The position numbers were made by a program, and so were the translations under genes. 64,000 nt of DNA from Candidatus Omnitrophota bacterium. GTDB taxonomy: Bacteria; Ratteibacteria; UBA8468; MWAK01. Every line of letters begins with the position of its first letter. Position 1 is the first letter of the stretch. Below, piece by piece: positions 1-64,000 of the stretch. The stretch covers positions 1-64,000 of the forward strand of contig JAZDPL010000073.1 in the NCBI GenBank assembly GCA_043797665.1. The letters run 5' to 3'. A model generated the notes under the pieces. That model was not told where the DNA came from. It searched no databases and saw only the letters and a program-made list of their open reading frames with translations.

Positions 1-80
1 ACCGCCACTTTTTCTAACTCATTTAGAAAGTGGGGGATTTTCACCGCCACAAACTGGGGAAAAGTAAACCGCCACTGACA
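1..80. mobile_element. Probable IS21-family insertion sequence end (rest lies outside the window)
   Basis: ACCGCCAC occurs three times (1, 43, 68), the last two preceded by TGGGG, and the segment ends in TGACA. Multiple subterminal repeats with a CA terminus are typical of IS21 ends. Confidence 0.6.
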
Positions 81-154
81 AAAATACCCCTCCTGGTTAC
101 AGGAATGTTACTTTTGCCTTGCTTAATCAGAAATTATTGAAAAACCGACAGGAC

Positions 155-184
155 TTGACAGAAGGGGCGACGTTGTGGGATAAT
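155..184 (+). promoter_or_regulatory. Putative sigma70 promoter of locus 1
   Basis: TTGACA (155-160), 18 nt, GATAAT (179-184) with an upstream TG. Confidence 0.45.
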
Positions 185-263
185 TGACGATGTAAGAGTT
201 ATCATAACAAGTATTACAAGTTGTCGGACCATCAGTTTCGCGCCACACAGGGAGGGAACCGAT

Positions 264-1328
264 ATGGACGCAAAAAGAAGAGTTGTTAAAACCCTCATTG
301 CTGCCTGGTTTGTGCTGTCCTTGTTATTTTGTGCGAAATGTCTGTGCGCCGCCCCGAATGTAAATCCCGGCTGGGACCTGAAGACCGGAACAGCCAGCGT
401 TTTTTCAAGCGGTGGGGCCGAGGGAATGGAGGGAATTAAAATTTCTCTTCCGCCGGGAACCAATGAATCCGGCGTCCTGACGGAAAAACCAGGCTGGCCT
501 GTGGAGCCAAACTCCGAATATGCGGTAACCCTGCGCCTCAAGAGCCAGGACGTTCCAGCCGCGATACTTTCTGTTACCGAAACCAATGCCAGCGGAGATG
601 TAGTCCGGCCCTGGCACGGCATTCGTACGTTTCATACCGTTCCCGCGGAATGGAACTACTTTACCCACGGTTTTTTCACCGGTCCGGACACCAGTTTTGT
701 TCTCTTTGAAGTCCGGGCCAATGCCTGCGGGACGAATAAGGATAAGCAGGTAGAACTGTTCTTTGCCAGTTTGAGCATTGTCAGGCGCGGACCGGCCCCT
801 GAGGTGGGGGAGAAAGGGATGGAGCAGGTGCTCGACCCGGGTTTAGAGAAGAGTCCGACAGGCATCTTAACGCAGCAAAAGACCTCGCCGGGAACTTTCT
901 GGATCCAACACGCCGGATACATTGGCAAACTTACCATCATGGCGGATGGCAGGGCTCATGACGGCAAGCAATACCTGCACAGCGAAACCGTAACGGCAAG
1001 TTTACCAAGCGGTATCATCCAGGAGAATAAATTTCCTCTGTCTGCCGGAAGCCTCGTTTCCATATCTTTCTGGGTACGCGGACGCGGAGAAGCCTATTCA
1101 AGCATCTCTTTTATTAACAATCAAGGGGGATGGATGTACGGAAATGGAGTAAACAAGATTATTGATTCTCCGGATAAATGGGAGAACGTGAAAAGTGAAT
1201 TCAAGGTTGAAGACCTTGCCGTTGCCCGGAGCCAAATAGTGTTTTACAATTTCGGCAGCCTGGATTTGGACGACTATTCGGTGGTCGTATATCCGCCGAA
1301 ACCCTTGCCGTTGCCTGAGGTGGAATAG
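264..1328 (+). CDS. Secreted protein with carbohydrate-binding (galactose-binding-like) domains
   Basis: Signal peptide; two beta-sandwich-like segments (e.g. ISFWVRGRG...WENVKSEF...LDDYSV); SD GGAGG. Confidence 0.55.
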   Translation: MDAKRRVVKTLIAAWFVLSLLFCAKCLCAAPNVNPGWDLKTGTASVFSSGGAEGMEGIKISLPPGTNESGVLTEKPGWPVEPNSEYAVTLRLKSQDVPAAILSVTETNASGDVVRPWHGIRTFHTVPAEWNYFTHGFFTGPDTSFVLFEVRANACGTNKDKQVELFFASLSIVRRGPAPEVGEKGMEQVLDPGLEKSPTGILTQQKTSPGTFWIQHAGYIGKLTIMADGRAHDGKQYLHSETVTASLPSGIIQENKFPLSAGSLVSISFWVRGRGEAYSSISFINNQGGWMYGNGVNKIIDSPDKWENVKSEFKVEDLAVARSQIVFYNFGSLDLDDYSVVVYPPKPLPLPEVE

Positions 1329-1331
1329 CAT

Positions 1332-3254
1332 ATGACTGCATTGGTCAGGAACCGGTTCTTTTTTTCAGCCGTGATTCTGTTCTGGTCTTTTCAGACGGCT
1401 TGGGCGCAGACAATATCGCTGGTTAAGACGGAAGACGGGAATTATCGTCTTCGCAACGAATTTGTCAGCCTGACGGTGGACGCGGGCCACGGCGGCCGCA
1501 TCGTTCAATTCGCATACCTGCCGACCGGCCATGAATATGCCGGCGGAAAAGGGCTCTCCCTGGCCATCGACCACTTCTGGGAACAACCCTGGCCCGGAGA
1601 ACTGATGGACGCAGCGTATGAGGTTGTCGGCCAGAACGCCGACGACAACCGGGTCTCCCTGAAGTTGCGCCGGACGGTCAGCGGCCGCTGGGGAGAAAAA
1701 ATGCAGAACAACCTGGCCGGCCTTGTTTTTGAGAAGGAAATTGGCATTGAAACAGGGAGCAGGGCGGTCCAGGTTCAGGTGCGCGTCCTTAACTTCAATT
1801 CTTCCCCGCGGAATATGCAGTATTGGGCGCAGCATATCTATACTCTCGGCGGACGTCCGGAAGACCAGACTTACTACCGGCCGGGCCTCGGGGGAATAAT
1901 TTCGGGCCGCTTTGAACACGGCGGCATCGGGGACGACTGGGTCCGGGACCCAATTGCCGGCTGGAGCGCCGGACACAACCAAAAGACCGGCAACAGCCTT
2001 CTTTTCCTGGTTGACTTCCAAAAACTCGATGCTTTTTACAACTGTTTGAGCGCCGGAACGCACGAATGGCTTATGGAGCCGGCCGTGATCCCCCCAAACA
2101 GTTCCTGGGAAACAGCCTATCTAATCCTGCCGTACCGACAGGACAACCCTCCGGTCTTTGCTTCCAATGATTTTATCCTGGGCATAGAGTTCCTTCCGGC
2201 CTCAGACCGTCTGGGGATGCGCCTGACCGCCCAGTCAGGCGCCAAGCCTGGCGGTGAGTTTACCTGGCAGGCCGAAACCCTTCTTTTCCCGGACCGGAAA
2301 ATTATCGACAAGAAGAGCGAGCATATCACTCTTTCCGATTTCGCATCCTGGAAGAAGGAGGCGGAAATCGGAAAGTACGGCACCGATGACCTGGTGATAA
2401 AAAGTTCCGTCGGCAATCAGAACAAGGCAATATTTGAAACGCTTTTCGGAGGAAAACAAGCACAACGTACTTCAATGGGTCTCCCGCCCAACCGCTATAA
2501 ACTCCTCGGTCCGGAAGCCAAAAAGACGGACAATTCCAAAGAGGATTCTCTGGAAAGCGGCGCGGAGCCGCGGACCCGAAAGACCGGAAAAGTCCTCTAT
2601 GTCCACGGACTGTATGCGCCGCTCTGGAAGGTTTCCGGGGCGGTCAAAGCCGCAGGGTTAACGGTAGAAGACGCCTACTTCCAGAAACTCGTCAACGCCG
2701 AGCAAAAAATATACGGATATCCGGATAAGTCCGCCCTTGATGATTACGACGCGGTCATGCTCGCAGACGTACCGGCCGCCGCCATGCGTAATGACGGACT
2801 TCGTTCTCTGGTGAATTACGTGCGCAGGGGCGGCGGTTTGCTTGTTCTGGGCGGACCGACCAGTTTCGGAAACGGCGGCTATGATGACACGGTTATGGAT
2901 TCCCTTATCCCTTTCCGCATTACCGGGCCGTTCGACAACCAGCCGGTGCCGGAAGGAGAACGCCGTCTGGGAAGGCCGGGGGGAATCCTGCCCAAAACGC
3001 TTGATTTTTCAAAGAATCCGTCTGTCTTCTGGGCCAACAAGCCGGGTGAGTTGAAGACAGGCGCGGAAGTATGGCTGCAATTCGGCTCCAAACCTCTTAT
3101 CGCGGCCTGGCAGGTGGGGGGAGGCCGGGTGGTGGCTGTAACCGGCTCAGTGCTTGGCACGCCGGGGCCCGGAGAGATGCTTTTTACCGAATGGGTTGAA
3201 TGGCCCAATATACTGCAATTGCTTATCCAATGGATTGGCGGGGGTTCTTCGTGA
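1332..3254 (+). CDS. Secreted protein with N-terminal mutarotase-like fold and C-terminal class I glutamine-amidotransferase-like domain
   Basis: Signal peptide; LRNEFVSLTVDAGHGGRIV; YDAVMLADVPA...YVRRGGGLLVLGGPTSFGNGGY. Confidence 0.6.
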   Translation: MTALVRNRFFFSAVILFWSFQTAWAQTISLVKTEDGNYRLRNEFVSLTVDAGHGGRIVQFAYLPTGHEYAGGKGLSLAIDHFWEQPWPGELMDAAYEVVGQNADDNRVSLKLRRTVSGRWGEKMQNNLAGLVFEKEIGIETGSRAVQVQVRVLNFNSSPRNMQYWAQHIYTLGGRPEDQTYYRPGLGGIISGRFEHGGIGDDWVRDPIAGWSAGHNQKTGNSLLFLVDFQKLDAFYNCLSAGTHEWLMEPAVIPPNSSWETAYLILPYRQDNPPVFASNDFILGIEFLPASDRLGMRLTAQSGAKPGGEFTWQAETLLFPDRKIIDKKSEHITLSDFASWKKEAEIGKYGTDDLVIKSSVGNQNKAIFETLFGGKQAQRTSMGLPPNRYKLLGPEAKKTDNSKEDSLESGAEPRTRKTGKVLYVHGLYAPLWKVSGAVKAAGLTVEDAYFQKLVNAEQKIYGYPDKSALDDYDAVMLADVPAAAMRNDGLRSLVNYVRRGGGLLVLGGPTSFGNGGYDDTVMDSLIPFRITGPFDNQPVPEGERRLGRPGGILPKTLDFSKNPSVFWANKPGELKTGAEVWLQFGSKPLIAAWQVGGGRVVAVTGSVLGTPGPGEMLFTEWVEWPNILQLLIQWIGGGSS

Positions 3255-5155
3255 ACAGGGGCAATCTTTTTCTGGTCTTCTGTTTTTCCATCATTTTACT
3301 CGGCCTGAGAGCGCCGCTGTACGCAGAGCTCACGCTCGTTTCCTGCGAACCCGATAAGGTTTACTACGAGCCGGGGGAAACGGTAAAGATATCGGTTGAG
3401 GTGAAGAACGGCGGTGATGAGGAGACAACGAACAACCTGCGCATCTCGGTGAAATGGAACCTCGCGGACCGCAAAGAATTCGGGCTTATACCGATTTCCC
3501 TTAAGCCGGGGGAGATTTTAAGAACGAACGTTTCCTGGGTTCCCCAGGAAGAATCATGGGGGTGCGAAATAACCGGGGAACTGCTCAACAGCCGGGACGG
3601 CACGGTCCTCACGCGTAAGAGCGAAACCTGTGCGGTGCATCATACCCCGTTCGCCGTCGGACAGCATGTCGGCATTTTCGGGGCCATGACGAAACCCGGC
3701 CAGGGCTTCTTCGCAAATCTCGGCGGTTTTCGCTGGCCGGCGGAAGAGTTGATGGAAACCGCCCGCCGTTATTATGCTACCTGGTGTGAACAGTTTGCCT
3801 GGGCGCCCTCTGATTTCGACTACCTCGCGCCGAAAGAGGAGACCTGGTGGTCCGGCAATGGTTATTATCTACAGTCCAAAGCGGGAATCAAAAACGTGAT
3901 TGATGAGGGACATCGCCGCGGCATCCGCGCCTTCATGTACACGTGGAACGGCGCCACCGTCTTGCCGGGGCTTGAATTTGCCCGGCAGCATCCGGAATGG
4001 ATTCAGCGCACGTCTCTGGGGCAGTTTGTCGGCCGGTATGACCAGCGGTTTTTTGAAGTGGAAGTTCCCTTAATCATCAATGAAGATTCCCGGGGCGGCG
4101 AGGTGAATATTAATCGTTATTTAACGGTGGATGTGTATGACCCGGCGGCCATAGATTTCACGACCAGAGAAGTTATCCGTTCTATAGAAATGTTCGGATG
4201 GGACGGAATCCGCTTTGACGGGCACTGGGTGCTGGAGGGGATATCCTGGGACGGCGAGACAGTCTATGGATATGACGGCTGTATGCAGGCGCACGGCCAG
4301 GACCCTGACCTTCTGTCTCTGCGCAATATGAAACGCGGGACAGAGAACATTCATAAATTCTTTCCCAAATTCCTTTTCGGTTATAACTACGGTGTTGAAT
4401 ATCAGGCCGCGGGAGCCCGCCAGCCCAAGACGTTCGATTTCTGCGCGAAGGACGGCGTCATATTGTGGGAGTCCTCCCGCTGCATGTACCGGGAGGGCGA
4501 CCCAAACCATACCTGGGATGCGGCGCTTGACGCTTTCCGCCGCGAAACGGATATTACGCGCAAGGCCGGCGGGTACGAATATGTCATATCCCCGGACCAG
4601 GGTCCGGTATCATTTGCGCCGGGGTTTGCCAGGCATTACCTGCCGGCGCTCTATGCGTCCGGCGCCCATCTTTTTGCCGTGGCATTTACCGACGAGGCGA
4701 GCCGGAAACATTATCCAGACGCTTCAACGGAAGAGGCTATTCCGATTCACCGGTTCGCCATGCGATACAGCCGTTTTCTCTATGACCGGGCTATCCGCTT
4801 CGGTATCCCGGCCGGCAGTGACTTCAAGATAGCGGGTGAAGGGCTCTGGCGGTCCGACCTGGTCACAACCCAGCCGGGTTTCAACAAGAATGAACTATTC
4901 GTCGTCTGCCACATCCTCGGGAAGCGGGCAACCGACACCATCAATCCAAACGATAAGGCTGAGCCGGTTCCGGTGACCCAAAGCCGGGTCTCCCTGGCGC
5001 TTCCTGCTTCACTGAAAATTCTGGAAGCATACTTGGTGGCGCCGGAAAAAGAACCCGTATCCATCGAATATGAATCAGGGGTTTTGCGGCAAACCCTTAT
5101 CCTGCCGGATACGCCGTACTGGTCGATGCTGGTTATTCGATTGAAAAGAATGTGA
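3251..5155 (+). CDS. Secreted glycoside hydrolase-like protein (GH66-like architecture)
   Basis: GTG start overlaps the upstream stop; [12 protein letters not shown]g-like N-terminus; TIM-barrel motif [10 protein letters not shown]. Confidence 0.5.
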
Positions 5156-5174
5156 ACGGGAACGATGGAAAGGG

Positions 5175-5915
5175 GTGATGCACGAAATGAAGAAAAAAGG
5201 TTTTACGTTGATCGAACTGTTAGTGGTCATTGCCATCATCGCCATCCTGGCGGCGATGCTCTTACCGGCACTTTCCCAGGCGAGAGAAAAGGCGAGAGGA
5301 TCGGTGTGTATGAACAATCTAAAACAGATCGGACTTATTTTTAATATGTATGCGGACGACTATGATGACGTCATCATACCATGGCGTTATCTTGGTGACA
5401 CCTGGTACTACTGGGACGAACAGGTAATCAGTTATCAGACCAGCCGGCCGGTCAAAAACGATATAGAAAACGTCATCTGCCAGCGTAAATGGATTACCAA
5501 CTGTCCCAGTGCTCTTCCGGCGAATTTGTCTGATAACGGAGACCCCGCCAACAATCCCAAGGGACGGGGTTCGTTCGGTCCAAATCTCTGTTTGATGGGT
5601 GATGCCTCGAAGACCCTTGCCGAGCTTCAGGCGCTTTATAATCCGCCTCAAAATGCCGCCGTCAGTCCTGTCTATAAGCGCGGCAGGGTCAGTGTACCGT
5701 CTCAAGCCTGTCTTCTCATGGACAGTAATAGCGGTAACCCCATCCATAGCATTTCTGCAGATGGTGTTGTTCCGAGCGGATACGAGGGTCAGATTCGCTG
5801 GCGGCACAATAACGGGGCGAACGGTCTTTTTTTGGACGGACATTCTGCCTGGATAAACCAGCCGTATCCGGCGATGAGCGATGCATTCTGGGCCGATCCG
5901 ACGTTCTGGCAGTAA
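5175..5915 (+). CDS. Prepilin-type N-terminal cleavage/methylation protein with H-X9-DG motif (DUF1559-like)
   Basis: KKKG^[47 protein letters not shown]. Confidence 0.9.
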
Positions 5916-5996
5916 TTTAACCAACAGGCATCAGGGTAATAAGGGATCATTTCACCAGACATTCTCCTGATGTCTGTTTTTTTACGGAGACAAAAA

Positions 5997-8096
5997 ATGA
6001 GCATAGAACCAATTCACCTGAAAAATAAGTGCCTGGAGGTCGTGTTTGACCCGCAAGGTCCAGGACGAATCAGTTTAATAGACCGGCGCAGTAAGAATAG
6101 GTGGGCCACCCCGGAATGCACGGCTCTCCTGGGCACCTATGAAACCGGGTATGAGCGGTTCGATGCGGAAGCAATCGTTCCTGAACTCGGGGTCAGGATT
6201 TCGTTACGCCGGACAGGAAGAGAGACCGTAGAGGCGACATACGACCTTCTCAGCAAGGGGTTTCAGATGCCGCTCCGGGGAGGGCTCCGGTTCAAGACGG
6301 TCTTTACCCTCCACCCCGATTATCTGGAATGGACTCTTCCCCTGAACGGCATTGTCAGGACCGACCCGGACCATGGCTACCGGCTTGCCTGGATAGAACC
6401 ATTCCCGAGATTCGGAGCCGTGCCTGCCGGTGCCGAGGGATACCTTTTTCTGCCGTACTACACAGGTACGCTTTTTTACTTCGACCGGAAGGACAGGCCG
6501 CTGGGCGCCGGTTCTCAAAAAGAGTTCCGCCGGCCGAACAGCGAAGGAGGCGTGGAATGGTTTCTGGGCCGGAAGGAAGAAGACTACCGGGAACACCGCA
6601 CCGTAATCTACGGTAGCCAGGCCACAATGTTTGAATGCCCGAACCTGCCTTACTTTGGGGCCGTCCGGGGAAAGACCGGTTTTATGATGCAGGCCACCTC
6701 CGGCGAATTCGATGCGGAACTGGTGACGCGCGTCAATGCCGGACCGGCCCGGGAAACCTCTTCCAATCTCCGGTTTCACCTTTTCCGTCACCACCGTGAA
6801 CGGATAGACCCGGTTGACCGGACCCTGAGAATCTATCCGTTGTGTGGTGAAGACGCCTCCTGGCAGGGGATGGCAAGGAAATACAGGGATTATCTGGTCC
6901 GGGAACGCGGCTTCGCAACCCTGGCGGAACGCAGCCGGAACAACCCGGTACTTGCGCAGATGAGCACCTCGTTTGTACAGCGGGGTTTAACCGGCTTCCG
7001 GAAACCATCGCTGGACGGTTACGGGCCATTCAATGATTTTATGAATTTTGACGATATGGCGAAGTCGCTCGCATTCCTCCGTCAGGCAGGGCTTAAACGG
7101 GTACGGTACACCTTCGCCGGTTTCAATACCGACGGGCACGACGGAATGTATCCGAAAATTTTTCCGGTGGAAAAACGGTATGGAGGAGAACCGGGATTCC
7201 GCCGCCTGATCAAAGAGGCACACGCGCTGGGCATACCGATGAACGTGCACGTCAATTTTCAGGCGGCGTTGAGAAAAAGCCCTGATTTCAACGAGGAAGA
7301 ACTTGCCAAGAAGCCCGACGGCACGCTGGTTACCAACGGCATCTGGGCAAGCGGCATTGACCTGCTCGTCTGCCCGACGGTGGCCCGTCCGCGTATGAAA
7401 AAGTGGAGCGCGACCTTGAAACAATACGGTGCGGACGGCCCTCTCTACTGTGACGCCATCTACATCGCCCGTACCGATTGCCATGACCCAAGCCATCCGC
7501 TGACACGCAGAGAACATTGTCTTGCCACCAAAGCCTGCCTGGCGGAAGGACGGAAGGTTTTTGGAGCGGTGGACATTGAATTCACCATCGCCGAGATGCT
7601 TGATGCGGTTGACGGTGCTATTTTTGTCCCGTATTTCGGTTACAGGAACGATTTCATGCCGACCTGGGATCTGCTGCATGCGGGCCTAGTGGACGAGATG
7701 GTACCGGCTTTCAATCTCGTCTGCCATGGCCTCATCACCTACTGTTACGACTACATGCCGCCCCATGCGTGGGAGAAGAAGCCTCCGGCCCGGGAAGTCG
7801 CCAAGCAGTTACAACTCTATCTCCTTCGTACAATTGAGGCCGGCGCGCTCCCCAAGGATGAATGGCGGGGTATTCCGAGCCAAACCCACCTGAAGAATAC
7901 GGCCTACCTGGAAAAGATTATCTGCCAGGACTTTGGACGCCTGCAACTGGAACAGATGGCGGACCATCGGATACCCGTGCCGGGCCTGGTGGAGACAATC
8001 TACGGTGACGGTACGTCCCTGTTCGTCAACTATAACGAGAAGACAATCCGGTACAAAGGGACAGCGTTTCCATCCCTGGCATATGGCGTGCGGTAA
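5997..8096 (+). CDS. Putative glycoside hydrolase (DUF5696 / GH101-GH129-like)
   Basis: WQGMARKYRDYL, GHDGMYPKIFP, YGGEPGFRRLI, C-terminal ETIYGDGTSLFVNY. Confidence 0.6.
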   Translation: MSIEPIHLKNKCLEVVFDPQGPGRISLIDRRSKNRWATPECTALLGTYETGYERFDAEAIVPELGVRISLRRTGRETVEATYDLLSKGFQMPLRGGLRFKTVFTLHPDYLEWTLPLNGIVRTDPDHGYRLAWIEPFPRFGAVPAGAEGYLFLPYYTGTLFYFDRKDRPLGAGSQKEFRRPNSEGGVEWFLGRKEEDYREHRTVIYGSQATMFECPNLPYFGAVRGKTGFMMQATSGEFDAELVTRVNAGPARETSSNLRFHLFRHHRERIDPVDRTLRIYPLCGEDASWQGMARKYRDYLVRERGFATLAERSRNNPVLAQMSTSFVQRGLTGFRKPSLDGYGPFNDFMNFDDMAKSLAFLRQAGLKRVRYTFAGFNTDGHDGMYPKIFPVEKRYGGEPGFRRLIKEAHALGIPMNVHVNFQAALRKSPDFNEEELAKKPDGTLVTNGIWASGIDLLVCPTVARPRMKKWSATLKQYGADGPLYCDAIYIARTDCHDPSHPLTRREHCLATKACLAEGRKVFGAVDIEFTIAEMLDAVDGAIFVPYFGYRNDFMPTWDLLHAGLVDEMVPAFNLVCHGLITYCYDYMPPHAWEKKPPAREVAKQLQLYLLRTIEAGALPKDEWRGIPSQTHLKNTAYLEKIICQDFGRLQLEQMADHRIPVPGLVETIYGDGTSLFVNYNEKTIRYKGTAFPSLAYGVR

Positions 8097-8132
8097 AGCC
8101 CCGGGCTGGTAAAGACGCCCAAACCGACTAAC

Positions 8133-8228
8133 ATGAAAAAAGACCATAAAACAATGAAAATCTGTTTTGCAGCCGAAGAGTCCGCTGACCGGGGTGAACT
8201 CGTCCGTCTCGCCGACTTTATTGATTAG
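8133..8228 (+). pseudogene. Possible 3' remnant of a Gfo/Idh/MocA oxidoreductase
   Basis: Translates MKKDHKTMKICFAAEESADRGELVRLADFID*, resembling the C-terminal AAxES..G..V.L motif. Confidence 0.4.
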
Positions 8229-8286
8229 AGACAGGCAGGAAAACCACCGAAACCATCATTTCTTACACACGAAGAGAGGAGAAGGA

Positions 8287-10401
8287 ATGATTCTTGGTGT
8301 TCAATACTACCGTCCGCCTTTTCCGGAAGAAAAGTATTGGGAAGATGATTTTGTCCGTATCAAGGATGCCGGACTGGATATAGTCCAGTTATGGATCGTC
8401 TGGGCCTGGGTGGAGCCCGGTCCGGGAAGGTTCATTTTTGATGATTACGACCGGCTGGTCAAACTGGCCGATAAACACGGCCTGGGTGTGATTCTCAGCA
8501 CCATCGCGGAGGTTCAGCCATACTGGATTCATCGCGTGGTTCCGCAGAGCGAAATGGTAGACCACACGGGGCGAAAGGTCGTTTCGTCCAATCGAGAGGA
8601 ATGCCATTTCGGCATTACGCCCGGAGGCTGCACCGACCATCCTGAAGTCTGGGATAGGATGAAGAAGTTTCTAAGCGAAACAGCGGTCCGCTATCGTTCG
8701 GCCCGAAACCTTCGGGGCTGGGACGTTTGGAATGAACTGCGGTGGAGTGAACGGGCCAACGGGTTGGTCTGTTTTTGTGAATACACCCTACAGGCATTCC
8801 GGGGCTGGCTTGATGACAGGTATCGCGGACTCGACGGTTTAAACAAGGCATGGAAGCGACGCTATATGCACTGGGAAGAGGTAATACCCGGGAGGCTTCC
8901 GGAAGGTCCGTATACGGAAACGATGGCTTTCGAACATTTTCTGACCTGGCGGGCAAACCAACACGGCAAGAGACGGTATGACCTGATGAAGGGGCTTGAT
9001 CCGGTTCACCCCATTACGCTGCACGGCGGGTCTCCGACCCCTTTTTATATCGGCTCTTTGGAGAATTGCCCGAGCCATGCGCTGGAAAGAGGCAACGATT
9101 GGTTTTACGCCGATGTTCTGGACGGAATCGGATGTTCCAGTTTCCCAAAGTGGTTTGGGGAAGATGACGCCGCTTTTGGTGTACGCATTGAAACCATCAA
9201 ATCCGCAGCGCGGGACAAATTGCTCTGGTTAAGCGAGGTCCAGGGGGGAACTTCTGCCGTGGGATTCAAAACATTCCCGCCGGTTGATGCAGTTTCACAG
9301 CAACGATGGATTTGGAATGGGTTAGCCTGCGGTGTGGACACGCTTATATTCTGGTGCTGGCGCGACGAGGTCTTCGGAAGAGAGTCAGGCGGTTTCGGAA
9401 TTTCCGGCAATGATGGTTTGGCAAAAGACCGGTTGGCGGCATTAAGAACCACCAGCAATCTGATCAAGAAGCACCGGGCTGTCTTGAACGGCTGTAAAAC
9501 AACAGAAGCCGAAGTGGGGGTGTTTTTCAGCCCGCAGTCTTATTACTTGCATTGGGCCCAGGAAGGCAGCGCATATACTCCATGGTGCGGTCTGATGGGT
9601 TATGGCCGTGCTTTGGTGCGAAAATCCATTCCTTTCATCGTTGTGGAAGAGGAACATCTTGAGGCCTTGTCAGGGCTGAAGATATTGTTTTTGCCCCGGA
9701 TGGCTGTCGCCGATGAATCCGTTGAAAAAACCCTGGAGAAATTCGTCAGAAACGGCGGGGTACTGGTCTGCGAATCCGAATGCGGCGCTTTTAATTCTCA
9801 GGGACTATACCGTTATCCTGAAGACAGGTTTTCGGCCCGTCTGAGCGGTATCCGCGAGGTTGGAAGGCGCCTCCTCGACCGTGACGGCATCAAAGTAAAC
9901 GTTGATGGACAGAGAGTAAATTTAGGCGTATCGCAGTGGTTTACGCCCCGGGAAAAAGGAAAAGGGAGGGTGATGGCCGGCTGCCGCGAAGGCAACCTGG
10001 TGGTAGAACTACCCTTGGGAAAAGGAAGACTGGTTCTTTGCGGGACGTATTTTGGAGACGCATATTTCCAGAACTGGACAGCCGGATTTGAAGATTTTGT
10101 TGAATTGATGGCACGAAGTGCCGGCTGGAGTTCTGACGTCGAGGTGTTGTTTCCGCGCTCCACGCGGGACTCATTCACCTACGTTAAGAGTTCGGTTTCT
10201 AACGGTAAGAGAGTGGTCTTCGTACTCTTTCCAAGAGATCACAACCGGGTTCGTCTAAGATTCAAGCCGGATTTTTTCCACTCCAGCAAGTTGAAAGAGT
10301 TGGTGTCGGGTACAAAGGCGGTGCTTTTAAAAACCAGGACCGGCCGTGAATGTACGCTGCGCGCACCGGAATGCGGGTTTTCCATTCTGGTTGAGAGTTA
10401 A
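8287..10401 (+). CDS. Beta-galactosidase-like, GH42
   Basis: LGVQYY, WAWVEPGPGRF, WDVWNE (acid/base), WLSEVQGG (nucleophile), trimerisation domain. Confidence 0.8.
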   Translation: MILGVQYYRPPFPEEKYWEDDFVRIKDAGLDIVQLWIVWAWVEPGPGRFIFDDYDRLVKLADKHGLGVILSTIAEVQPYWIHRVVPQSEMVDHTGRKVVSSNREECHFGITPGGCTDHPEVWDRMKKFLSETAVRYRSARNLRGWDVWNELRWSERANGLVCFCEYTLQAFRGWLDDRYRGLDGLNKAWKRRYMHWEEVIPGRLPEGPYTETMAFEHFLTWRANQHGKRRYDLMKGLDPVHPITLHGGSPTPFYIGSLENCPSHALERGNDWFYADVLDGIGCSSFPKWFGEDDAAFGVRIETIKSAARDKLLWLSEVQGGTSAVGFKTFPPVDAVSQQRWIWNGLACGVDTLIFWCWRDEVFGRESGGFGISGNDGLAKDRLAALRTTSNLIKKHRAVLNGCKTTEAEVGVFFSPQSYYLHWAQEGSAYTPWCGLMGYGRALVRKSIPFIVVEEEHLEALSGLKILFLPRMAVADESVEKTLEKFVRNGGVLVCESECGAFNSQGLYRYPEDRFSARLSGIREVGRRLLDRDGIKVNVDGQRVNLGVSQWFTPREKGKGRVMAGCREGNLVVELPLGKGRLVLCGTYFGDAYFQNWTAGFEDFVELMARSAGWSSDVEVLFPRSTRDSFTYVKSSVSNGKRVVFVLFPRDHNRVRLRFKPDFFHSSKLKELVSGTKAVLLKTRTGRECTLRAPECGFSILVES

Positions 10402-10427
10402 TGCGCAATTTGACCTTCACCCTACTT

Positions 10428-11237
10428 CTAAAACTCCCACGATAGTTTGGTAGGCAGTCCAAAGAAAGGAGCCAGATCTCTGTAGAACGCAAGATGACCC
10501 GACGGTCCGGGATGAAAGGAATCAGACATCCGCATCCAGAGTTTGTTTGGATTGGAGACCGGAGGGCCGTCGTGAGAAGCATCCGCCTCCATCCAGGACT
10601 TGTAGTGGTCAACCACCGGAACATTCAGTTCCTTGCCAAGCGCGACAATTTTCTTGGCCACCTCCCCTTTGTCGGAACCCGGCCACTCTTTTCCGGCGAC
10701 TACCGCAGGGGTTACCGGCGGCTGGTTGACGGCGATGACCGGGTTCGGGGTCCTTAAAAGAACTTCTGCTTTACCGGAAGCCCTTATCTTTTGAACTATC
10801 TTTCTGAGGGCATCCATATTACCGTCCCAGTAGCAGATTATCACCAGGTCGGGGCTAAACCTGAGAACATCCCGGTCCAGTCTTGCCAGACCCCCGGAGG
10901 CACTTTCTCCGGAACAGCCGGCATTTATCATTATTACCCGGTTGGCCCCGTACTTTTCATAGAGCGCTTCCTGCAGGAGACCGGTCCAGTTTAAATATCC
11001 CCTGGTATGGAAGGTCAGTTCCGTATTGGAATCGCCTAAGGCTACGATTGTAACCTGCTCCCCTTTTGCCAGTTTGGACAATAGTTGCTCGAGTCTTGGC
11101 TGTGCCATTTCTTTTGCCTCCATTTGTCTGTTATCCGTGATGTCGCCGGCCTGGATTCGGACATCGGCGGCGGATGCGCTGGTTAGCGCGGAGATTGCCA
11201 TAAGCATGCCAACTCCTATTATCCGTATCGCTCGCAT
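10428..11237 (-). CDS. SGNH/GDSL hydrolase, secreted
   Basis: ALGDSNT, INAGCSG, DSFHPG; signal peptide; start moved to MRAIRII after SD AAGGAG. Confidence 0.85.
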   Translation of the reverse strand: MRAIRIIGVGMLMAISALTSASAADVRIQAGDITDNRQMEAKEMAQPRLEQLLSKLAKGEQVTIVALGDSNTELTFHTRGYLNWTGLLQEALYEKYGANRVIMINAGCSGESASGGLARLDRDVLRFSPDLVIICYWDGNMDALRKIVQKIRASGKAEVLLRTPNPVIAVNQPPVTPAVVAGKEWPGSDKGEVAKKIVALGKELNVPVVDHYKSWMEADASHDGPPVSNPNKLWMRMSDSFHPGPSGHLAFYRDLAPFFGLPTKLSWEF

Positions 11238-11395
11238 ATTTCTCCTTTCCGTTTTCTGCGGTTTGTTGTTCTTTAAAGAATGCAGATGCTTTCTATTATA
11301 CACCGCTTCAATGAAATAGGGAATTCTTTTATTGAGAAGAATATCTGTGGTATAATTAAAAAATAGAATTAAGAAAAGAAAGGAGGAGGAGCACG

Positions 11396-11524
11396 ATGGG
11401 AACAATTTTGATAAAAGGCGCCGTTAAGAGAAAGCCCGGTTGTATGTACTACGTTGACGGCAAGGGAAATCTGTGTGAAGCGAAGATGGCCAGGGGCGCA
11501 AAAAAGAAGAAGGCGAAAAAGTAA
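11396..11524 (+). CDS. Small basic Lys-rich protein (42 aa), not in the ORF track
   Basis: MGTILIKGAVKRKPGCMYYVDGKGNLCEAKMARGAKKKKAKK; strong SD AGGAGGAGG; extended -10 TGGTATAAT at 11348-11356. Confidence 0.8.
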   Translation: MGTILIKGAVKRKPGCMYYVDGKGNLCEAKMARGAKKKKAKK

Positions 11525-11635
11525 CGAGAGATAGCGCGAAGGATTAGATATCGAAGGTCAGCAGGTAGAAAATGGCTCTTATTTTTGGGAGTACATTATT
11601 CGATGTGAATATATTTGTGTTTTTTTCTCGGTGAT

Positions 11636-12115
11636 TTACCCTTTTATCCGGTAGGTTTGAATGACCTCGTTAGCCAGAAGAGAAATGGCGATGGTCTTTA
11701 CTTCGGAAGGAGTAAGTTTCTTTCCGTAAAGAAAGTAGCGTCGTCCGGTAGATGCCTGCCGGACGCCTTTTATCCCCAGGTCCTGTAACCCTTTCAGCGC
11801 GGTTTCACCCACGGTATCGGTAACCCCCTCCTTAAACCAGACCTCTACCGCAACCGCTTCTTTTGGCCGCTTCCTCTGACCGACGTAAAAGACCTGGGTA
11901 ACCGGGTCAACTAAGAGTTCCCGGGCAATCAGTTCCAATTGGGTATGCCTCCGGCTGAGAGACCGGGAAAGGGTTCCTTTGACGAAATAAACGGCGCCGA
12001 CCTCAACCGCCTGGACGCTCTTAATACCCAGGTCCGCTATATCGCCGGATAAGCCGGAAGCGGTGGCGTTAAAGACGCCTTTCTGGTACCAGACCTCAAT
12101 CCGATGCGTTTCCAT
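11636..12115 (-). CDS. purS: Tandem PurS-like domain protein (FGAM synthase subunit PurS-like)
   Basis: Two repeats ending ELLVDPVTQ and LLANEVIQTY; VEVWFKEGVTDTVG. Confidence 0.6.
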   Translation of the reverse strand: METHRIEVWYQKGVFNATASGLSGDIADLGIKSVQAVEVGAVYFVKGTLSRSLSRRHTQLELIARELLVDPVTQVFYVGQRKRPKEAVAVEVWFKEGVTDTVGETALKGLQDLGIKGVRQASTGRRYFLYGKKLTPSEVKTIAISLLANEVIQTYRIKG

Positions 12116-12129
12116 ATTTATAGGGTCAT

Positions 12130-12936
12130 CTATGGTTTATCATAATTTGTGGTATCCGTCCTGATTATTTTAGGAATTGGTCTTCCCAAAAACGAGACCG
12201 CCACTTTCCGGAAGTTAGGTGTCACATCCGAAAGATATATCTTCAGACTTCCGGCACTTTTTTGTTTTCCGTTCTCTTCTTTTAAAAAAGGTATCAGTTC
12301 CCTGGCTACTTCTTCTGAAGGGTCAACCAGACGTACTTCTGGTCCTAAAAACCGGGCAATCGCCTTTTTGAGTAAAGGGTAATGGGTACAGGCTAAGATT
12401 AAAGTGTCAACCTTCTCCTTTTTAAAAGGCATTAAATAATGGCTGATTACCATCTCGGTGATTGGGCTTGAGAGCATGCCCTCCTCTACCAGCGGAACGA
12501 AGAGCGGGCAGGCGATACTATGCACCCTGAGTTCAGGATTTCGTTTATGTATCTCTTTTTGATAGGCATTACTTTTGATGGTGGCGATAGTGCCGATGAC
12601 ACCGATAATTCCCTTTTTGGTTTGCCGGAGTGCTGCGGTGACCGCCGGGGTTAAGACGCCTAACAGAGGAGTTGAGAACTCTTTCTTTAAGTTCTTTAGC
12701 GCCAAAGCGCTGGCGGTATGGCAGGCGACGACCACCACCTCCGGTTTAAAGGTCAGCAGGAATCTGGTATTCTGCCGGGCAAAGAGGTTGACCGTTTCCG
12801 GAGATTTGTTACCGTAGGGAAGTCGGGCGGTATCACCAAAGTAGATGATATGGGTTTGGGAATAGGCGTGCTGGATATTGAAGACGACGGTGAGTCCGCC
12901 CAGTCCGGAGTCGAAGACGCCAATCGTTTTACTCAT
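12130..12936 (-). CDS. murI: Glutamate racemase
   Basis: IGVFDSGLGGLTV, GDTARLPYG, VACHTAS, LACTHYP. Confidence 0.97.
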   Translation of the reverse strand: MSKTIGVFDSGLGGLTVVFNIQHAYSQTHIIYFGDTARLPYGNKSPETVNLFARQNTRFLLTFKPEVVVVACHTASALALKNLKKEFSTPLLGVLTPAVTAALRQTKKGIIGVIGTIATIKSNAYQKEIHKRNPELRVHSIACPLFVPLVEEGMLSSPITEMVISHYLMPFKKEKVDTLILACTHYPLLKKAIARFLGPEVRLVDPSEEVARELIPFLKEENGKQKSAGSLKIYLSDVTPNFRKVAVSFLGRPIPKIIRTDTTNYDKP

Positions 12937-14110
12937 TGACCGGTTCCTCGGTTACGCTGGTGTCCACCGTGACTCTCTCCTTCAGAGGCTGGCCGTCCAG
13001 ATAGGCGATGATTCCGTCTCCGATGGCCTCCGCAATCGCCTGACGCACTTCCGGGATGCGCAGGTTTGCCTCAATATTGGGGTTGCAGATGAAACCCACC
13101 TCCACCAGGACCGAGACCATACAGGTATACTTCAAGACATAAAAATTTTTGCGCTTTACGCCCCGGTCCGGGGTAATCAACCGGTCCGCCAATTTTTCCT
13201 GAACAAGAGAAGCCAGATACTGGCTCTTCTGGAGTACGGTATAAGGCACGGTTTCCTTTAAAATATCGGATATTTCGTCGTCAGGATTGGTTACACAGGC
13301 AAAGACGGTCGGTTTAAAGGTCGGGCTGTAAGTTTCAAAGCCATCTGCAGTGTAGCGGTTATGCCGGGCAGAGTTGGTGTGGATGGAAACAAAGAAATCC
13401 GCGCCCAACTGATTGGCAATTTCAGCGCGATCAGGCAAAGGAATAAAAGTGTCATCTTTACGGGTCATAACCACCTTCAATTTCGGCCGGTGTCTCTTCA
13501 GATATTCAGATAAGCGCAGAACCAGATCAAGGTTGACGTCTTTTTCCTGAAGCCCCCAGGGTCCGATAGCACCCTTATCCTCTCCGCCGTGACCTGCGTC
13601 AAGGACCAGGGTAATCGCATTGCCGGCTTTTTTAGAAACGCCGGCCAGAATTTCAACGATTCCCGGCGGCGGGGCCGGTTCAGTTTTAGGAGGCTCTTCG
13701 GTTGTGGTGGTGGGAACCGGTTGAAACGAAGGGATAAAGGCAACGCTGGCGATGAGGGAAGCAAAGTCATAAGGAATAGCTTCCACTCCGGCGATTATCC
13801 GGGTCGGCTGGTTCATTTCATTTAGCGCATCGTCGTAAAGCACCTTCTTGCTTCCGGGTAAGACCACCAACTTGTGGTTGCCAAAAGAAATCTCCGCGCG
13901 TCGGCTGAGCACGTCCCGGTTAATCGTACCCTTAAAGAGGAAAGCCAGGTCCGGAAGAGTGATCCAGTTTTCTCCGGAGAGGCGATAGATTGGGATATTG
14001 GTTGCCTGAACCCTCTGGTCCAACGAAACATCCTCGGTACAAGCGGTTGTGGCGAGGGCAGCCAAAAGGAGGAAAAATGTTGCTGCAGAAAGGAGTTTCC
14101 TTTGTCGCAA
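12929..14110 (-). CDS. N-acetylmuramoyl-L-alanine amidase (Amidase_3)
   Basis: VLDAGHGGED, EKDVNL, FVSIHTNS, VLVEVGF; probable TTG start before the signal peptide (LRQRKLLSAATFFLLL). The longer ORF to 14416 runs through a MITE. Confidence 0.88.
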   Translation of the reverse strand: MRQRKLLSAATFFLLLAALATTACTEDVSLDQRVQATNIPIYRLSGENWITLPDLAFLFKGTINRDVLSRRAEISFGNHKLVVLPGSKKVLYDDALNEMNQPTRIIAGVEAIPYDFASLIASVAFIPSFQPVPTTTTEEPPKTEPAPPPGIVEILAGVSKKAGNAITLVLDAGHGGEDKGAIGPWGLQEKDVNLDLVLRLSEYLKRHRPKLKVVMTRKDDTFIPLPDRAEIANQLGADFFVSIHTNSARHNRYTADGFETYSPTFKPTVFACVTNPDDEISDILKETVPYTVLQKSQYLASLVQEKLADRLITPDRGVKRKNFYVLKYTCMVSVLVEVGFICNPNIEANLRIPEVRQAIAEAIGDGIIAYLDGQPLKERVTVDTSVTEEPVNE

Positions 14111-14117
14111 AGCCTTG

Positions 14118-14420
14118 GGGGTTGATGCATAATAAAGTTGACTATTTGGAGTCCTAGATTTGAGGTCAGTGCAAGGCGCGACACGGGTCCCCTTGTCATA
14201 GGATTGACAAGGGAAGGTTCTGTGCCCACTGTGGCACATAACCGAGGAGCAACGCCGAAATGGCCCAAAGATGGGACTCTCCGAAGGACCAGGTCGCTTT
14301 TGGGCTGCGACTGTGTCGCTCATCGCTTGCGTAGTGCTGTGACTACGCCAGCTTCTTCGCTCCTTGTCTCGCTCCAAAATCGCCTTTGGCAAATAGTTAA
14401 CTTTATTATGCATCAACCCC
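14118..14420. mobile_element. MITE, 303 bp, with 31-bp terminal inverted repeats
   Basis: GGGGTTGATGCATAATAAAGTTGACTATTTG (14118-14148) matches the reverse complement of 14390-14420 with 1 mismatch; flanks TTG/TTA; no transposase. Confidence 0.85.
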
Positions 14421-14427
14421 TTACATT

Positions 14428-14457
14428 ATTTTAACCAACCACCGCGTGTTTAGTCAA
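14428..14457 (-). promoter_or_regulatory. sigma70 promoter for amidase-murI-purS
   Basis: TTGACT, 18 nt, TAAAAT on the minus strand. Confidence 0.6.
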
Positions 14458-14462
14458 ATTTT

Positions 14463-14492
14463 TTGACATTAGGGATATCTCCCCGCTATAAT
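14463..14492 (+). promoter_or_regulatory. sigma70 promoter for tRNA-Cys/Gly
   Basis: Consensus TTGACA, 18 nt, TATAAT, 11 nt before the tRNA. Confidence 0.85.
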
Positions 14493-14503
14493 TTATAAGA
14501 TAC

Positions 14504-14575
14504 GGCGGCATAGCCAAGCGGAAAGGCAGCGGTCTGCAAAACCGCTATTCCCCGGTTCGAATCCGGGTGCCGCCT
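14504..14575 (+). tRNA. tRNA-Cys(GCA)
   Basis: Cloverleaf; anticodon arm GCGGT-CTGCAAA-ACCGC; GGTTCGAATCC. Confidence 0.96.
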
Positions 14576-14770
14576 CTTTTGCGGAACACGGATTCGCAAA
14601 GGGTGCAGGGAAAAAGGCTTTCCCTGCGTAGTTTGTAGTGGGGGTAGGTTATTCGGAAGGGGAAACACCCCTTCCGAAAACGAGCGGAGGCAGCGTTTAC
14701 CGGTTGTAGCGGTTGAGCTATAACCGGTGTTGCCGGAGCGAAGTGAATCCGGGTGCCGCCTCTTTTGCGG
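14559..14770. mobile_element. 186-bp non-coding insert bounded by a 26-bp direct repeat of the tRNA-Cys 3' end
   Basis: GAATCCGGGTGCCGCCTCTTTTGCGG at 14559-14584 and 14745-14770; three internal hairpins. Confidence 0.7.
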
Positions 14771-14838
14771 GAGTAACTCAGTGGTAGAGTACGACCTTCC
14801 CAAGGTCGGAGTCGCGGGTTCGAATCCCGTTTCCCGCT
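14767..14838 (+). tRNA. tRNA-Gly(CCC)
   Basis: Cloverleaf; CGACC-TTCCCAA-GGTCG. Confidence 0.96.
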
Positions 14839-15064
14839 CCGGAAGTCTTTCTTGTTAGGGATTCGAAGGGAGACCGTTTACTTGGCTCAGCAGTTTATTC
14901 TTGCGGCAAAAATAAAGGGATAAAAATAATTCTGCCAGGCTTTATCTGAAGATTGGTATTGATTATCAAAGACAAAAAAGTCAGCCAGCATTTCACGCAG
15001 GCGGGTTAATTCTTTATGTATAACTTTCATTTTGGTTTTCAACCGCCTTTTCGGCGGGCGAAGG

Positions 15065-15151
15065 CGGAGAGGGTGGGATTTGAACCCACGAGGCGATAAA
15101 TCGCCTACCGGTTTTCGAGACCGGCCCTTTCATCCGCTCAGGCACCTCTCC
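15065..15151 (-). tRNA. tRNA-Ser(CGA)
   Basis: Cloverleaf with long variable arm; CCGGT-CTCGAAA-ACCGG. Confidence 0.95.
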
Positions 15152-15162
15152 TACTTTTCGCT

Positions 15163-15957
15163 TCAAGGGGTATCCGAAAACCCTTTCAGTTGGTCCTTAA
15201 CCAGTTCGGTCACATCCATTACCGCGCCCCCCTTAGTCACCTTGAAGGTAAAGAGTTCCGGAGAAAATGCCGGTTCCGGGTTGATAGTACCAAACCGTAA
15301 GAAGGCAGATGGATTCTCTCCTTTCGCATAGAACTCAAACATTTCAGGGAAGAGGGAGGTTTTATTGACCCAGACCACAACCCTCTGGAAAGGCAAAGGT
15401 ACAGGAATAGAAAAATTCATTCCCGGAACGACCATTTCCTGGATGAACTGACCGACATCCCTGGTTTCCAAGAGATAATATTCAATCTCCTGGAGAGTTT
15501 TTTCGCTCAATTGATAAGAGACCGCCGGAATATTACCGATAATCTTTGGAAGAGCAATGCCCTTAATCTCGTTCCCCAGGACAGAATAATTGATTTTGAA
15601 GATACTGTCCGGGCTTGAGAGCCACAGTGTTTTTCCATCAAAAATGCAGAGTCCCTTGTTCGGTTCACCAGGCTTATCTTCATTCCCTGCAGAAGAAGAC
15701 GGCAGGTCCACTTCTATTCGGAAAAGCCGGCCTTTTTGCCAGTATGTGCCGTCTACGTTCATCGGAGTTCCGGACATAGTTGTTCCGACCGTCAGGTCAG
15801 CCTGCAGGTTCTCAGTATTAACCCACCTTTCTGTTATCTGGTGTACCAAATCTTCCGGCGTAATGCTTTCCCCGAAAGCCCAACCGCAAATCCCCAGGAA
15901 AAGCAAGATAGCCATCATCCCGCCACCCCAAACCTTCTTTCTCTTTATCAAATGCAT
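15163..15957 (-). CDS. LolA-like outer-membrane lipoprotein carrier fold protein
   Basis: Signal peptide; LQADL, FRIEV, IFDGKTLW, VWVNKTSLFP, FSPELFTFKV. Confidence 0.6.
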   Translation of the reverse strand: MHLIKRKKVWGGGMMAILLFLGICGWAFGESITPEDLVHQITERWVNTENLQADLTVGTTMSGTPMNVDGTYWQKGRLFRIEVDLPSSSAGNEDKPGEPNKGLCIFDGKTLWLSSPDSIFKINYSVLGNEIKGIALPKIIGNIPAVSYQLSEKTLQEIEYYLLETRDVGQFIQEMVVPGMNFSIPVPLPFQRVVVWVNKTSLFPEMFEFYAKGENPSAFLRFGTINPEPAFSPELFTFKVTKGGAVMDVTELVKDQLKGFSDTP

Positions 15958-15980
15958 AAATACCTCCGGGTTACATTCTG

Positions 15981-16054
15981 CGCGCCCAAGTGGAGTCGAA
16001 CCACCAGCCTTCAGATCCGCAATCTGACGCTCTATCCAGTTGAGCTATGGGCGC
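15981..16054 (-). tRNA. tRNA-Arg(GCG)
   Basis: GCGCCCATAGCTCAACTGGATAGAGC; anticodon arm TCAGA-TTGCGGA-TCTGA. Confidence 0.93.
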
Positions 16055-16100
16055 GTGTGCAAGCCTAATTTTATCTACCACCAGACCGATTGCCGTTTTG

Positions 16101-16185
16101 TGCCGGGAGGGGGATTTGAACCCCCACGCCCCTCTCGAGACAAAGGATTTTAAGTCCTTTGCGTCTGCCATTCCGCCATCCCGGC
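16101..16185 (-). tRNA. tRNA-Leu(TAA)
   Basis: Cloverleaf with variable arm; AAGGA-CTTAAAA-TCCTT. Confidence 0.95.
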
Positions 16186-16189
16186 AATG

Positions 16190-16242
16190 GTAGCGGTGCG
16201 ATTTATCGCACTTCTAAAAGGTCGCATAAATGCGACCGCCAC
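16190..16242. repeat. REP-like doublet, family B (GTAGCGGTGCGATTTATCGCAC)
   Basis: GTAG foot plus hairpin; other copies at 37818, 55853, 57976 and 59075. Confidence 0.8.
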
Positions 16243-16464
16243 ACTCCATATTTTAACATATCCGCTTCGTCTATGAAAGTAGGTTCCGGTGTTCCAATTA
16301 CGTCTATCCGCTGGGATGCCTTATCATTTAGACTACAAAAAGAAAAAGCAGTTGAATTGTAGGGTAAGAATTATAGACATTTTGTCTGATAGTTTCGGAC
16401 AAAAAAGATTGGAAGGGGACGGTGGGTCTCTTGCGCCAAAAAGTTGAAAAGCGTTAGACGGTGT

Positions 16465-17253
16465 TCACTGAATATTTACATTTCCCAACTTTGACACTTC
16501 TTCTGCCGTCAGAGGCCTTTTATAGATTTTGATTTCATCCAAAACCGCCTGGTCAGAAACTTCGCCGTCAGGAGTGCCGACAATGAATTGCCTGTCAAGT
16601 AACTCTTCCGGCGAAATGCTCCCCGGCGGCAGGGAGATCTTCCCTGCAGTTTTGCCATCCAGGTACAGCTCAAAGTCCGTCCGGTTTATATTCAGTACTA
16701 CGTGATGCCATTCCCCTTCATTCCATTTCGCTGTATTTGCCTGAATTCCCATGCCCTTTCCGGGGATTTTCTGAAGACACTGGAAATGGCTAACCCAGGC
16801 CAAGAGTATCGGAGCCGTTGCTCCACTGGCAGTTCCTATTTTCTCGATTCCTAAGTAGCCTTTTTCGGAAGCGCTCGTCATCCAGAATTTCAGGTGGAGT
16901 TTGGGCAATTCTTCGGGATTTTTACTCCACTTCAAAGGCTTCACCCAGCAACTGATTGTGCCTTGCCGTATGTCAAAATTTTCTTTTAAATCATAGGTGA
17001 GTTGACTGCCACCGGATCCAATGAGCAAACCTTTTCCATGCAATCCCTCTACCAGATTGAGGATTCCTTTTGAGGCTATCAGCTTGGGATTACCGATCGC
17101 CATATCCGCCTCAAAGGTGCTGTCCCCGAAGCCGAGAGAGAAAATCAGATCTTCATTTGCCACGTCTTCCTGACATGAGAGTCTCCCTGTCTGCAAGAAG
17201 ACCGCTATGGTAATACTCATAAACCAAACTGTCAACATCTTTTTGGTTCTCAT
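16465..17253 (-). CDS. LamG/concanavalin A-like lectin domain protein
   Basis: GTISCWVKP, GEWHHVV, LYLDG, LDEIKIYKRPLTAEEV. Confidence 0.85.
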   Translation of the reverse strand: MRTKKMLTVWFMSITIAVFLQTGRLSCQEDVANEDLIFSLGFGDSTFEADMAIGNPKLIASKGILNLVEGLHGKGLLIGSGGSQLTYDLKENFDIRQGTISCWVKPLKWSKNPEELPKLHLKFWMTSASEKGYLGIEKIGTASGATAPILLAWVSHFQCLQKIPGKGMGIQANTAKWNEGEWHHVVLNINRTDFELYLDGKTAGKISLPPGSISPEELLDRQFIVGTPDGEVSDQAVLDEIKIYKRPLTAEEVSKLGNVNIQ

Positions 17254-17264
17254 CCGACGCCTCC

Positions 17265-20200
17265 TCATTTTTTTGACGAAATCACCACCAGTTTAAAATC
17301 ATGTCTGGGTATTTCTATGCTCATTTTTCCTGATCGGAGTTGAGCAATTTCACCGCCTGTTACTGCATCCCGACATACCGGTTCGGCATCCGTCATTTTC
17401 AGCTTGTCCAGATTGAACCGGACATCTACGTTCGTAGTGTCAACGCCGGTATTGGAAATGATGGCGAGGATTTTTCCGGGTCGCTCGTAGAAACTGACTT
17501 TGACATCCGGTACCGAGGTGCTTACAACATCTGCATTGGTCCAATACGGCCGGAATGCGCTGTCGCTTTTCGCGTAGCCAAATCGCATAAGTGCAAGATA
17601 CGTGTCGTTCCACTGTTGGATATTCGGGTATCCGGGACTTATCCATTCTTTGATGCCGTGGAGCAGTGTTACGGACAGATGACTGCGTGTCAGCGAGCCG
17701 TCTGGATCGGGTATACGCATGCCATAGAGAAAAAACGGCACCAATCCTGCTTGAATACCTGTACTCTCCGCTCGTAAAAATTCCAGGGGAAATGAGTAAA
17801 TGCTATCTTTTTCCCTGGTATCGCTGTAATTCATTTCCCCGTCAAGTTGGAACTGAGCGAAAGAAAAAGCAGGAATAACCAGGCTGTTGGTCATATGCAG
17901 GATAATTAAGGAGTCCTTTCCATTAAGATAGAAAATCTGAGCAAGTCTTTTTATGTATTCCCGCTCAGCGAAAAGAGCGCAATTGGGCTGGAGCTGTCCG
18001 TCTTCACGAACATAGGCGTGTTCTCCTACCGTATCCAGGGAACATACCGGGTAGGTATTATCTATGTAAATACCGTCCACTCCGCCTTCCCTGATAAGTT
18101 TATCCAGGTACCAGCAATAGAAATCTATGACGCTTCCAGAAGGATATATGCCGACACAGTTGTCGTATTCCCGTTCACTGTAAGTTTGCATCTGCACAGG
18201 TTTTGATGTCCATTCATCCCAGAAGTATCTTAACTCCGGCAGGTTTGAGCGCAAACCGACCCGATTGGTATAGGTGCCGAACTTGTCATAGCCGGAATAC
18301 AGGTTAAGAACCTCCTTTTTTCTCTGGTGGACATATGCGTAATTCTTGTCTTCGGGATACACATCACCGAAACTGCTCGGAGTATTACCCCAAAGTCTTG
18401 AGCCGGTGTCGATCCAGGTTTTCGTCCATTCTTTTGTCTGTTCAGCGGGAGGAAAAGGAAAGTAGAAACCGAAGAACTGTTTACGCCATCCTTGAAGCTG
18501 GGGTTTGACCGGCGTTGCCTGAAGAGCGAAGACGATCTCGCGCTCAACCTGGTTCGGGAAAGGTCCGCTCATGAGATTAACGAGCAGGTTCACCTGTCCC
18601 TTTTTTCTCACAATCTCAATTGCCGGGACCTGATCGCTGACTATCCAGCCTTTGTCCCAATCGGCCATCCAGCAGATGCCGCCTCGCATCTCGTCCCCGA
18701 CCCAGATGTAAGGAATAAAAGTACCTGCCAGCCCGGTGCGGCCGATTTGAATACTCGACCACACTCGGTCTTTCCCGAGGGGAACATACCCGGAATAGTT
18801 GCTTCGAATAAAGTCTCCGCAAGCATGCATAAGGGTTGCATATTCTTCCTTAAGAGGTATTTCCAAAAAGAGTCTGTCCACTGGTTTGCGCCCCGGAGAA
18901 AGCCTGAGGATGATTTTCATCATTCCGTCGTATTCAATAATCGATTCGGCCGTTACGTCAACAGCGGGGGTCCTGGCCTGAGATGTTATCGTCACTTCGT
19001 GCTCTTCAGTCTTTACAAACGTAGAACGTAAAAATTCCCATTTTTCTTCACTTCCGCCGCTGAAAGAACGCATTTTTACCGGTCCCGCGAGGATGTTTGT
19101 TCCCTGCGCGACCACTTTGTCCCACAGACCATATCCGTTCATGTGATATGCTCTACCCCAACATGATACTACTTTCCCCTTTACTTCCAGTGGAGTAAAA
19201 GGTGGGAGTATCTTGTTCGTTTTTCCCAAAGAATTTCCCTCCCATTCCCAGCGTGTCTTGGAAAACTCCGACACGACGGTTTGGAGAGGAATGTTTCCAT
19301 CCTCATAGAGAGAAGCCGACACTTCATAGGTTCCTTCAGCCAACGGCTTGAGGTTCAAAACCTGTTCGCCGAAACAATCTTTAAATTCCGTCAGAAGCGC
19401 CGAACCCAATATTTTTTTCTGCCCGCTCGGTTTAACGTCAATGGAAATCTTCTTCACTTTTTCCGCAACGGAATAGCGCAGGAAATCAACCGAAACTTTC
19501 AACCGGTCTAAAGAGGGATAAAAACTGGTTTTTAGGAGGACCGCCTTTTCCGAAGTATCCTCGCTTTCCCATTTCTTCCGTGTTTCCTCTGGTCCAAACG
19601 GTATCGTCTGGGCATAGTAGGTGTTTTCACCTTCGGCATCTTCCACGGAAATTGCAAGACGGTTGGTTTCCATCCGGGGGAAGCCATCTTCCTTAAGCAA
19701 CAATTCCTTCCGTTGCCCCGGCAGGAGAGTGAAGGTTTCTCGAACGTTTCTCTCTTTTCCGGCATCAAGCGCCACGCTCGCTTTCAGGTTCAGGCTTTCG
19801 GCGGTAGTGTTACTGATTCTGAGCAGGACATGTGCTTTGCCCCCGGACAAATTCCCAAGCGAAAGCACTTGGACCACCGGCGATTTTTCCGCAAAGATCA
19901 CCTGTGCCATTCTCCCGGTCTGACTGAAGGAATCAGTATGCGACCAACTACAGAAAGTGCTCGGCCCTTTCCAGTCACGGCACAGGTTTATTCCCCAGGT
20001 TCCCCCCGAAATTTTTTTGTCCGTCAACGCATCAATTGACACGCTTCCCTCGAAAAACCACCAGCCATCTTTCACTCTGCTGTTAAAATTCCATTTGTCA
20101 TACCCACCCAAGAAAGATTGTCCGATATCAGGATCGAATGTCTGGCCGAAACAACCCCCGATGCTGTTCGCCGCAAACTGATAATAGCGTCCTTTCACAG

Positions 20201-20636
20201 CCTTCTCTCCAAACCCCGGGTTGAGCCAGACCTCAACCGCATCGTCAATCCAGACCTCCCCCCCTTCTTTTCTTATCCGGCTGAGCAATCTGCCGGTCGG
20301 AGGAGTTTCAGATTTAAAGGCAAAATAAAGCCTGCTGCTATCATAGGTCAGCCAGAAGTTTACCTGCCGCGGCTCAATGTATCCTTTGGAACCCGCGAGA
20401 ACCATGCCTGTCCCGCAAAAGGCCTCGTCCCATTCCCCGGCACTGAATATTCCGTCAATAACCGGTGCTTGGTGGCACGGCGGGATTTTAAGGAGGGGTA
20501 CAGGGGTGACATTCGCGCATATCCCTGATTTTGCGATCAAAAATGAAAATGCCATAATCATTCCGATATACCGGTGTCGTAATTTTACTTTTGGAAGAGC
20601 AACGAAAGATTTTCTGCCGGAGTACATAGATTTCAC
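17265..20636 (-). CDS. Large secreted putative glycoside hydrolase (CBM9-like plus DUF6067/GH123-like)
   Basis: PVIDGIFSAGEW, DDAVEVWL, WGINLCR; IEYDGMM, LQATPVKP, VDGIYIDN, FRPYW. Confidence 0.65.
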   Translation of the reverse strand: MKSMYSGRKSFVALPKVKLRHRYIGMIMAFSFLIAKSGICANVTPVPLLKIPPCHQAPVIDGIFSAGEWDEAFCGTGMVLAGSKGYIEPRQVNFWLTYDSSRLYFAFKSETPPTGRLLSRIRKEGGEVWIDDAVEVWLNPGFGEKAVKGRYYQFAANSIGGCFGQTFDPDIGQSFLGGYDKWNFNSRVKDGWWFFEGSVSIDALTDKKISGGTWGINLCRDWKGPSTFCSWSHTDSFSQTGRMAQVIFAEKSPVVQVLSLGNLSGGKAHVLLRISNTTAESLNLKASVALDAGKERNVRETFTLLPGQRKELLLKEDGFPRMETNRLAISVEDAEGENTYYAQTIPFGPEETRKKWESEDTSEKAVLLKTSFYPSLDRLKVSVDFLRYSVAEKVKKISIDVKPSGQKKILGSALLTEFKDCFGEQVLNLKPLAEGTYEVSASLYEDGNIPLQTVVSEFSKTRWEWEGNSLGKTNKILPPFTPLEVKGKVVSCWGRAYHMNGYGLWDKVVAQGTNILAGPVKMRSFSGGSEEKWEFLRSTFVKTEEHEVTITSQARTPAVDVTAESIIEYDGMMKIILRLSPGRKPVDRLFLEIPLKEEYATLMHACGDFIRSNYSGYVPLGKDRVWSSIQIGRTGLAGTFIPYIWVGDEMRGGICWMADWDKGWIVSDQVPAIEIVRKKGQVNLLVNLMSGPFPNQVEREIVFALQATPVKPQLQGWRKQFFGFYFPFPPAEQTKEWTKTWIDTGSRLWGNTPSSFGDVYPEDKNYAYVHQRKKEVLNLYSGYDKFGTYTNRVGLRSNLPELRYFWDEWTSKPVQMQTYSEREYDNCVGIYPSGSVIDFYCWYLDKLIREGGVDGIYIDNTYPVCSLDTVGEHAYVREDGQLQPNCALFAEREYIKRLAQIFYLNGKDSLIILHMTNSLVIPAFSFAQFQLDGEMNYSDTREKDSIYSFPLEFLRAESTGIQAGLVPFFLYGMRIPDPDGSLTRSHLSVTLLHGIKEWISPGYPNIQQWNDTYLALMRFGYAKSDSAFRPYWTNADVVSTSVPDVKVSFYERPGKILAIISNTGVDTTNVDVRFNLDKLKMTDAEPVCRDAVTGGEIAQLRSGKMSIEIPRHDFKLVVISSKK

Positions 20637-20640
20637 GGTC

Positions 20641-21294
20641 CTAAGAACCGAGTGCCCAGCCGCCGTCCGGTATGGTAGTTACCGGATAAGGATACCACTT
20701 AGCGTGACCGTCTAAGAAAAGAAGGTTGACACCGCCGCTGTGCCGATAGTCTACATTCGTGCCGTCATACACTCCCCCTGCTGTGCTACTACTAATGGCA
20801 TCGCTTACGAAGATGACGTTGGTAGGTCCGGGGACCTGGGAAAAGCGGCGGTAAGTCACAGACCCAAAGTAATTTTTTGCAGTGGTGACATAAATGTTCA
20901 TTCCATAGTTACAGAAGTAGGTGATTTGGTCTTTCACCTTACCGGAGGGACATTTAAGCAATTTGAGGGCAGTATTAGTGGGATAGCCGGAGTCTAATTT
21001 CTTCCCTGCCAGATATGGATAGAAACTGCTGTCCTGTTGATACCAGAGGTTCCCGTTCCCAGCTTCGTCACATTGTTCCCAAAGAGCGGGCATCCATTCA
21101 TCGTAATCCTGAAGATACAGGGTCAACATCAGACCGATTTGCTTCAGGTTGTTTATGCAGGATGCCTGTCTTGCTTTTTCTCTGGCCTGGGAGAGTGCCG
21201 GAAGCAGCATCGCCGCCAGAATAGCAATGATGGCGATGACCACCAGCAGTTCAATGAGCGTAAATCCCTTTTTCTTTATTTTGTTTCCCTCCAT
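20641..21294 (-). CDS. Prepilin-type H-X9-DG (DUF1559-like) protein
   Basis: KKKG^[37 protein letters not shown]. Confidence 0.9.
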
Positions 21295-21339
21295 TTTATT
21301 GTTACCGTTTACTGTTCATTATATGCTGTTTTTCCCGCA

Positions 21340-22347
21340 TCACTCCCTCCGAGTACTCTCCCTTACCACTAAAGAGACCGGGGTTTTGGTATGAAAAGGT
21401 TTTACTTCTGTTCCCTCTATGATTTTTATCATCTTCTGCATCGCTTTTTTCGCCAGAGCAGGAAGATTGGTATCGATGCTTGTCAGGGTCGGTATGGTAT
21501 AAAGGCAGAGTTCCGTATTATCGCAGCCCAGGATTGCCATATCCTTGGGGATTTCCACTCCTTTTTTGAGGATAGTCGTGAGTAAAGCAATCGCAAGCAG
21601 GTCGTTGCATGCAAAGACACCGTCGGGCAAATACTTCAATCTTAGAAATTCCTCCGCCAGGGTTTTCCCTTCTGGGAAATAGTTGACAAATGGTTCTTTT
21701 GTAAAAACCAAAGGTGCGGGAAATCTTCGTTCTTTAAGGTACTGCGTAAAACCCTTTATTCGAACTGAACCATTATATCCTCCGAAGACCGCCAACCTTT
21801 TGCAGCCAGTTTCGATAAGATGTTGAGCGGCCAGTTTTCCAACCTTCCGTTCATCAAAGTGGATACTGGGAACTTCAGGAATAGGTTCACCGTAAAAGAG
21901 GATTTTAAGATTATAAGGGTGCTTGATGAACTTCCGGTATCTTTGAATACTGCCTTCAGTTACTGCAAGCGCGATTACTCCATCAATCCTTCCGTCGCGA
22001 ACCAAGTTCAAATAATGTTCTTCCAATTCGGCATTTCCGTCGGTAAGGTAGGGAGTAATCTCGAAATTTAATTGATCAGCTTCTTTTTGCAGGTGATTGA
22101 CAAATTCTGAGAACGGCGGGACAAGTTTGTGAACGATGATGCCGATATTATTGCTTCGCCCGGAAAAGAGTTCTTTGGCGCTTTTCGGTGGTACGTAACC
22201 CAATTCCCGGGCCGTTTCAAGTATTCTTTCGCGGGTATGCTTGCCGACAAATATTCCCTTTCCTTCGTTATTTTTTAAAACCGTGCACACAACCGGCTTG
22301 GAAACGCCAACAATCTTGGAGATGGTGGCCAGAGTTATACGTTTCAT
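21340..22347 (-). CDS. LacI-family transcriptional regulator
   Basis: N-terminal HTH (ITLATISKIVGVSKPVV); FACNDLLA, LTSID, LVVRES. Confidence 0.9.
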   Translation of the reverse strand: MKRITLATISKIVGVSKPVVCTVLKNNEGKGIFVGKHTRERILETARELGYVPPKSAKELFSGRSNNIGIIVHKLVPPFSEFVNHLQKEADQLNFEITPYLTDGNAELEEHYLNLVRDGRIDGVIALAVTEGSIQRYRKFIKHPYNLKILFYGEPIPEVPSIHFDERKVGKLAAQHLIETGCKRLAVFGGYNGSVRIKGFTQYLKERRFPAPLVFTKEPFVNYFPEGKTLAEEFLRLKYLPDGVFACNDLLAIALLTTILKKGVEIPKDMAILGCDNTELCLYTIPTLTSIDTNLPALAKKAMQKMIKIIEGTEVKPFHTKTPVSLVVRESTRRE

Positions 22348-22439
22348 TCGTTAACGTTTAATATTAATTATTAATATATATTATACCATGGTTTTTAATT
22401 TGTCAAGTCAATGATGTGATAAATTGTGTTCCCGGTTTT

Positions 22440-22787
22440 TCAATACTTGATAATGAAGGCGAACAGTTCCAAGTTGGTATTTCCGGCGTTAGTAAGAGAG
22501 TGACCCTCTCCGCCACCGGTAAGAATAGCATCGCCTACGCTTACCGGACTTTCTTTTTTCCCGTCGGAGAGAATTCCTTTTCCGTTGGTGATGATAAAAA
22601 CTTCGTCTTCATCCGGGTGTTCGTGGAAACCGATAGAACCCTTCATCGGCACTGAAAGGTGGGCGCAAAGGCGCACCCGGGCCTTAAAATCATCTTTCTT
22701 CAGCAGGTGTGTAACTTTGACCATCCCCTCTCCACCCTTCATTTTCTCCCGGTACTCCACTTCCATTTCTCCGCTTCTTTTAATCAT
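22440..22787 (-). CDS. Cupin domain protein
   Basis: SIGFHEH..EDEVF, GHSLTNAG. Confidence 0.85.
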   Translation of the reverse strand: MIKRSGEMEVEYREKMKGGEGMVKVTHLLKKDDFKARVRLCAHLSVPMKGSIGFHEHPDEDEVFIITNGKGILSDGKKESPVSVGDAILTGGGEGHSLTNAGNTNLELFAFIIKY

Positions 22788-22889
22788 AAATGCCTCCGAA
22801 TTAAAACACTGGGAATTTAAAGATGAAAGAGCCGGCGTCTTATCAAAAGGTAATACCCGGATATTAACACCGCAGAAATAGTTGAATCC

Positions 22890-23120
22890 TTATTTTGTAC
22901 AACAAGCGCATCTGCAGGTCCCTGGTTTACAGGATTGACATTTCTCTCCGCAGGTGCAGGTTTTGCTGCAACCGGATACACAACATTGCTCCGGACAACG
23001 ACAGGTGGCAGAGCAGGTGCATTTGATTTTATTGCCGGACGTTCCTTTGTTGCCGGCAGTAAATGTTGTACAACCAGTAAGGAAAGTAACCGCAGCCAAT
23101 AACGCCATTAACTTCTTCAT
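22890..23120 (-). CDS. Lipoprotein with metallothionein-like Cys-rich domain
   Basis: MKK-hydrophobic-LTG^C lipobox; 15 Cys in the last 43 aa; SD GGAGG; directly downstream of csoR. Confidence 0.8.
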   Translation of the reverse strand: MKKLMALLAAVTFLTGCTTFTAGNKGTSGNKIKCTCSATCRCPEQCCVSGCSKTCTCGEKCQSCKPGTCRCACCTK

Positions 23121-23133
23121 CTTCGCCTCCTCT

Positions 23134-23418
23134 CTATCTGACTTTCCGGAACCGATGAATCAGGTCCAGGATTTCCTGCATTTTCTTCTCCTTTTCCTTA
23201 GTAGATGTGCCTTTCACTGCCTTCATTACGCAGTGTTCAAAGTGCGTCTTTAAGATTTTATCTTCCAGTCTGGCTAAGGCACCTACTGCCGCATGTATCT
23301 GGGTCAGAATCTCTACGCAGTACCCTTGTTCCTCAATCATCCGCTGGATGCCCCGGACCTGCCCTTCAATCTTCTTCAGATCCGGCAGGTTGTCCCGGTG
23401 AGACGGGTTCTTTTTTAT
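23134..23418 (-). CDS. csoR: CsoR/RcnR-family metal-sensing repressor (apparent ATA start)
   Basis: LKKIEGQVRGIQRMIEEQGYC...THFEHC (C-H-C ligands); homology extends upstream of the ATG at 23340 to an ATA 6 nt after AGGAGG. Confidence 0.88.
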   Translation of the reverse strand: MKKNPSHRDNLPDLKKIEGQVRGIQRMIEEQGYCVEILTQIHAAVGALARLEDKILKTHFEHCVMKAVKGTSTKEKEKKMQEILDLIHRFRKVR

Positions 23419-23438
23419 AGTCCACCTCCTTCTGTATG

Positions 23439-23468
23439 ATTATACCCTACCCCTCCATGGTATGTCAA
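23439..23468 (-). promoter_or_regulatory. csoR promoter with CsoR-type operator
   Basis: TTGACA, 18 nt, TATAAT; TACC-N7-GGTA with a C tract (23448-23462) in the spacer. Confidence 0.8.
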
Positions 23469-23599
23469 GAGGGAGGATTCCGCCGTCTACCCTGCGGTGG
23501 ATTTTTCCAGGGGTTCTCTATCGACGTATTGACACCCGCAACGAAATCACATAAAATTTAATGGTTTAACGGCAACGAATTAATCTGAAGGGGAGGAAA

Positions 23600-24337
23600 A
23601 TGTGTGATGAAACGGTACGGGTGCTGGTATGGAACGAGTTTCGGCACGAAAAAGCGAACGAGGTGGTTAAAAATATCTATCCGGAAGGGATGCACAAGGT
23701 CATCGCGGCCCACCTGAACAGACAAAACGGTATCTGTGCCGGGACCGCCACGCTGGACGAACCGGAACACGGACTCACCCGGAACGCGCTGGGAAATACC
23801 GATGTTTTAATCTGGTGGGGACACGCCGCTCACAGCGAAGTTTCTGACGAAGTTGTTGCCCGGGTCCAAAGCCGGGTACTCCAGGGGATGGGGCTTATCT
23901 GTCTGCACTCTGCCCACTACTCCAAGATTTTCCGGTCTCTGATGGGAACCACCTGCAGTCTGCGCTGGCGCGAAGCCGGCGAAAAGGAGCGGCTCTGGAA
24001 CGTTGAACCGGGCCATCTCATAACCCGGGGTATCGGCGATTACTTTGAACTGCCCCATACGGAAATGTACGGGGAACGGTTTGACATCCCCACGCCGGAT
24101 AAACTGATTTTCATATCCTGGTTTGAAGGCGGGGAGGTCTTTCGGAGCGGATGCGCCTATGAGCGGGGTCACGGTCGCATTTTCTACTTCCGGCCCGGGC
24201 ATGAGACGTATCCCATCTACTACGACGAGAATGTCCTTTTGGTCATTACCAATGCGGTCAGGTGGGCTGCTCCCAGGATAATAAAGGAGATTACAGCACC
24301 CAACACCCCGCCGCTGGAAAATCTATCCGGGAAATAG
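23600..24337 (+). CDS. ThuA-like (trehalose utilisation) protein
   Basis: [36 protein letters not shown]. Confidence 0.9.
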
Positions 24338-24393
24338 CAAAATACATTTCCAGGAATTACCCGGTGGGTTGAGCAACCCCTAAAGGAGGAGAA

Positions 24394-25407
24394 GTGATTT
24401 TAGAAGAAGGAGTGGAACTGTATAATGTCGCGGAATTAATTGAGGAGAACGGTTCGGGAAGATTATTTTCCCGCATTCCGAACCGGTTAAGATTAAGCTT
24501 AAACGAAAGTGCCAGAATTCAGGCTCTTACTCTGGCCGGTTCCGAGATTCGTTTTAATCTCAACGGCGCCAAGGCTACCATCGTTTTGAAAACGGAAGGA
24601 GAAGGATGGGGCATCGCGGAAGTTTTTCAGGGTCCTTTCCAGGTGGGCTGGCATTACATAACCTCCCAGCCGACAGAAATTACTGTTTCCCTGCCGGACA
24701 ATCTGGAAACCCTGGAGAAAGCGAATAAAAAAGACGGCTATCTGTTTGACCCCCGGCTTACCCGGATTGTCCTTCCGCATCTGGTTCCGGTAAGACTGAT
24801 TGACATCAATGTCCGGGATGGAAGTATTGTTCCTCCCCGCGCCGGGCAGACTCCTTCCCAAAGATATCTTGCCTACGGTTCTTCTATTACCCATGGGGCT
24901 TCTGCCGTGAGACCAACCGGGACTTATGCCAAAAGGACCGCAGAATTATTAGGTGTGGACTTAATAAGTTTAGGTTTCGGGGGTGGAGCACACGGCGAAT
25001 CCCAGATGGCCGATTATATCGCCGGGAGGAAGGACTGGGACTTTGCCAGTTTAGAGTTAGGAATCAATATGGTCGGTTCTTTTGAGGTGGCAGAGTTTAG
25101 AGACCGGGTTGTTTACTTCATAAACAGAATTTCTGAGGCATATCCTGAAAAATGGCTTTTCTGTATTGACTTATTCACTTTTTATGCCGACCTGGACGAA
25201 GGTTCCAAGACGCAGAAGTTTTTTAGAAAAGTCGTGCGCGAGGCGGTTAAGAAGGTGAATAATCCTAAAGTCGTTCATATTGACGGCCGGAAAATATTGC
25301 CGGGATTTTCGGGATTATGCGTTGATTTAGTCCATCCTTCCTCTTCCGGAATGGAGCAGATGGCTCTTAATCTTTCCCGGTTCATCACCAGGAAGATGCG
25401 GTACTGA
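24394..25407 (+). CDS. SGNH/GDSL hydrolase
   Basis: YGSSITHG, LGFGG, LGIN, DLVHPS. Confidence 0.85.
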   Translation: MILEEGVELYNVAELIEENGSGRLFSRIPNRLRLSLNESARIQALTLAGSEIRFNLNGAKATIVLKTEGEGWGIAEVFQGPFQVGWHYITSQPTEITVSLPDNLETLEKANKKDGYLFDPRLTRIVLPHLVPVRLIDINVRDGSIVPPRAGQTPSQRYLAYGSSITHGASAVRPTGTYAKRTAELLGVDLISLGFGGGAHGESQMADYIAGRKDWDFASLELGINMVGSFEVAEFRDRVVYFINRISEAYPEKWLFCIDLFTFYADLDEGSKTQKFFRKVVREAVKKVNNPKVVHIDGRKILPGFSGLCVDLVHPSSSGMEQMALNLSRFITRKMRY

Positions 25408-25495
25408 ATCGTTTGACGAAAAAGGAGAAAAAATGGTATTTTATCTAAGGGGCTATCACAGGATGAGCCCCTGAACTCTTAATCTGGAGGGGCAA

Positions 25496-26137
25496 GTGGA
25501 AAATGTCGCAGCGTATATGTTAGCCCTGACTATCGTAGCGTTTGGGTTTCTGGCGCTGATGCTGGCTTTAATTGCGCTGGAGATAAACAAGGCGAAGTTT
25601 GCCCTGGCATTGGTGCTTTCCCTTGGTTTAATCGGATTAGGCGGCTATCACTATTACCTGATCATGGGACTGGGTGATGATATGAAAAAAGGTATAAATC
25701 TCATAAGTCTATTTACGGAGAAGACCCCCGCTTCAGGCATGCAGGGGCAGGTCCCTGTCTCCTGTCCGGCCCCGCCGGTTGTCCTTCCACCGGCGCAGAA
25801 CGTTGCCCTCCCGGAACCGACCGAACTTACGGTAATTATTGAAGTGGCCGGTAGGCAGAAACGGCTAAAAGATAAAGAGCATCTTAAGGTAAAGCGAGGA
25901 GAAAAGATAAAGATTGTTGATGGTTTTGTTCCTAAGGCGGACAAGAATCTGATACGGGTTAATATGGTTGGATTTATCGCTGACCCGAAAAAAGTGGCGG
26001 AAGACCGGGGCAGTGAAATAGATACCGCCTCTCTGTTAAAGAAGTTCTCGGTTGATAAAAAAGGCAATTGCTACAAGATTGAAGTACTGAAAGGGAAAGA
26101 GATTGCGGGGAATGTTTTTCTTGACCTGATTCCTTAG
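25496..26137 (+). CDS. Membrane-anchored protein sharing its C-terminal domain with the downstream M99 peptidase
   Basis: Two N-terminal TM helices; RVNMVGF...EDRGSEI...YKIEV resembles KVNLKGF...QDLGYTI...YPIEI of 27348-28829. Confidence 0.6.
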   Translation: MENVAAYMLALTIVAFGFLALMLALIALEINKAKFALALVLSLGLIGLGGYHYYLIMGLGDDMKKGINLISLFTEKTPASGMQGQVPVSCPAPPVVLPPAQNVALPEPTELTVIIEVAGRQKRLKDKEHLKVKRGEKIKIVDGFVPKADKNLIRVNMVGFIADPKKVAEDRGSEIDTASLLKKFSVDKKGNCYKIEVLKGKEIAGNVFLDLIP

Positions 26138-26145
26138 ATAGCCAC

Positions 26146-27372
26146 ATGGTCTCCTTGTATAGAAGAATGAAGCGACACTATCTTTACTACGCGGTTAAAC
26201 CCGGGTATCTTTTACTTGTGGCACTCCTCTTTTTCAGTGCCGTCCTCGGGGTTTGTGTTGTTAAAGAAAAAGCGAAGGCACGGCGGCTTTATGTCCGCCT
26301 TGTGGAATTAGACAAGGACCTGGATGTAGTAAATAAGGCTCTTTCCCGAAGCGACCTCCAGGAGGTGAAAATTTCGTTAGCGCAGATTCAAAGGAACGTA
26401 AAGGAAGTCTTACCATCGGCGCCGGTTCCTTCGCCTAAAGGGAGGAGTAAAAGGAAGGGAGAACCAGCCAGGAAAGAAACGGTTAATGCCGGTCCTCCTC
26501 CGGCTCCCAGAAGGATAGTAAAGGGTTCCGTTTCCGCAGACCGGATTCCGGACAATTTAGGCTCATTACCTCCCGGTGAACACGTTTTGTTTTGCGAGAA
26601 GAGGACCAAGACCCTGTACCTCTTTCAATGCCTCAGCGACAAATTTACTTTAGTAAAGACTTACCCGGCCATTATCGGCCGGAATGAATTAGACAAGACC
26701 TCATCCGGTGATTTTGCCACCCCTGAGGGTACTTACTTTCTCCTGCGTTTTATTCCGGACAGAAGTCTGGCGGAACAGTATGGCTGGGGCGCTTTTCCGC
26801 TCAGTTATCCTAACTTTCTGGACCGCCGGGCAGGGAAGACCGGCGGCGGTATCTGGCTGCATGGCCATAACCCTAACCAGAAGCTGGAGGATATCAGAAG
26901 CACAAAAGGCTGTGTGGTGGTTGACAATGAGTCGTTGATGGAACTGTCCAGAATAATCAGGCCCGGTTTTACCCCTATTGTGATTGTCAATGAAATGCTG
27001 CTTCAGAACCCGGCGGGCCAGAAAGCATCGGCCGAAGAGTTGAGGGCCTTTCTTAATGCCTGGAAACAGTCCTGGGAAAGCCTCAATACCGCCAAATACC
27101 TCGGTTTCTATGCCGGGGAATTTATGACCAGCGATGGGATGGATTATCGGAGATTTAAAACGCACAAAGAGAATGTGAACCGGAATAAAAAGTTTATTAA
27201 GATTAAAATTGATAAAGCGATTATGCTTACTTTCCATAAAAACGGCGCAGATATCGCGGTTATCCAGTTTGACCAGGTTTATACTTCCAACAATTTTAAC
27301 AGTACCAACCGGAAGACGCTGTATCTGAAGAGAGACCAGGCAGAAAGATGGCAAATCATCGGCGAGGTTTGA
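26146..27372 (+). CDS. L,D-transpeptidase/carboxypeptidase (YkuD) with NTF2-like C-terminus, Csd6/Pgp2-like
   Basis: GDFATPEGTY, GIWLHG...TKGC, WKQSWES...YLGFY...WQIIGE. Confidence 0.82.
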   Translation: MVSLYRRMKRHYLYYAVKPGYLLLVALLFFSAVLGVCVVKEKAKARRLYVRLVELDKDLDVVNKALSRSDLQEVKISLAQIQRNVKEVLPSAPVPSPKGRSKRKGEPARKETVNAGPPPAPRRIVKGSVSADRIPDNLGSLPPGEHVLFCEKRTKTLYLFQCLSDKFTLVKTYPAIIGRNELDKTSSGDFATPEGTYFLLRFIPDRSLAEQYGWGAFPLSYPNFLDRRAGKTGGGIWLHGHNPNQKLEDIRSTKGCVVVDNESLMELSRIIRPGFTPIVIVNEMLLQNPAGQKASAEELRAFLNAWKQSWESLNTAKYLGFYAGEFMTSDGMDYRRFKTHKENVNRNKKFIKIKIDKAIMLTFHKNGADIAVIQFDQVYTSNNFNSTNRKTLYLKRDQAERWQIIGEV

Positions 27373-28829
27373 TTTTTACCTTAACCGTTTTAACGGTCGG
27401 ATTCCTGGCCGGATTCGGCCTGCTTCTTTCCCCGCACGCACCCTTCACTCCCAGGACGACGGTGGAGAAATTCTTTCCGGGAACAGACCAGGAGGTCCGG
27501 GTCTACCACATTTCCGGTTATCAGAAAAGCCCTACCCTTCTTATCGTTGGTGGTATCCAGGGTGACGAAACCGCCGGTTATCTGACTGCGGACCGGTACC
27601 TTGACCTGAAGATGAAGAAAGGTACCCTTATCATCGTCCCCCGGCTCAATCTGCCGTCGATTATGGCCGGGACCCGGGAAGGTCTAACCCCGGACATGAA
27701 CCGGCTCTTCCACCTTTCCGAGGCGATGGAGCAGAACCCTGATACCAAGGTGGTAAATCTTGCCAAATCGCTGATTCGGAAAGCGGACTACGTTCTTAAC
27801 CTCCATCAGGGAAGCGGTTTTTACTCTCCGGTCTGGATTAGCAATCAGCGAAACCCTTCACGGTGGGGTCAGTCCAATATCATTGATGCTCCTACCTTCA
27901 GCCTGCCGAACGGAGAAAAATTAGAACTGGAAAAGTTTGCCGGGAACGTGGCGAAACTCACCAATACCAGAATCAGCTCTTCCGCCTATCAGTTCAAGGT
28001 CAATAATACCGAAACCGCAAGCGAGGATTCGCTCCATAAAGAACAGCGCCAGTCCCTTACCTTCTACGCCTTAACCGGAGAACACAAGATGGCTTTAGGA
28101 TTGGAGGCGACCAAAAGCTGTCCCGTACCGGAAGCGGTCTCCTTTCTGACGATGGCGGTGAATTCGGTAATTCAAGAGGCAGGGATTATACCGGAAAGTC
28201 TGCCTAACGAAAATATTGCGGTGATTTCTGCGGAACTCGCGGAAGAGGAAAGGTTGCAGGGACTCAACATAAAGGTTAACAATAAAAAAGTCTTTATACC
28301 GGTGGGTGAGGCGGCGGTCTACTTAAATAAGGGAGACAAGATTCAGGTTCTGAGTGTGGCAGCCAAAAAGCCTCACCAGTGGTTTGTTCGCTTAGCCAGT
28401 TCGACGTTGGGTAACGGCATTGGTCAAGTATACCAGGTTAATGGTAACGATAAACTGATTGTCCGCAACGGTCCCAAAGTCGTTGCAGTTGTAGATACGA
28501 TAACTTCGCCTTCCGAAATGGAGTATTTAGAGGTGGAGATTAACGGAAAGTCTCAACGCTACAAGAACAACGAGACCATCTCCTTACGCCGGAACGCAAA
28601 GATGGAATTCATCCGGGTCTTTCCGGAACCGCCCGGAGAAGAGATTAAGGTCAACCTCAAGGGTTTTGTGGGAAGTAAGGACTACAATGACGGTCAGGAT
28701 TTAGGGTACACGATTTCCGTTAAGGATTTGATGCCCCAGTGGGCTATCGGTAAAGCCAGAAAGATTTATCCCATCGAAATAACCCGCCAGGACAAACCTT
28801 TAGGCGAACTCTTCCTGAAAGTGGAGTGA
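27348..28829 (+). CDS. M99-family D,L-carboxypeptidase, Csd4/Pgp1-like
   Basis: GGIQGDE, DMNRLF, LNLHQGSGFY, NPSRWGQS, SLTFYAL, GLEATK. Confidence 0.8.
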   Translation: MANHRRGLIFTLTVLTVGFLAGFGLLLSPHAPFTPRTTVEKFFPGTDQEVRVYHISGYQKSPTLLIVGGIQGDETAGYLTADRYLDLKMKKGTLIIVPRLNLPSIMAGTREGLTPDMNRLFHLSEAMEQNPDTKVVNLAKSLIRKADYVLNLHQGSGFYSPVWISNQRNPSRWGQSNIIDAPTFSLPNGEKLELEKFAGNVAKLTNTRISSSAYQFKVNNTETASEDSLHKEQRQSLTFYALTGEHKMALGLEATKSCPVPEAVSFLTMAVNSVIQEAGIIPESLPNENIAVISAELAEEERLQGLNIKVNNKKVFIPVGEAAVYLNKGDKIQVLSVAAKKPHQWFVRLASSTLGNGIGQVYQVNGNDKLIVRNGPKVVAVVDTITSPSEMEYLEVEINGKSQRYKNNETISLRRNAKMEFIRVFPEPPGEEIKVNLKGFVGSKDYNDGQDLGYTISVKDLMPQWAIGKARKIYPIEITRQDKPLGELFLKVE

Positions 28830-28836
28830 GGGGTTG

Positions 28837-29739
28837 TCATATTCGCGAAGCAGAACCTTCAATCTGATAGGTGTTACGGATAACTTCTTTCATCGCTCTG
28901 TTTATCGCTTTTCGTCCGGCTTCAATGTCATTGCCTGATTCCGCCAAAGCCTTTTCGTAAGCCTGCCTGATTTCGGTGCCGACGTTAATCTTGGCGATAC
29001 CGTTTTTGAACGCGTCCAGAACAAAGGATTTCTGAACTCCGGAACCGCCGTGTAACACCAGGGGGATGCCGGTGGCGTCTCTTAATTTTTTTAGGTGTTC
29101 AATGTCAATTTTTGCCTGGACCTTTGGCTGGTCCTTAGCCAGACCGGAGATGGCTCCGTGGATGGAGCCGACCGAAACCGAAAGCCAGTCAACCCCGGTC
29201 TCCTTGACAAACCTTGCCGCCTCTTCCGGTTTGGTAAAGCCTATCTTGCGGGTAAATATTTCCTCGTAGTCCGGCAGCGGTCCGGATTCATGCCCCAGGA
29301 CAGAACCAAGTTCTGCCTCTACCAGGACCCCTTTGGAATGAGCCATCTGAACCACTTCCCGGACCACCCGGATATTCTCGGTTAAAGGAAGCCTGGAGCC
29401 GTCAACCATTACCGAGTGGTAACCGCAGGAGATTCCTTCCGCAATCAGGGATTTCCAGTCAACCTGAAGTTTGTCTTCGTCAATGACCGGAATGTGGTCA
29501 AGATGGAGGCTGACTAATTTTGGGTCAGCCACGCGTTTGTACTCTTCTGCTACCGCACTGATACTTTTTGCTCCAAACTTTACAAAGTCAATCCGCGAGA
29601 CTTCCACCATTCCGTATACGTTTGTTTCTGTCAGGGTATCGGTGATGGCTTTCACCATCGGCAGATACGCCACGTTGAATGCCGGAACCACAATACCGGC
29701 CGAAACCGCTGCCTCCATTACCTTTTTTAAATTATCCAC
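28837..29739 (-). CDS. Class II ketose-bisphosphate aldolase
   Basis: VPAFN, LHLDH, SVMVDGS, VEAELG, GSIHG, LVLHGGSG, KINVGT. Confidence 0.9.
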   Translation of the reverse strand: MDNLKKVMEAAVSAGIVVPAFNVAYLPMVKAITDTLTETNVYGMVEVSRIDFVKFGAKSISAVAEEYKRVADPKLVSLHLDHIPVIDEDKLQVDWKSLIAEGISCGYHSVMVDGSRLPLTENIRVVREVVQMAHSKGVLVEAELGSVLGHESGPLPDYEEIFTRKIGFTKPEEAARFVKETGVDWLSVSVGSIHGAISGLAKDQPKVQAKIDIEHLKKLRDATGIPLVLHGGSGVQKSFVLDAFKNGIAKINVGTEIRQAYEKALAESGNDIEAGRKAINRAMKEVIRNTYQIEGSASRI

Positions 29740-29773
29740 CTTTCTCCCTTCAATTAAGCAGGTTGACACTACC

Positions 29774-30556
29774 TTACCCCAATATGGCGCCGCCGCTGAC
29801 GTTGAGCGCCTGACCGGTCAAGTAGTCAGAATCAGCGGACGCCAAAAATACCGCTACTTGTGCCACGTCTTCCGGCGTAGCCAGCCGGCCTAAGGGTATT
29901 TTATTGATAAGATAATTTTTCACCTCGGTTGGTTTAAGGTTATATTTTTTGGCGTATGGTTCCATCTGGCTGTCCCACATAGGCGTAAATACCACGCCCG
30001 GGCAGATGGCGTTTATGTTGATGCCGGAAGGAGCAAACTCTAAAGCCAAACTCTGGGTCAGACCGATAATACCGAACTTGGAGGCACAGTAGGCGGCGTA
30101 CCAGGAGTTGGCTTGCTTGCCGGACTGGGAACTCATATTGATAATCTTCCCATTTTTTTGTTTTAACAGGTAGGGAAGGACCTCCTGGCAGCAGAGGAAC
30201 GTTCCGGCCAGGTTTATGTTCAGGGTTTTCTCCCAGGTTTCGTCGGTCATTTCCAGAAAAGGAACGATTACGGAAATTCCGGCGTTATTTACCAGAATAT
30301 CAATTCGGCTGAATTTTTCAACCACTTTTTTTACCATTTCTTTGACCTCTTTACGGGAACTTACGTCTACCTTAACCGGTAGAGATTCCCCTCCGGATTG
30401 AACGACCTGGGAAGCGGTCTTTTTTGCCTCGGAGAAATCAATGTCAGCAACAACCACTTTTGCTCCTTCCCTGGCAAATTCCCGAACGATTGCCTTGCCG
30501 ATTCCCGAGGCACCGCCGGTCACGATAGCAACCTTATCTTTCAATTTTGATTTCAT
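29774..30556 (-). CDS. SDR oxidoreductase (sorbitol-6-phosphate dehydrogenase-like)
   Basis: TGGASGIG, NNAG, SSQSGK, YCASK, TGQALNVSGG. Confidence 0.85.
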   Translation of the reverse strand: MKSKLKDKVAIVTGGASGIGKAIVREFAREGAKVVVADIDFSEAKKTASQVVQSGGESLPVKVDVSSRKEVKEMVKKVVEKFSRIDILVNNAGISVIVPFLEMTDETWEKTLNINLAGTFLCCQEVLPYLLKQKNGKIINMSSQSGKQANSWYAAYCASKFGIIGLTQSLALEFAPSGININAICPGVVFTPMWDSQMEPYAKKYNLKPTEVKNYLINKIPLGRLATPEDVAQVAVFLASADSDYLTGQALNVSGGAILG

Positions 30557-30572
30557 ATCCAATTCCGGCATA

Positions 30573-30622
30573 GTAGGGGTCGGATTCATCCGACCCGCGG
30601 GTTCGATAAATCGAACCCCTAC
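30573..30622. repeat. REP-like doublet, family A (GTAGGGG-hairpin-hairpin-CCCCTAC)
   Basis: GTAGGGGTCGGATTCATCCGACCCGCGGGTTCGATAAATCGAACCCCTAC. Confidence 0.9.
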
Positions 30623-30623
30623 T

Positions 30624-31658
30624 TTATGGTTTCAGTAAAATCTTTAACGCTTTCCTCTCTTTCAGTAATTGAATTCCCTGGTGAAAATCAGTCAGGGGAA
30701 GCCGATGAGTGATAATCGCGCCGGGGTTAATTAACCTTTTGCTCAGGAATTGGAGAGCTATTTCTACGTGCTTGGCAGTGCTATCCGAGGCGCCGCTTAA
30801 AAAGATTTCATTATAATGGATAAGCCGGCTGTCTATCTGTAAATCTGAGACACCTTTGGGTAGGCTGGCAAAGAGATTAACCATCCCGCCCTTTTTAACC
30901 ATGTAAAAAGCCTGTTCCTGGGCAATTGCTTCCGGTGCGGTAACAATTGCGACGTCTGCTCCCAGACCATTGGTAAGGCGTTTTACCTCGTCAACCGACT
31001 CGGTGGTCGTTACGTCGATGACTGCATCTGCGCCAAAATTTTCCGCCAGGGTCAGCCGCGTTTTTGAACGCTGGGTAACGATTATCTTTTCCGCTCCGTT
31101 TGCCCGGGCGACCTGGGTGTGGATTGCGCCCATCGGGCCGGCGCCAATTACTACCACGGTATCGCCTGGTTTTACTCCGGCAATAATCTGGCTGTTTACC
31201 GCACAACTTATCGGTTCGGCAAGACAGGCTTCTTCGTCCAGACCTTCCGGTACTTTGACCACAAAACCTCCGGCAACTCCCCTGGCCGGAACGGCGATGT
31301 AATCCGCAAAGGCGCCCGGGTAATCGTAACTGATGGGAGTCAGCTGGGAACAGCGGTTGGTTTGGCCCAAGCGGCAAAAATTACATTGGCCGCAGGAGAT
31401 ACTGGTTGCCATCGTAACCCGGTCACCCACCTGAAAAGACATTACTTCAGGCGTAACACGGAACACCTTACCCACAAACTCGTGGCCCAGGGTCTGGGGA
31501 GGTTTAATGCGCGGATTACCGAGATAATAGGCTTTAAAGTCCGTACCGCAGATGGCACAACATTCAACCTCTACCAGTATTCCCCCGGGTTCAACCTCCG
31601 GAGCAGGGACCTCCTCAATCCTGATATCTTCAGGGCCGTAGTACCTGACCGCCTTCAT
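30624..31658 (-). CDS. Zinc-dependent alcohol/polyol dehydrogenase
   Basis: ICGTD, GHE, CGQCNFCRLGQTNRC, GAGPMG. Confidence 0.92.
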   Translation of the reverse strand: MKAVRYYGPEDIRIEEVPAPEVEPGGILVEVECCAICGTDFKAYYLGNPRIKPPQTLGHEFVGKVFRVTPEVMSFQVGDRVTMATSISCGQCNFCRLGQTNRCSQLTPISYDYPGAFADYIAVPARGVAGGFVVKVPEGLDEEACLAEPISCAVNSQIIAGVKPGDTVVVIGAGPMGAIHTQVARANGAEKIIVTQRSKTRLTLAENFGADAVIDVTTTESVDEVKRLTNGLGADVAIVTAPEAIAQEQAFYMVKKGGMVNLFASLPKGVSDLQIDSRLIHYNEIFLSGASDSTAKHVEIALQFLSKRLINPGAIITHRLPLTDFHQGIQLLKERKALKILLKP

Positions 31659-31842
31659 AAGATAATATTATGAAAAATCAAATTTTCGCCTCCGAGCGTT
31701 TACTTGGTTTATCGAGTATATAATAACATAAATAAGTTTCTTTTATGTATCTTTGCGTTAGCATTTTCGTATCGATTCTTATTTCAGTTGCTTTAACGGA
31801 GTTCTTTAGGATATAATTAAGGGCACTAAAGGAGGTACGGAG

Positions 31843-32301
31843 ATGAGATTTTTATCCCGGCTGTTAGGGGTGGTGGGACTCCTGGTTTTGATGGTAGCCA
31901 TCGTAGCGGTTTTGCTTGCCCGTCAGTACCGGCGGGCTTATTACAACGAAAAGGCCGCCCGCGTTTCAGAAGCTTCGGCAACCGCAGACCTCTTTCTCTC
32001 TTCGGCTCAGGACAGCCTTCTGAAAGCCGGCTTGGCCGTAAACCGGGCAAACTTTGAAGAGGCGAAGGCAGAGATGTCCGCCGCCAGGAAGAACTTAGAA
32101 ATATTTGTAACCTTACCTCTGCCCAAGGAGGTTAAACCTTTTAGAGATTTTAATACGGCGCTGACTGAAATTGATGTTGCTCTGACCAGCGTCAATCCGG
32201 AAGTACAGAAGAATATTTCAGCCTTAGCCGATACGGTGGCAGGCCTGCGCAATTCGTTGAGTAGAAGCGTCCAGGCGCAAAAAAAGAAAACTAAACCCTG
32301 A
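31843..32301 (+). CDS. Hypothetical protein with N-terminal TM helix
   Basis: SD AAGGAGGT; upstream TATAAT; helical composition. Confidence 0.7.
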   Translation: MRFLSRLLGVVGLLVLMVAIVAVLLARQYRRAYYNEKAARVSEASATADLFLSSAQDSLLKAGLAVNRANFEEAKAEMSAARKNLEIFVTLPLPKEVKPFRDFNTALTEIDVALTSVNPEVQKNISALADTVAGLRNSLSRSVQAQKKKTKP

Positions 32302-32322
32302 AGGACACAAAGTGATCTCCAA

Positions 32323-32426
32323 TGTCATTCCTGCGGATAGTAAGCAGGAATCCATACTCGTAATCACTGGATTCCCGTTTAATACCCCTGTTTACTGCAT
32401 ACAGGGGCAGGCTTTCGGGAATGACA
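32323..32426. repeat. TGTCATTCC...GGAATGACA palindromic repeat, family C
   Basis: Terminal inverted TGTCATTCC; related copies at 33298-33389, 35456-35519 and 37915-37986. Confidence 0.8.
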
Positions 32427-32441
32427 AATTTTTGTAGTAAT

Positions 32442-32513
32442 GGGGCGTTGGTCCAATGGTTAAGATCGCGGTCTTTCAAGCCGTAGATACGGGTCCGATT
32501 CCCGTACGCCCCG
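32442..32513 (+). tRNA. tRNA-Glu(TTC)
   Basis: GGGGCGT/ACGCCCC acceptor stem; GCGGT-CTTTCAA-GCCGT; T-loop TCCGATT. Confidence 0.85.
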
Positions 32514-32517
32514 CGAG

Positions 32518-33291
32518 ATGGGACTATTAGTCTTTGTAGTAGGTGCGGTCTTCGGGAGTTTCCTTAATATGTGCATCCACCGTCTGCCCCGGAGCCTTTC
32601 TATCGTCAGACCCGGTTCGTTCTGTCCTCATTGCCAGCATAAACTCGCCTGGTTTGACAATATTCCTCTGGTTAGTTATCTAATTTTACGCGGCCACTGC
32701 CGGTACTGCCGCAAGTTAATCCTTCCGCGTTACTTCATCGTGGAGTTGCTAACCAGTTTTCTTTTACTTTTACTCTACCTGCGTTTTGACCTTTCTGCTT
32801 CCTTTTTTATCTTCAGCCTTTTTATTCTGGCATTGATTTTGGCGTCCTTCATAGATTGGGAGCATTACCTGATTCCGGACCTGGTGGTCTACCCGGGCAT
32901 CGTTTTAGGTCTTCTCTTTAATCTTATCTTTCCGGAATTAGCCTTTTCCAACGATTCCCTTTACGCCTTAAAAGAGTCGTTCCTCGGAGTGCTGGTCGGC
33001 GGCGGATTCCTCTACCTCACCGCCCTGGCCGGCGAAGTTGTTATGAAGAAAGAGGCGATGGGCGGCGGCGACGTTAAACTTTTAGCGATGATTGGTGCTT
33101 TCCTGGGCTGGCGGCCGGTTCTCCTGACCATTTTCTTCGGTTCCATCATCGGCAGCGTGGTCGGTTTAGCGCTGATCGGTCTGAAGATAAAGAAACGGAC
33201 CGACTACATCCCTTTTGGTCCTTACCTCTCTTTGGGGGCAGTGCTCAGTCTCTTCTATAAAGGCAGTACCTTCTTAGGCTACTACATATAA
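32518..33291 (+). CDS. pilD: Prepilin peptidase/N-methyltransferase
   Basis: GSFLN, CPHC, CRYC, FIDWEH, GGGDVKL, IPFGPYL. Confidence 0.95.
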   Translation: MGLLVFVVGAVFGSFLNMCIHRLPRSLSIVRPGSFCPHCQHKLAWFDNIPLVSYLILRGHCRYCRKLILPRYFIVELLTSFLLLLLYLRFDLSASFFIFSLFILALILASFIDWEHYLIPDLVVYPGIVLGLLFNLIFPELAFSNDSLYALKESFLGVLVGGGFLYLTALAGEVVMKKEAMGGGDVKLLAMIGAFLGWRPVLLTIFFGSIIGSVVGLALIGLKIKKRTDYIPFGPYLSLGAVLSLFYKGSTFLGYYI

Positions 33292-33297
33292 TTATGA

Positions 33298-33389
33298 TGT
33301 CACCCTGAGCATAGCGAAGGGTCTCGTAAAAAAGCGAGATTCTTCGGTTCCCTACCTTGATGGTAGGGAACCCGTACCTCAGAATGACA
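33298..33389. repeat. Family C-related repeat with a nested 26-bp element
   Basis: TGTCACCCTGAGC...CTCAGAATGACA containing CCCTACCTTGATGGTAGGGAACCCGT (33350-33375). Confidence 0.7.
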
Positions 33390-33391
33390 AA

Positions 33392-35446
33392 ATGGTGGAC
33401 CCGAGTACGCCGGTTCGGTATCTGAAAGGAGTGGGGCCCAAGAAGAGTGAAATCTTCGCCAAAATGGGCGTCCACACCATCTTTGACCTCCTCTACTATT
33501 TCCCCAGACGCTACGAGGACCGGAAGAAGACCGTTAAGATTGCGGAAACCGTCCCGGGCCAGAACGCAACTATCCGGGCTGAAGTTTTAACTTCAGGCTT
33601 GAAGGACGGGTTCCGAGGCAAACGTATCTTTACGGTAGGCCTGAGTGACGACACCGGGGTCCTTTTTGCCACCTTCTTCAACCAGTCTTACCTTCAAGAT
33701 ATTTTTAAGCCGGGTCAGACGGTGCTGGTCTCCGGCCGGATTGAAGTTTACCAGGCGGGGAAGCAGATGGTCCACCCGGCATTTGAAATCATAGGCGAAC
33801 ACAAAGCATCTCTGGAAACCGGACGCATCGTCTCCTTATACCGGCTCCCGGAAGGCTTGAGCCAGCGCAGTTTTCACCTTGTCCTCTGGGAGGCACTGAA
33901 GGATAACCGGGGCAGATTTGAGGACATCGTCCCTTTTACGGTGCGGAATGAAATGAACCTGGGAAACCAGTACTATGCCCTGAAGAATATCCACTTTCCG
34001 GTAACGCCTACCGATTTGAAGAAGGCACGGGAATATCTAATCTTTGAGGAGTTTTTCTTCCTGAGTTCTGCGTTAAGGCACCGCAGGTTGGAGAGACAGA
34101 AGAATCAGATTTTGAAATCTGACGAAAGAGAAACAGAGCCTTTCCAGAAGATAGAGTTTCAGGATTTCCTGGCTAAATTTCAGGGTCTGCTGGACTTTCC
34201 CCTTACGGATAGCCAGCGGTCTGCGTTGAAAGAGATTGTCGCTGACCTCCGGAAGGATTACCCGATGCAGAGACTTTTAACCGGTGAGGTAGGTTCCGGA
34301 AAGACCTTGGTGGCGGCCGGCGCCATTTTTTACATGGTGCTTTCCGGCGGACAGTCCGCTTTCCTGGCGCCGACCGAAATTCTGGCAGAACAGCACTTCC
34401 TTAACCTCCAGCGTATTTTTGCCAGAGCCGGCAGAGAAGTCGCTCTGCTGGTCAGCGGAATAAGCCGGCAGGAGAAAGAGGCGGTTAAGACCGGTGTGGC
34501 TGAAGGCAGAATTTCCATAGTAATCGGTACCCACAGCCTCCTTTCGGAAGATTTAATCTTCCCTTCTCTCTCTTTAGCCATCATTGATGAGGAGCATAAG
34601 TTTGGTGTCAATCAGCGGGAAGTTTTAGGTGAGAAAGGAAAGGGAGTACATCTCCTGCTGATGAGCGCCACGCCGATTCCCAGAACGTTAGCTCTTACCC
34701 TTTACGGCGAGATAGAATTGAGCAGTCTCTCGCCCCGGGGCAAACGCCGGGTTGCCACCTATCTCTTCCGTAAAGAAGAACGGGAGGTTGCCTACCGGTT
34801 ATTTGACCGGTATCTGGTCCAGGGCAAGAAGGGATACGTAGTATCCAGTCGTTTAAAGGGAACGGCCGAAGATGTAGTTGGCGCTAAACCTCTTTTTGAA
34901 GAAGTTACGGCTAAGTTTCCTCACTGGCAGCCCGCCTTAATCTACGGCGGTCTTCCTCTGAAAGAAAAAGAAAGGGTCATCGCGGGTTTTCGTGAAGGGA
35001 AGTACCAGGTTCTGGTAGCGACCTCAGTGGTTGAGGTGGGTATTGACCTGCCGGAAGCAAACCTCCTTCTGATAGAAGATGCGGAACGTTTTGGTTTGGC
35101 GCAACTCCATCAGATACGGGGTCGTATCGGCCGGCAGTTTGAAGAAGCGCTCTGTCTGGTTGTCAGTGAATTCCAAAATGACCGGGCAGTAGAACGTTTA
35201 GAGATATTTGCTTCCACCTCGGAGGGCCAGGAATTGGCTGAGGACGACCTGGTTCTGCGTGGTGAGGGCGAGGTATTGGGAGAGCGGCAGCATGGTTTAC
35301 CTTCTTTGCGGCTGGCAAACCTGCGCCGCGATCTGGATTTATTGCAGAGCGGCCGTAAGACCGCCTGGGAGATTCTGGATGTTGACCCCGGACTGGAACT
35401 TCACCCGGAACTGCGCCAGCGCCTGATGATGCAAAACTTGTGGTAA
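33392..35446 (+). CDS. recG: ATP-dependent DNA helicase RecG
   Basis: LKGVGPK, GEVGSGKT, DEEH, MSATPIPRT, QLHQIRGRIGR. Confidence 0.96.
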   Translation: MVDPSTPVRYLKGVGPKKSEIFAKMGVHTIFDLLYYFPRRYEDRKKTVKIAETVPGQNATIRAEVLTSGLKDGFRGKRIFTVGLSDDTGVLFATFFNQSYLQDIFKPGQTVLVSGRIEVYQAGKQMVHPAFEIIGEHKASLETGRIVSLYRLPEGLSQRSFHLVLWEALKDNRGRFEDIVPFTVRNEMNLGNQYYALKNIHFPVTPTDLKKAREYLIFEEFFFLSSALRHRRLERQKNQILKSDERETEPFQKIEFQDFLAKFQGLLDFPLTDSQRSALKEIVADLRKDYPMQRLLTGEVGSGKTLVAAGAIFYMVLSGGQSAFLAPTEILAEQHFLNLQRIFARAGREVALLVSGISRQEKEAVKTGVAEGRISIVIGTHSLLSEDLIFPSLSLAIIDEEHKFGVNQREVLGEKGKGVHLLLMSATPIPRTLALTLYGEIELSSLSPRGKRRVATYLFRKEEREVAYRLFDRYLVQGKKGYVVSSRLKGTAEDVVGAKPLFEEVTAKFPHWQPALIYGGLPLKEKERVIAGFREGKYQVLVATSVVEVGIDLPEANLLLIEDAERFGLAQLHQIRGRIGRQFEEALCLVVSEFQNDRAVERLEIFASTSEGQELAEDDLVLRGEGEVLGERQHGLPSLRLANLRRDLDLLQSGRKTAWEILDVDPGLELHPELRQRLMMQNLW

Positions 35447-35455
35447 CGCTTACGC

Positions 35456-35519
35456 TGTCATTCCCGCACGTGGTAAGCGGGAATCCATAGATTCCTGTTT
35501 ACTACATACAGGAATGACA
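35456..35519. repeat. Family C palindromic repeat
   Basis: TGTCATTCCCGC...GCGGGAATCC...GGAATGACA. Confidence 0.8.
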
Positions 35520-35533
35520 TCTTAGGATTATAG

Positions 35534-36229
35534 ATGGAAAAAGGGTTGGTAGTTGTTATTTCGGCGTATAACGAAGCCAGATTCATTAAAGGGGTGGCGG
35601 AGAATGCCAGGGGGTATGCGGAAGAAGTGGTTGTGGTGGACGACGGCTCTAAGGACAAAACTGCCGAACTGGCGAAGTCGGCCGGAGCAACGGTCATCAG
35701 CCACTCTGAAAATTCAGGCAAGGGTACCGCACTCCGTACCGGTTTTGAATATGCTTATCAGAAAGGATATCCGATTATTATCACGATGGACGGCGATGGT
35801 CAGCACCACCCTGAGGACATGCCGGTTCTTTTGGAACACTACCGTAAAACCGGCGCCGGAGTGGTGGTTGGGTGCAGGTCCCGGAACCTGAAGAATATGC
35901 CGGTAGAACGGTTTGTCACCAACTGGTTTACCTCGTTTCTGGTCTCTTTACTGGCTGGTCAGCGGATACGGGACAGCCAGTCCGGATTTCGGGTTTTTGA
36001 TAGCCGGGTTATACCGTTTCTCTCCTTTTCTGCCAGCCATTTTGCCACGGAATCAGAAGTTTTAGTGGAGGCAAGCCGGGCCGGATTTAAAATTGCGGAA
36101 GCGCCAATCCGGACTATCTACGGACAGGAGCGGAGTAAACAGCATCCCTTGCGGGATACGGTGCGGTTCTTTAAATTTTTCTTCCGTTCCCTCTTTAAAA
36201 GACACCCTCACCCCACCCTCTCCCCTTGA
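35534..36229 (+). CDS. Glycosyltransferase family 2 (DPM1-like)
   Basis: AYNE, VVDDGSKD, GKG, MDGDGQH, DSQSGFR. Confidence 0.92.
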   Translation: MEKGLVVVISAYNEARFIKGVAENARGYAEEVVVVDDGSKDKTAELAKSAGATVISHSENSGKGTALRTGFEYAYQKGYPIIITMDGDGQHHPEDMPVLLEHYRKTGAGVVVGCRSRNLKNMPVERFVTNWFTSFLVSLLAGQRIRDSQSGFRVFDSRVIPFLSFSASHFATESEVLVEASRAGFKIAEAPIRTIYGQERSKQHPLRDTVRFFKFFFRSLFKRHPHPTLSP

Positions 36230-36275
36230 GGACGGGTTCCCTACCATCAAGGTAGGGGAGGATTAAGGTGAGGGG
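36205..36275. repeat. CCCTCACCCC...GGTGAGGG palindromic repeat with a nested 26-bp element
   Basis: CCCTCACCCCACCCTCTCCCC...GGGGAG...GGTGAGGGG; nested element at 36232-36257. Confidence 0.7.
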
Positions 36276-36286
36276 TGCTAATATCT

Positions 36287-36336
36287 GTAGGGGCTTGATT
36301 TATCAAGCCCGCGGGTCGGATGAATCCGACCCCTAC
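36287..36336. repeat. REP-like doublet, family A
   Basis: GTAGGGGCTTGATTTATCAAGCCCGCGGGTCGGATGAATCCGACCCCTAC. Confidence 0.9.
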
Positions 36337-36346
36337 TATGGCTTAA

Positions 36347-37000
36347 ATGGCAGAGCAAGATTACGAAACTCTTCGGCAGGAGATGGTCTCCGGGCACCTT
36401 GTTGGCCGGGGAATAAAAGATCCTTTGGTCCTCGCTGCCTTTCGCAAAGTTCCCCGGGAGAAGTTTGTCCCCGTAGAATACCGGGTAGACTCCTACGGTG
36501 ACTTTCCCCTGCCCATCGGCTATGACCAGACCATCAGCCAGCCGTATATCGTGGCTTTGATGATGGAGGCGCTTTCGTTGAAGAGGACAGACAAACTTCT
36601 GGAGATTGGAACCGGAAGCGGTTATCAGACTGCGCTCCTGACCGAGGTTGTTTCTTTTGTCTACTCCATAGAACGAATTCCGAACCTGGCGGAAAGGGCA
36701 GAAGAGATATTGAAAGAATTGGGTTACGCCAATTTTGAAATAAAGTTCGGTGACGGTACCTCCGGCTGGCAGGAACACGCACCCTTTGATGTGGTTCTGG
36801 TAAGCGCCGGCGCCAATAAAGCGCCAGCCAGTCTTTTGAACCAGTTGGCGCTTTCCGGAAGGATGATTATACCGGAGGGAAATCACTGGAGCCAGGACTT
36901 AACCCTTTACCGGAAGACCCCTTCCGGTATTACCTCCCGGAGCCTGGGCGGCTGTCGGTTCGTTCCCCTGATTGGAAAGGAAGGATGGGAATCTATGTAA
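36347..37000 (+). CDS. pcm: Protein-L-isoaspartate O-methyltransferase
   Basis: QTISQPY, LEIGTGSGYQ, APFD, RFVPL. Confidence 0.96.
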   Translation: MAEQDYETLRQEMVSGHLVGRGIKDPLVLAAFRKVPREKFVPVEYRVDSYGDFPLPIGYDQTISQPYIVALMMEALSLKRTDKLLEIGTGSGYQTALLTEVVSFVYSIERIPNLAERAEEILKELGYANFEIKFGDGTSGWQEHAPFDVVLVSAGANKAPASLLNQLALSGRMIIPEGNHWSQDLTLYRKTPSGITSRSLGGCRFVPLIGKEGWESM

Positions 37001-37449
37001 TCACCTTTATCCTCTCCCTGCTTCCGATTTCGGAACTGCGGGGAGCCATTCCCTATGGCCTCAGCCAGGGTCTGCCTCTGAAGTGGGTTCTGGTTACCGC
37101 TATTGTGGGTAACTTTATTCCGGTTATCCCGGTCTATTGGGGTATTCAGAAGTTAGCCCGGTATCTTTCTAAGTTCCCGTCAGCAAAAAAGTTTTTTGAC
37201 TGGCTTTTTGAGCGTAGCCGGAGGAAGGCAAAAGGGATTGAGTGTTCCGAGTTTCTTGGTTTAGCCATTTTTGTCGGAATTCCCTTGCCGATGACCGGTG
37301 CCTGGACCGGTGCGATTATCTCCAGCCTTTTAGGCATACCACCCAAGAGGGCGATTCCCTCGGTAACCTTAGGTATTCTGATAGCGGCCGGAATCGTAAC
37401 CGGAATCTGCCTGGGCGTAATCACCGTCTTCCGCCAATTCGTCAGGTAA
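36985..37449 (+). CDS. Small multi-drug export family membrane protein (COG2426)
   Basis: LPISELRGAIP, FVGIPLPMTGAWTG. Confidence 0.9.
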   Translation: MGIYVITFILSLLPISELRGAIPYGLSQGLPLKWVLVTAIVGNFIPVIPVYWGIQKLARYLSKFPSAKKFFDWLFERSRRKAKGIECSEFLGLAIFVGIPLPMTGAWTGAIISSLLGIPPKRAIPSVTLGILIAAGIVTGICLGVITVFRQFVR

Positions 37450-37458
37450 ATAGGGGCA

Positions 37459-37508
37459 GTAGGGGTCGGATTCATCCGACCCGCGGGTTCGATAAATCGA
37501 ACCCCTAC
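37459..37508. repeat. REP-like doublet, family A
   Basis: Identical to 30573-30622. Confidence 0.9.
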
Positions 37509-37542
37509 AGAAGCCCCGCCTTGTAAGCCGGAATCTATACCT

Positions 37543-37818
37543 ATGAAACGGCTTCATCTTCACGTCTCCGGATACGTCCAGGGCGTGGGTTTTCGCTGGT
37601 ACGCGGAGAAGATTGCCCGCAAAGTGGGCGATATCACCGGTTTTGTGCGCAACCTGGGTGACAGCCGGGTGGAGGTTGTAGCGGAAGGCGAAGAGGCACA
37701 ATTAGAAAAGTTCCTCAACGAACTGAAGTCCGGTTATCTGGGTAAAAACATTGAGGATATCCGGAATTTAGACGAGCCCTGCACCGGCCAATTCCCCGAT
37801 TTTGCCATAACTTTTTAG
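37543..37818 (+). CDS. acyP: Acylphosphatase
   Basis: GYVQGVGFR, GFVRN. Confidence 0.95.
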   Translation: MKRLHLHVSGYVQGVGFRWYAEKIARKVGDITGFVRNLGDSRVEVVAEGEEAQLEKFLNELKSGYLGKNIEDIRNLDEPCTGQFPDFAITF

Positions 37819-37986
37819 TAGCGGTGCGATTCATCGCACGAATAAATAGTGGCATGAATGCCCTTGCTAATTCTAATGGAAAGGGGACCCGTATTCCGGA
37901 TGCTACAAAAAAGCTGTCATTCCGGCGGATAGTAAGCCGGAATCCAGTAGTTAAAGACGAGATTCCGTATCGAGTACGGAATGACA
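37818..37986. repeat. Family B REP followed by family C repeat
   Basis: GTAGCGGTGCGATTCATCGCAC at 37818; TGTCATTCCGGC...GGAATGACA at 37915-37986. Confidence 0.75.
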
Positions 37987-38002
37987 AATTAGGGGTTAAT
38001 AT

Positions 38003-38401
38003 ATGGAGACGATACCGGTAAGGACAGGGTCAAGACAGGAGTTTGTGGAGGTTAGCCGGGAGGTACAGAGGGTTGTTGGAGAGAAAGGCTGGCAGGACGG
38101 CGTCCTTTTCCTCTTTGTCCCCCACACCACCGCGGGTATCTTAATTAACGAGCACGCGGACCCGGATGTGGCTGAGGATATCGGCGCAATGACGGATAAG
38201 ATGGTGTCCGCCACATTTCCTTATCAGCACAGCGAGGGTAACAGCCCGGGCCACATCAAGTCGGTCCTTTTCGGGAGTTCCCTATACGTAATCGTGGAGC
38301 AGGGCTCCTTACAGTTAGGGACCTGGCAGGGGATATTCTTCGCGGAATTTGACGGTCCCCGCAGCCGCACCCTCTGGCTGAAATTTCTTTCTTCTGGTTG
38401 A
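38003..38401 (+). CDS. yjbQ: YjbQ/UPF0047 family protein
   Basis: PHTTAGILINE, HIKS, LGTWQGIFFAEFDGPR. Confidence 0.93.
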   Translation: METIPVRTGSRQEFVEVSREVQRVVGEKGWQDGVLFLFVPHTTAGILINEHADPDVAEDIGAMTDKMVSATFPYQHSEGNSPGHIKSVLFGSSLYVIVEQGSLQLGTWQGIFFAEFDGPRSRTLWLKFLSSG

Positions 38402-38416
38402 TTGCCATTCTGAGGC

Positions 38417-38466
38417 GTAGGGGTCGGATTTATCCGACCCGCGGGCTTGATAAATCAAGCCCCTAC
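38417..38466. repeat. REP-like doublet, family A
   Basis: GTAGGGGTCGGATTTATCCGACCCGCGGGCTTGATAAATCAAGCCCCTAC. Confidence 0.9.
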
Positions 38467-38475
38467 TGTAAAATT

Positions 38476-38933
38476 ATGGTTTGGCGGCAAAAATTCCGGT
38501 TGATTTATCCGCTTTTTTTCGCTGCGGTTCTGGTAAAATCTTTTGCTAACCTGGGTCTGGAGTTGATACCCTGTTACCCGGAAGCAGAGGCACACCTGGG
38601 CCTGCAGTATGTTATCGGATTACCGGAAAATACCGGGCTTATTTTTAAGGAGCCGGCGGGCATCGAGTTCCACACCCATAACTGCCGGTTTCCGATTGAG
38701 TGGTCTTGTTTCTCCGGGAAGTTTGAATTGCTGAAACGGAAAGTCCTGCTTCCGGAGACTTCAGGGCATATTACACCCGCCGGAACCCGGTACGTCATAG
38801 AGACGAATAAAGGGTTCTTTGCCAGAAAGGGAATAAAAGAAGGTGACCGGTTTGACCCGAAGAGTATCCGGTATTCCCGGAAATACAAAACCGTCTATGA
38901 TTTACCCCGGATTAAGGACCGCGGAGGAAAAAG

Positions 38934-38937
<4 letters not shown>
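38476..38937 (+). CDS. DUF192-like protein (divergent)
   Basis: GLQY..LPENTGLIF, RFPIE, RYVIETNKG, GIKEGD. Confidence 0.65.
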
Positions 38938-41260
<2,323 letters not shown>

Positions 41261-41282
41261 CGCACCTTCGGTGCGAACGTGT

Positions 41283-41338
41283 GTAGGGGTCGGATTCATC
41301 CGACCCGAATAAGCGAGCTTGATAAATCAAGCCCCTAC
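41283..41338. repeat. REP-like doublet, family A (between convergent genes)
   Basis: GTAGGGGTCGGATTCATCCGACCC...CTTGATAAATCAAGCCCCTAC. Confidence 0.85.
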
Positions 41339-41360
41339 GGTTATTCCGGATAGTTTCGCG

Positions 41361-41687
41361 TTATTTTTTCCGTAATGTTTGTGCCTCCATATCATGTTTA
41401 TCCGTGTGGCGTATGTACACCTTTTGTTCGTTGCTTTCGGTTTGTTCAGATTTATCGGTAGCCCGTCTTTGGAGCTTTTCCTGACCCGATTCCTTGGGTT
41501 CGTACCAGATAGCTAAGAAAAGGACATTTTCTGAACTACCACTCATTCCGGTTGGCGCCTGACCGAAATTCTGTTGAATCTCTGTAATCGTTATTCCCGT
41601 CTTCTCCACCCATTCGTTCAGTTCGGCTTCCAGAAACTCTAACGCTTTGCGTGTTACTCCGGTGGTAAAGAATCGGACCTTGGACAT
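41361..41687 (-). CDS. Hypothetical protein
   Basis: ORF with SD GAGGGG; compact N-terminal domain and charged tail. Confidence 0.6.
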   Translation of the reverse strand: MSKVRFFTTGVTRKALEFLEAELNEWVEKTGITITEIQQNFGQAPTGMSGSSENVLFLAIWYEPKESGQEKLQRRATDKSEQTESNEQKVYIRHTDKHDMEAQTLRKK

Positions 41688-41865
41688 TTTATTCCCCCTC
41701 GTCAATTCTATAAGGGTTCCCTTTCCATAGGATTGGAAAGGGCAATGGAACCCGTCTTTTACATTTCCGGATGATTCTTTATCTTACCAAAAACAGTTCC
41801 AAAAATCAATAGATGATTACACTTTATGATATTTTGTTGGTGTATATGGTATCATAACAACGGAG

Positions 41866-42489
41866 ATGCTGAAGGTAAAGACGTTGGTGGTGGGACCGCT
41901 GGCGACCAATTGTTACCTGGTAACTGAACCTGAAACCGGACAGGGTGTCATTATTGACCCGGGTGCGGAAAAGGAGAAGATTTTACGTGCGGTCAGCCGG
42001 AACGGAGCGAAGATTTCTGCGGTTGTCAATACCCACTGCCATTTTGACCATACCGGTGCGGATATCCTTAAGGAGGAATTAGGAGTTCCCCTCCTTGTCC
42101 CACGGCTGGACCTGCCGTTTCTGGAGAGCAGCCTTTCCGACCAGACCGCGCTCCTGGGGTTTGGTCCGGCTGAGGAGGCGATACCGCAGCCGGATAAGTT
42201 TTTGAAGGAGGGTGACGAAATCAAAATCGGCAAAGAAAGTCTTCTGGTCTGGCACACACCCGGCCATACACCCGGGGGTATCTGTTTGGTGGGTAAAGAC
42301 ATCGTCTTCACCGGCGATACTCTGTTCAAAAAAGGGGTGGGAAGAACCGACTTAGAGGGTGGTTCAGACGAAGAGTTGGAAAAGTCGTTGAGGAGACTCT
42401 TTACGTTACCGGATGAGTTCATCGTCTACCCGGGTCATGGTCCGGCCACCCTCATCGGTGACGAAAAACCCCTTATCAATAAAATTTAG
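41866..42489 (+). CDS. MBL-fold metallo-hydrolase (glyoxalase II-like)
   Basis: THCHFDH, TPGHTPG, FTGD, PGHG. Confidence 0.92.
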   Translation: MLKVKTLVVGPLATNCYLVTEPETGQGVIIDPGAEKEKILRAVSRNGAKISAVVNTHCHFDHTGADILKEELGVPLLVPRLDLPFLESSLSDQTALLGFGPAEEAIPQPDKFLKEGDEIKIGKESLLVWHTPGHTPGGICLVGKDIVFTGDTLFKKGVGRTDLEGGSDEELEKSLRRLFTLPDEFIVYPGHGPATLIGDEKPLINKI

Positions 42490-42493
42490 CCGG

Positions 42494-44599
42494 TCATATC
42501 TTACCCATTGCCTTAATGAGCCGGATGATGCCGTCGGTTATCCGGTCACGAAGTTCCTGGTATACACCATCTTTCCAGTAACCGTGGACATCGTAGTACT
42601 TAAGAGAACCCTGAACCGAATCCGCTATTTTATTTAGGTTTGTTTCCTCTTCCTCCGCCTGCCAAATAACCTTTTTGTCGCCGGATTTTTTACCTTCTTC
42701 AATCAGATTGGTCAGGGTCTGGATGTATCGGTAGTCGTTGATGCCCATCCGCGCCATCTCAAAGTTGAGCGTCCGGAGTTCATCCCGGGCAGATCCGTAA
42801 CCTTCAGGCAGGTAGCAGCCAAAACGATTTTGTGATTCTGCTAATATAAACGGCAGGACCGTTAAGTTAAGTTTAACCGTCATTTCATTCCCCTTTTGTA
42901 AAAGGGGTGTCTGCGTTAGCAGACGGGGTATTCCCCCTTCCTCAACGGATAAGCCTATCTTGCCGCGATAGATTCCCGGGGCGGTATCCTCTGGTATGCG
43001 TAAGGTAAACCAGATTTGTTTAGTCGCACCTTCATTAAGGTCAGTATCGACGTGCCTTATCGGTTCCACCACAAACGGAAGCAGAATGTACCTGGAAGAG
43101 GTGCTATGCAGAATAGTTTTTACCATTCCTGCTTCAATACGGTCTGCGCTGATTACCCCTTGTGAACCGGTCAAACCGCTTATTGTAACCTTCAACCGGT
43201 CCAGGTCTTTTAACGGGTAAACCCCCAGGGTAGCATTGGTTGTTTCTCCCGGTGTTGCTCGCACGGTCAGTTTATCTGTAATTTCGCTCCTTTTGGGAAT
43301 GGAGGTTTTAAAGATACGGACACCTAAGTCCCGGGTAAAAACAAGGAAACCCCGGTTCTTTTCCGGAATGGTTATATCGGTTAAAGGCGCTTCTTCGGGT
43401 GGTTTTACTTCTTCCAGGAGGGCTAATTTTTCCGGAGGCAGAAGATTAAAATCCTGTTCGTCTCTGGCAATCTGTTGTTCCGCCAATTTCCGGTCCTTTG
43501 CCGGATAAACCACCAGAGTGTTGGCTATCCAGTCCTTGCCTCGGAATCCTATGCGCAGGCAGCCGTCAGTAATTCTCACCCGTTCTCCCCCCTCGCCCAT
43601 TATCAGATGGACCTTATACTCACCGTCAAGGAGGTCCACCCGGAAGGTATGTTCAACAATATCCGGGTCATCGTAGGGTACGCCGAGGGTTCCTGTCCAG
43701 CCGTAGCCTTTTCTGGTGGTATAAGCGGTTTCAGGAGTAACCCGGCGGTAGCCGGATTTTAACGGGGACCCCTGGGGTCCAAAACTGAAGGCGTAACAGA
43801 AATCGTAGAGACGTTCGTCTGCCTCTAATTTCTTTTTAGCCACCTTTTCCTCTCTCTCCTTAAGGGCAGACTGAATTGCAAGGAGAAACGTCTCTTTTTG
43901 TTTCTGATAGTTTTCATCCGCAGTAAAGACCAACTTCCCAAACCGTTCCGGGTTCCGGAAGGGACCGACTAACCGGTTCCAGGTACTCAGTTCGCCAAAT
44001 TCTTTCTCCTGCCGGCAGAAATTTACCCTCCAGGTACCTTTTAATAAAGGATTACTGATGTCAACAAAAAGGTTACGGAAGGGAATAGCTATTTCTGCAG
44101 TCCAGGATTCTTTTCCCTTTGATACCGCATACTTAATCTGGTTGTCAAACTCCGCCCCTTCCTTTAACATTTCTTTTCTTGCCCGGAACTGCCCCACGGA
44201 ATCAAGCGCTAAATGGTAAAATAATTTTCCTTTTGGTTCGGTCATCAGAAAGACCTCAATGCAGTCATTGTTGAAAAAAATGTTTGGTTCCAGGCATTCA
44301 AAGGCTACGTATAGATTTTCCTTATCCCGTGCCAGCCGGACACCGGTCTGCTTGGTAGGCAGGGAAAAAACCGGGTGGTTGAGGATAAAGGGCTCTAACC
44401 TTTCCGCAGATTCCCAGAAAGGCTCGTCTACTTTGCCGTCAATCTCCGGGGTTCCCTGAAGGAGCGGAACATAGGCGGTCCGCAGACCATCGAGTACTTT
44501 TTCCGGGTTTGTGGCACCCCGGGCTATTTCAACCAGAATACCGCAGACTAAACCAATGACCAGTGCCCCCATCCCTAACTTTCTGAATATCATTTCCAT
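42494..44599 (-). CDS. Secreted CBM9-like sugar-binding protein with GH123/DUF4091-like flanking parts, apparently internally deleted
   Basis: PEIDGKVDEPFW, WRVNFCR; TKQIWFTLRIPEDTAPGIYRG; LTVLPFIL followed within about 30 aa by RMGINDYRY. Confidence 0.55.
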   Translation of the reverse strand: MEMIFRKLGMGALVIGLVCGILVEIARGATNPEKVLDGLRTAYVPLLQGTPEIDGKVDEPFWESAERLEPFILNHPVFSLPTKQTGVRLARDKENLYVAFECLEPNIFFNNDCIEVFLMTEPKGKLFYHLALDSVGQFRARKEMLKEGAEFDNQIKYAVSKGKESWTAEIAIPFRNLFVDISNPLLKGTWRVNFCRQEKEFGELSTWNRLVGPFRNPERFGKLVFTADENYQKQKETFLLAIQSALKEREEKVAKKKLEADERLYDFCYAFSFGPQGSPLKSGYRRVTPETAYTTRKGYGWTGTLGVPYDDPDIVEHTFRVDLLDGEYKVHLIMGEGGERVRITDGCLRIGFRGKDWIANTLVVYPAKDRKLAEQQIARDEQDFNLLPPEKLALLEEVKPPEEAPLTDITIPEKNRGFLVFTRDLGVRIFKTSIPKRSEITDKLTVRATPGETTNATLGVYPLKDLDRLKVTISGLTGSQGVISADRIEAGMVKTILHSTSSRYILLPFVVEPIRHVDTDLNEGATKQIWFTLRIPEDTAPGIYRGKIGLSVEEGGIPRLLTQTPLLQKGNEMTVKLNLTVLPFILAESQNRFGCYLPEGYGSARDELRTLNFEMARMGINDYRYIQTLTNLIEEGKKSGDKKVIWQAEEEETNLNKIADSVQGSLKYYDVHGYWKDGVYQELRDRITDGIIRLIKAMGKI

Positions 44600-44663
44600 A
44601 AATTTTAGTAGGGTTATTTATTTGTGTCAAGTTCTTCTCCTCTACGAGGCTGATTGAGTAGGA

Positions 44664-44694
44664 TGTTGTAAAATTACAATGTAATATTACAACA
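44664..44694. promoter_or_regulatory. AT-rich double palindrome, putative operator
   Basis: TGTTGTAAAATTACAATGTAATATTACAACA is a near-perfect inverted repeat upstream of a TTGACA-17-TAAAAT promoter (44630-44602, minus strand). Confidence 0.5.
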
Positions 44695-44716
44695 TAATAG
44701 GCAGAATACTGGTTCG

Positions 44717-44797
44717 CGGCCTTATCGGTTTGACGATGTCCATGTGTGGCCCATGGCAGACTTCGTTAAGGCGTTGTTTTCCGGGGAAGTCTTCTAA
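44717..44797 (+). pseudogene. Possible 3' remnant of an AAA+/DUF4143 ATPase gene
   Basis: RPYRFDDVHVWPMADFVKALFSGEVF* resembles the C-terminus of the protein at 59117-60256. Confidence 0.35.
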
Positions 44798-44832
44798 GGC
44801 AACTTTATTCTGTGACAACCCCTGACAGTGAG

Positions 44833-46104
44833 TCAAAGTACGATTTCAGATGGCAGAGGGTCATACCGGCAGTGTGGAACCGCTGGATTGCGGTGTCCGC
44901 CGGTCTTGTAGATACAGGGCGATTCCTGCGTTTCGAATCTCAGGACTACCGGCATAGTCGTATCGTACTTTTCCGGGAGATTGGACACAACCAGTTTTCC
45001 GCCGGTCTGAGTGAACGTATATTTTTCTCCGGTTTTCAGGTTGACCACCTTTTTCACGGTGCATTCCAATCCACAGATAGTGAGCCCGGAACCAGGCCAA
45101 CTGTGAATATGCAGATAAAACTGATTCCCGCGGGCCGAGAACCCCCCGTGAAAAGTCCAATCGGCTCTTTCGTTATCTCTTTCTCTTAAATTGTATTCGA
45201 ACCGGTCAGAATCATATATCGCTTCTCCGTTGACCTTAAGCCATGTACCCACGCGGTCAAGAATACCCACCGCGGGCTGCGGTATTGAGCCGTCTCCCTT
45301 AGGGGCCACGTTCAGGAGCAGGTTTCCCCTTCCCGCCGCTGCTTTCCGTAGCATTTCAGCGATTGTTTTCGGACTTTTCCAGTTGTGGTCACCTTTGTGA
45401 TAGCACCAGTTGTTGTTCATGGGCACACAGGCTTCCCACATTCCCAAAAATGAAGTTACATGCTGTTCCGGGGTGACGAAATCTCCTGGTATGCCGCACC
45501 GCCCGTTAAGCAGTATTCCCGGTTGCAGCGAGCGGGCCATGGCGTTTAGTTTTTCCGCCTGCCAGCCCTTTCCGTCGTAAGGCCACCATCCGTCATACCA
45601 CAGGATGTCCACCGGGCCATAGCCGATGAGGATTTCCCGGCACTGGCCATGCACGTAATCAATAAATGGCTGGTAACATTCCCCCGGCCTTTCCAGGGCG
45701 TCTACCGCATTGGGAGAAGTGCTCCAATCGTTCAGGGAGAAGTATAGTCCTATCTTCACGCCGTGTTTGCGGCAGGCTGCGACGAATTCAGCCGTCAGGT
45801 CCCTTTTGGCCGGGCAGTTGGTAACCTTAAAATCCGTCAGTTTGGAATCATACAGGCAGAACCCGTCATGATGTTTTGTGGTAAAAGTGGCATATTTCAT
45901 TCCCCAGTCATTTTTTGCTTTGCCGATGAGGGCATCAAAATTACACTCCTCGGCGCTAAAATAACCCGCCAGCTTGGCATATTCGGCCACGGGAATCTCT
46001 TCTCTGTTCATAACCCACTCGCCTCGCTCGAGGAGCGAGTAGAGTCCGTACTGGAACAACATTCCGTAGCGTGCGTTTCGGAACCATTTCAGATTAGTTT
46101 CCAT
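44833..46104 (-). CDS. Alpha-L-fucosidase, GH29
   Basis: TTKHHDGFCLYDS, ILWYDG, TPEQ, WEAC, NLLLNV. Confidence 0.92.
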   Translation of the reverse strand: METNLKWFRNARYGMLFQYGLYSLLERGEWVMNREEIPVAEYAKLAGYFSAEECNFDALIGKAKNDWGMKYATFTTKHHDGFCLYDSKLTDFKVTNCPAKRDLTAEFVAACRKHGVKIGLYFSLNDWSTSPNAVDALERPGECYQPFIDYVHGQCREILIGYGPVDILWYDGWWPYDGKGWQAEKLNAMARSLQPGILLNGRCGIPGDFVTPEQHVTSFLGMWEACVPMNNNWCYHKGDHNWKSPKTIAEMLRKAAAGRGNLLLNVAPKGDGSIPQPAVGILDRVGTWLKVNGEAIYDSDRFEYNLRERDNERADWTFHGGFSARGNQFYLHIHSWPGSGLTICGLECTVKKVVNLKTGEKYTFTQTGGKLVVSNLPEKYDTTMPVVLRFETQESPCIYKTGGHRNPAVPHCRYDPLPSEIVL

Positions 46105-46338
46105 AGTGCTCTCCCTTAAAACTTCGAAAAATCTGAGGTGGGGCGACCTTTATGTTGTTCGATAAATTTCCAGAAATTCTGTTGGTGACACGGGGGTCTT
46201 TTTTTGTCACTCAGATGATATTACAACTATCACTCAATTGTCAACCAATGATAGATTGCGACACGGGCTTGTCTTTTACCCCGAAGGAGACTTTCCTTTT
46301 TGACAAGGGTCGGTTTAATGTCAGACAATATCTTAAGG

Positions 46339-46465
46339 ATGGGAGTAAAAATTCCGGAGGTGGAGAGTTTTTTCGGCTACCTTTTGACCGAGCGGGGTCT
46401 GAGCCAGAATACAATTTCCGCATACCAACGGGATATAAATAAGTTTAATTCCTTCCTGGAGAAGA
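46339..46465 (+). pseudogene. xerD: 5' fragment of a xerD duplicate
   Basis: 46341-46465 matches 58133-58257 (7 mismatches in 125 nt); preceded by TTGACA-18-GACAAT. Confidence 0.9.
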
Positions 46466-46488
46466 GCGGCACGTCAGCACAAACCGAT

Positions 46489-48732
46489 TCATTCCACGGC
46501 CAGATTACCCGGATAGCCAGACACCTCGTAGAAGCGTCTGGTCCAAGCAAAGACGCCTGATAGGTCAAGGCCACTACCTGAAACCATTTCTCCACTTGCC
46601 CACATGGGTTCGGTGATTGTCAGAGGTCGTGGGCATACCAACGCTGCCAGTTGAGGAATGTCCGCATACTTCAGTATGTTGGGGATACAAGGTACCATAC
46701 TGCCGTATCCAGTGCGTGTGGGGGTTGGTTTACCATATTCATACGGTTCACCATACCCATTGGCTGAATAGTAAGACGCCAGAAGACCGTTTACTTCAAC
46801 AGTTTTTATACTCTGGCTCTGGCTTGCGGCAAGGATGGCCACAAGCCCGGTTTCACGCTCGCCTCTGACCGTCACGTCCACAGCAGTTCCGGTGATCTTG
46901 GACGCAATACTGACCACTGCCAGTAGATCATTCATCCACCATCCAGCTACCGTTTCCCCTAATTTCAACGCGCCCATACACAGCGCCCGTTCTCGGAGAC
47001 CAACGTAGGATTCATGGATAGCCGACCAGGAACCCATCCCCCGGAGATCGGCGCAAACAACCCAATATCCTTTATTGGTCAGTTGCATTCGTTCCACTGA
47101 GTTCGCGGTGGCAATCACGCCCTGAGGATGAAGCAACACATAGAGACGACCGTTTGGGGGTATGCCCGGTGAAGGTCGAAACACCAGGATATGCGTAATT
47201 GCGCCCGGTTCTGCTTCAACGGCATACTTGGACGCCACGACCCCTGCATCGAGTGTAATCTCGCCTTCCCGCGAGAACTTCGCATCTCCCTGAAATGCCC
47301 GAACTCCAAGGAGATTGTTTATATCGTCTTTCAGTTTTGCGCCTAGACGCTGTGCGTCTTCCGGATTTGCCGGCGGCTTCGGAAGTTTGGCGACCAAAGC
47401 AGAGGTTTCTTTCTGCGTGTAGGCCGTCGGGCCAAGCAGATCAGCGGGTCGGTTGCCATCCGGCCAAAACTGGAGCGTTAACTGAGCTTTTTTCACATCC
47501 TGAATGGGTGACAGCGGTTGCTCGGGAATCGGTGAGGCGGTGTCTCTTTCCATCAGAAAATGTGCAAACCACCCGTAGGCAAGCTCACGATACTGCCTGG
47601 CATCGCCATGAGGTCCCTCAACCTTGATTTCCTTGAAACGATCGGAAGCCTTCTTCAATCCGTAGATTTCCCTTGCATACGGATAGAGCTGGGCCATCTG
47701 TTCGTTAGTCAAGGAATATTTCGTCACGGTTTTGTCCCCCCAAGCAACGCCCTCGCTGTATAGTAAGAATTTTTCTTCCGCCAGCGGAACTTCCAGGGGG
47801 GACGGGTAGATTACCAGCAGCGGCCGTGGAGCAATGAGCCCGCGGATGATTTCGGCATCGGCCACATTGAAGAGTCCCACCATCAAATCACACAGACAGT
47901 GTTGAAACAACCCATATTTGGGTTCGGTGAGAGTGGCCGCGGACACAGGTACAGCCGCCTTTACTCGAGTATCGATTGCTGTAAGCCACAAAGTATGCGT
48001 TCCTCCCATCGATCCACCCATTACAACCACCTGATCGCGGTTGACGTCGCTCCGTGAACAGAGGTAGCTCAAGTCGACCGTGTAGCTGGCCATGATGATC
48101 CCGAGGAGACTCTTCCCGGTCGTCAGGAGATATGCCATCGAGGCGCAGCCATGATACTCGTACTTCAAAGGCACGTCCGTTAATTCGGTCTGACCGAAAG
48201 GCTCCACGAGCACGGCGATATATCCCTGCTTGGCAAATCCGAGTGCTCGCTTTTGCAGCACGGGGTCAAAAGCCGGGTCGCCATGCCCCGGCAGATAGAA
48301 CACGGCGGGATGACGTTCCTTTCCGTCAACAGGCTTATAGATCCAAAGTGTTGAATAGACCCCGGGCAGTATCTTCAGCAGTCGCATCTCGACGGGAATT
48401 CCATCGACGGTTACTTCACGGACCAGGGTGACTTCATGATTCCCTGCCACAGTCGGCATTAAGTAGGTGGTTTTCAGCGATTCTCGTATTTTCTCGGTTT
48501 TCTGCAGAAACATATCTGGAGGGATGCTTTTCCGCAGACCTTCCACCTTCGCTCTTGCACGCTGGTAGAAGTATTGCACTATTTCATGATCCGTTTGCTG
48601 TTGTTCATGCCACTGCGATCTTGGAAAGTCCTGGGAGTAACACATCTCAGATTGAAGCACCATGCCCAACGCCATGGCAATTGCATATGGAGTATTAGCC
48701 TTTAATCTACAGATTGAATTGAAGATTTTCAT
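46489..48732 (-). CDS. Acetylxylan esterase-like tandem alpha/beta hydrolase
   Basis: PAVFYLPGH, GGSMGG, DTRVKAAV, LIAPRPL; degenerate second domain. Confidence 0.75.
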   Translation of the reverse strand: MKIFNSICRLKANTPYAIAMALGMVLQSEMCYSQDFPRSQWHEQQQTDHEIVQYFYQRARAKVEGLRKSIPPDMFLQKTEKIRESLKTTYLMPTVAGNHEVTLVREVTVDGIPVEMRLLKILPGVYSTLWIYKPVDGKERHPAVFYLPGHGDPAFDPVLQKRALGFAKQGYIAVLVEPFGQTELTDVPLKYEYHGCASMAYLLTTGKSLLGIIMASYTVDLSYLCSRSDVNRDQVVVMGGSMGGTHTLWLTAIDTRVKAAVPVSAATLTEPKYGLFQHCLCDLMVGLFNVADAEIIRGLIAPRPLLVIYPSPLEVPLAEEKFLLYSEGVAWGDKTVTKYSLTNEQMAQLYPYAREIYGLKKASDRFKEIKVEGPHGDARQYRELAYGWFAHFLMERDTASPIPEQPLSPIQDVKKAQLTLQFWPDGNRPADLLGPTAYTQKETSALVAKLPKPPANPEDAQRLGAKLKDDINNLLGVRAFQGDAKFSREGEITLDAGVVASKYAVEAEPGAITHILVFRPSPGIPPNGRLYVLLHPQGVIATANSVERMQLTNKGYWVVCADLRGMGSWSAIHESYVGLRERALCMGALKLGETVAGWWMNDLLAVVSIASKITGTAVDVTVRGERETGLVAILAASQSQSIKTVEVNGLLASYYSANGYGEPYEYGKPTPTRTGYGSMVPCIPNILKYADIPQLAALVCPRPLTITEPMWASGEMVSGSGLDLSGVFAWTRRFYEVSGYPGNLAVE

Positions 48733-48762
48733 TGGAATCCTCCTTCTGACATTGGCTCACCG

Positions 48763-49680
48763 CTACTTGCTGCTGTAATTTGGGCTATCCGAAAACACAA
48801 TTTCCCCGTATCGCCACAATTGATGATCATCCAAAACGCCAATAATCGGCCAGGTCCAGTAAATAACGGCTGACCTGTCGGTTTCCGGCTTGTCAAGCCT
48901 TGAGCGATATTCCCATCCGGTGTGAATAGCCCACTTATCACCCGGTTTGGGAGGAATAGAACCCCTGGTAAATTGTTTTAAAGCACTAAAAGGAACTGCA
49001 AGTTCCGCGGACCATCCCACATCAGTATCTGAGGGGTCATTCAGGGTTCCATAAACACAAACTGCATGTTGAAGACCTTCACAGTCCCAACCCAGATGCA
49101 GGTTGTTCTTTCCGCAATCAAGATTCTGGAATTCCCTTGAGTTGGATCCTTGCTCAAACCACCAGTCATTCACATTGTTTAGTGCGTTAATGTGGAACTC
49201 CTCATAGTTCCTGCCGTCTGCATCCGGATCTATGAAAGCCATAAACAATGGATCATGAAGCATAATAAGCGGCAGTCCAGCGAATGACGGACCTATATCT
49301 ACCCCATTCGAACGTTTTTTTAACGGCAGTTCTTCAGGCAGACGCGCTGCATCCCTGTCTACAGAGGCTGCGACATCCGGATCTCCTCCCCAAAATGCTA
49401 TGTACAGATATTTGTCATCCCAAACTACTTTACAATAACAATCAAACCATGGTGGCCCTCCAGAGACTAATTCTCCGAATTGCATTCGGGGAATATCTTT
49501 CCAGAATGCCTCGGATAGTTTTCCATCAACTGTCACTGCTGTAGAAATTCTATAACAGGTATAGGTTGGAGGGGGTGCATCATGAGGCCCTTTAGCCGAT
49601 ACATCGTTTAACGATAGCGCTAAAAACATCAAACTACCTGCGAGGATCTTGCTGAGTTTTGTTTTCATGATAGCCATCAT
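48763..49680 (-). CDS. Carbohydrate-binding family 9-like protein
   Basis: VDGKLSEAFW, WDDKYLY, FIDPD, YEEFHINALN, WSAELAVPF. Confidence 0.8.
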   Translation of the reverse strand: MMAIMKTKLSKILAGSLMFLALSLNDVSAKGPHDAPPPTYTCYRISTAVTVDGKLSEAFWKDIPRMQFGELVSGGPPWFDCYCKVVWDDKYLYIAFWGGDPDVAASVDRDAARLPEELPLKKRSNGVDIGPSFAGLPLIMLHDPLFMAFIDPDADGRNYEEFHINALNNVNDWWFEQGSNSREFQNLDCGKNNLHLGWDCEGLQHAVCVYGTLNDPSDTDVGWSAELAVPFSALKQFTRGSIPPKPGDKWAIHTGWEYRSRLDKPETDRSAVIYWTWPIIGVLDDHQLWRYGEIVFSDSPNYSSK

Positions 49681-49684
49681 TTCT

Positions 49685-49731
49685 AATCTCCTTTCTTCCC
49701 CCTCTGCAAAAGGGGAATACAGAGGGGAATT
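49685..49731. repeat. AATCCCC...CCCCT-AAAAGGGG palindromic repeat, family E
   Basis: Related to 42887-42937 and 53693-53734. Confidence 0.55.
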
Positions 49732-49769
49732 GGCAATCAATCTCCCTTATAATAGGGTCGATGTTTATC

Positions 49770-50342
49770 CTACTGTTCTTGTATTTGGATAGATTCGATT
49801 TCTTGCGCACCCAGATAGATTCGATCGATCAGAATCTTAGAGGCTGCGCCGTCCTCGATGCCGCAAAACCAGACAAAGGATTGGCCTTCCGCCTTAATCG
49901 TTCCGATCGCGTAAGTCTTCCAACCGGCAGGGACTTTTTTAACTGAAACGTAATTACGCATCAGTTCTATTTTTGAATCTACGTCGTAGATGCCACAACA
50001 GAAAGCGTCGCCCGCATCTTTTGCTTTAATCACCTTAACGACCGCATAAACACGATAACTCTCCCCCCGTGAAAGAAGATTGATCGGAATGGGGCACTGT
50101 ATCGCCCATTCCGGTGTGGTGCCTAAAAGCCAGGCATAACTTCCGGATGGTGCATCTTTATCAACCATCCTGCCGCTAAGATCCCCTTCCTTATAGATGG
50201 TGAAGTCCGCATTCTGGAAATTAACCACGCTGGATGCCGGAAGTCCCTCTGTGCGCTCCAGAGGAACTTCCGCAGCACGCACATTCGGGGATGTCAACAT
50301 AAAAACCGCCAATACACCCACAATAACCGATAACCTTTTCAT
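49770..50342 (-). CDS. Secreted putative carbohydrate-binding protein
   Basis: Signal peptide; EWAIQ, YRVYAVVKV, ILIDRIYL; SD GGAGG. Confidence 0.55.
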   Translation of the reverse strand: MKRLSVIVGVLAVFMLTSPNVRAAEVPLERTEGLPASSVVNFQNADFTIYKEGDLSGRMVDKDAPSGSYAWLLGTTPEWAIQCPIPINLLSRGESYRVYAVVKVIKAKDAGDAFCCGIYDVDSKIELMRNYVSVKKVPAGWKTYAIGTIKAEGQSFVWFCGIEDGAASKILIDRIYLGAQEIESIQIQEQ

Positions 50343-50466
50343 ATACCCTCCCCTTTATCTCAAACGACGTATAACGGTAATTATCTTTTTAGAAGAAAAA
50401 ATAATAACCACGATACCCTGGCTTTCCGCGGGAAACGGAATTCGGCGACGCCGGACCAATTCGTCT

Positions 50467-50973
50467 TCAATCCTTTTGGCTCGCCTTTTCCCTGGCAACT
50501 TCCAGAAGCGCAAGGATGTTCTCCAGCATCACCGGGTTTTTCTCGATGACTCGGTTCAGAAGCCCCCTGGCAAAATCCTTTTGCCCTGCCATGTCTGCCA
50601 GAAAATTTTCGATACCCCGGGCGTAATAAGCTTTTTCGAAATGACTTTTATAGATACGAACCAGAAAATACTTGTCCGAAGTTTCCCGCGATTTCTTGAG
50701 CGCATCGATAAATTCGGAATAGCTGCCGAAACCGATGACCGTCGCCCGGGATGTTGGGACGTCAGTCCCGGTCCAGTCGCTTGCCAGTTGGTGCCAGTCC
50801 CACCACGGATAGACGAAATCTTTTACGTCGTTGTCAAAAAATTCCTCGGCGGTTTTATCCGCAACGACTTTTCCTATCGCCTCCCAGACATCGGGACAGA
50901 GGTCAATTGCGTATGGAACCCGTTCTGTGCTCCGGTGTCGTATTGCTTCCTTAACCAGCTCTCGACTTTTCAT
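50467..50973 (-). pseudogene. 3'-truncated uroporphyrinogen decarboxylase-family protein
   Basis: MKSRELVKEAIRHRSTERVP...FEKAYYARGIENFLADM; stops at about half the usual length of the family. Confidence 0.65.
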
Positions 50974-51090
50974 GGATGAATTTTGTTCCGTCATAAATCC
51001 CTTACTATTCACTCTGACATCCTCCGTCTTGCCCATCAAAAGGGAATATTTTAGCCTAATATCTGCCTTGTTTGTTATATTTTACTCTGA

Positions 51091-52845
51091 TCACACCGGC
51101 TCGGGAAAACACGCGGTCTTTTGCGCCCGCTGTCCCTTGGCGAACAGGTGTTCCCAGCGGAAGAAGATGCCCCAGCCCGTGCCGTGACTCAGATCGAAGA
51201 CGATGACAACGTCGTGCGTTCCGCGGCCGAGTTTGACTTCAGCCTTGGATCGCCACGGATTTGTGGGGTTGAAAGACTCCGGCTCGACAATCATGGACCG
51301 GCCATCCACGAACACGCGCACACCGCCATCATGGCCTACATGCATCTTCCAGGTGCCTGCCTGCGTTACCTTGAATCGGTTAGCCAGATACACGTACCCA
51401 TCCGTATTCCCCACCCGCGAGTGGGTATTGACGAAGCCGTCCTGCTCGGCGCCGATGCCGCTCCATCCCAGCGACTCGTCAAGCGTGACGGCTTTGGCCT
51501 GGGCCGTTGTCCATCCCACGGTCTTGGGGAAAATCTGTGACAGGGACCAAGCCCCGACATAAGGAGACAGCAACGCGACCGGCTCTAACGGCAACGGCAG
51601 GTATTCACAGGTGCCTCCCAGTTGTTGGAACGGCGTCCCTTTAAATTCCAGTTTTATCAGCGTTATGCCGGCCACAGGATCCGGGCACTTTTCCGGCAGT
51701 CCCATGAAGACAATCCGGTCCCGCTCCTGACGAAAGGCCACCGTTCGGTCCGAGGCTACCCACGAGACCTTCTTTAGTTCTCCACGCATGCCGCCGATCG
51801 CGAATTCTTTTCCTGGCCACTGCGCGATCCAAAAATAATAGGCCGATCCTTTGCGTGACCAACCACACGTGGGGAAGGAAATCGGCATCACCCGGAACTT
51901 ATCGGACATACAGTCCGTCTTCCCGTAGACTACAGCGCCATAGGTCTTGAGCCAGTGTCCCACAGCCTTCAACCGCGTCACCGCTTCCACGGGAATCGTG
52001 CCGTCCGGCTTCGGTCCGACGTTCAACAGCAGGTTCCCGCCGCTGGCCGCGCAGGTGCTCAGCATTCCGATGACTTGGCGTACCGGCAACCAGTCTTCTT
52101 CCGGCGTCGGCATCCAGCCCCACGAACCGTTAAAGGTCATGCAGGCTTCCCAATCGCGACCAGACGGTGTGATGTGTTCTTCGGGCGTACTGAAATCCTC
52201 TGGTAAGTTCGAGCGGTCGTTAATCAGGATGTGTGGTTGGAGCCGGCGCACCATGGCCACAAGCCGCTCGCTCTTCCAGCGCTCGGGGGGCCCCAACGGC
52301 ATCGGCGCATCGAACCACAGAATATCAATCTTGCCGTATTCGATCATCAACTCACGAACGCAAGCGTAAGTGAATTCAATGAACCGGCGACGGGCCGCCT
52401 CGTCTCTCGCGCAGCGCGTACCATCGGGATGATGCCAATCCGCCAGACAGTAATACAGGCCCACACGCAGTCCGGATTCGCGGCAGGCATCAATATATTC
52501 TCGTACCAGATCGCGCCGGGGCCCGCGACGAACCGCATTGTAGTCCGTCTGTTGCGTGTCCCACAGGCAGAAGCCTTCAAGATGTTTGGTGGTCATGACC
52601 ATGTACTTCATGCCCGCCTCTCGGGCCAGCCGGGCCCAGGCCCGAGACGCATGGGGTTTGGGACGCCACGTGTCCGCGTATCGCTCGTAATCCGCCAAAG
52701 GGATTCGTTCATTGCACATCACCCATTCGTGCCGGGCGATTTGCGAATAGAGCCCCCAATGTATGAACATGCCGAAGCGGGCTTCGCGCCACCATCGCAT
52801 GCGCCGGTCTCTATCGTGGCTCGCCGAACTCTGCGTTGAACTCAT
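51091..52845 (-). CDS. Alpha-L-fucosidase, GH29, with PA14-like C-terminus
   Basis: WWREARFGMFIHWG, TTKHLEGF, ILWFD, TPEE; HDGGVRVFVDG. Confidence 0.92.
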   Translation of the reverse strand: MSSTQSSASHDRDRRMRWWREARFGMFIHWGLYSQIARHEWVMCNERIPLADYERYADTWRPKPHASRAWARLAREAGMKYMVMTTKHLEGFCLWDTQQTDYNAVRRGPRRDLVREYIDACRESGLRVGLYYCLADWHHPDGTRCARDEAARRRFIEFTYACVRELMIEYGKIDILWFDAPMPLGPPERWKSERLVAMVRRLQPHILINDRSNLPEDFSTPEEHITPSGRDWEACMTFNGSWGWMPTPEEDWLPVRQVIGMLSTCAASGGNLLLNVGPKPDGTIPVEAVTRLKAVGHWLKTYGAVVYGKTDCMSDKFRVMPISFPTCGWSRKGSAYYFWIAQWPGKEFAIGGMRGELKKVSWVASDRTVAFRQERDRIVFMGLPEKCPDPVAGITLIKLEFKGTPFQQLGGTCEYLPLPLEPVALLSPYVGAWSLSQIFPKTVGWTTAQAKAVTLDESLGWSGIGAEQDGFVNTHSRVGNTDGYVYLANRFKVTQAGTWKMHVGHDGGVRVFVDGRSMIVEPESFNPTNPWRSKAEVKLGRGTHDVVIVFDLSHGTGWGIFFRWEHLFAKGQRAQKTACFPEPV

Positions 52846-52914
52846 TTAGACATTCTCCATAAAATACTGTGGCTCCACTTTCTCAAGCCAATTTATGCAG
52901 TAACTTAGCTGACT

Positions 52915-53676
52915 TCAAAAAATACTCATATCCTGTCTATACCCTTTCCATGGCGCTCCAACGCCGGCGTAGTCCTGGTCAAAGGTCTTTAATTTACTTT
53001 CGTTAACCGGTTCCACGTGTCCATCGGCAAAGAGACAGTTGGCCTGCCCGTTATGCCGCAAGTAAATACCGGGATAACCACTGTTCGGGACGTTCCACCA
53101 ATAGAACCACGAAGCCTGAGTTTCCCTCATAGAAGAAGGATCAAAGGCTGGTCCGAAGACAGAGTCGGCGGCGAGCACATACTCTGCCGGATTGCGGATT
53201 TTCTTGAAGATGGTAAAAGCTAATCCGCCAGAGTATTTCACACAAACACTACCAAACGGGTCAGGTTGATCGTTCCAGTCATAAACACTAAGTGCCCGTC
53301 GCATTCCATAGCATGTCCAATAATCCGTATAGACAGCCGGTTTACCTGATGGACACAAAGAAATACCCGATTTCCCAACGGAGGGGACCGGTAGATACCC
53401 ATTCTGATAATAGTAATACAGCCAAGAATAGTTGTCGCTTCCGTTGATGAGATAGTCGTCATTATCTTGGGCGTACATCATAAACGCCAGTCCTATCTGT
53501 TTCAGGTTGCTCATACAACTTGCCTGCCTGGATTTTTCTCTTGCCTGACTGAGCGCCGGCAGTAACATCGCCGCCAGGATGGCGATGATGGCGATTACCA
53601 CTAAAAGCTCTATCAAGGTAAACCCATTCCTGTGTTGGGACAAGACATTTGTCCGGTTTCCTATCTTTTTAACCAT
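52915..53676 (-). CDS. Prepilin-type H-X9-DG (DUF1559-like) protein
   Basis: RNG^[37 protein letters not shown]. Confidence 0.9.
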
Positions 53677-53690
53677 TTTCCTCCTTTCCT

Positions 53691-55835
53691 CTAATCCCCC
53701 TCATTTCCCCTTTGTAAAAGGGGGTAAAGGGATTGGGAATCAATTTGGTTCGGTATCAGTTCTCCCACGGCGTATGTCTGAAATGCCGGCACCGATATTT
53801 CATGCCCCTTAACCTCTAAGCAGATTCTGTCGGGTTCCGTGTCAAAAAAGAAGAAGGTACATTTCCGATACTTGTCCTGGGGAATGAAGATTTTGACCGT
53901 GGAGACGGTATTCCGGTTATCATAATTGACCAGGTGCAGGTACTCTTTGCTGCCGTGAACAGCAGAAGTCCAGTTAACCGCCACACTTTCCGGAGCACGT
54001 ATAGTCAAAGATAGGTTTCCGGCCCACTTGATTGCCTTGAGAATTTGCACGCTGTTTTTGGGCAATGCCCAGTTGCAAAACGGGTATTCCGCCCAATTCC
54101 GGGCAGGGTTTTGACCCCTGATGAAGTAACGATTTGCGTCTGAGTCAAATCTCCAGTTCGGAAACCAATTTTCCTCTTTCACCTCGGGTACGACATCAGG
54201 AACATAGGCTACTTTTCCACCGCCGAGAACATTTTCAAAGCGGGCGTTTTCAGTGTACTTAAAAATCAACATCAGTTTCTTCATCAATAAGTTCTCCGGG
54301 TAACATCGGGAATTTTCATTCCTTTCCCCGCTTCTGCCCGTGACCAGAAGATTTCCACCTGCTCTCACAAACCCGGCAATCTCGTCCATAATATCCGTAC
54401 TAAGACAGGTTTGATTTGCCAGGACCAGGAGGTGATAGCCGGGGAGTTTCCTCTTGAGGTTCTCGTCAAACAGGATATCAAATGGAATCTGTTTCTGTAT
54501 TAACATCTGTTCTATCAGCATAACATGCCGATGTGCCGTGCGGGTGTCAAACGCCATAGACGAAAAGTTTCGCAGTATGGCAACTTCGGCATTGCTTACC
54601 ACGTTGCTAAAAATATCCGTGTGATTCTTTCTCCAGCCGGTAATATGATGCAGAGTCTCGGACATATGTTTATCATCAATCATCCGCAGTGCCCCTTTAA
54701 GGAAGCCAAGATGTCCTGAGTTGCCGCGGTTAAAGGCAAGAGATTCTGCGACCGAAAGGCAGAACCGCTTACGATCATAAGGAGATTCTTTACCGTGCGA
54801 TGGATATGGATGGTTATAGGCAATAACAGATTGTCCGATGGAGTCGGCAATTTTGTAGTCGCGTATTCTGTGGCAAAGTATTCCTTTTTCTCTAACGGCA
54901 GGGAGATGGCCGTCTTCGGAGAAAACGATGTCATTCCTACCCGCCAGCAGAGGCAGATATACTCCGAAGTAGGCGGATGTATTGGTCCAGGAGAAAATGC
55001 CGGAATTGATACACATTACCACGTTCGGGTCAAGGCGGTGTAAATAGTCGGAGAGTTCCCGGTGAAAGTCCGCAAAAAGAAAACACTTGTAACGGATCCA
55101 TTCCTGAACATCAGGTGCAATAAGGATACCCTGGAGGAACATGACGTTATTTATCCCGGCAATTGTTACACCCGGTTCCCAGGTTGGAATTTCTACTCCC
55201 TCTATGTTCCGGTGACCAAAATAGAGTGCGAACTCTTTTCGCCGCTTTCCCCATCGCTCAAGTAAAAACTTTTTGAAGCCTTCGCTGCACCTGGTACACT
55301 TACAAATAGACGCCTCATCCATTCCGGCCATTCCGTCAAAATGAATGGCATCTACCCCAAGTTCTTTCACCGCATACTGGATAACCTTTTTGGCGTATGT
55401 CCGGTAGGCGGATTCGTTAAAACAAATACGGTGGCGCCAGGAGCTCCCGCAAACAGGCACTTTTTCTCCACGTTCATTCCTGGCGACCCATTCTTTTGCT
55501 TCCGGCATTTCCTGGTAAAAAGTCTCTCCAATTATGTTATCTACACGGAAATAGACCGCTATTTTCATCCCATATTTATGGCAAAGATTAACCTGTTCTT
55601 TGACCCGTTCTCTCTCCTGGCGTTCTGTTTTCCAACCGAACCCCTTATGATAATGGGTGATGAAGAAGTTGAAACCGTTGCGAGCAAGTTTCTTGATGGT
55701 TTCTTCTTCATGCGCCATTTCATACTCTTTCAATGAGGCCGGGTCCTCCACACCCCACCGCCGCGAGACCATCAAAGACTCCCAACAGCCGATAACGACC
55801 ATACCGCTTGCCAACCAATCCTTCGACCGCTTCAT
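53691..55835 (-). CDS. Putative glycoside hydrolase with beta-galactosidase trimerisation domain
   Basis: [48 protein letters not shown]. Confidence 0.7.
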
Positions 55836-55882
55836 GAAAAACTCCTCAATTTGTGCGATAAATCGCACCGCTACTGGGTAAC

Positions 55883-56947
55883 TTACGGGTAGATTTTGAC
55901 ACTGTTTCTGACCACCAACTCCGGCTTGACCACAATCTGGCGAGGAGATTTTTTTGCCCCACCCATCATCTTCAGTAATAAGTGTAAACCCGCCACGCTT
56001 ACTTTATCCAAATGCGGCTCAACGGTGGTAAGAGGCGGGTCGCTGAATAAAGTCTCCGAGATATTATCGTAGCCGACGATACTTAAATCCTCCGGGACTT
56101 TGATATTATTTTTGTGACAACAATCCAGTAGGTGCAGGGCACGGTGGTCATTGGCGGTAAAGACCGCGGAAGGCGGCCGCGGGAGAGCCAATAATTGCTC
56201 CAGGGCGGTCTCATCCTCTTTTGGGTTGAAGCCGCTGGTTTCTTTCGCCAGACTCTGGTCAAGATTTATCTTACTCTCTCTCAACGCCTGCTGATACCCT
56301 TCAAAGATGGATACAAACCAGGCTGAGGTAACCGGACCACAGATAAGACCTATTCTTCGGTGTCCCATTGTAATTAGGTACCTGGTACCTAAATATCCCC
56401 CTGTTTTTTTATCCACCCGTACCTGTACCACCTCTTTCTCTTCCCTGGCCGGGTGGAGGACAACGAAAGCCAGGTTATTTTCTTTTATCAGCGAGAGGTT
56501 GTAGGCGGCCGGGTTACGAAGAATGAGAATACCTACCTGATGGTTGTTTTTGGGGGAGAGCAGGGTTAAGAACCTTTCGGAAGTAATATCAAAGTCCACC
56601 CGTAATTTCTTTGCTTCCAGGGACAGGTTACGGACAATCTTACTGGCAACGTGGCTGGCCAAGAACTTCTCAGTTGATATTTTGTCGGGTATTACCAGCC
56701 GTATCTTTAAGGGCTGGGTAGAGACGTTGACTACGGTTCCCCGTTTCTGTACTTTTTTCACCAGTCCGTTGTGGTGCAGTTCATTCAGGACCCGGCGTGC
56801 GGTAATGTTACTAACCTTATATTTGGCGCAGATTTCGCTGAGAGTGTAAAAACGCTGACCGAATTCAAATCCGGGAATCTGGGTGATTAAATCATTACAT
56901 ATCTCTTCCCAGCGGGGGAACTTGTTCGTCTCTAACAAAAGTTCCAT
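55883..56947 (-). CDS. GntR-HTH / LacI-sensor hybrid regulator (AraR-like)
   Basis: KYKVSNITARRVL...RGTVV; FTANDHRA, PPLTTV, LVVRNS. Confidence 0.9.
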   Translation of the reverse strand: MELLLETNKFPRWEEICNDLITQIPGFEFGQRFYTLSEICAKYKVSNITARRVLNELHHNGLVKKVQKRGTVVNVSTQPLKIRLVIPDKISTEKFLASHVASKIVRNLSLEAKKLRVDFDITSERFLTLLSPKNNHQVGILILRNPAAYNLSLIKENNLAFVVLHPAREEKEVVQVRVDKKTGGYLGTRYLITMGHRRIGLICGPVTSAWFVSIFEGYQQALRESKINLDQSLAKETSGFNPKEDETALEQLLALPRPPSAVFTANDHRALHLLDCCHKNNIKVPEDLSIVGYDNISETLFSDPPLTTVEPHLDKVSVAGLHLLLKMMGGAKKSPRQIVVKPELVVRNSVKIYP

Positions 56948-57002
56948 TTTAGATTCTTCAGCTCAATACGCTTCAGAATGACCACAATTGGCTGATTATA
57001 TT

Positions 57003-57042
57003 TGTATACACTTATTTTACCATGCAAAAAGTCAAATGTCAA
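57003..57042 (-). promoter_or_regulatory. Promoter and GntR-type operator of locus 3
   Basis: TTGACA, 17 nt, TAAAAT with extended TG; TGTATACA palindrome at 57003-57010. Confidence 0.7.
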
Positions 57043-57287
57043 GTCGTTCGCCTCCGGCGAACCCCTACCTTGATGGTAGGGAACCCGTCCCAACGGGGGT
57101 TTACACCCCCAATGGCGGTCGCTAGCGCTCCCTGTTACCCCCTCTACTGCGTAAGGGGGTTCCTCGCCACCCTCCAACCAAGGGTTGGAGTCCCTCCATC
57201 TGGATGATGGAGTCCTCGTGCCTTGGCAATCCCCCCTTGAACCTACGAAGTATGAAAGATATAAATTCCTGTAGGTTCAAGTCGTTC
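57039..57287. mobile_element. Hairpin-rich non-coding element bounded by an 11-bp direct repeat
   Basis: TCAAGTCGTTC at 57039-57049 and 57277-57287; at least 6 stem-loops between them. Confidence 0.5.
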
Positions 57288-57315
57288 AAGTTTTAGTTTG
57301 AATTTTGGAACAAAT

Positions 57316-57374
57316 ACGTAGACCGTACCCGCTTAAGAGAAATCCACCAGCGCTACCATCCCCGCCCGTAAATA
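57316..57374 (+). pseudogene. xerD: 3' fragment of a xerD duplicate
   Basis: Matches 59008-59066 (2 mismatches in 59 nt), including the stop position. Confidence 0.9.
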
Positions 57375-57429
57375 AAATAAATGTTGTCTAATAATCTAAA
57401 AAATGTTATAATTTTTGAGGGGTTAAAAT

Positions 57430-57687
57430 ATGCCGATTATAAGCAGATTTTTTGGGATCGTAATTTACATGCTCTGGCGGGAACATCGGCCGCCGCATTT
57501 TCACGCTAAATACGGGGATGACGAAATAATCGTTGAAATCGAAAACGGCAAGGTCAACGGCACGATGTTAAAGCGCGCTCTTAATTTGATTCAAGAGTGG
57601 CGCGAATTGCACAAAGAAGAACTCATGCGCGACTGGGAGCTGGCAGAACAGAAAAAAGCTCTCTTCCCCATAAAACCCTTGGAGTAA
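57430..57687 (+). CDS. DUF4160 protein (putative toxin)
   Basis: MPIISRFFGIVIYM, EHRPPHFHAKYG. Confidence 0.9.
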   Translation: MPIISRFFGIVIYMLWREHRPPHFHAKYGDDEIIVEIENGKVNGTMLKRALNLIQEWRELHKEELMRDWELAEQKKALFPIKPLE

Positions 57688-57691
57688 ATCT

Positions 57692-57937
57692 ATGATTTTA
57701 CATGTTAAAGAAGCAAAATATCTTCACGATTATGTAATATGGGTGCGCTTTAACGACGGTATTGAAGGCGAGGTTGATTTAAAAGGCGAGCTGGAAGGCG
57801 AAGTATTCGGCCCGCTCAAAGATAAAAGAAAATTCAAATCTTTCAAAGTTGTCCCTATTCTTGAAACCATCGCTTGGGAAAACGGCGCCGACCTCGCCCC
57901 GGAATTCCTTCATGATAATTTGAAAATCTTGGCATAA
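57692..57937 (+). CDS. DUF2442 protein (putative antitoxin)
   Basis: VRFNDG..GEVDL, F.PLKD, WENGADLAPEFL. Confidence 0.9.
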   Translation: MILHVKEAKYLHDYVIWVRFNDGIEGEVDLKGELEGEVFGPLKDKRKFKSFKVVPILETIAWENGADLAPEFLHDNLKILA

Positions 57938-58127
57938 CTGCTCATTTCACCCGCAAATTTGACGTCATACCTAAAGTAGCGGTGCGATTTATTGCACGAA
58001 CGCACGAATAAGTGGCATAAATGCCCTTGCCAATTATATGGCAAGGGAACCCTTAATCCTTCCCTTACAGATTCAACTGTAAGGGGACCCGTCCACAAGG
58101 GGAGAGAAGAATATTTTTGACAGTACC

Positions 58128-59063
58128 ATGGCGGGAGTAAAAATTCCGGAAGTGGAGAGTTTTTTAGGCTACCTTTTGACCGAGCGGGGTCTGAGCCAGA
58201 ATACAATTTCCGCATACCAACGGGACATAAGCAAGTTTTATACCTTCCTGGAGAAGAAAGGGATTTCGGTTTCCGGGATGACCTATCCCCTCTTTACTTC
58301 CTTCCTTTTAGAACTGCGCGAGACCCTTTCCGCAACTTCATCTGCCCGGCTGGTCGCGGCCGTCTCCACCTACATTAAGTTTCTCTTACAGGAAGGCGTT
58401 CTAAAGGAACATCCCCTGCCGGATTTGGAAAGCCCTCGCTTAGAGAAGAACCTGCCCAGATTTCTTTCCCGGCAAGAGGTTGAAAGACTTTTGGCGACTC
58501 CGGACAGTTCTCCGGCCGGTATCCGGGACCGGGCGATATTGGAACTTCTCTACGCCACCGGAATGCGGGTGAGCGAACTGGCTAAATTAAAGGTGAGCGA
58601 TGTTGATTTGATTGAAAATCTGGCCCGGGTGAAAGGGAAAGGGAATAAAGAACGGTTGGTTCCTTTTGGTGAACCGGCGGCAAGGGCGGTCAAAAAATAT
58701 CTTGATGTAGTGCGGCCCTTTCAGGGTCGCGAAGAATTAACAGCGAGGCTAAAAGCCTCGCACTACGAAGGACCAAAAGCCGATGACCCTACCCTGTTTT
58801 TGAGCCGGCAGAAAAAAGGGTTGAGCCGGCAGTCGGTCTGGAAGGTCATCCGGAAATCAGCCCGGTTAGCCGGAATTTCCAAGAAGGTCTATCCCCATAT
58901 CCTGCGCCACTCTTTTGCCACCCACCTTTTGGAGGCTGGTGCGGATATCCGGCTGATTCAGGAACTCTTAGGACACCAGAGTCTGGCAACCACCCAGGTC
59001 TATACCCACGTAGACCGCACCCGCTTAAGAGAAATCCACCAGCGCTACCATCCCCGCCCGTGA
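58128..59063 (+). CDS. xerD: Tyrosine recombinase XerD
   Basis: NTISAYQRD, LYATGMRVSEL, GKGNKERLVP, HILRHSFATHLL, LLGH, TTQVYTHV, YHPR. Confidence 0.92.
   Translation: MAGVKIPEVESFLGYLLTERGLSQNTISAYQRDISKFYTFLEKKGISVSGMTYPLFTSFLLELRETLSATSSARLVAAVSTYIKFLLQEGVLKEHPLPDLESPRLEKNLPRFLSRQEVERLLATPDSSPAGIRDRAILELLYATGMRVSELAKLKVSDVDLIENLARVKGKGNKERLVPFGEPAARAVKKYLDVVRPFQGREELTARLKASHYEGPKADDPTLFLSRQKKGLSRQSVWKVIRKSARLAGISKKVYPHILRHSFATHLLEAGADIRLIQELLGHQSLATTQVYTHVDRTRLREIHQRYHPRP
58707..58766. repeat. 60-bp GTAG...CTAC REP doublet, in frame inside xerD
   Basis: GTAGTGCGGCCCTTTCAGGGTCGC...GCGAGGCTAAAAGCCTCGCACTAC. Confidence 0.75.
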
Positions 59064-59116
59064 ATACCGGGAAAGTGCGATGAATCGCACCGCTACTATG
59101 GATGAATGATGGCGGT

Positions 59117-60256
59117 TCAAGGTTGAAGGAGTTCAGGCAGGTTCTTAAGGAAATACTCTATCGGTAGAATCTCAATCTCTTTTTCTCTCATCGTCCGCTG
59201 TCCTCCGTAAATAAGGTAACGTTTGGCCATAGGATAGTCTTTAAGAAAACTTCTCAATCCGCTTAAGTATGCCCGGGAAATTCTGCCGGTGCGTTTAACC
59301 TCAAAGGCAAAAAGTCCTTTGTTTCCATATAAGATAAAGTCTACTTCCATTCCGTCAGATGTACGCCAGTAGTATATCTTATACCCTAAATGCAGGGCAG
59401 CATTTACCGCATGCAAATTCTGGAAAATCAGCGTTTCCAGAGCAACTCCTTCAGCCATTTCCGGCATATCCAGGGGACCCATCGGCCGGAGGACGCGGTA
59501 AACACCCGTATCAAAAAAGTAGAATTTCGGATGCGCTACCATCCGCCGACGGGCTCTTTTGGTAAAGGCGGGTATTCTGTACGCAATCAACAGGTCTTCT
59601 AAAATATTAAAATAACTTTCAACCGCTTTTCTCTCAACCGCACACTCCCGGGCTACCGAACAGATATTGAGAACAGAACCCTGAGAAAAACTTGCCGCTT
59701 CTAAGAATCTTGAGAAGGCGCCTAAATTCCGGGTCAATCCTTCGTAGCGCACCTCTTCCTCAAGATAAGTTTGAACATAACTTTCCAGGTAAGCCTTTGG
59801 GTCTTTTTCCGTATAGACACAGGGTAATTGACCATACGTCAGGGAATGACGTAACCTAAAGTCTTGGCCCAATTCCGGAGCCGTAAGCGGGTGCATAGAG
59901 CAGGTAAGGGCCCGACCGGCTAATAAATTCGGACCTTCCCTTTTAATCTTTCGGACACTGGAACCGGTAAGGACAAATTTGTATTTATATTTTTCAATCA
60001 GGCGATGGACTTCGTTTAGAAGTTCAGGAACGCGCTGCACTTCATCTATGATAATCCAATCGGGGAAGTTTTTGGGAATGAGGTTCTCAAGTCTCTGGGG
60101 ATTAGCAAGGAGGTCATTAAAGATTTCCGCCTCCAGCATATCCAGATAGATAGATTCAGGGAAGGTTTCTTTGACCCAGGTGGTTTTTCCTGTTCCGCGC
60201 GGTCCAAAGAGGAAGAAACTTTTCTCTCGGGGCGGTTTCAGCAATCTGGAGTACAT
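59117..60256 (-). CDS. AAA+ ATPase with DUF4143 domain
   Basis: GPRGTGKT, IIDEVQ, LTGSS, LAGR, KFYFFDTG, EVDF, EVK. Confidence 0.92.
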   Translation of the reverse strand: MYSRLLKPPREKSFFLFGPRGTGKTTWVKETFPESIYLDMLEAEIFNDLLANPQRLENLIPKNFPDWIIIDEVQRVPELLNEVHRLIEKYKYKFVLTGSSVRKIKREGPNLLAGRALTCSMHPLTAPELGQDFRLRHSLTYGQLPCVYTEKDPKAYLESYVQTYLEEEVRYEGLTRNLGAFSRFLEAASFSQGSVLNICSVARECAVERKAVESYFNILEDLLIAYRIPAFTKRARRRMVAHPKFYFFDTGVYRVLRPMGPLDMPEMAEGVALETLIFQNLHAVNAALHLGYKIYYWRTSDGMEVDFILYGNKGLFAFEVKRTGRISRAYLSGLRSFLKDYPMAKRYLIYGGQRTMREKEIEILPIEYFLKNLPELLQP

Positions 60257-60298
60257 AACTCCATTTTACTTATATTTTTGGAATTGTCAGGGCAATTA

Positions 60299-60348
60299 GT
60301 AGGAGCTTGATTTATCAAGCCCGCGGGTCGGATAAATCCGACCCCTAC
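60299..60348. repeat. REP-like doublet, family A
   Basis: GTAGGAGCTTGATTTATCAAGCCCGCGGGTCGGATAAATCCGACCCCTAC; supplies the stop codon of the TPR gene. Confidence 0.88.
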
Positions 60349-62279
60349 TGGGGGGAGTTTTTGCGCAGGAGTTCCAATAGTTCTCCGGGGATTTTCGTAC
60401 CCAGACTTTCGGCTTTGCGGACGTCTTCCCAGGCTTTGGCGTAGTTCCCTTTTTCCGCATAGGCGATACTGCGGTTGATGTAGGCGATGCCCAGTTGCGG
60501 GTTTATGACGGTCGCCCTGGTGTAGTCTGCAATCGCCTGGTCGCAGTTCCCCCGGTTACTGTAAGCCACCCCGCGCAGGTTGTAGGTTTCCGCATCGTTG
60601 GGGTTAGACGCTAACGCCCGGTTGTAATCTGCAATCGCCCACTCATATTTTCCCATCTCACTGTAGGTAACTCCCCGTACCTGATAGATACCGACGTCCC
60701 CGGCTTTAATCTCCAACGCTTTGGTGTAATCTGCAATCGCCCCCTCATAATTGTTATTGAGACGATACGCCAGACCCCGGCCCTGATAAAAGTCAGGGTT
60801 GTTTGGTGTCAGACCAATCGCCGAGGTATAAAAGAGAATCGCCTGGATGTAGTCACCGGCGTAGAGAGACTGGAGCCCCTGCTGATAATAGGTATTAGCG
60901 CTATTTTTTGGAGTCTGCTGTTCCATCGGTTTAGCCGGCGGCGCAGGTTCTTTCTGCTTTAAATTAACCGTGAGGCGCCGGGGAAAGGTTAAACTTGACC
61001 TGGGAGGTACGACAGGTTTTTCTTCCGGTTGTTTTTCTTGCATCGCAATTTTTGCCAGGGTCAGCGAAATGTTGGTTTTGATGTCTTCGTCATCCGGGTT
61101 AATTTCCTGGGCTAAGTTGTAAAAACTGAGTGCCCTGGCATATTCTCTTTGGGCAAAGAATGTCTCTGCCTGGTTATAATATGCCAGAAACTGTTTTTGT
61201 TCTTCCGGTGAAATTGAGGGTAGCGGTTTGTTTCCCGGGGCAGATTTTTCCGGTACTATCGGCTTGCAAAAAGGAGGCAGGCCGATGATTTTAAAGATTA
61301 TGGATAATACGGCCAGAATTACAAAGAGACCCAGAAACAGGACGGCCCGCTTCTTTTTTAGAGTCCGGAAGAAGGACCGTTTTGGAGCGCGGGGACCCCA
61401 ACTCTTGGTTGGGGAGACTGGTTCGTTGGTTTCCGGCACTACCCTCTCCATCGGAGGTAATTCTTCTTCCGGAGGTTCTGATTGACGGAACGAAACGGGT
61501 AATTTAGCCTGAATGGCTTCTATAAATGACGGGGAAACCCTGTACCCTAAGATTTTTGCTTGCCGGACGTCTTCCCAGGCGGTATCGTACTTTCCCTGAC
61601 CGTAATATGCCTCTCCCCGGGTGTAATAGAATCTTCCTGTTTTAGGATTAAGTTCTATCGCCTGATTACAATCAGGGAGCGCTTTTTCGTATTCCCCTTC
61701 TGCGTTGTAGATTTCTGCCCGGCTGTTATAGGCGTCGGCATACTCCTCACCGATGTTGGGGAGATTGTCCGGGTTAATCTTTATTGCCTGACTAAAGTCA
61801 AAGAGCGCTTTGTCATAATCACCCTTTCGGCAGTACGCTTTTCCCCGGTTGCCGTAAGCCTTGGCATAGGAGGGGTTGATGCTCAACGCCCGGGTATAGT
61901 CCGCAATCGCCTGTTCATAATCTTCGGTCATGCTGTAAGCATTGCCGCGGTTATAATAGTAGGTTGCCCGTTCCGGATTAATCCGGAGGGCGTGGGTATA
62001 ATCAGCGATCGCCAGGCGGTAGTCACCGATTGTGGCGTAGGCATTACCCCGGCGGTGGTAGGCTTTTTCGTGGTCCGGATTTATCTTTAAGGTCCTGGTG
62101 TAGTCGGCAATTGCCCCGGTATAATTTTTTTGAGCCCAGTAGACGATACCCCGGTTGTAATAGGCTTCCGTACTTTCCGGATTGAGTTCTATCGCCTGAT
62201 TGAAACAGTCGAACGCCTCTTCGTATTTACCCTGTTGATAGGCGGTGATACCCTGGTCGATCAGTTTCAGTACCGACAT
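60345..62279 (-). CDS. Tetratricopeptide repeat membrane protein
   Basis: Many AYYNRG...AIADYTRAL.INP repeats on both sides of one TM helix. Confidence 0.9.
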   Translation of the reverse strand: MSVLKLIDQGITAYQQGKYEEAFDCFNQAIELNPESTEAYYNRGIVYWAQKNYTGAIADYTRTLKINPDHEKAYHRRGNAYATIGDYRLAIADYTHALRINPERATYYYNRGNAYSMTEDYEQAIADYTRALSINPSYAKAYGNRGKAYCRKGDYDKALFDFSQAIKINPDNLPNIGEEYADAYNSRAEIYNAEGEYEKALPDCNQAIELNPKTGRFYYTRGEAYYGQGKYDTAWEDVRQAKILGYRVSPSFIEAIQAKLPVSFRQSEPPEEELPPMERVVPETNEPVSPTKSWGPRAPKRSFFRTLKKKRAVLFLGLFVILAVLSIIFKIIGLPPFCKPIVPEKSAPGNKPLPSISPEEQKQFLAYYNQAETFFAQREYARALSFYNLAQEINPDDEDIKTNISLTLAKIAMQEKQPEEKPVVPPRSSLTFPRRLTVNLKQKEPAPPAKPMEQQTPKNSANTYYQQGLQSLYAGDYIQAILFYTSAIGLTPNNPDFYQGRGLAYRLNNNYEGAIADYTKALEIKAGDVGIYQVRGVTYSEMGKYEWAIADYNRALASNPNDAETYNLRGVAYSNRGNCDQAIADYTRATVINPQLGIAYINRSIAYAEKGNYAKAWEDVRKAESLGTKIPGELLELLRKNSPQ

Positions 62280-62293
62280 CGTTTTCCTTATGA

Positions 62294-62343
62294 GTAGGGG
62301 CTTGATTTATCAAGCCCGCGGGCGCCATGAATGGCGCCCCTAC
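62294..62343. repeat. REP-like doublet, family A
   Basis: GTAGGGGCTTGATTTATCAAGCCCGCGGGCGCCATGAATGGCGCCCCTAC. Confidence 0.88.
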
Positions 62344-64000
62344 TTATTCTAAAAATAATAGGTGGTCTTCCAGACTCTGCTTCTTTTCCCGAAACTCTTT
62401 TTGTCTAACTTCTTCTCTACCGATAACCTCGGCCGGCGCCTTACTCAAGAACTCCGGGTTCTTTAGCCGGTTTTCAATCTTAGCCAGTTCTGCTTCCATC
62501 TCTTCCAATTCCTTCCGGAACCGAAATTTTTCCTTATCCGGGTCAAAGAGACCGGTCAGAGGCAGGAAGACCTCAGCCTTGCCTGAGAGGAGCCGGCAGG
62601 CTTCCATCTTCTGGCGCTGGTGGTTAGAGGTAACTTCAATCTCCGAGAGACCGGCCAATTTCAAGAAATAGTGTTTGGTTTCGGAAAGCAGCCCCTTTTC
62701 CTCCTGCGTAATCCGCAGAATCGCCGTTACTTTCTGACCCGGCGCAATATTAAATTCCCGCTTTAAATCACGGGTTGCGGTGATAGTTTCCAGGACCAAA
62801 TTCATCCGCTTATTTAAGCCAGGCTGGTAATGGCCCCGGCCGGTTGTAGGCCAGGCAGACAGCGCCAGAGGTTTGTCTGCTTTCAGACGGCTCCAGATCT
62901 CTTCGGTAAGAAAAGGCATTAGAGGATGGAGAAGGTGCAAGAACCGGTCCAGAACAAAGATTGCCACCGCAAGGCTGGTTTTATCACCTTTTTCTTCCAG
63001 GTCCACCTTCATCATCTCCAAATACCAGTCGCAGTACCGGTGCCAGAAGAACTGGTAGAGAGCGAGGGCATTTTCGTTGAGCCGCAGCGTTTTGAACCCC
63101 TTCTCAACATTCCGGCGGGTCTCTTCCAATTCGGAAAGAATCCAGCGCTGGCTGCTGGTAAGGGTCGGATAAATCCGACCCCTACACAGAGTGAGATGAG
63201 GGGAATCAGCCAATCCAATTTCCTCGGCGCGGGTTATGAGCAGACGGCTGGCGTTCCAGATTTTGTTGGCAAAGTTCCGGCCCAGGGTGAAACTCTTTCT
63301 CCCGATGAAGAGGTCCTGGCCCTGGCCGGCAAAAGAAATGAGGCTGAACCGCAGAGAATCCGCACCCACCTCTTCAATCACCTCCAAAGGGTCAATGACG
63401 TTGCCGTATGATTTGCTCATCTTTCTGCCGGTCTCATCCCTTACGGTTCCGTGGATATAGACTTCAGCGAAGGGTAATTTTCCGGTAAACTCCAGGCCAG
63501 CCATTACCATCCGGGCGACCCAGAAGAAGATGATTTCCGGTGCGGTAACCAGAATATGGGTGGGATAAAAGGACCGGAGGTCGGTGGTTTCTTCCGGCCA
63601 GCCAAAGACCGAGAAGGGCCAGAGCCAGGAGGAGAACCAGGTGTCCAGAACGTCCGAATCCTGGCTGATGTTGGTAGCGCCGCAGTCCGGACACCTATCC
63701 GGAGGTGTTTCCGAAACGATGATACCTTTAGCAGAATTGCGGTTGATACATTCTTGACAATAGTAGACCGGTATCCGGTGTCCCCACCAGATTTGCCGGC
63801 TGATGCACCAGTCTTCAATATTCTCCAGCCACTGCCGGTATACCTTCTGCCAGCGCTTCGGGTAGAAACGGGGCTTCCCTTTTTTTGCCCATTCCAGAGC
63901 GGATTCTGCCAGCGGTTTCATCCGGACAAACCACTGTTGGGAAAGGTATGGCTCCACCACAGTTTCGCACCGGTAACAACGACCGATACTGTGCTGGTAG
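62344..64000 (-). CDS. valS: Valine--tRNA ligase (5' part outside the window)
   Basis: DWCISRQIWWGH, DVLDTWFSS, KMSKS, C-terminal coiled coil. Confidence 0.98.
   Translation of the reverse strand, partial: YQHSIGRCYRCETVVEPYLSQQWFVRMKPLAESALEWAKKGKPRFYPKRWQKVYRQWLENIEDWCISRQIWWGHRIPVYYCQECINRNSAKGIIVSETPPDRCPDCGATNISQDSDVLDTWFSSWLWPFSVFGWPEETTDLRSFYPTHILVTAPEIIFFWVARMVMAGLEFTGKLPFAEVYIHGTVRDETGRKMSKSYGNVIDPLEVIEEVGADSLRFSLISFAGQGQDLFIGRKSFTLGRNFANKIWNASRLLITRAEEIGLADSPHLTLCRGRIYPTLTSSQRWILSELEETRRNVEKGFKTLRLNENALALYQFFWHRYCDWYLEMMKVDLEEKGDKTSLAVAIFVLDRFLHLLHPLMPFLTEEIWSRLKADKPLALSAWPTTGRGHYQPGLNKRMNLVLETITATRDLKREFNIAPGQKVTAILRITQEEKGLLSETKHYFLKLAGLSEIEVTSNHQRQKMEACRLLSGKAEVFLPLTGLFDPDKEKFRFRKELEEMEAELAKIENRLKNPEFLSKAPAEVIGREEVRQKEFREKKQSLEDHLLFLE
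63162..63185. repeat. Single family A REP, in frame inside valS
   Basis: GGGTCGGATAAATCCGACCCCTAC (24 bp) is identical to the half-unit at 60325-60348. Confidence 0.85.

Follow-up and report, generated by a model that had tools for sequence, protein, structure and literature searches.

A predicted lipid-anchored, metallothionein-like peptide behind a CsoR-type copper sensor in a Candidatus Omnitrophota genome

The csoR cassette and its control region

The window, i.e. the whole analysed stretch of 64,000 nucleotides from a Candidatus Omnitrophota genome (here G000), carries on its minus strand (23468-22890) what its sequence reads as a compact cassette, in which a consensus promoter containing a CsoR-type operator is followed by csoR and by the gene for a predicted 76-amino-acid (aa) lipoprotein, hereafter P0001. 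Its features are given below, with G005 denoting a related genome.

23439..23468, minus strand: sigma70-type promoter TTGACA-18-TATAAT, 12/12 consensus positions; same boxes in G005, with which identity starts just before the -35 box
23448..23462, no strand assigned: CsoR-type operator in the promoter spacer, TACC-N7-GGTA with a G-tract, from sequence and matrix score
23134..23418, minus strand: csoR, 94 aa, ATA start, single copy (PF02583; PDB 4m1p; Cu(I) fingerprint)
23123..23134, minus strand: ribosome-binding site of the peptide gene, immediately 3' of the csoR stop, from sequence
22890..23120, minus strand: ORF of P0001, predicted 76-aa lipoprotein, metallothionein-like; orthologue P0003 behind csoR in G005
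23070..23120, minus strand: predicted type II signal peptide (rule-based), lipobox LTG-C17 with the Cys codon at 23072-23070; VAG-C14 in G005
22893..23021, minus strand: 43-aa tail with 15 Cys in CxC, CC and CxxC groups, from sequence
23066..23074, no strand assigned: 9-nt direct repeat, second copy at 22895-22903, bordering a 171-bp in-frame deletion in related DNA

The preliminary description had proposed csoR followed by a 76-aa, Cys-rich ORF with a signal peptide, and the ORF (22890-23120, minus strand), the lipobox and the 15-Cys tail were all recovered. The two genes are separated by 13 nt (14 nt in G005). The cassette is flanked by a ThuA-family gene and a cupin gene, the latter not adjacent to the cassette in G005; between it and the peptide gene, no terminator was detected on the minus strand. 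Near-consensus promoters also lie on either side of the cassette, at 23529-23557 (divergent ThuA-family gene) and 22406-22378 (LacI-family gene).

The csoR product matches PF02583 above the cut-off (E 7.9e-25), with 4m1p CsoR as its best PDB match, and no second CsoR was detected in G000. It carries Tyr33, Cys34, His59, Cys63 and Glu82, i.e. the X-Y-Z Cys-His-Cys ligands plus the second-shell Tyr and Glu, which together define Cu(I) sensors (PMC3320959; also section 3.2.4 of PMC11672702). The earlier assignment to the Cu(I) type is supported by this complete fingerprint, which appears conserved in relatives. In the DNA-binding helix, Lys16 is shared by 52/197 sequences of the clade, and Asp13 is rare (2/197). 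The gene starts with ATA (23418-23416), which follows AGGAGG at a distance of 6 nt; its G005 counterpart starts with ATG. Since an independent contig of run X1, covering 23129-23432 with zero differences, carries the same letters, this start is not an assembly slip; the earlier gene call was borne out, but the ATA start had been overlooked. It may lower repressor levels. Run X1 is an RNA library, and the presence of csoR in it is not proof of transcription; the lack of a contig over the peptide gene is uninformative, and the contig end at 23432 falls near the expected start site, although contigs cannot show starts.

The operator lies at 23462-23448, between the -35 and -10 boxes of the 12/12 consensus promoter, just as had been claimed. 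The bare TACC-N7-GGTA motif occurs 61 times in the genome, which is chance level, whereas a -35 box followed by the operator occurs once, an arrangement that is kept in G005. The motif is therefore notable for its position, which is unique in the genome and shared with G005. On a matrix combining 59 operators that belong to related csoR genes, the site scored 14.2 bits (genome rank 8), below the lower quartile of the reference set (20.3). By its letters, the operator is degenerate but resembles published CsoR boxes (PMC5057107), and a TAC(C)...GGTA box overlapping the csoR promoter is what is expected of a Cu(I)-sensing CsoR. At C32:9410 lies the genome's best operator-like palindrome, which was discarded because it falls inside a coding region. 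The operator search identified no other CsoR target in the part of the top matrix sites that was examined.

These features also bear on the metal that is handled. In place of a Cu detoxifier, P0001 could be an exported binder serving as a store or shuttle, which would either supply cuproenzyme assembly or handle a different metal (Zn, Cd, Ag, Hg or Fe). C-H-C CsoR proteins are described as also inducible by Zn and Cd (PMC5057107), and 177/209 clade CsoR sequences have an extra N-terminal His, which would suit such a role. However, the Tyr/Glu second shell is intact and a repressor operator implies induction by excess. Together with the leader evidence described below, we regard a store or shuttle as unlikely.

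The predicted lipoprotein and its cysteine-rich tail

P0001 begins with MKK and a hydrophobic core, followed by the lipobox LTG-C17, a 16-aa linker of Gly, Thr, Lys and Asn, and the 43-aa tail, whose 15 Cys are accompanied by no His, aromatic residue or Met. The claim of a tail with 15 Cys and without His or aromatic residues was confirmed, and the two Phe of the whole peptide lie in signal and linker. No 43-aa stretch with more than 9 Cys appeared in 100 shuffles of the window, and P0001 is the only ORF of the 2.69-Mb genome passing a signal plus Cys-rich filter, so the tail is beyond chance. One other open 43-aa stretch with at least 10 Cys exists in the genome, a tandem repeat near 27350 of contig C22 (plus strand), which reads as GACPCVLE units with 12 Cys per 43 aa and is probably non-coding or a repeat array.

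The basic n-region, hydrophobic core and lipobox Cys were recognised by rules and are conserved in G005, and genes for Lgt and LspA were found in G000. No A-x-A cleavage site is present at positions 17-28 of either P0001 or its G005 counterpart P0003. The AlphaFold model of P0001 has no confident fold (pLDDT 51, a low value merely consistent with disorder), and no helix is predicted outside the signal. Judged by properties, the peptide resembles a metallothionein: it is small, contains about 30% Cys in CxC, CC and CxxC patterns, has few aromatic residues and, according to the model, probably little structure without metal. The suggestion that its Cys pattern is more like that of animal metallothioneins did not hold up, as P0001 gave no metallothionein match in Pfam, NCBIfam or PDB; HMMER penalises Cys-biased sequences, and a distant kinship is possible. 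Likewise, no profile or structure match tied it to the named families (SmtA/BmtA, MymT, animal, plant, fungal). We thus describe P0001 as metallothionein-like in its predicted composition and regulation and place it in no named family.

Direct searches with the peptide yielded little. The word search and the plasmid search gave nothing useful, phmmer over 1.84 billion representatives returned 0 hits at E<=0.001, and PADLOC gave no match. A GTDB pattern search matched one locus (L001) through a shared signal peptide only, and a search of 40 relatives gave four weak matches that were not counted and missed even G005. In the ESM Atlas, three unnamed clusters at 0.82-0.89 (from Kiritimatiellota, an unrecorded source and Planctomycetota) are leads only, and no named cluster was found for the tail. 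While the proposed homologue search therefore remained empty for the peptide itself, relatives reached via csoR keep both the csoR linkage and export.

Small exported Cys peptides may also be precursors of enzymatically modified products. Bufferins are Sec-exported, Cys-containing copper chelators, and about 16% of the Buf2 group have lipoprotein signals (PMC12452194); lipidated RiPPs (DAG-RiPPs) have been described as well (PMC13056109). That P0001 is a precursor of this kind, with its Cys converted by an enzyme, is nevertheless very improbable: bufferins need MNIO enzymes (PMC12452194; 10.1101/2024.03.18.585515) and have far fewer Cys per length, no MNIO/DUF692 protein was found in G000 (86% complete; the control in Caulobacter was positive), neither G000 nor G005 has a recognisable modifying enzyme next to the cassette, and P0001 matched no bufferin family.

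Orthologous cassette and similar mini-genes behind candidate copper sensors

A CsoR search led to G005, which belongs to the same family but another genus and encodes a CsoR of 74% identity. Its cassette has the same promoter and operator, csoR with ATG, and then a 60-aa lipoprotein, P0003 (VAG-C14 and 9 further Cys in the tail), with DNA polymerase IV-like and peptidase-like genes as neighbours (labels from sequence reading). Because the neighbours differ and DNA identity begins at the -35 box, promoter, csoR and peptide gene appear to travel as one cassette. The tails of P0001 and P0003 align better than shuffles (7/2000 reach the real score) and are, on this alignment, clearly related.

Within its own phylum the cassette occurs in 2/65 genomes. 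Seven other genomes of the phylum contain a distant csoR without such a peptide, which in G003 adjoins copA and cupredoxin-like genes. In a careful 44-row CsoR tree, G000 and G005 group with sequences from the phylum of G065 (a neighbouring phylum, taken as Omnitrophota; 95/94) and apart from the seven (97/92), and constraining all nine CsoRs of the own phylum together was marginally rejected (AU p 0.041); a 165-row tree was a quick tree only. These phylogenies make a lateral gain of the cassette likely, with donor and direction not fixed by the tree and hidden paralogy possible.

A laterally acquired cassette might since have begun to decay and now do little. The ATA start in place of the ATG of G005, the operator score below the lower quartile and the presence in 2/65 genomes could be read this way, as could contigs of runs X2 and X4, which join 22894 to 23066 and skip 171 bp (22895-23065), so that the whole Cys tail is lost in frame. 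A sister strain thus appears, from these contigs, to have deleted the tail. However, the joint was aligned at 80% likeness with one side of 29 letters, and the two runs possibly stem from one campaign. In the window, both frames are open, the promoter matches 12/12 positions and all ligands and the lipobox are kept; in a second strain (contig of run X3) the peptide ORF is intact over 22899-23164 with 5 differences; and csoR is present in the RNA library, with the reservation given above. We therefore consider decay improbable.

Next, we analysed genes behind csoR more widely, in 124 loci from 401 genomes of the G065 phylum and 80 metagenome loci. Mini-genes with a signal and a Cys-rich remainder followed csoR in 13/124 loci (6 directly next, 7 as second gene) and in 5/80 metagenome loci (3 directly next, 2 as second gene; one identical to G258), whereas the same filter on the opposite strands gave 0 matches in 663 kb. 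Elsewhere in the clade, the genes behind csoR are TolC/CusC-like, YHS-like, CusB-like or HMA genes; 69/124 loci fall into named classes and 36/124 into "other" under crude sorting rules. Two observations concern these loci. At L111:1800-2024 (G432), an in-frame TAG interrupts the gene of a 15-Cys peptide that lies behind csoR, which points to either a pseudogene or a sequencing error; P0125 is an intact, near-identical protein. Moreover, a recurrent operon after csoR encodes a 335-aa porin-like exported protein, a second exported protein that contains Cys and reads AVGCxLxDPD, as well as a small lipoprotein and an ABC permease (L040, L048, L055, L108-L110, L112, L113, L115-L117, L128, L129).

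Profile searches matched 31/401 and 29/234 genomes, with 26 and 25 true mini-genes and 45 genomes in total. Four of the 31 matches (G118, G446, G161, G121) were discarded as signal-only and G373 was left out; 4 of the 29 had no such ORF. When applied to the own phylum, profile A7 gave two weak extra matches (G022, G048) but did not recover G000, and all counts are therefore minimum values. The peptides span 41-76 aa and form three types: a long type, mostly with 15 Cys and a repeating CC-x4-CxC, a short type with 6 Cys, and the G000/G005 type. Over 1047 residues, the mature domains contain 30% Cys, 15% Lys, 10% Gly and 0.2% aromatic residues.

Linkage to csoR, operator position and export, all expected from the preliminary description, appear conserved in these relatives. 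The lipid anchor fared less uniformly: the single true orthologue retains the lipobox, in line with the presence of Lgt and LspA, but a clear lipobox was seen in 2/31 aligned peptides (G000 and G005, with 2 more ambiguous) and in 0/25 of a further sample, 6 genomes of which overlap. As almost all relatives have ordinary signal peptides, export seems to be general and the lipid anchor a variant. Using a leave-out profile, the G000 tail was compared with the neighbouring-phylum peptides, and 88/2000 composition-matched shuffles scored as high (78/2000 for P0003; 51-931/2000 in pairwise tests for six relatives). This homology is marginal, so the context of the relatives counts as analogy as much as descent. 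By architecture, the G000/G005 peptides and their relatives would form one class, whose standing as a family is marginal and unproven.

In the 45 genomes, the mini-gene is preceded by csoR directly (9), by csoR and a leader (7), by a leader only (26), by the end of a leader at the edge of a contig (1), by an operator promoter (1) or by neither (1). Consequently, 44/45 genomes have at least one of these elements upstream, be it csoR, its operator or a CruR/CutF-like leader; the counts are not independent, since the genomes are related and csoR served to select the seeds. Copies found by profile and not via csoR mostly stand behind leaders with a signal and Cys that end in RAPP, HPP or RPP. The leaders comprise 100-142 aa with a signal, Cys groups and a C-terminal RAPP (8/18 examined) or HPP/RPP (10/18), resembling the architecture of CruR (PMC9426467) and CutF (PMC9973294; preprint 10.1101/2025.02.05.636593), which are DUF2946 proteins. 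One of 17 leaders matched DUF2946, weakly and under the cut-off (E 0.0056). The likeness to these systems lies with the relatives of the peptide gene, and no such leader is present in the window.

The leaders cut both ways for the store or shuttle outlined above. Genes behind CruR are described as off with copper and on when copper is scarce (PMC9426467), those behind CutF as on with copper. Many leader-type copies adjoin cysK, thi4-like, feoB or metX/W and not copper genes (names from sequence reading), which speaks against the copper reading, and some precede feoB-like genes, which would suit a store or shuttle. In contrast, at 5/8 RAPP loci the motif codons pair with the ribosome-binding site of the peptide gene beyond shuffles (2-4/100), i.e. 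stall codons hide this site in the CutF "on with Cu" layout; these loci are close kin, and HPP/RPP leaders showed such pairing in 0/10 cases. Seven loci (L234, L237-L239, L241-L243) have the order csoR, RAPP leader, 6-Cys peptide, mostly followed by YHS-like and permease-like genes, and may represent two stacked candidate copper switches; here the ribosome-binding site downstream can pair with codons ahead of RAPP. In L245-L259 and L265-L288, leaders of about 100 aa with signal and Cys end in FHPP, a CruR/CutF-like group that DUF2946 misses; their last Cys lies 41-42 residues before the motif in 8/10 checked, and they are often found beside cysK, thi4-like and feoB-like genes.

A putative metal sponge in the envelope

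The reading that we consider fairly probable, judging from these sequences, is that of a thiolate metal sponge, induced by Cu and tethered to a membrane in the envelope. In the absence of copper, CsoR would occupy the operator between -35 and -10 and block its own promoter, and Cu(I) bound at Cys34, His59 and Cys63 would release it, as is established for the family. The peptide would then be synthesised and exported via Sec, with Lgt lipidating Cys17 and LspA cleaving the precursor, as the lipobox and the presence of both enzymes suggest. Its flexible linker would keep the 15-Cys tail, predicted to be unstructured, on the envelope face of a membrane, where the tail may fold round several Cu(I), perhaps Ag, Cd or Zn, as thiolate clusters.

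P0001 would act as this sponge in a cell without detected CopA or CopZ. Neither was found in G000, nor was an HMA domain or a heavy-metal P1B ATPase over the cut-off, absences that rest on a genome of 86% completeness; G005 has no P1B ATPase and G003 has one. G000 does contain CusB-like and CusA/CzcA-like genes (C70:12-5014), which start 12 nt into their contig with the promoter unassembled, and P0001 is therefore not the sole possible copper defence.

The envelope is usually assumed to be too oxidising for poly-thiol peptides. P0001 might be a disulfide-bonded or redox-buffering lipoprotein, OmcA-like, that braces the envelope or absorbs oxidation under copper stress. Small Cys-rich envelope proteins are cross-linked by disulfides in Chlamydia (PMC6752827), the metallothionein PmtA has been tied to oxidative stress (PMC11237414), and the short relatives have an even number of 6 Cys. 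Yet no chlamydial family in Pfam matched P0001 at E<=1, neither DsbB nor VKOR, the two oxidases that the search covered, was found in G000, and four DsbD-type reductant carriers were. The number of Cys is odd in P0001 (15), P0003 (9) and 21/25 longer relatives, which are kin and not independent, and odd counts fit thiolates better than full disulfide pairing. Since the many vicinal CC and CxC pairs, the lack of a hydrophobic core or confident fold and the reductant carriers point in the same direction, thiolates are preferred, and a disulfide role is distinctly unlikely.

The fuller picture joins an exported-metallothionein class, lipid-anchored here, two types of copper sensor (CsoR and CruR/CutF-like leaders), Cu(I)-thiolate clusters, an envelope without disulfide-forming enzymes and a cell without CopA and CopZ; for this combination as a whole we see the chances as evenly balanced.

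Several known systems share parts of this arrangement. In Mycobacterium tuberculosis, the CsoR-family Cu(I) repressor RicR controls the tiny Cys-rich MymT (PMC4801387; section 4.3 of PMC7558416), but MymT is counted among the cytoplasmic sequestering proteins (PMC11672702), whereas P0001 combines a lipoprotein signal with 15 tail Cys and bears no detectable sequence similarity to it. CopL of Staphylococcus aureus is a membrane-anchored, Cu(I)-binding surface lipoprotein (PMC11672702), its gene often being located beside the CsoR-controlled copB-mco operon (10.1101/279000); it is described with a Cu(I)-binding architecture of its own, while P0001 matches no family and carries a poly-Cys tail predicted to be unstructured. 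SmtA, BmtA and PmtA are likewise small and Cys-rich and bind multiple metals, and PmtA has been seen on the cell surface without having a signal peptide (PMC11237414). SmtA adopts a zinc-finger fold (PMC7558416), in contrast to P0001 with its tail free of His and aromatic residues and no Pfam or PDB match. Csp proteins are Cys-rich and hold many Cu(I) per chain (PMC11672702) in a pre-folded four-helix bundle, whereas for P0001 no helix is predicted outside the signal.

The statement that no system of this kind has been described holds for the combination, and not for its parts, as RicR-mymT is a case of CsoR-family control over a metallothionein and CopL of a Cu-binding lipoprotein. The reviews covered describe few bacterial metallothioneins, none with a signal peptide; section 4.3 of PMC7558416 lists the SmtA type and MymT only. 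In the literature covered (mostly open, without supplements or standard metallothionein reviews), we found no bacterial metallothionein bearing a signal peptide, including periplasmic or Omnitrophota ones. The word "metallothionein" is absent from the main text of the CutF survey PMC9973294, whose supplementary neighbour lists may hold such genes. What seems new here, as far as sequences can tell, is the lipid-anchored form and the presence of the class in a second phylum.

If this reading is true, an exported, tethered metallothionein would be a third way of dealing with envelope copper, beside efflux and oxidation, and envelopes without Dsb oxidases could host thiolate clusters. Such peptides escape family libraries and standard homology searches, and a natural lipid-anchored metal sponge would be useful for biosorption.

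A separate Cys-rich candidate was seen near a csoR-copA locus. L081:3386-3667 is a 93-aa ORF without a signal, with 16 Cys in CxxxCxxC spacing, which may be like that of a Csp-type, four-helix copper store.
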